Origin: a bacterium BMS3Bbin14
Lineage (GTDB): Bacteria; Desulfobacterota; Desulfobulbia; Desulfobulbales; Desulfobulbaceae
Direction of reading: 5' to 3'
Assembly: GCA_002897615.1 (NCBI GenBank)
Contig: BDTX01000009.1
Span: forward strand, 16,364-40,363
Length of the DNA stretch: 24,000 bases
Shown: positions 1-24,000 of the stretch, piece by piece
How the letters are laid out: the number at the start of each line of letters is the position of its first letter
Position numbering within the stretch: position 1 is the stretch's first letter
Translations under genes and position numbers: made by a program
The notes under the pieces: model-generated
The model's database searches: none
Told to the model about the DNA's origin: nothing
What the model saw: the letters and a program-made list of their open reading frames with translations, nothing else

Positions 1-446
1 GCATTGCCATTGGGGCCTTGCTGCCGGCGCCGGCAGACCCGGCGACCGTCTTCCCAGTCATCCCCCCAGGGATAGATCAGGCCCGCATACCCCCGGGCGC
101 AGTACTCCCATTCCGGTTCCGTGGGCAGCCGCAGGCCCGCCCAGCGGCAGTAGGCAACGGCATCATACCAGTTCACATCACGCACCGGGTAGCCGTCCGG
201 GTCTTTTTCCCAGCCTCTTCCCGCCTCGTGGGCGGTCTCCAGGACAAATCGCCGGAACTGGGCAACAGTGACGCAGGTGATCCCCATGTAAAACGGGGCC
301 ACGTAATGCAGATGCCCCGGCGTTTCACGATCCTCCGCCTCTTCGTCCCTGGCCACGGCCCCCATCCGGAACCAGCCGCCCGGCATGAGCACCAGCTCGC
401 TGCCGTCGGTTTGATTAACCAGATACCATGGAAGATGACCGGCCAT
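1..446 (-). CDS. Formylglycine-generating-enzyme (FGE/SUMF1-type) domain family protein, 5' part only (gene runs off the left edge)
   Basis: My own minus-strand translation from ATG 446 gives [134 protein letters not shown]... and stays open to base 1. The block [29 protein letters not shown] is the typical FGE-sulfatase domain signature. AGGAAG lies 5 nt upstream of the ATG. It is missing from the ORF track because it has no stop in the window. The listed + ORF 18..464 is its antisense shadow. Confidence 0.8.
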
Positions 447-755
447 ACCTGCTTCCTTTCTTAACCGCTGCAAATCATGTAATACATAAGATAAGTAAGT
501 ACTCACTTTTCGGGGGGCGGGTCAATTACGAAAAAGATAAACATGGTCCCCCGGGACTCGTCAAAGTCCGTGCCTGAGTTTCCTGTTGACCGACAGGAAA
601 ATGCACGTTTTCCAAATAGCTCAATTATTATACAAGAAAAAATGTTACAATTCATTCTCACGGCCTGGTAAATTTTCCGGGCGGAGAGTACCGCTCATGC
701 GACCCATACCGCCCCAGGATAATAAAAAATCCACCAACTGAAACAGGAAAGAAAA

Positions 756-3245
756 ATGGCGCAACCGGATCATAAGCCGCAGAAAGACCCACTGGCAGTC
801 CTGCTTAATTCCAAGGACTGCGCGGGCATCAAGAAAACCATATTCAACCACTTGTTGAGTTTCCAGGGCCGGGACCCGGAACGGGCCGGCAAAGGTGATA
901 TCTACAAGGCCCTGGGTTATACCATCCGCGATTTCCTGGTGGAAAAATGGATCGGCACCCAGAAAAACTATTATGCCGGCAAGAAAAAGCGGGTTTATTA
1001 CCTGTCCATGGAATTTCTGATCGGCCGCTCCCTGGGCAACAGCTTGATCAACCTGGGTTGCCGGGACAAAGTTGAGCACGTCCTGAACGACATGGGCTAC
1101 GACCTGGACGAAATCCTGAATGAAGAGGAGGACGCGGCCCTGGGCAACGGCGGACTCGGCCGCCTGGCCGCCTGTTTCATGGACTCCATCGCCACCATGA
1201 ACATCCCTGCCTACGGCTACGGCATCAACTACGAATACGGCATGTTCAATCAGAAAATCATTAACGGTTACCAGGTTGAAAGCCCGGACAACTGGCTGCG
1301 CTTCGGCACGGTCTGGGAATTCGAGCGCCCGGTGCCGCTCCATCTCGTCAAATTTTACGGCCGGGTCACCACCTATCTTGATGAAAAGGGTCATTATCGC
1401 TGCCGCTGGGTCGATGCGGAAACCGTCATGGCGATTGCCTGCGATGTCCTGGTCCCCGGCTTTATGAACGATAATGTCATCAACATGCGGTTATGGCAGG
1501 CCAAGGCCTCGCGTGAGCTCGATCTCCGGTCCTTTGACCGGGGGGACTATATCGGGGCCGTGCATAACAAGGTGCGCTCCGAGACCATTTCCAAGCTGCT
1601 CTATCCTCCGGACCAGGCCAGCGCCGGCCGGGAACTCCGGTTGAAACAGCAGTATTTTTTTGTGGCCGCCACCTTCCAGGATATCTTCCGGCGCTTCAGA
1701 AAACATGATAAGGATCTCTCGCAATTCAGCCAACAGGTGGCCGTCCAGCTCAACGACACCCATCCGGCCATCGCCATTCCGGAACTGATGCGTCTCCTGC
1801 TCGATGAACATGGCCTGAGCTGGGCCAAGGCCTGGGATATCTGCATCAAGACCTTTGCCTACACGAATCACACGCTTATGCCCGAGGCCCTGGAGACCTG
1901 GACCGTGGACCTGCTGGGGCGGGTCCTGCCGCGGCACCTGGAGATTATATATGAAATCAATCAACGCTTTCTCGACCAGGTCCGGGCCCGGTATCCCGGC
2001 AATGACCAAAAAATACGAGACATGTCCATCATCTCCGAGGACTCCCCGAAACGGGCAAGAATGGCCTACCTGGCCATCATCGGCAGCCATTCGGTCAACG
2101 GGGTGGCCGCCCTGCACACGCGGCTGTTGAAAAGCAGGCTGTTTAAGGATTTCAATGAATTCTATCCCTCACGTTTCAACAACAAGACCAACGGCATCAC
2201 TCCCAGGCGCTGGCTGCTGAAATGCAACGGCGCCCTGAGCAGCATCATCAGCGCCAGAATAGGCCGGGAGTGGATCACCGATCTCGACCGCCTTCATGAA
2301 TTGAGCAAATTTGCCGATAATGCTTCCTTTCAGGAGGAATTCCGGGCAGTCAAGCGGGAGAACAAACTCCGGCTTGCCGATTGTATCCGCCAATTATGCG
2401 GGGTGGAAGTCGACCCGGAATCGATGTTCGATGTCCAGATCAAACGAATCCACGAGTACAAAAGGCAGCTGCTGAACATCCTCCATGTCATCGCCCTGTA
2501 TCACCGTATTGTCTCGGAACCGGAGGCCGCGGTTACTCCCAGAACGGTAATTTTCGCCGGCAAGGCGGCGCCGGGATACCAGAGGGCAAAATTAATCATC
2601 AAGCTGATTAACTCGGTGGCCGGGGTGATCAATAATGATCCGCGGGTTACGGGCCGGCTGAAGGTCGCCTTTATCCCCAACTACGGAGTTTCACTGGCGG
2701 AAATGATCATTCCGGGCGCCGATTTATCCGAGCAGATCTCCACGGCCGGCACCGAGGCCTCCGGCACCGGCAACATGAAATTCGCCCTCAACGGGGCCTT
2801 AACCATCGGCACCCTGGACGGGGCCAATATCGAGATACGGGAAGAGGTCGGCAAGGAGAACATCTTCATCTTCGGACTGACGGCCGAAGAGGCCGAATGG
2901 GAGCGGAAAACGCCGCGCCGGACACCGAGGAAGATCTATGAGCAGAACCCGGTCATTCGCCGGATTATCGACAGCATCGGCGACGGCTGCTTCAGCAACG
3001 GTGATACCGGGCTCTTCCGGCCCATAGTCGATGACCTGCTTGACCGGTACCATGACCCGTATCTCCATCTGCTCGACCTGGAGGATTACCTGCGCTGTCA
3101 GGAGGAGGTCGGCCGTGTCTTCCGGCAAAAAGAAAAATGGACGAGGATGGGTATCATGAATGTGGCCGGGATGGGCAAATTCTCCAGTGACCGCGCCATC
3201 ATGGAATATGCCCGGGATATATGGGGGATCGGGCAGACGAAGTAA
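756..3245 (+). CDS. glgP: Glycogen/alpha-glucan phosphorylase
   Basis: An 829-aa ORF with AGGA 7 nt upstream. It carries the PLP-site block EASGTGNMKFALNGALTIGTLDGANIEI and the N-terminal block LGNGGLGRLAACFMDS typical of the GT35 phosphorylase family. Confidence 0.95.
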   Translation: MAQPDHKPQKDPLAVLLNSKDCAGIKKTIFNHLLSFQGRDPERAGKGDIYKALGYTIRDFLVEKWIGTQKNYYAGKKKRVYYLSMEFLIGRSLGNSLINLGCRDKVEHVLNDMGYDLDEILNEEEDAALGNGGLGRLAACFMDSIATMNIPAYGYGINYEYGMFNQKIINGYQVESPDNWLRFGTVWEFERPVPLHLVKFYGRVTTYLDEKGHYRCRWVDAETVMAIACDVLVPGFMNDNVINMRLWQAKASRELDLRSFDRGDYIGAVHNKVRSETISKLLYPPDQASAGRELRLKQQYFFVAATFQDIFRRFRKHDKDLSQFSQQVAVQLNDTHPAIAIPELMRLLLDEHGLSWAKAWDICIKTFAYTNHTLMPEALETWTVDLLGRVLPRHLEIIYEINQRFLDQVRARYPGNDQKIRDMSIISEDSPKRARMAYLAIIGSHSVNGVAALHTRLLKSRLFKDFNEFYPSRFNNKTNGITPRRWLLKCNGALSSIISARIGREWITDLDRLHELSKFADNASFQEEFRAVKRENKLRLADCIRQLCGVEVDPESMFDVQIKRIHEYKRQLLNILHVIALYHRIVSEPEAAVTPRTVIFAGKAAPGYQRAKLIIKLINSVAGVINNDPRVTGRLKVAFIPNYGVSLAEMIIPGADLSEQISTAGTEASGTGNMKFALNGALTIGTLDGANIEIREEVGKENIFIFGLTAEEAEWERKTPRRTPRKIYEQNPVIRRIIDSIGDGCFSNGDTGLFRPIVDDLLDRYHDPYLHLLDLEDYLRCQEEVGRVFRQKEKWTRMGIMNVAGMGKFSSDRAIMEYARDIWGIGQTK

Positions 3246-3266
3246 CCCTGCCGCTGAACAGTTACG

Positions 3267-5798
3267 TTATTTCCTTGGCTTAACTCTGGATGTCGGGGTA
3301 GCCTGCCAGGGATCGTCCGGCCAGTAATGCTTGGGATAGCGGCCTTTCATTTCCTTTTTCACCTCATGGTAGGAGCCGTCCCAGAAACCGCGCAGGTCGG
3401 AGGTGACCTGGAGGGGCCGGCGGGCCGGCGACAGCAGGTGGAGGGTGACCGGCACCCTGCCGCGGCAGACCGTCGGGGTCGCCGCCAGGCCGAACATCTC
3501 CTGCAGCCGGACCGCCAATACCGGCGGTTCACCTGCCGCGTAGCGCAGTTTGATCCGCGAGCCGCTGGGGACCCGGATATGGGTCGGCGCATCCTGCTCA
3601 AGTTGCCGCTGCTGGTCCCAGTCCAACAGGCTGCGGAGAATTTTCGCCATATCGAGGGCGCGCAGCTGCTCCCTGGTCCGGATCCCGGTGAGAAAAGGCG
3701 CGAGCCACCGGGCAACTGAGTTGCGCAGACATTCATCGCTCAGGTCGGGCCACTTTGCCGCGGGCTGCCAGGCAAAAAGGCTTTTGACCCGCTCCTGCAG
3801 GGCGCGGGCCTCTTTGCTCCACGGCAAAACCTCCAGCCCGGCCCGGCGGATTCCGTCCAGGAAAGCGGCCTGCACCGCCTCGGGGTCGGGATGCGGCAAT
3901 GATCGTTCCGCAATGACCAGGTCGCCGAGCCTGGTCAGGCGGCGGGCCGCAACCGCCGCTGTTTTTTCATCCCATTTTATTTCATCCTCCTGCACCAGGC
4001 GCCCGGCAAACAGATCAAGGACGTCATCTTTATCAAGGACTGCGGCCAGGAAGATGCGCCCCTCCCGCTTACCGGCATCCAGGGCGGCGATAACCAGGTA
4101 GGGCGAGAACGATATCCGGTCGTGTTTCATCAGGCAGGCGCCGTGACCGGAAGCAAGCTTGTAGCGCCCGCCGGTGCCCGGCCGCTGCCGGGCGATACGG
4201 TCCGGAAAGGACAGGGCCAGCAAGACGCCGGGCCGGCACTCCCGGGAGTTTCGGGCGGATCGACCGGCCAGCAGGCCGCCGAGCTGCCGGCTGATCCGGT
4301 CGACACGGCGGCAACCACCGGCATCAGCCCCAAGGGCGCGGGCCGCGCCGGCCCCCTCTTCCCTAAATACCCGCAACAGATGGAGGCGGTCGGCAATATC
4401 CACCGAACGATCATAATCCTTCTGGATATCCCGTTCCGAAAGCAGCGCGGCCAGGTCGCAGGCCCGGGAGAGACAGCCAAGCCGCCTGCCGTTGAGGAGC
4501 ATATGGGCCAGCCGCGGATGCAGGGGCAGACCGGCCATGTCCCTGCCCCTTGAGGTAATCCGGCCGTTTTTGTCCAGGGCGCCCAGCCCTGTCAACACGG
4601 TACGAGCCGCGGCAAAAGCGCCCGGCGGCGGCGGATCAAGCCACTGCAGCCGCCCCGGGTCACCGTCGCCCCAGGCGGCCAGCTGCAGGGCAAGTCCGGT
4701 CAGGTCCGCTTCCAGGATTTCCGGCCGGTCAAAATCCTGCAGACCATATTCGACCCCCCCGCCCCACAACCGGTAACAGACCCCCGGCCCCAGGCGACCG
4801 GCCCGCCCTTGACGCTGAACGGCCGAAGCCCTCGAGATACGCACCGTTGCCAACCTGGTCAGGCCGCAGTTCGGGTCGAAACGCGGCACCCTCTTCCAAC
4901 CGCAGTCAACAACCGTACCGATTCCTTCGATGGTGATACTGGTTTCGGCAATGGTGGTGGCCAGGATCACCCGCCGTCTGCCCCGGGGATCGGGACGGAC
5001 CGCCCGGGACTGGTCGGCAAGGCTTAAGTCCCCGTACAGGGGCAGAAGGACAAAATCATCTTCAGCGGCAGAAGAGGCAAGCAGGGTCACGGCCCGGCGG
5101 ATTTCCCCGGCCCCGGGCAAAAAAGCAAGGATATCCCCCTGCTGTTCGACCAGGGCCCGCCTGACCCCGTTGGCGACGTTGATGGCTATGTGGTCCGCCC
5201 GGCCGCTGTCTGTCCGGGCCGGCGGTGGCAGATGCCGGACCTCGACCGGATACATTTTCCCCCGGCAGGTGACCACCGGCGCCCCGCCCAGGAGCCGGCC
5301 GACCGGCTCGGCAGCAATGGTGGCGGACATGACCAGCAGGCGCAAATCATCACGCAGGGCGGCCCGGGCCTCAAGGCAAAGGGCCAGGGCGACATCGCTC
5401 TCCAGGCTGCGTTCATGGAATTCGTCAAAAATAACCAGGCCCACGCCGGGCAATTCCGGGTCCTGTTGCAGCCGGCGGGTCAGAATCCCTTCGGTAATCA
5501 CCTCGACCCTGGTGCGGCTGGATATTTTGCGGTCAAAGCGGACCTGGTAACCCACGCTTTGCCCCACTTCCTCGCCAAGCTGCTCAGCCATGTAGACGGC
5601 GGCCAGGCGGGCGGCCAGACGGCGGGGCTCCACCAGGAGAATGGAGCGGCCGCCGAGCCAGGATTCGGTGCGCAGGGCCATGGGGACCAGCGTGGTCTTG
5701 CCGGAGCCGGGCGGAGCGCAGAGTACTCCACAACGCGATTCATGCAGGGCCTGACGGAGTTCCGGCAGGACGCCAAGAATGGGAAGGTCGATGTTCAC
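3267..5798 (-). CDS. hrpB: ATP-dependent RNA helicase HrpB (DEAH-box)
   Basis: An 843-aa ORF. Motifs: Walker A APPGSGKTT, motif II DEFHERS, SAT, and QRQGRAGR. It has the long HrpB-type C-terminal domain ending ...RYPKHYWPDDPW. It converges on glgP with a 21-nt gap. Confidence 0.93.
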   Translation of the reverse strand: MNIDLPILGVLPELRQALHESRCGVLCAPPGSGKTTLVPMALRTESWLGGRSILLVEPRRLAARLAAVYMAEQLGEEVGQSVGYQVRFDRKISSRTRVEVITEGILTRRLQQDPELPGVGLVIFDEFHERSLESDVALALCLEARAALRDDLRLLVMSATIAAEPVGRLLGGAPVVTCRGKMYPVEVRHLPPPARTDSGRADHIAINVANGVRRALVEQQGDILAFLPGAGEIRRAVTLLASSAAEDDFVLLPLYGDLSLADQSRAVRPDPRGRRRVILATTIAETSITIEGIGTVVDCGWKRVPRFDPNCGLTRLATVRISRASAVQRQGRAGRLGPGVCYRLWGGGVEYGLQDFDRPEILEADLTGLALQLAAWGDGDPGRLQWLDPPPPGAFAAARTVLTGLGALDKNGRITSRGRDMAGLPLHPRLAHMLLNGRRLGCLSRACDLAALLSERDIQKDYDRSVDIADRLHLLRVFREEGAGAARALGADAGGCRRVDRISRQLGGLLAGRSARNSRECRPGVLLALSFPDRIARQRPGTGGRYKLASGHGACLMKHDRISFSPYLVIAALDAGKREGRIFLAAVLDKDDVLDLFAGRLVQEDEIKWDEKTAAVAARRLTRLGDLVIAERSLPHPDPEAVQAAFLDGIRRAGLEVLPWSKEARALQERVKSLFAWQPAAKWPDLSDECLRNSVARWLAPFLTGIRTREQLRALDMAKILRSLLDWDQQRQLEQDAPTHIRVPSGSRIKLRYAAGEPPVLAVRLQEMFGLAATPTVCRGRVPVTLHLLSPARRPLQVTSDLRGFWDGSYHEVKKEMKGRYPKHYWPDDPWQATPTSRVKPRK

Positions 5799-5948
5799 CC
5801 GGCAAAATATATGTAAAGATTCAGGGACAAGCGAAAAACTCTCATAACCTCGGTCGGTAAAATGGTAAAAAACATATAAACATTAAACATGGAAAGAAGT
5901 AAAGGACACCAACTCCCGGCGAGTCGCGTTTGAGTTGCCCAATAATGA

Positions 5949-5977
5949 TTTACAAAAAATTAATTATATGCTATATA
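5949..5977 (+). promoter_or_regulatory. Candidate sigma70 promoter for prfC (TTTACA-N17-TATATA)
   Basis: TTTACA at 5949-5954, a 17-nt AT-rich spacer, and TATATA at 5972-5977. It sits in the AT-rich divergent hrpB/prfC intergenic region, about 110 nt upstream of ATG 6087. This is a sequence pattern only. Confidence 0.35.
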
Positions 5978-6086
5978 AAACAACTGGATAGATTTACAGA
6001 TCGGGGAATTCCAAAGGGGCAAAAATGCGGAGAAAATCCGTATCGTTGTCCCTTTGTTATTTTTTTGGCAAAAACAAAAAAAGCAA

Positions 6087-7673
6087 ATGAACGGACATAA
6101 CCGGAAACAAATTGAGAAGTGCCGAACATTCGGGATCATAAGCCATCCCGACGCCGGCAAAACAACCTTGACTGAAAAACTGTTGCTGTTCGGCGGCGCC
6201 ATCCAGATGGCCGGGGCGGTCAAGTCAAGAAAAGTGGAGCGCAAGGCGACCTCGGACTGGATGGATATCGAGCAGGAGCGCGGCATCTCCGTTACCACCT
6301 CGGTCATGAAGTTCAGCTACCGCGACTTTGAAATAAATCTGCTCGACACCCCGGGTCACCGGGACTTCTCTGAAGACACCTACCGCGTTCTTACCGCGGT
6401 CGACTCGGCCATCATGGTCATTGACAGCGCCAAGGGGGTAGAAGCCCAGACCGAAAGACTGATGGAAGTCTGCCGGATGCGCAACACCCCGATTATCACC
6501 TTCATCAACAAACTCGACCGGGACGGCCTGCCGCCGCTTGACGTCATTGCCGACATCGAAGAAAAACTGCAGATAGAATGCACCCCCTTTTCATGGCCCA
6601 TCGGCATGGGCAAAAATTTTAAAGGGGTCTATAATCTCTACCGGAAAGAACTCCAGCTCTTTACGGCCAGCCGGCAATCCCGTGAACGATCGGGGACCAC
6701 CATCAATGACCTGTCCGATCCCCGGCTCGACGAACTACTGGGCAGCCAGGCAGACGAACTCCGGGAAGACATCGAACTGCTGGAGGGCGCGGCCAATCCG
6801 TTTGAACCGGCCCAGTTTTTAAATGGCGGCCAGAGCCCGGTCTTCTTCGGCAGCGCGGTCAATAATTTCGGGGTCAAGGAGCTGCTTGACGCCTTTGTGG
6901 AAAATGCCCCCTGCCCCGGGCCGCGAGAAACCACGACCAGGGAAATCCTGCCCGACGAAGAACCATTTTCAGGCTTTGTCTTTAAGATTCAGGCCAATAT
7001 GAACCCGGCCCACCGGGACCGGATCGCCTTCCTGAGAATCTGCTCCGGCAAGTTCACCCGGGGCATGAAAGTTATCCATCACCGGGCAGGCAAGGAAATA
7101 ACCCTGGCCAATGCCACAATCTTCATGGCCCAGGGCCGGACCAATGTCGAGGAGGCCTATCCCGGCGACATTATCGGCATCCATAACCACGGCACCATTA
7201 AAATCGGCGACACCTTTTCCAGCAAGGAGCCGCTGAAGTTTACCGGCATCCCGAATTTCGCCCCGAAACTCTTTCGCCGGGTCATCCTGAAAAACCCGAT
7301 GAAATCAAAACAACTGCAAAACGGCCTGACCCAGCTTGCCGAAGAGGGGGCGGTCCAGGTCTTCCGGCCCCGTCTGGGCAGCGGTTACATTCTCGGGGCG
7401 GTCGGGGAACTGCAGTTCGAAGTCACCATGGCCCGCCTGAAAAACGAATACCGGGTTGACGCCATTTACGAGCCGGTAGAACTGGCCGATGCCCGCTGGA
7501 TCAACTGTGACGAGCGCAAGAAATTAGATCAATTCATCAGTAAAAACCAGGCGGGAATCTTCCTGGATGCCGAGGAATGCCTGACTTACCTCGCCCCGAG
7601 TCAGTGGCATATCGGTTACGTGATGGAGCAATGGCCGGAGATCACTTTTACCAAGATCAGGGAATACGTCTGA
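6087..7673 (+). CDS. prfC: Peptide chain release factor 3 (RF3, translational GTPase)
   Basis: G-domain motifs [14 protein letters not shown] and NKLD, with full-length RF3-like architecture. The track ORF starts at TTG 6054 inside a T/A run. I prefer ATG 6087 ([27 protein letters not shown]), which gives a normal RF3 N-terminus. Confidence 0.93.
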
Positions 7674-7739
7674 TTGCCGGCGGGGTCATGCTCCGACCGG
7701 AGGTTCTTAAGCCGGGCACGATAGACGGGGCCGGGGGAG

Positions 7740-7781
7740 GTAAGGAATAGCGCAGAGTTTCACACCCTGTGGCCAGTTACC
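7740..7781 (+). repeat. 42-nt dispersed repeat, copy A (gtaaggaatagcgcagagtttcacaccctgtggccagttacc)
   Basis: It matches the reverse complement of 17634-17675 at 41/42 positions. It is flanked by the direct repeat ccgggggaggtaag (7731-7744 and 7780-7793). Confidence 0.9.
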
Positions 7782-7798
7782 GGGGGAGGTAAGAACAG

Positions 7799-7960
7799 AT
7801 GAAAAAACTTGTTATCTTCATAAGCATAACGCTCTTCAGCTCGATAGGCTGGTGGCTGGGGTACCGTATCGGCATGACGACGGGCTACCTGCTGAGTTTT
7901 GTCGGCAGCCTGGTCGGGGTGGTCGTCGGCTGCCGCTTCAACCGTGATTACCTGGACTGA
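7799..7960 (+). CDS. Small (53 aa) two-helix membrane protein, hypothetical
   Basis: It is below the ORF-track size cutoff. ATG 7799 has GGAGG 8 nt upstream. The product is MKKLVIFISITLFSSIGWWLGYRIGMTTGYLLSFVGSLVGVVVGCRFNRDYLD, which has two hydrophobic segments. The overlapping track ORF 7760..7984(-) has low-complexity antisense character. Confidence 0.55.
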   Translation: MKKLVIFISITLFSSIGWWLGYRIGMTTGYLLSFVGSLVGVVVGCRFNRDYLD

Positions 7961-8168
7961 CGCCAGGTAAAGATATCGCACCATCCCCCAACTCCATTTT
8001 CGCCGCCCGGCGGCGGGCTCTCCTCTTCTCGCCGCTGAGTTCGTGATATCCTACGGCCCGGCCTTTATGTCCTGGCACAAGGCCGGAAAAATCAAATTCG
8101 TATTTAATCGCTGCAAACTTTCAGATTCGACTTGCCAAACGGGAAATAATATTTTTAGCTCTTGAATT

Positions 8169-8810
8169 ATGCTGACCCAAGAAACACACAGCCGCCCGGG
8201 ACTCGACCGGCGGATGACCAAGACCGAAATCAATGACTGTCCCATAAAAAAATGGGCCGGGCCGGTTCATGTCATCCGCTCCGCCGAAAGAATGGTTGAG
8301 GCCGTTCAGCTGCTGGCCCGACAGAGTATCCTTGGTTTTGACACCGAAACCAGGCCGGTCTTCAGAAAAGGGCAAAGCCACCTGCCGGCGCTTCTGCAGC
8401 TGGCCGGCGAAAATGAAGTCTGTATTTTCCAGTTGAAACATCTCGGTCTGCCCGGCCCGTTGCGCAAGATCCTTGCCGATCCCAATATAATCAAGGCCGG
8501 AGTCGCCCTGGATTATGATATCAGCGAACTGCGAAAACTGGCGCCGTTCCAGGAAGCGGGCTTTGTTGATCTCGGCGAACTCGCCAAGCGGGTGGGCATT
8601 AAAAATCACGGCCTGCGCGGCCTCGCCGCGGTTCTGCTGGGTTTGCGCATCACCAAATCCGCCCAGAGATCAAACTGGGCCAAAGATACGTTAACGGCCG
8701 GCCAGATCACCTATGCCGCCACCGACGCCTGGATAGGCCGCGAATTATATCAAAAACTGGTAACTGTCCAGCTGCACTCCACCTTCGGGCGATCAGGCCG
8801 CCTCACATAG
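8169..8810 (+). CDS. DEDD-family 3'-5' exonuclease domain protein (RNase D / PolA-exo like)
   Basis: Exo motifs ILGFDTET (ExoI), KAGVALDYD (ExoII-like) and YAATDAW (ExoIII YxxxD). ATG 8214 (MTKTEINDCPIKKWAGPVHVI...) is an alternative start. The last ~16 codons (VTVQLHSTFGRSGRLT*) are encoded by copy 1 of the 127-bp tandem repeat. Confidence 0.8.
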   Translation: MLTQETHSRPGLDRRMTKTEINDCPIKKWAGPVHVIRSAERMVEAVQLLARQSILGFDTETRPVFRKGQSHLPALLQLAGENEVCIFQLKHLGLPGPLRKILADPNIIKAGVALDYDISELRKLAPFQEAGFVDLGELAKRVGIKNHGLRGLAAVLLGLRITKSAQRSNWAKDTLTAGQITYAATDAWIGRELYQKLVTVQLHSTFGRSGRLT

Positions 8811-9256
8811 TCATACTATGGATTCGTTGGCCTGCTTACCCGAATATGGAGCACATCTGAACAGTTACCAAGATTGTCAGTGCTTATTAACTGTCCAGCG
8901 GCACTCAACCGGCGGGCGATCAGGCCGCCTCACATAGTCATACTATGGATTCGTTGGCCTGCTTACCCGAATATGGAGCACATCTGAACAGTTACCAAGA
9001 TTGTCAGTGCTTATTAACTGTCCAGCGGCACTCAACCGGCGGGCGATCAGGCCGCCTCACATAGTCATACTATGGATTCGTTGGCCTGCTTACCCGAATA
9101 TGGAGCACATCTGAACAGTTACCAAGATTGTCAGTGCTTATTAACTGTCCAGCGGCACTCAACCGGCGGGCGATCAGGCCGCCTCACATAGTCATACTAT
9201 GGATTCGTTGGCCTGCTTACCCGAATATGGAGCACATCTGAACAGTTACCAAAATT
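8761..9256. repeat. Tandem array, 127-bp unit x ~3.9
   Basis: Unit starts (taactgtccag...) are at 8761, 8888, 9015 and 9142, an exact 127-bp period. Copies 2-4 are identical by eye. Copy 1 has 4 substitutions in its first 30 nt, the part that lies inside the exonuclease CDS. Copy 4 decays after ...cagttaccaa (~9252). Each unit contains the hairpins catagt-cat-actatg and caggcc...ggcctg, and the inverted pair ctgaacagtta / taactgtccag. Confidence 0.95.
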
Positions 9257-9368
9257 ACTGAAAACCAAGAACGAGAGCGGCTCGGCTGGTTCGTTGCACC
9301 CGGGATTCGCGGGCCGGCCGGAACGACAACAAAGTAACGTTACATCGACTTGATATTATTTTTTTTGG

Positions 9369-9445
9369 GCGCTCGTAGCTCAGCTGGATAGAGCATCGGA
9401 CTTCGAATCCGAGGGCCGGGGGTTCGAATCCCTCCGGGCGCACCA
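9369..9445 (+). tRNA. tRNA-Arg (anticodon TCG)
   Basis: Manual cloverleaf: acceptor GCGCTCG / CGGGCGC (one G-T pair), D arm GCTC-AGCTGGATA-GAGC, anticodon arm TCGGA-CTTCGAA-TCCGA (anticodon TCG), variable loop GGGCC, T arm GGGGG-TTCGAAT-CCCTC, discriminator A, and an encoded CCA. Confidence 0.95.
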
Positions 9446-9490
9446 TGTAGGTCCCTCAGCTATCAGCTGCAAATAAAATGGAGGCACACC

Positions 9491-9967
9491 ATGCAGGTTC
9501 TCATCCTTTATTATTCCAGGAGCAACAATACCAAAAAGCTGGCAGAGGCCGTTGCCGAAGGCGTTGCCTCTACCGGAGTTACGGCGGTATTGAAGAACAC
9601 CGAAGAGGTCGAGATAGATGATTTTCGTAACTCGGCCGGGGTTATCGCCGGCTCACCCGTGTATTTCGGAGTTATGGCGGCGCAGCTCAAGAAGGTGTTT
9701 GACGACTTTGTCGGCGTGCGCCGCGTGATGGAGAATAAAGTCGGGGCGGCCTTTGCCACCGGCAGCCACCATTCCGGCGGCAAGGAAACCACCATCCTCT
9801 CCATCCTGCAATGCATGCTGATTTACGGAATGATTATCGTCGGTGATCCGATGAACGCCTCGGGCCACTACGGCGTCGCCTGCTGTAAAGAGCCCGACGA
9901 AACCGCAGTCTCGGACGGTTTCAAGCTGGGCAAGAGAGTGGCCGAGCTGTGCGCCAGGCTTAAATGA
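9491..9967 (+). CDS. Flavodoxin-like fold FMN protein (WrbA / NAD(P)H-dependent FMN reductase-like)
   Basis: A 158-aa ORF with GGAGG 6 nt upstream. N-terminal MQVLILYYSRSNNTKKLAEAV is a flavodoxin-type FMN phosphate loop. It also has GSPVYFG and GSHHSGGKETT. Confidence 0.8.
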   Translation: MQVLILYYSRSNNTKKLAEAVAEGVASTGVTAVLKNTEEVEIDDFRNSAGVIAGSPVYFGVMAAQLKKVFDDFVGVRRVMENKVGAAFATGSHHSGGKETTILSILQCMLIYGMIIVGDPMNASGHYGVACCKEPDETAVSDGFKLGKRVAELCARLK

Positions 9968-10024
9968 CCCGGCAAACCGGCGTCTGCGCCGGACCGGAGC
10001 AAGCAGATCCCCGACAGCCGTAAG

Positions 10025-11158
10025 ATGAGCCCTCTGCCGCACTCCGCAGCCATGCCCCTGCAGGAGCTCTGGATTCGCCAGCTGCAACGGGAATATGACG
10101 ATATCTGTTTTCAGTACCGGGTCGACCTGAAACCGCCGGTCTTCGAGATTACCCGCTCCACGACCCGGCTGGGCGTCTGGCGGGCCGAACACCGTATCCT
10201 GCAGCTCAGCCGTTATCTCATCGAAAAGCACCCCTGGCAGGTCACCCTCCAGGTCCTGAAACACGAGATGGCGCACCAGGTCTGCACGGAAATCTTTCAC
10301 CATCGGTCCGGCGGCCATGGCCCTGATTTTCACAAGGCCTGCGAGCTGCTCGGGGTGGCGGCGCCCTTTCGCCGGGCCGGCAGTGACCTGGCCGGACAGA
10401 TTGAACAGACGGACCCGGGCCGCTGCCGGACGGCCGAAGGACGGAGAATCATAGACAAAATCACCAAGCTCCTGGCCCTGGCCGGTTCGGACAACGAACA
10501 TGAAGCCGCCCTGGCCATGCAGCGGGCCGGGGAGCTGCTGGCCCGGCACAACCTGGAGCAGGTCCGGCTGGCAGAGCGCAGCGGCTATGCCCATCTCGTC
10601 ATCAATACCGGCAAAAAACGCCTCGCCGGCCATATCAGGGTAATCTGCGCCATCCTGCGGGATTATTTTTACGTGCAGGTGGTGTGCTCAACCATCTATG
10701 ATCCCCGCACCAATGAAACCTACCGGACCATTGAGCTGCTGGGGCGCGAGGAAAACGTCCCGGTGGCCGAACACTGCTACCACTTCCTGGAAGACCGGCT
10801 GGCGTTTCTCTGGTCGCAAAACCGTTCCCGTCATCAAGGCCATGCCCGCACCGCCCGTAACAGCTATTACCTCGGGCTGCTGCGGGGATTTGCCGAAAAA
10901 CTTTCCCGCCAGGCCGGCAGGAAAGACAACCCCGGCCAAACCGGGCCGCAGCCCACCCCCGGCGCCCTGGTCCTGGCCGGCGACCGGCATCTGCAATCGT
11001 TTATCAGCCAACGTTTTCCCCGTCTGCGCAAGGTTTCCGGCCGCAGCGCCAGGATATACCGCGATACCTATAATGAAGCCGTGGCCACCGGCCGGACCAT
11101 CATCCTGCACCGGGCCGTGGCAGAGCGGGCCGAAGACCGGGGCGGGCTGCTTGAATAG
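10025..11158 (+). CDS. SprT-like zinc metalloprotease domain protein with DUF2786-type central helix
   Basis: HEMAHQ (HExxH) lies within VLKHEMAHQVCTEIF...GHGPDFHKACELLG, an SprT-like domain. KITKLLALAGSDNEHEAALAMQRAGELLARHNL resembles DUF2786. ATG 10052 is an alternative start. The large antisense ORF 9653..10633(-) is judged spurious. Confidence 0.7.
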   Translation: MSPLPHSAAMPLQELWIRQLQREYDDICFQYRVDLKPPVFEITRSTTRLGVWRAEHRILQLSRYLIEKHPWQVTLQVLKHEMAHQVCTEIFHHRSGGHGPDFHKACELLGVAAPFRRAGSDLAGQIEQTDPGRCRTAEGRRIIDKITKLLALAGSDNEHEAALAMQRAGELLARHNLEQVRLAERSGYAHLVINTGKKRLAGHIRVICAILRDYFYVQVVCSTIYDPRTNETYRTIELLGREENVPVAEHCYHFLEDRLAFLWSQNRSRHQGHARTARNSYYLGLLRGFAEKLSRQAGRKDNPGQTGPQPTPGALVLAGDRHLQSFISQRFPRLRKVSGRSARIYRDTYNEAVATGRTIILHRAVAERAEDRGGLLE

Positions 11159-11289
11159 GAACGCGATAGCGCCGGGGACCGGGACGAAGCCGCAATAATG
11201 CCGGCCGGCCCCGAACTCTGCCCCCCGGACAGAGATTCAGTCCTGAACCCGTAACGGGCTTGAGGTGATGTTGCCGGTCTTCACCGCGC

Positions 11290-11441
11290 GTAACCGTTCA
11301 CCTGCACCCCATCTTTGTCCGTTTCGCCCTCCTCAGGTACAGGGAGTACACCTCGGAGGGCGAAACGAACAAATCCGGGGCACATCTGAACGGTTACAGT
11401 TACGAGTTGAGGGTAGTTTATTGCCTCTGGTGAACGGTTAC
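11290..11441. mobile_element. MITE-like non-autonomous element (152 bp) with 13-bp perfect TIRs and an 8-bp flanking duplication
   Basis: Left end gtaaccgttcacc (11290-11302) is the exact reverse complement of right end ggtgaacggttac (11429-11441). The direct repeat caccgcgc abuts both ends (11282-11289 and 11442-11449). The interior is a long imperfect palindrome (11290-11397) with a perfect 12-bp core gtttcgccctcc / ggagggcgaaac (11321-11332 / 11355-11366). There is no ORF. Removing the element plus one repeat copy in silico restores a sequence that aligns at 37/43 positions to the reverse complement of 19541-19583. Confidence 0.65.
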
Positions 11442-11448
11442 CACCGCG

Positions 11449-11474
11449 CCGCCCTGCGACCCGCCCGATAACGG
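11449..11474 (+). repeat. Short dispersed repeat ccgccctgcgacccgcccgataacgg (inverted partner at 19541-19566)
   Basis: It matches the reverse complement of 19541-19566 at 24/26 positions. The similarity extends leftwards across the MITE insertion site. Confidence 0.8.
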
Positions 11475-11509
11475 ATCCAGGTCAGTGCCATGTTTTTTGG
11501 CCCTCGATC

Positions 11510-11549
11510 TTGACATTTTTCAGCCTCCGGCTTATCGTATTTTAACGAT
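11510..11549 (+). promoter_or_regulatory. Candidate arsR-hgcAB promoter (TTGACA-N17-TATCGT) with overlapping palindrome ATCGT-N6-ACGAT (possible ArsR operator)
   Basis: TTGACA at 11510-11515, a 17-nt spacer, and TATCGT at 11533-11538. The inverted repeat atcgt atttta acgat at 11534-11549 overlaps the -10 box and the expected start site. Pattern-based only. Confidence 0.4.
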
Positions 11550-11883
11550 GGACGGGAAAAGGACAATAAATTTCGTAGGAACCATGCCGGATACGCATGA
11601 GCTGGCGGGCCTGTGCAAGGCCCTTGGCCATCCTGCGCGAATAAAAATCCTCAAACACCTCCTTGACGAAGACCGTTGCATTTGCGGCCGGATCGTGGAG
11701 GTCCTCCCCCTGGCTCAATCCACCGTGAGCCAGCATCTCAAGATTCTCAAGGAATCGGGACTGATCCTCGGCGAGGTGGAAGGCCCCCGAACCTGTTACT
11801 GCGTTGACAAAAACAGGCTGGCACTCATCGGCGCAGCCGTAGCTGCCCTGCTCCAGCCCGAAAACGACCGGAGAAAATCATGA
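11548..11883 (+). CDS. arsR: ArsR/SmtB-family metalloregulatory transcriptional repressor
   Basis: Winged-HTH core [15 protein letters not shown]...[31 protein letters not shown] CxC sits at the position of the ArsR ELCVCDL metalloid site, with a second CxC (TCYCV) near the C-terminus. The start is uncertain: GTG 11485 (track), ATG 11548, or ATG 11584 (AGGA upstream, best fit to the candidate promoter). The stop overlaps the upstream hgcA ATG (ATGA). Confidence 0.85.
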
Positions 11884-13076
11884 CCGACCTCATCTCCCTG
11901 GAAGCCATCAAACCGGAACCCCTGGGGCAAACATCGTGCGGAGCTGACCTGGAAACCACGCCGCCGGTTTGCGCGGATGACGGCCCCTGTTGAGGCCCAA
12001 AGACCGAGCCCCGGTCCGGGGCTCATGAACGGCCGGGTTACACCGTCAACCACTTTGTGGACGGTTTTGTCGAGACGCCGGCCGGAGCCGTGCCGCGGGT
12101 CAAAACAACCATGACCGGCCGCGATCGTTGCGGCACCGTGAAGGCGCGGACCGGCATCGCCCGCACCAACTACAAGGTTATCCCCGGGCTGTACTGCGTG
12201 GGCACGCCCGGCCCCGAATCACCGGTAATCGTCACTGCCAACTACAAGCTCAGTTTTGATGCCCTGCGCAAGGAACTGGCCGGGATTGACGCTTGGATTC
12301 TGGTCGTCGACACGCGCGGCATCAATGTCTGGTGCGCCGCCGGCAAAGGGACCTTTTCCACGGAAGAGGTCGCGTTCCAGGTCAAGGCCACGCACCTTGC
12401 GGAGGTGGTTTCCCACCGCGAACTCATTCTGCCCCAGTTGGCGGCCACCGGAGTCGCGGCCTATGAGCTGAAGAAGAAATGCGGCTTCAGGGGGGTATTC
12501 GGTCCCATCCAGGCCGCACACATCCCCCGGTTCCTGCGCAACGGCAAACAGGCGGACGAAACCATGCGCGCGGTGACCTTCACGCTGCGTGAACGGCTGG
12601 CTCTCGTTCCGGTCGAGATCTGGCTGCTGTGGAAACTTCTGCTGATCGTCCTGCTGGTAATCTTCGTCCTTTCCGGTATCGACCCGGACGTCTATTCACT
12701 TGCCGCGACCTGGACCCGGGGTTCGGCGGCGGCAGTGGCAACGCTGCTGGCCATCCTGGCCGGGGCCATGGCGACCCCGATCCTGCTACCCTGGATACCG
12801 GGCCGGCAGTTCTGGCTCAAAGGCATGCAGGTCGGCGCCCTGACGGGCATTGCCGCCGTTCTGTTGTCGAGCGGCCGAACCAACATCATCGGCGACCTTG
12901 GCCTCTGGGTCTGGACCGTTGTCATTACCTCGTACCTGGCCATGAACTTCACCGGCTCAACACCCTATACATCACTCTCCGGGGTTGAAAAAGAGATGCG
13001 GCGGGGGCTGCCCCTGCAGATCGGGGGTGCGGCCCTGGCCCTGGTGCTGTGGGTCGCCGCGCCATTTATAGGTTAG
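11880..13076 (+). CDS. hgcA: Mercury-methylation corrinoid protein HgcA. Proposed extended form with in-frame TGA 11991-11993 read as selenocysteine (conservative alternative: GTG 12057..13076)
   Basis: The diagnostic cap-helix motif [13 protein letters not shown] (N(V/I)WCA(A/G)GK) is followed by a C-terminal domain of multiple hydrophobic helices. hgcB lies immediately downstream. Evidence for the extension: ATG 11880 has GGAG 6 nt upstream and is in the same frame as 12057. No in-frame start codon lies between the TGA and 12057. GTG 12057 lacks an SD. A SECIS-like hairpin lies at 12006-12024. Confidence in HgcA identity is ~0.9. Confidence in the Sec-containing extension is ~0.5. Confidence 0.85.
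12006..12024 (+). promoter_or_regulatory. SECIS-like hairpin 12 nt downstream of in-frame TGA
   Basis: GAGCCCC-GGUCC-GGGGCUC is a 7-bp GC-rich stem (8 bp if G13:C17 pairs). The loop G-G-U lies at +23 to +25 counted from the U of UGA (11991). GGCC (11994-11997) can pair with GGCC (12031-12034) to form a lower stem. Confidence 0.5.
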
Positions 13077-13088
13077 GAGACCATAACG

Positions 13089-13382
13089 ATGAAAAACTTC
13101 AGATACATGGACGGCGCGGCTATCCTCAGGCTCAATCGCGAAACATGCGTGGGCTGCGGGATGTGCGTTACGGTCTGTCCGCACCGCATTTTCGGGCTGC
13201 GGGACAAAAAGGCCGAGATCCTTGATTACAATGCCTGCATGGAGTGCGGGGCCTGCGCCAGGAACTGCCCGGTTGCGGCCATTTATGTCAATCCCGACGA
13301 CGGCTGCGGCTGCGCGGCCTATATCATCAACAGCTGGATCGCCAAGGTAAGAGGGTCTTCCGTCCCGGTCTGCGGCTGCTGA
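13089..13382 (+). CDS. hgcB: Mercury-methylation 2[4Fe-4S] ferredoxin HgcB
   Basis: A 97-aa ORF. AGGAG overlaps the hgcA stop. Two CX2CX2CX3CP motifs (CVGCGMCVTVCP and CMECGACARNCP) include the HgcB-typical CMECGAC. The tail is Cys-rich (DDGCGCAAY ... PVCGC*). Confidence 0.9.
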   Translation: MKNFRYMDGAAILRLNRETCVGCGMCVTVCPHRIFGLRDKKAEILDYNACMECGACARNCPVAAIYVNPDDGCGCAAYIINSWIAKVRGSSVPVCGC

Positions 13383-13405
13383 GGCGCGATCGAAAAGCAG
13401 CGCCT
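13382..13405. terminator. Hairpin in the 33-nt convergent gap between hgcB and the MFS gene (possible bidirectional terminator, no U-run)
   Basis: aggcgc (13382-13387) pairs with gcgcct (13400-13405) around a 12-nt loop. There is no flanking T tract, so the function is uncertain. Confidence 0.25.
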
Positions 13406-13415
13406 TGCCGGGTCC

Positions 13416-14606
13416 CTATGTCCGCTGCGCGACCTCCCGGGCCTGAGCCCGGCTGCCGGTTCTGATCATACCGGCGGCCACCATGCTCACAATCAGAACA
13501 ATTACGCCGATGATAAAAAACGACCATTTCAGACCGAGCTGATCCATGCTGACGCCGGCCCCCATCGCCCCCAGGAAAACACCGCAGCTCATCGCCAGGC
13601 TGAACACGCCCATCATGGTCCCCTGGCCGTAACTCCTCCCGTCTTCCGTGGCCAGCGCCCCCAGAACCGGCCAGATCAGGGCATCGCCCATGCCGAGGAT
13701 CACAAACAGCACGAACAGCCACCAGAAATTCGCGGCCAGAGGTATCAGGCACATGACACAGCTGATGATCAGGGAACCGATCCGCAGAAGCGTGACCTTG
13801 TCGCGACGGTCGGCCATCCTGCCGCCCGGTGTCTGCAGCAGGGCACTTACAAGCGTCCGGCAGGCAATGATGATACCGATCTGCATCCCGCTGGCATGAA
13901 ACCACCGGTCCATGAGCAGAGGCAGAAAGGCCATGGTCGGCACCATGATCATCATCGTGGCCATCCGGGCCAGCAGGATGCCGCTGGTCCGACGGCTGGC
14001 GAGCATGCTCCGCAACGCCTTGAGAATCCCCGGACGCGGGCTATTGACGGCTTGGTCCTGCAGGCGGGGCATCTGGAACAGCACCAGTAACAGGGCCATA
14101 AAGCTTAAGGCCGCCATGGCGTAAAAAGCCGAGGCCATCCCCCAGAGGTCGGAGAAAAAACCGCCGAGCAACGGCCCGCCGCCGATACCGGTGAAGATGG
14201 CGACATTCAGCATCCCCATGTAACGGCCTTCCTGGCCGAACGGCGCCATATCGCTGACATAAGCCATGGCAATAGGCACGATCATGGCCGACCCCACGCC
14301 GTGGAAGGCACGGATAAAGACCAGGTTGGCAACCGAGGTGGCCTGGGGCAGGGCAAGCCCGACCAGGGTATAAATCAGCAGACCGCCGATCAGAAAACCT
14401 TTGCGGCCCCAGTGGTCCGAGAGACTGCCGACAATGGGTTGAAAGATGCCGCGGGTAACGGAGAATGCGGCGATTATGAAACCGAGGGCCAGGCCGCCGG
14501 CCCCCAGGCTGACGGCAAAGATCGGCATGATCGGCGCAATGATGCCGATGCCGAACAGGGCGATCATGACGGCCAGGAGAAGGGTGACCAGTATCTGTTT
14601 TTTCAT
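13416..14606 (-). CDS. MFS transporter (DHA-type drug/metabolite:H+ antiporter-like)
   Basis: A 396-aa ORF that is hydrophobic throughout (~12 helices). It has the MFS loop 2-3 signature GSLSDHWGRKG. Confidence 0.88.
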   Translation of the reverse strand: MKKQILVTLLLAVMIALFGIGIIAPIMPIFAVSLGAGGLALGFIIAAFSVTRGIFQPIVGSLSDHWGRKGFLIGGLLIYTLVGLALPQATSVANLVFIRAFHGVGSAMIVPIAMAYVSDMAPFGQEGRYMGMLNVAIFTGIGGGPLLGGFFSDLWGMASAFYAMAALSFMALLLVLFQMPRLQDQAVNSPRPGILKALRSMLASRRTSGILLARMATMMIMVPTMAFLPLLMDRWFHASGMQIGIIIACRTLVSALLQTPGGRMADRRDKVTLLRIGSLIISCVMCLIPLAANFWWLFVLFVILGMGDALIWPVLGALATEDGRSYGQGTMMGVFSLAMSCGVFLGAMGAGVSMDQLGLKWSFFIIGVIVLIVSMVAAGMIRTGSRAQAREVAQRT

Positions 14607-14802
14607 AAAAAAATCTGCTTACACCTGGCAGCGGCGCAATACGTCCGGTGGCATAAACAGCCGGACAATTATTTAATCTAAGGAGCCCCCGCAAAAATAA
14701 CTTCCCATTTTCGCCCCTGGATGCAAAAATGGAAAGTAATATATGAAATTATTTTGGCGCGAGCCCCAGGGGTATTCAGCCAACGACCGGAACAAGGAGG
14801 AC

Positions 14803-15324
14803 ATGATGAACCAGAAACTTGACGTGATTTTTTCCCGGCGCAGTGTCCGGCAGTACCGGGACCGGGAGATTCCGGACGAGATGATCCGTGATCTTCTTGA
14901 AGCGGGCATGGCGGCCCCGTCGGCGATGGCCAAGGACCCCTGGCATTTCATTGTGATCAAAAACAGGGCGATCCTGCAGAAACTGGCGGATGTCCTGACC
15001 CACGGCCAGATGTTGCGGCACGCTCCGGCGGCATTTGTCGTCTGCGGCGATATCACCAGGGCCCACGGCCAGCTTGAATCCTATATGTTACAGGATCTAA
15101 GCGCGGCCGTTGAAAACATCCTGATCGCCGCCAATATCCTGGGGCTCGGGACCTGCTGGCTGGGCATTCATCCCCGGGCGGAGCGGATGGACGGTATCGG
15201 CAAACTCTTCAATCTGCCGGAAAACATCATCCCCATGTGCGGCATTGCCATGGGCTGGCCGCTTGACCGGCCGCCGGCCCGCACCCGCTTCAACGCCGAC
15301 CGGGTACACAGGGATACGTGGTAA
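14803..15324 (+). CDS. Nitroreductase-family FMN oxidoreductase
   Basis: LDVIFSRRSVRQYRDREIPDEMIRDLLEAGMAAPSA is the nitroreductase N-terminal signature. AAGGAGG at 14794-14800 supports ATG 14803 or 14806 rather than the track start 14743. Confidence 0.85.
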   Translation: MMNQKLDVIFSRRSVRQYRDREIPDEMIRDLLEAGMAAPSAMAKDPWHFIVIKNRAILQKLADVLTHGQMLRHAPAAFVVCGDITRAHGQLESYMLQDLSAAVENILIAANILGLGTCWLGIHPRAERMDGIGKLFNLPENIIPMCGIAMGWPLDRPPARTRFNADRVHRDTW

Positions 15325-15383
15325 AATAATCTTGCACGCGAGCCCAGTCCAGCCGTCTCACGGACGCTAGCCGGCCTTCCCTC

Positions 15384-15409
15384 CTGGATCCGTGAGCGTT
15401 CGAGAACGG
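15384..15409 (+). repeat. 26-nt exact dispersed repeat ctggatccgtgagcgttcgagaacgg (second copy 19443-19468)
   Basis: The two copies are identical and in direct orientation. Here the repeat forms a 10-bp hairpin ctggatccgt / acggattcag (15384-15415) that overlaps the stop of the 15412..15684 gene. Confidence 0.9.
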
Positions 15410-15411
15410 AT

Positions 15412-15684
15412 TCAGGTCCCTCTCTTCTGCGCCTGTTCGATCAGTTCCGCCAGGGAAAGAATCTTCGGTTTGACGGGTTTGCCGAAGGCATCCCGCCATT
15501 CATCGGGGGAGAGTTCCCGGCGGAGAAATTCTGCGACCGGAAAGTAATGGAACCAGCAGTCAAGGGTCTTGAAGCAGGGCAGACCGAAGTTTTCCGTCCG
15601 GCAGTAGGTAAAGTGGATCTGGTGGCCAAGCCGGGGACATCTGATCTGGAAGTGATCATCCGGCGGCGTGCTGATCGGTTTCAT
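15412..15684 (-). CDS. Small (90 aa) four-cysteine protein, hypothetical (possible zinc-binding)
   Basis: GGAGGGAGG lies ~7 nt upstream of ATG 15684, so this start is shorter than the track ORF. The product is MKPISTPPDDHFQIRCPRLGHQIHFTYCRTENFGLPCFKTLDCWFHYF... with Cys at positions 15, 27, 36 and 41. I do not recognise a family. Confidence 0.55.
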   Translation of the reverse strand: MKPISTPPDDHFQIRCPRLGHQIHFTYCRTENFGLPCFKTLDCWFHYFPVAEFLRRELSPDEWRDAFGKPVKPKILSLAELIEQAQKRGT

Positions 15685-16113
15685 ATACAACCTCCCTCCG
15701 GCCATTGTTCATCAGGCAAAATCCGACACCGATGGCCTTTCCCGGTCCGGCTCGGGATCTCAGCGCCGGCCGGGTAATCTACAGCCAAGAGTGACAATCT
15801 ATGTCAAAGATGCCACTCTGTGGCCTTTTTTTGTCACTTTCCGGTCCCGCCGCCCGGCCGGGACCTCGACGGCAAAAAAATTCCAATTATTCCGGCCAAT
15901 TCGTATTGAATTACCGCTCAGCCCTAACCAGCGGGATTACCGTTGTTATCGTCACCCGCCATCCTTGACGATAAAGGTTATCAAAAACATGACAACTCTT
16001 TGAAAAGGTTAACCTTCCTTGAATACGGAATAGTAATTGCAGCGTTGCCGGTAACGGCCTCTCATTGCCACCTCAACCATGAAATCCGCTCAACAACGAA
16101 TCGGAGGACAATC

Positions 16114-16536
16114 ATGGATGCAATTGACAAACTGGGACTACTGGCAAATCTGCAAGGCGAGTCCTGCGAACTCAACCACGGCCCCGACCCCCGCCGGGAA
16201 AAACATCCTGCCGTTGATTACATTATTCAGCCCTTTGGCTACAATGTAAACGAGATAGAGGAGGTCAGCGTGCGGGAAATGCTGGTGCCGGTCTGCGCGG
16301 AGTGCGCGGAGGCCCTGCGGGGTAACGAGTGGACCCTGTTCTACTGCTTTGAATGTTGCAGCAGCCATTGGGTCTACCGGGAATTCGCCAGGAACCGCTA
16401 CCGTCATCACATCCTCTGGCTGAAAGGCTGCCCGGAATGCGCCTCTGAATTTGCCGGGCTGTACTTCAGCGACCTCGAGTCCATTGTTGAAGTACCCCAT
16501 TTCCTGACCCGGCTGACGATTGCAGAGGTCGCCTGA
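16114..16536 (+). CDS. Cys-rich (CxxC / CxxCC / CxxC) hypothetical protein, 140 aa, zinc-ribbon-like
   Basis: GGAGG lies 6 nt upstream of ATG 16114, which is in frame with the track ORF 15943..16536. The product has PVCAECAEAL, YCFECCSSHW and GCPECASEF. I do not recognise a family. Confidence 0.55.
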   Translation: MDAIDKLGLLANLQGESCELNHGPDPRREKHPAVDYIIQPFGYNVNEIEEVSVREMLVPVCAECAEALRGNEWTLFYCFECCSSHWVYREFARNRYRHHILWLKGCPECASEFAGLYFSDLESIVEVPHFLTRLTIAEVA

Positions 16537-16584
16537 CACGCACACCGCCGCCGCCCGCCTGCCCCCCTTGCGAAGCGACCGGCG

Positions 16585-17541
16585 TCAGCCGTTGAGGATC
16601 CGCTCAAAATAGGGAATCGTTTTCTTCAGGCCCTCTTCGAGTTGAATCTTCGGCTCCCAGCCGAGCATCTTCTTTGCCAGGGTGATGTCGGGACGGCGCT
16701 GGGTGGGATCGTCGCTGGGCAGCGGTTTACAGATCAGCTCGGAACTCGAGCCGGTCAGGGCAACCACCTTTTCCGCCAGTTCCCTGATGGTAAACTCCGT
16801 GGGATTGCCCGTGTTGACGGGGCCGGTGAAATCGTCCGCCGTGTCCATCAACCGGACAAATGCTTCGATCAAATCATCCACGTAACAAAACGAACGGGTC
16901 TGGCTGCCGTCCCCATAGATGGTAATGGGCTTATTCTGCAGGGCCTGCATGATGAAGTTTGAGACGACCCGGCCGTCGTTGGGATGCATGTTGGGGCCAT
17001 AGGTGTTGAAGATGCGGGCCACCTTGATGCGCAGGTTGTGCTGGCGGCGGTAGTCGAAAAAGAGGGTTTCGGCGCAGCGCTTGCCTTCATCGTAGCAGGA
17101 CCGGAAGCCGATGGGATTGACATAGCCCCAGTAGTCCTCGGTCTGGGGATGAACCTGCGGGTCGCCGTACACCTCGCTGGTGGAGGCCTGGAAAATTTTG
17201 GCTTTGACCCGCTTGGCCAGGCCCAACATGTTGATGGCCCCGTGGACGCTGGTCTTGGTGGTCTGCACCGGGTCGTGCTGGTAATGGATCGGGGACGCGG
17301 GACAGGCCAGGTTGTAGATCTCGTCCACCTCGAGATAAAGGGGAAAAGTTACGTCGTGACGGATGATCTCGAAACGGGGATTATCGAGGAGTTCCGTGAT
17401 CGTGCCCTTGGTGCCGGTGAAGAAGTTGTCCACGCAGATGACGTCGTGGCCGTCCGCCAGGAGGCGTTTGCAGAGATGGGAGCCGAGGAAGCCGGCCCCG
17501 CCGGTCACAACGATGCGTTTGGTGATGTTGTAGTTTTGCAT
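16585..17541 (-). CDS. UDP-glucuronate decarboxylase (UDP-xylose synthase), SDR family
   Basis: Rossmann motif [12 protein letters not shown] and catalytic YDEGKR (YxxxK). Long UXS-typical blocks: [32 protein letters not shown] and [19 protein letters not shown]. Confidence 0.92.
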
Positions 17542-17577
17542 GGCTTATCGTCTCGGGTTAAGGGTTGACGCCAAAAG

Positions 17578-17613
17578 AACAGGTTCACGGAACCGGTGTG
17601 AACCTGTTTTTTT
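17578..17613. terminator. A-tract / 11-bp hairpin / T-tract (bidirectional intrinsic-terminator-like), 35 nt upstream of the UXS start codon
   Basis: aacaggttcac (17578-17588) pairs with gtgaacctgtt (17598-17608) around a 9-nt loop. It is followed by T7 on the + strand and by CTTTTGG on the - strand. Confidence 0.4.
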
Positions 17614-17633
17614 GCGAGAACCCATAGGTTCAA

Positions 17634-17675
17634 GGTAACTGGTCACAGGGTGTGAAACTCTGCGCTATTCCTTAC
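17634..17675 (-). repeat. 42-nt dispersed repeat, copy B (reverse complement of copy A at 7740-7781)
   Basis: 41/42 identity to copy A. It lies in the leader of the minus-strand UXS gene, so it has the same orientation relative to its downstream gene as copy A. Confidence 0.9.
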
Positions 17676-17915
17676 ATCCAACCTGTAAACCGTCACAGGT
17701 GCCACAGATTTACGTAGTCGCTGCCGTTCGCTATAGTCCCTCTATGCGGGCGGGAGTGACCGCGTGAAGATGGGGTGCCTGTGACGGTTTACGGTTCAAG
17801 ATGCGGGATATTTCCTTTACGTACCGCACTGTAAAGAACTTTGGGAGTTTTGTCCACACCGGCAACGATGAGATAAGGTACTCCGGGAAAAGGGCCGCCG
17901 GGCGACGGGTGGTTT

Positions 17916-19094
17916 CTATTTCCGGGCCGCAAAAGGTTGCAGGATAGGCATGTTGTTCCGGAGCTGCGCCAGGGGATAATAGGTCCCCCGCCAATCTATG
18001 CCCTTATTTTTCAGGGTCGTCACGGTCGCCTTGATCATAATGAAAATATTGATATACGGCGTGACCAGCGACCAGGGAAAAGAGCGAATACCGTTGCCAA
18101 GCATAACCGAGCCGCGGACAAAGGCGATCCCCCGGACCATGACCGTTGCCAGGAACAGGAGCCGGGCATAACCGTCTGCCAGGAATACCCCCCAGACGGG
18201 AAAAATCGTCATGACGAAGATAATGACGATCCCGGCCAGCACCCAGGTGACCCTGAAGTTATACAGGGCAAAAACATTTTTCATCAGGCCGTCGATCATC
18301 ATGCCTGCGGTTTCGTACCAGCGTACGGTTACAAAATCATAACCCGCCAGGCAGTCCTGCCGGAAACCATGCTGCTTGATCACTTTGCCGAGCATGATAT
18401 CATCGATGGGGTGCATGCGAATTGACTCATGACCGCCGATCCGCCGGTAAACATCTTTTTTAACGAGGTTGAAGGCCCCGACCCCCATAAAATATCTGCT
18501 GCGCGGATTGCGGGCCGCCCACGGTTTAAAAAGAAAAAAAAGAGCGGCCCCGGCATCCTGGATCATGGCGTTCAACAACGACCCGGCAGCGATATTTTTG
18601 AAAATCAGGGAGAGATGATCCAGCCGCTCGGCGACCATGATCGTCATTGCTCTGGCGACCGTCGTTTTCTCTAACAGCACGTCGGCATCGGTGAAGAGCA
18701 GGTAATCCCCGCCGGCCGCCCGGGCGCCGTAATGAAGGGCATGATTTTTGCCCAGCCATCCCGGCGGCAGTTCGGTCACCTCAAGGAGCCGTATCCGTGG
18801 ATACTGCGCAGCAAGCTTTTCGAGGATGGCCCCGGTCCGGTCGGTTGACCGGTCATTGATCACCACGATCTCAAAAGGGCCGTAATCCTGCTGAACGAGC
18901 GACAGCATGGCGGTCTCAATCGTCTCTTCTTCATTACAGGCCGGCACGATTATCGAGACCCGGGGACGGGAGGGGCCGGAAAACGGCCGGATATCGTTCA
19001 GGTTTCTCAGCCGCCGCAGCCCCAGGGCGACTTCAATCGTGTAGAGCATGGTCATTATGAACGTAATGACCGCCAGAAAGAACAAAAAACTCAC
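17916..19094 (-). CDS. Family 2 glycosyltransferase, integral membrane
   Basis: A 392-aa ORF with a GTG start. GT-A motifs VSIIVPACNEE, INDRSTDRT and LFTDADV (DxD), plus N- and C-terminal hydrophobic helices. Confidence 0.88.
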   Translation of the reverse strand: MSFLFFLAVITFIMTMLYTIEVALGLRRLRNLNDIRPFSGPSRPRVSIIVPACNEEETIETAMLSLVQQDYGPFEIVVINDRSTDRTGAILEKLAAQYPRIRLLEVTELPPGWLGKNHALHYGARAAGGDYLLFTDADVLLEKTTVARAMTIMVAERLDHLSLIFKNIAAGSLLNAMIQDAGAALFFLFKPWAARNPRSRYFMGVGAFNLVKKDVYRRIGGHESIRMHPIDDIMLGKVIKQHGFRQDCLAGYDFVTVRWYETAGMMIDGLMKNVFALYNFRVTWVLAGIVIIFVMTIFPVWGVFLADGYARLLFLATVMVRGIAFVRGSVMLGNGIRSFPWSLVTPYINIFIMIKATVTTLKNKGIDWRGTYYPLAQLRNNMPILQPFAARK

Positions 19095-19173
19095 AATGCA
19101 TCACCAGAAACAATTGCCACTGAACCTGCAGGCTCGTTCCCCGGCCCGATCCCGGCATTATGCGCCGAAAATG

Positions 19174-19206
19174 ACCGCGGGGATACCCGGCCCGCGGTTA
19201 TTTTTT
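19174..19206. terminator. GC hairpin plus T6 (intrinsic-terminator-like) 80 nt upstream of the GT2 start codon
   Basis: accgcggg (19174-19181) pairs with cccgcggt (19191-19198) around a 9-nt loop. It is followed by TATTTTTT on the + strand and by CATTTTCGG on the - strand. Confidence 0.35.
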
Positions 19207-19442
19207 CCGCCGGCCCTGATCTCGAACAAAAAATCATCATTTCTGGACGAACACTCACTAATTTGCATGACTTTACCCGGATTTCATGTATACTCGTCGG
19301 CACGGTTGCTCCCCTTGACATGTTTTTGATTCCCCGCACGCCGGCAATGAGCCCCCGAAGGAACCGACAAACCGGGCGAAAAACATTGCCGCCCTCCCGA
19401 CACGTTCGAGTTAGAGTTCCGAATACGTTGCCTCTCGTTCAT

Positions 19443-19468
19443 CTGGATCCGTGAGCGTTCGAGAACGG
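19443..19468 (+). repeat. 26-nt exact dispersed repeat, second copy (see 15384-15409)
   Basis: Identical to 15384-15409. It forms the left end of a 92-nt block (19453-19544) that is absent from the related copy at 11449-11480. The block is bounded by ccgt on both sides. Confidence 0.9.
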
Positions 19469-19540
19469 TGCAGATGCCAGGCGGCAACGATGTTAATTAT
19501 CCTGGTGTGATATCAACGAGTTGCCAACATAGCAGAGGCG

Positions 19541-19566
19541 CCGTTATCGGGCGGACCGCAGGGCGG
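19541..19566 (-). repeat. Short dispersed repeat, inverted partner of 11449-11474
   Basis: The reverse complement ccgccctgcggtccgcccgataacgg matches 11449-11474 at 24/26 positions. Confidence 0.8.
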
Positions 19567-19798
19567 CTCGGTGCAGACCAGAAAATGCATTTATTCATAA
19601 TATAAGGCAATAAACCCACATATTGCGCAAAATGTCACCTCAAGCCGTCACGGATTCAATCCGGCGTTTGTCATGCCGCCCCCGGGCTCATGATATGTAA
19701 GTGATTGAGTACGTGAAACCGCCTGGTTATATATCCTGTGATGAGTTACCATGATATTGCACCATAAGAGAAAATCATAAAATACAAAACAATTACCC

Positions 19799-21331
19799 AT
19801 GACCAGCATTAATAATTTGTGCAAGCCCCCCCGTTGCAAGGACCGGCTCAAGGTCCCTGCCAAGAGAAAAAAAAGCGGCCAAGAGCCCTCCCTGTCCAAG
19901 GACCCAGGGAGGGAACCGTCGCCAGCCCCGGAAACATCTCCGGTTGCCGCCGCCGGAGAGCGGGAGAGCAGTAGCCGACAGCACGGCGGGCAGGAGGAAC
20001 AGGACTCCCGGAGCAGCATAAAGCCTGGCGACGGGACCTGGGACATCTCCGATTTCCAGGTTACGGCGGCCGAGGGCAAAACCAGGTTCCAGGACCTGCC
20101 CCTGCCCCTTTCAATCATGCACGCCATCGCCGACCTGGGCTTTGAATATTGCACGCCGATCCAGGCGGAAACACTACCGTCGAGTCTGGCCGGCAAGGAT
20201 ATCGTCGGCCAGGCCCAAACCGGGACCGGCAAAACCGCCGCCTTTCTCATCACCCTCCTGGATCACCTTCTGGCCAACAAGCCCGCAGCGGCAAAAAAAA
20301 GATTATCGATGCCGCGCACGCTGATCCTGGCCCCGACCCGTGAACTGGTCATCCAGATAGTCAAGGAAGCGCAGGAACTTGACAAATATTGCCGGTTGAA
20401 GGTAGCCGGCATTTACGGCGGCGTCGATTACCAGGAACAACGCCAGATGCTCACTTCCGAAGCCGTTGATATCATGGTCGCCACTCCGGGGAGACTGCTT
20501 GATTTCCAACGGCAGGGTATTATCAAACTGAAAAAGCTGGAAATCTTCGTGATCGACGAGGCGGACCGCATGCTTGACATGGGATTCATCCCGGATGTCC
20601 GGAGAATCGTGTCAAATGCCCCGGCCAAGGAGGGCCGGCAGACGATTCTCTTCAGCGCCACCATATCGGCGGATGTCAAGCGCCTTGCCTCCCAGTGGAC
20701 GAAAAATGCCATTCAAGTGGAAATCGCCCCGGAGCATGTTGCGGTCGACAGCGTCGAGCAGATCTTCTACCTCACCACGGCAGAAGAAAAATACACCCTG
20801 CTCTATAATGTGATAACGACTCTTGACCTGAAACGGGTCATGGTCTTTGTCAACCGCCGCGACGAAACGAAAAAACTCACGGATCATCTCAAACGGAACG
20901 GCATCAGCTGTGCCATGCTCTCGGGAGAAGTTCCCCAGAAGCGCCGGATCGCAACCTTGGAAGATTTCCGCAACGGCAAGATCCGGGTGCTGGTTGCCAC
21001 CGATGTAGCCAGCCGGGGCATTCATATCGATGGCGTCAGTCATGTCATTAACTACACCCTGCCCTTTGAGCCTGAAAATTATGTCCACCGGATAGGCCGC
21101 ACCGGCAGAGCCGGGGCCGCGGGCATTTCCATCAGCTTTGCCTGCGAGGAAGGATCGTTCCATCTCCCGGAGATCGAAGAGTTTCTCGGCCGTGAACTGA
21201 AATGCGTCTATCCGGACAGCGCCCTGCTGGTCCCGCCCCCGCGCGGCACGAAAGCACCAGAGAGCACCTCAAGGCCCGGCAGAAAAAAAAGGCGGCCGCC
21301 ATCCGGGCGGCGGCCGAAAAACAGATACTGA
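19799..21331 (+). CDS. DEAD-box ATP-dependent RNA helicase with basic N- and C-terminal extensions
   Basis: Q-motif region FQDLPLPLSIMHAIADLGFEYCTPIQ, AQTGTGKT, VIDEADRM, SAT, and HRIGRTGRAG. The C-terminal tail is Arg/Lys/Pro-rich. Confidence 0.9.
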   Translation: MTSINNLCKPPRCKDRLKVPAKRKKSGQEPSLSKDPGREPSPAPETSPVAAAGERESSSRQHGGQEEQDSRSSIKPGDGTWDISDFQVTAAEGKTRFQDLPLPLSIMHAIADLGFEYCTPIQAETLPSSLAGKDIVGQAQTGTGKTAAFLITLLDHLLANKPAAAKKRLSMPRTLILAPTRELVIQIVKEAQELDKYCRLKVAGIYGGVDYQEQRQMLTSEAVDIMVATPGRLLDFQRQGIIKLKKLEIFVIDEADRMLDMGFIPDVRRIVSNAPAKEGRQTILFSATISADVKRLASQWTKNAIQVEIAPEHVAVDSVEQIFYLTTAEEKYTLLYNVITTLDLKRVMVFVNRRDETKKLTDHLKRNGISCAMLSGEVPQKRRIATLEDFRNGKIRVLVATDVASRGIHIDGVSHVINYTLPFEPENYVHRIGRTGRAGAAGISISFACEEGSFHLPEIEEFLGRELKCVYPDSALLVPPPRGTKAPESTSRPGRKKRRPPSGRRPKNRY

Positions 21332-21745
21332 GAGAACGCTGCCGGCAGCAGGCCCCCTCGGCCACGCTTTTCTCTACCCGCTGAAATAACTGTCACCATA
21401 AGGCGACCCGCAAAGGCATTTCCAAGAGCGTTCAGGAAAAAGGCACAGCAAGAAAATAGCGGCTTGTAACGAAACATCAACCAGATGTGCATGAAGCCCG
21501 CCACCAGCTTGCCACTGTTGCCACTTTATTCATAATATCAACATATTAATTGACATGCCGAGGTGTGCCTTATTTTTTCACGCCCAAGGATAATATTAGT
21601 AACTGCCGAAAAAGACAGGACTCTTTTCTTAAACGGTGGCAGATGTAAAATATTATCCCCCACCATTAACCAGTCAAAGAGCCAGTCTTTTTTTTGCGAC
21701 AATTCGACTTGACGCATTCAAGAAATTTTATAATTTTACCGTGAT

Positions 21746-23107
21746 TTATGATTTAAAAAAGGCAGGGACAATATGATGCCGATTAAGCAACTTGTAGAAA
21801 TCGGTACGATTGCGGTTGGCGATGCGCGCCGCCTGCGACACGTTGCCTTGAGTAGTCTGTAAAAGCTGAACCAGGTATTCCTGTTCGAACCGGCGCCGCG
21901 CTTCTATCAGGGGCAGAATTCTTTTAGTATGATGCTTGATTGCATCATGCAAAAGATCTTCCGAAATAATCGGTGTAGTTGTAAGGGTTACAGCCTGCTC
22001 CACCACATTGTATAACTGCCGGACATTGCCGGGCCAGGCGGCATCGACCAATATCTCCATGGCCTTAGGCGTAAATCTCTGCACTTTTCCTTCATTACCG
22101 CTCGCCAGAATTTTAATAAACGATTCAACCAGGATCGGGATATCCTCTTTTCGATCGTGCAACGGTGGCAACTCCAGGCCGATCACATCGAGGCGATAAA
22201 AAAGATCCTCCCGGAACTGGCCGCTCTCTATGGCCTCTTCCAGGTTGCGATGCGTTGCCGAAATAATCCGCACATCCACCGGTACGGATGTCGTACTCCC
22301 CACGGGCCGGACCTGACGCTCCTGCAGCACCCGTAGCAACTTGACCTGCAGATGCAGCGGCATATCGCCGATTTCATCAAGAAACAAGGTGCCCTTATGA
22401 GCAGACTGAAAAAGCCCCATATAGCTTCTTGACGCACCGGTGAAGGAGCCCTTCACATGACCAAACAACTCGGATTCAAGCAGGGTCTCGGGGATAGCCG
22501 TACAGTTCACCGGGATAAAGGGGCCCTGGCTGCGGTCACTTGCCCGATGAATGGCAATGGCCAGAAGTTCCTTGCCGGTACCGCTCTCCCCTCTGATCAG
22601 AACCGTTGCATCTGTTTCGGCCACCAAGCGTGCTTTAGAGAGCAACTGTTCCATGGCAGCGCTTTTATAGATAATGTCACTGCACCACTCCCCACGGTCA
22701 TCACGAGGGCCGGCACCAGCGGCTGAAAATTTCAGAGCCTTCTCGACCTCCCGCACAAGATCCCGGCCGTCAATCGGCTTGGTCAGGAAGGAAAAAACTC
22801 CCTGCCGGGTTGCCTCTACCGCCTCCGGAATGGATCCATGGGCGGTGATAATGATGACCGGAATTGCCCGATTTCGCTTCCGAACCGCCTCAAACAAAGT
22901 TATACCGTCAATCCCCGGCATTCGCAGATCGGTGATGACCAGGTGCGGCCTGATCATCGCCAACTTGGCCAAGGCCTCTTCTCCACTTAGTGTGGTTGTG
23001 ACCTGATAACTATTGCTCTCAAGGCGCAATTTCCATAAACTGAGCAGATCCGCCTCGTCATCGACAAGAAGAATACGGTAACCTTCACTCATAAAACCTG
23101 CTCCCAT
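21746..23107 (-). CDS. Sigma54-dependent response regulator (NtrC family: receiver, AAA+, Fis-type HTH)
   Basis: Receiver RILLVDDE...DLRMPGIDG. AAA+ motifs GESGTGKE, ESELFGH and the GAFTGA-loop variant GSFTGA. C-terminal HTH QGNVSQAARIANRNRTDFYKLL. ATG 23092 (MSEGYRILLVDD) is an alternative start. Confidence 0.93.
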   Translation of the reverse strand: MGAGFMSEGYRILLVDDEADLLSLWKLRLESNSYQVTTTLSGEEALAKLAMIRPHLVITDLRMPGIDGITLFEAVRKRNRAIPVIIITAHGSIPEAVEATRQGVFSFLTKPIDGRDLVREVEKALKFSAAGAGPRDDRGEWCSDIIYKSAAMEQLLSKARLVAETDATVLIRGESGTGKELLAIAIHRASDRSQGPFIPVNCTAIPETLLESELFGHVKGSFTGASRSYMGLFQSAHKGTLFLDEIGDMPLHLQVKLLRVLQERQVRPVGSTTSVPVDVRIISATHRNLEEAIESGQFREDLFYRLDVIGLELPPLHDRKEDIPILVESFIKILASGNEGKVQRFTPKAMEILVDAAWPGNVRQLYNVVEQAVTLTTTPIISEDLLHDAIKHHTKRILPLIEARRRFEQEYLVQLLQTTQGNVSQAARIANRNRTDFYKLLNRHHIVPAFFKS

Positions 23108-23116
23108 CTCGGTATC

Positions 23117-23638
23117 CTACCGATCTTTAATGATATTTTCAATATTCTTGAGCTGTTCGATCTGGCTTTTCAGATCCTGGGCCCTGACCTGCTCCTGCTC
23201 CAGGGAGTTGGTGAGCGAATCAACTTTCTTTTCGAGTTTATTTTTTTCATCAACCAGCTTCTTCCTGGTACTCTGGCTGCAAATCTCCGCACTGCCAAGA
23301 CGCTTGACTAAGGCGGAAAGCCCCAGCATATCCTGCCGGGCGTCAGGGTGCCGCTCAAGATATTCGGCGAGCACCTCTCCGCCCTTCTTCACCAGCTCAT
23401 AGTCCGCTTTTTCATTTAAACTCAGGCAGACGAAATGAAGTTGATCCAGATCATTACCGTTTGCCAATTTTTTTTCCGCCCGGCGGACACGAGCCTCAAA
23501 ATCATCGCGTCGAATACCCTGCATTTCGTTCATACACGACAAAACGTATCCGGCCCTACCCCTCTGCAACGACACCATCTCGGCGCAACTACATAAAATA
23601 ATAGGAAGAATCATCAAGAAAAACAAAAATTTATTCAT
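23117..23638 (-). CDS. Putative lipoprotein with C-terminal coiled coil, hypothetical
   Basis: I prefer ATG 23638 over the track TTG 23653. The signal peptide MNKFLFFLMILPIILCSC is lipobox-like. The C-terminus is E/K/L/Q-rich with heptad character. The gene sits between the kinase and regulator genes with very short gaps. Confidence 0.55.
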   Translation of the reverse strand: MNKFLFFLMILPIILCSCAEMVSLQRGRAGYVLSCMNEMQGIRRDDFEARVRRAEKKLANGNDLDQLHFVCLSLNEKADYELVKKGGEVLAEYLERHPDARQDMLGLSALVKRLGSAEICSQSTRKKLVDEKNKLEKKVDSLTNSLEQEQVRAQDLKSQIEQLKNIENIIKDR

Positions 23639-23649
23639 TATACCATTAC

Positions 23650-24000
23650 TCAAACAGCGACTGGCAGTGTCACGGCAAACCGGGCGCCCCGTTTACCAGG
23701 AAGCAAACGAATAGTTCCTCCGTGATTCTGCACATATTCTTTACTAATTGCAAGACCCAGGCCTGAACCCTTAACCACAGTCTTTTTAGCCCCCTGACCC
23801 TGGAAAAAAGGTGAGAAAATTCTGGAACGATCCTCGTCTCTGACTCCCGGGCCGCTATCTTCGACAAAGCAGACAACGAGGCGGGAATTCACACGCAACT
23901 GTATTTTGATCAATCCTTGGTCCGGAGTAAATTTCACGGCGTTGGACAAAAGATTATCAAAAACCGTTTTCAATTGTTTTCGGTTACCGGCAACACGTAC
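23650..24000 (-). CDS. Sensor histidine kinase, C-terminal HATPase_c part (gene continues past the right edge)
   Basis: The frame is open to base 24000 (VRVAGNRKQLKTVFDNLLSNAVKF...). N box NLLSNAVKF, G1 EDSGPGV, G2 GSGLGLAI. The track start at 23973 is an internal TTG. Confidence 0.85.
   Translation of the reverse strand, partial: VRVAGNRKQLKTVFDNLLSNAVKFTPDQGLIKIQLRVNSRLVVCFVEDSGPGVRDEDRSRIFSPFFQGQGAKKTVVKGSGLGLAISKEYVQNHGGTIRLLPGKRGARFAVTLPVAV

Follow-up and report, generated by a model that had tools for sequence, protein, structure and literature searches.

An in-frame UGA codon, very probably read as selenocysteine, and a SECIS-like hairpin in the hgcA gene of a Desulfobulbales-like bacterium

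Methylmercury, a major neurotoxin in the environment, is produced by HgcA. Most members of the HgcA family have been reported to be selenoproteins: an N-terminal extension that had been overlooked carries an invariant PCUGP motif (U, selenocysteine or Sec) (Haft & Gwadz, bioRxiv 10.1101/2022.07.06.499078; journal version J Bacteriol 205:e00259-22, as cited in PMC11588087). According to the preprint, PCUGP-type HgcA is 363-400 aa long and Sec machinery is encoded in all 20 species examined; SECIS-like structures were inspected manually only, no hgcA consensus was given, and the authors state that the HgcA selenoprotein has been added to the NCBI annotation pipeline (Haft & Gwadz, bioRxiv 10.1101/2022.07.06.499078). 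A 2026 review lists the HgcA family NF040863 with a 'CU' motif (PMC13188914). These selenoproteins have a single UGA in the N-terminal extension and are truncated after it in databases, and their Cys-type relatives have CC and extra Cys 'packing'.

The rare vicinal CU arrangement and a link to mercury or organometallics are shared by SaoL, SaoB and SaoC, selenoproteins that belong to the system named Selenocysteine-Assisted Organometallic (SAO), and by CU selenoproteins of the MerT family; in both, homologues without Sec are crowded with additional Cys (Haft & Gwadz, bioRxiv 10.1101/2022.07.06.499078). The folds and loci of these proteins are unrelated to HgcA. Mammalian thioredoxin reductase ends in GCUG, a vicinal Cys-Sec pair on a flexible terminal arm. 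Unlike HgcA, it has the motif at the C-terminus, forms a redox-active selenenylsulfide that works with a flavin/dithiol centre, and depends on a eukaryotic SECIS in the 3'-UTR; the two proteins are not homologous, and the likeness is an analogy only. Sec insertion in bacteria calls for a stem-loop directly 3' of the UGA, its apical loop containing G and lying about 16-37 nt from that codon, and in Escherichia coli fdhF the upper stem of the element has a bulged U (U17).

Here we analyzed a 24-kb stretch of DNA (the window) in which a sequence-only reading had seen a UGA within hgcA, followed by a hairpin, and had proposed a vicinal Cys-Sec pair on an N-terminal extension of HgcA. That reading had also taken HgcA to be undescribed as a selenoprotein; this was wrong, as Haft & Gwadz had published it (bioRxiv 2022, J Bacteriol 2023), and Sec in the window hgcA is a correct re-discovery of something already known. 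The product has the identical P-C-U-G-P (G-P-C-U-G-P-K), is 398 aa long, and does not differ in substance from the published family, of which it is another member; a direct alignment pairs its extension with the one published for ND132, ...DDAPCUGPRPDPRAGVFEKPGY. Documented here beyond the preprint are a position-conserved hairpin, its GGUC loop, a restriction on synonymous codons within it, and the lack of such a positional hairpin in Cys-type genes.

Full-length hgcA occupies positions 11880..13076 of the forward strand (398 codons including Sec38, plus stop). Its product comprises an N-terminal tail (codons 1-57), a corrinoid-binding domain and a transmembrane domain. The read-through protein scores 438 bits against NF040863 (HgcA_corrinoid; curated equivalog cut-off 275), a profile of 325 positions that matches residues 71-396 and leaves the N-terminal extension outside. 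The cap-helix motif with the cobalt-ligating Cys, N(V/I)WCA(A/G)GK, is present as INVWCAAGK, and N149, W151, C152, A153, A154, G155 and K156 are invariant in the HgcA alignment (A1). Long C-terminal helices in the AlphaFold model of the HgcA homologue P0053 are in line with a transmembrane domain. The hgcB ferredoxin gene (13089..13382, forward strand), 12 nt 3' of hgcA, encodes a protein with 107.6 bits to NF040864 (HgcB_ferredoxin; cut-off 99) in a profile search; it is of the Cys form, with TGC at residue 73 and a C-terminus of C-G-C rather than C-C, as compared across loci. Equivalog score, cap-helix motif, C-terminal transmembrane domain and adjacent hgcB together identify the product as HgcA. 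Upstream, on the same strand, is an arsR-family metalloregulator gene (11584..11883), whose product scores 68 bits with NCBIfam NF033788 (HTH_metalloreg; cut-off 55) in a profile search. A 99-aa gene is called at this position in a 97% identical contig (L081), and of the 78 hgcA loci compared, 24 have an arsR-like gene directly 5' of hgcA in the same orientation.

These 78 sequences are the window gene and 77 related hgcA loci. The codon aligned with the TGA at 11991..11993 (forward strand; the inferred Sec38) is TGA in 56, TGC in 18 and TGT in 4 sequences, with no TAA or TAG, at a constant distance of 81 codons 5' of a TANYKLSF motif. The sequence-only reading had suggested asking whether orthologues have Cys or TGA at codon 38, and these are indeed the two states found there (56 TGA, 22 TGC/TGT). 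Where Cys-type homologues have an invariant PCCGP, the window has PC-TGA-GP, with the TGA opposite the second Cys; the first residue of the pair, Cys37 (TGT, 11988..11990, forward strand; motif G-P-C-U-G-P), is invariant in all 78. Across the region of the window TGA, Cys-type homologues of 401-414 aa read DDAPCCGPKPGPPSSPYERPGY. Conservation extends to both sides of the codon, with DDxPC upstream and GP...PGY..F downstream, and the TGA also occurs in the isolate genomes of Desulfoprunum benzoelyticum DSM 28570, Desulfopila aestuarii DSM 18488 and Desulfovibrio caledoniensis. The PCCGP alignment, the TGA/Cys alternation, the flanking conservation and the hairpin described below all favor the proposed Cys-Sec pair. 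On these comparisons, UGA 11991-11993 is very probably decoded as Sec under the direction of the hairpin, giving a 398-residue HgcA from ATG 11880. A search of the literature for experimental evidence of selenium in HgcA returned no report.

Several features bear on where the protein begins. The ATG at 11880-11882 overlaps the arsR stop, TGA 11881-11883 (tcATGAcc), and has a Shine-Dalgarno-like GGAG (11870..11873, forward strand; read directly) 6 nt upstream; GGAGAAAATC-ATG is likewise present in L081 and in a further related locus, L001. The 4-nt overlap suggests translational coupling. ORF finders pick the GTG at 12057..12059 (forward strand), which is internal Val59, in the first beta-strand of the folded domain, and which follows the bases caaccacttt, without a purine-rich Shine-Dalgarno sequence. 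Positions 11880 and 12057 are in the same frame, 177 nt apart, with the TGA as the sole stop between them, and the 21 codons from the TGA to 12057 (GGC CCA AAG ACC GAG CCC CGG TCC GGG GCT CAT GAA CGG CCG GGT TAC ACC GTC AAC CAC TTT) include no ATG, GTG, TTG or CTG. In all of this the sequence agreed with what the first reading had described.

That reading had also taken ERPGY...F.....TPAG.VP.V to be part of the conserved N-terminal region of HgcA, and the alignment bears it out, with ERPGY..HFVDGF.ETP.G.VPRV conserved across the TGA. Conserved residues thus extend 5' of the GTG 12057 codon, and re-initiation cannot yield the ERPGY..HFVDGF residues because no in-frame start lies between the TGA and that block. 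The upstream codons, when aligned with HgcA orthologues, match the 401-414-aa Cys-type homologues from their first Met, and in all TGA-type loci the reading frame stays open upstream and offers a start codon. The peptide 5' of DDxPC is poorly conserved among loci. Compared with L001, the 37 upstream codons have just 8 differences (3, 2 and 3 at the three codon positions), and the rest of hgcA has 10, 10 and 55 at positions 1, 2 and 3, a pattern indicating that the rest of the gene is under purifying selection. The G/C-rich third positions to which the sequence-only reading had pointed are present on both sides of the TGA (0.70 before, 0.71 after; 0.79 in the rest of hgcA), but they speak only weakly for coding because first positions are also at 0.65-0.67. 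In the AlphaFold model of the Cys-type P0053, residues 1-67 have pLDDT <50 and form a disordered tail, and the first strand, VADFIET, corresponds to VDGFVET in the window HgcA. Contig L081 keeps the TGA, and the gene caller split its gene into a 37-aa ORF and a 328-aa HgcA. The aligned sequences indicate that the true hgcA start is ATG 11880 and that GTG 12057 is a gene-caller artefact.

The hairpin GAGCCCC-GGUCC-GGGGCUC (12006..12024, forward strand; 19 nt) begins 12 nt after the TGA, and its loop G-G-U falls at positions 23-25 counted from the U of UGA as 1, as first read. It has a perfect 7-bp helix as its stem and GGUCC (positions 23-27) as its loop, encodes E-P-R-S-G-A plus the first base of the next His codon, and agrees with the general description of bacterial SECIS elements given above. 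All 56 TGA-type sequences have a hairpin at the matching place, which is 12-15 nt past the TGA and spans +15 to +33 counted from the U, with GGTCN as the loop in 42; in the 22 Cys-type sequences no hairpin is conserved at that position. With each sequence folded separately, mean MFE was -10.2 kcal/mol for the TGA type versus -5.7 kcal/mol for the Cys type (Mann-Whitney p = 4.8e-7). Covariation, which the sequence-only reading had suggested looking for, is seen at columns 27/36 (C-G in 43, A-U in 11; score 0.159 versus 0.043 in shuffles, with 0/500 shuffles reaching 0.159), although the A-U state may reflect only two or three events, and these p-values and shuffle counts overstate the support because the related sequences are phylogenetically non-independent. 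In the stem, Pro is encoded solely by CCC (45) or CCA (11) and Gly by GGG in 43 sequences, and all four synonyms are in use for the Pro and Gly codons that lie just after the UGA, outside the stem. This limitation of synonymous codons to pairing-competent ones indicates RNA-level selection on the stem.

The significance of the hairpin comes only from the related loci, because the window hairpin alone does not exceed chance: z is -1.05 for the fold of 11985-12050, an equally good fold is reached by 33 of 200 shuffles, and the MFE structure of the window in a longer context favors a different pairing. RNAalifold on the gapless alignment of the 56 TGA-type sequences returned zero consensus pairs, and a fixed-register (register-0) pair count was marginally above controls. 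The stem register shifts by one between sub-clades, and the C and G runs permit slippage; per-sequence folding, the alternative register and codon-usage counts replaced the fixed-register pair count. An Rfam search of the window, at the gathering cut-off and at E <= 10, gave no SECIS family, only chance sub-threshold matches.

For comparison, we confirmed the sequence of fdhF against 5,413 E. coli genomes (identity of at least 99%) and then folded it. Like the window hairpin, the fdhF element lies within the coding sequence directly 3' of the UGA (UGA140), and its apical GGUC occupies positions 22-25, a shift of one nucleotide from positions 23-26 in the window. The window stem differs in being a perfect 7-bp, G+C-rich helix that lacks the bulged U of fdhF, a lower stem is not evident, and the hosts are Desulfobulbales-like for the window and an enterobacterium for fdhF. 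By analogy, the window hairpin would resemble the fdhF element in its presumed working, which does not imply the same structural type.

Could the TGA be a true stop, ending a 37-codon leader-peptide ORF coupled to arsR, with hgcA starting separately at GTG 12057 or 12090? ORF finders and database annotation do give a separate short hgcA, the short ND132 HgcA is apparently active in E. coli, and the peptide before DDxPC is the poorly conserved part. We nevertheless consider a true stop very improbable. The conserved ERPGY and HFV lie between the TGA and any possible start, with no in-frame start among them; GTG 12057 has no Shine-Dalgarno sequence; and in the structural model the first beta-strand would sit at residue 1 of the short protein. 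The stop, moreover, is always TGA and alternates solely with Cys codons, and the RNA-level selection on the downstream hairpin is confined to TGA-type genes.

A second rival is read-through of the UGA outside the Sec pathway, whether by a suppressor tRNA or by near-cognate insertion of, for example, Trp or Cys, with the hairpin slowing the ribosome or blocking the release factor. In other systems a hairpin 3' of a stop codon can promote read-through, and the 24-kb window itself encodes no Sec machinery (no selA, selB, selD or tRNA-Sec; no Sel domains; tRNA-Arg as the only tRNA). Against this, strict alternation with Cys is the classical signature of Sec, Trp or other codons never occur at the site, the GGUC loop agrees with that of the SelB-binding fdhF element in sequence and in spacing from the UGA, and Sec machinery is reported for all UGA-type hgcA species examined by Haft & Gwadz; such read-through seems to us as improbable as a true stop. 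Still less credit is due to a sequencing or assembly error or an hgcA pseudogene. The closest relatives are MAG contigs and the window probably derives from a metagenome assembly, but the same TGA is found in 55 other loci, including isolate genomes and the independent 97%-identical contig, and the purifying selection on the rest of hgcA runs counter to a pseudogene. Error and pseudogene are effectively refuted, and decoding as Sec is the reading we retain.

We infer Sec insertion, SelB binding and the function of the pair alike, and picture them as follows. Translation of hgcA would start at ATG 11880, coupled with the arsR stop; by analogy with E. coli fdhF, the hairpin at 12006-12024 would be the docking site for SelB-GTP with Sec-tRNA(Sec), which would bring Sec to the ribosome against competition from release factor 2. 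This would give an HgcA of 398 residues in which the N-terminal ~57 make up a flexible Pro/Gly-rich tail, with the Cys37-Sec38 pair (PCUGP) placed ~20 residues before the corrinoid-binding domain. Sec beside Cys at this terminus would bind Hg(II) very strongly, and the most likely function of the pair is a putative high-affinity site for capture or hand-off of soft metal (Hg(II)), which may complement HgcB's Cys residues and enhance the enzyme while not being indispensable for methyl transfer. HgcA of ND132 produced in E. coli, apparently in a short form (37 kDa), was active in lysates (PMC11588087). If this 37-kDa band is the annotated short form, as its size suggests, then methyl transfer does not strictly depend on the Cys-Sec pair. 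More specifically, we raise as a tentative idea, which we would sooner doubt than assume, that Cys-Sec on a disordered tether is the physiological Hg(II) acceptor feeding the Co-CH3 site. Were this true, biochemical and structural studies of the annotated short HgcA would have missed part of the mechanism.

Sec in HgcA would link selenium availability to mercury methylation. Genes of the SAO system do not occur in the 24-kb window. For the window itself the value of the result is confirmatory, and the appropriate annotation for its hgcA is a selenoprotein of 398 residues with its start at 11880. Truncated HgcA of 328-351 aa persists in public protein collections and in the annotation of MAGs, and such entries affect surveys of hgcA, the design of primers and HMMs, and expression constructs. 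A practical marker for UGA-type hgcA could be the consensus of the hairpin, CCCC-GGUCC-GGGG with the alternative CCAC...GUGG pairing. Finally, Cys-type HgcA has PPSS, PASS or PESS where the UGA type has PRSG, and the PRSG that follows Sec appears to be set by the SECIS RNA and not by protein function.

The ORF downstream of TGA 11991-11993 encodes HgcA, matching NCBIfam NF040863 with 438 bits (cut-off 275); this profile spans only the last 325 positions, and the N-terminal extension lies outside it. A gene for an ArsR/SmtB regulator (NCBIfam profile match) directly precedes hgcA, and hgcB (13089-13382; NF040864, 107.6 bits, cut-off 99) directly follows it. The other genes in the window are of housekeeping type (glycogen phosphorylase, HrpB helicase, RF3, exonuclease, flavodoxin, SprT-like protein, MFS transporter, nitroreductase and others), and neither Sec machinery nor tRNASec was found within these 24 kb. 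The sequence-only reading had placed the hgcA start at ATG 11880, and the features on which it relied were found again. This codon overlaps the arsR stop (tcATGAcc) and has GGAG 6 nt upstream; GTG 12057, the start chosen by the ORF finder, is 177 nt further on in frame and lacks a Shine-Dalgarno sequence. TGA 11991-11993 is the sole interruption between 11880 and 12057, and none of the 21 codons between the TGA and 12057 could serve as a start. G/C-rich third codon positions on both sides of the TGA were confirmed (0.70 and 0.71, versus 0.79 in the rest of hgcA), but are weak evidence.

Searched against proteins, the read-through sequence matched two classes of homologues: close relatives annotated as 321-351 aa, with starts just past the TGA position (VHEIPGY..., MPGY..., MDGFVET...), and proteins of 401-414 aa that covered the whole query. 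In the alignment, the long homologues read ...DDDAPCCGPKPGPPSSPYERPGY... at the Sec region of the window, the TGA being aligned with the second Cys of their conserved PCCGP motif. The comparison of upstream codons with orthologues, which had been proposed as a check, thus placed Cys at the TGA codon. Since the alignment with these Cys-type homologues (TGC or TGT in place of the TGA) also reaches back to the first residues, where the window N-terminus is matched by MKELLINKNKTDP..., it supports ATG 11880 as the start, and the annotation of hgcA should be 11880-13076 with Sec at codon 38.

In a single scan, species-representative genomes yielded 80 hgcA loci, and a motif scan located the site in 77, giving 78 sequences with the window. 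The codon aligned with 11991-11993 was TGA in 56 (window included), TGC in 18 and TGT in 4, with no TAA or TAG among the 78, and in every case it lay exactly 81 codons upstream of the TANYKLSF motif. Upstream, the reading frame of all TGA-type loci stayed open back to a start codon 12-71 codons away; besides MAGs, these loci came from the isolates Desulfoprunum benzoelyticum DSM 28570, Desulfopila aestuarii DSM 18488, Desulfovibrio caledoniensis and Desulfobulbus sp. Tol-SR. The TGA is also retained in L081, a contig from another sample that is 97% identical to the window and in which the gene caller reported a 37-aa ORF and a 328-aa HgcA. Its recurrence in L081 and across related loci excludes a sequencing error. 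The alternation of TGA with Cys codons forms the classical Sec/Cys signature.

The hairpin proposed as SECIS-like (GAGCCCC-GGTCC-GGGGCTC) is present at 12006-12024, starting 12 nt past the TGA. By itself it is no better than chance (z = -1.05; 33/200 shuffles of this G+C-rich sequence fold equally well), and the observation needs comparative evidence. The 72-nt segments around the site aligned without gaps; RNAalifold predicted zero consensus pairs in them, and the originally proposed register, when fixed, gave 68% paired cells, marginally above controls, because the stem register shifts by one between sub-clades. Three further tests gave clearer results. When the region +9 to +39 was folded for each sequence separately, a hairpin occurred at the same position in 56/56 TGA-type sequences (mean -10.2 kcal/mol), whereas this position-conserved hairpin was absent from the 22 Cys-type sequences (mean -5.7 kcal/mol; Mann-Whitney p = 4.8e-7, which is overstated as the sequences are related).

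In the alternative register, columns 27/36 were C-G in 43 sequences, A-U in 11 and unpaired in 1, with a covariation score of 0.159 versus 0.043 after shuffling (0/500 shuffles as high). The A-U sequences have CCAC-GGUCCA-GUGG in place of CCCC-GGUCC-GGGG, and pairing is retained while the peptide changes from EPRSGV to PPRSSG. The stem Pro codon is CCC (45) or CCA (11), never CCG or CCT, and the stem Gly codon is GGG in 43/56; outside the stem, the Pro codon at +2 uses all four synonyms (22, 20, 7, 7) and the Gly codon at +1 is preferentially GGC (35/56). This synonymous-codon pattern reflects selection on RNA, not protein. The loop is GGUCN in 42/56 TGA-type sequences. In the two closest relatives (L001, 3127-3145, and L081, about 2917-2935), the 3' arm is GGGACTC versus GGGGCTC in the window, which leaves a C-A mismatch (-9.1 versus -16.3 kcal/mol), so the hairpin appears to tolerate weakening within the lineage.

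No Rfam family matched the hairpin region. The apical loop GGUC is shared with the E. coli fdhF SECIS, the sequence of which was confirmed in 5,413 E. coli genomes; counted from the U, the loop occupies positions 22-25 in fdhF and 23-26 in the window. The fdhF element has a bulged U that lacks a counterpart in the window stem. The analysis established that TGA and Cys codons alternate at this site, that conservation extends across the UGA, and that a hairpin specific to UGA-type genes is under RNA-level selection; in the light of this, UGA 11991-11993 is very probably a Sec codon accompanied by a SECIS-like hairpin. By analogy with established bacterial Sec decoding, SelB-GTP carrying Sec-tRNASec would bind the hairpin and Sec would be inserted at UGA 11991.

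The suggestion that HgcA was undescribed as a selenoprotein proved wrong. Haft and Gwadz (bioRxiv 10.1101/2022.07.06.499078; J Bacteriol 2023 205:e00259-22) reported that 20/20 short HgcA genes could be extended through one UGA to 363-400 aa, with PCUGP perfectly conserved and Sec machinery encoded in 20/20 species, and a 2026 review (PMC13188914) lists HgcA (NF040863) with the motif CU. The extension in Pseudodesulfovibrio mercurii ND132 (...DDAPCUGPRPDPRAGVFEKPGY) matches that of the window, whose hgcA is a member of this known family and carries no novelty. On SECIS-like structures, the preprint says no more than that they were looked for by eye and that a prediction server failed; the hairpin analysis is modest added documentation, not a new concept. 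Most of the close HgcA homologues that public protein collections contain are cut short to 321-351 aa, and their artificial starts are inconsistent (MPRV..., MDGF..., VHEIPGY..., MPGY...); surveys and HMMs built on such entries omit the Sec-containing tail.

The tail was considered in a structure model of a Cys-type homologue, P0053, as a stand-in for the window protein (61-sequence alignment). pLDDT was below 50 over residues 1-67, including PCCGP at 48-52, and the first confident strand, VADFIET (72-78), corresponds to VDGFVET of the window, the exact site of GTG 12057. The model would thus put the Cys-Sec pair on a flexible tether rich in Pro and Gly, some 20 residues ahead of the corrinoid-binding domain. 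GTG 12057 is predicted to be the first residue of a beta-strand, and a start as in the homologue P0001 (MPRVKT) would remove part of the second strand.

The Cys-Sec pair may bind or hand off a soft metal (Hg(II)), a plausible though weaker reading with circumstantial support. Cys-type proteins have Cys in place of Sec and usually carry another CC pair close to the N-terminus; Cys packing in non-Sec proteins was remarked on by Haft and Gwadz, who also found the CU dipeptide in other mercury- or organometal-related selenoproteins (bioRxiv 10.1101/2022.07.06.499078). Against an essential role counts the expression of ND132 HgcAB in E. coli, which gave a 37-kDa HgcA, by its size presumably the annotated short form, that methylated Hg in lysates (PMC11588087). 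The extra pair (CC or C..C) lies 10-25 residues from the N-terminus in nearly all Cys-type HgcA; most Sec-type tails are without it, and the window tail (region 11880-11990) has two single Cys, C20 and C31. This distribution suggests that one Sec may replace several Cys ligands.

Window HgcB (...NPDDGCGCA...) ends in C-G-C versus the canonical C-C. DDGCGC with a C-(G/N/S)-C terminus is common among TGA-type loci with Desulfobulbaceae/Desulfocapsaceae-type record names; in the L001-L080 set from the genome scan, ...PGVGCA... with a CC terminus occurs in every Cys-type locus with an identified hgcB and in the remaining TGA-type loci. Sec at HgcB residue 73 was found in none of these proteins, window included. 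The spaced Cys pair may alter Hg binding by the HgcB tail.

Two ORFs without a Pfam match are a 197-aa Cys-rich one (15943-16536, + strand; CAECAE...CFECC...CPEC, zinc-ribbon-like) and a 97-aa one (15412-15705, - strand; CPRLGH...C), at about the place of which a 92-aa gene was called in L081. The 3' end of tRNA-Arg(TCG) (9369-9445) looks like an integration site adjoining the flavodoxin, SprT-like, arsR and hgcAB block, because L081 is collinear with the window from 9456 onward only and has, to the left (1-420), a phage-integrase gene in place of the tRNA and exonuclease region. Finally, the ATGA shared by the arsR stop and the hgcA start (11880-11883) suggests translational coupling, and an arsR-like gene immediately precedes hgcA on the same strand in 24/78 loci (16 TGA-type, window included, and 8 Cys-type).
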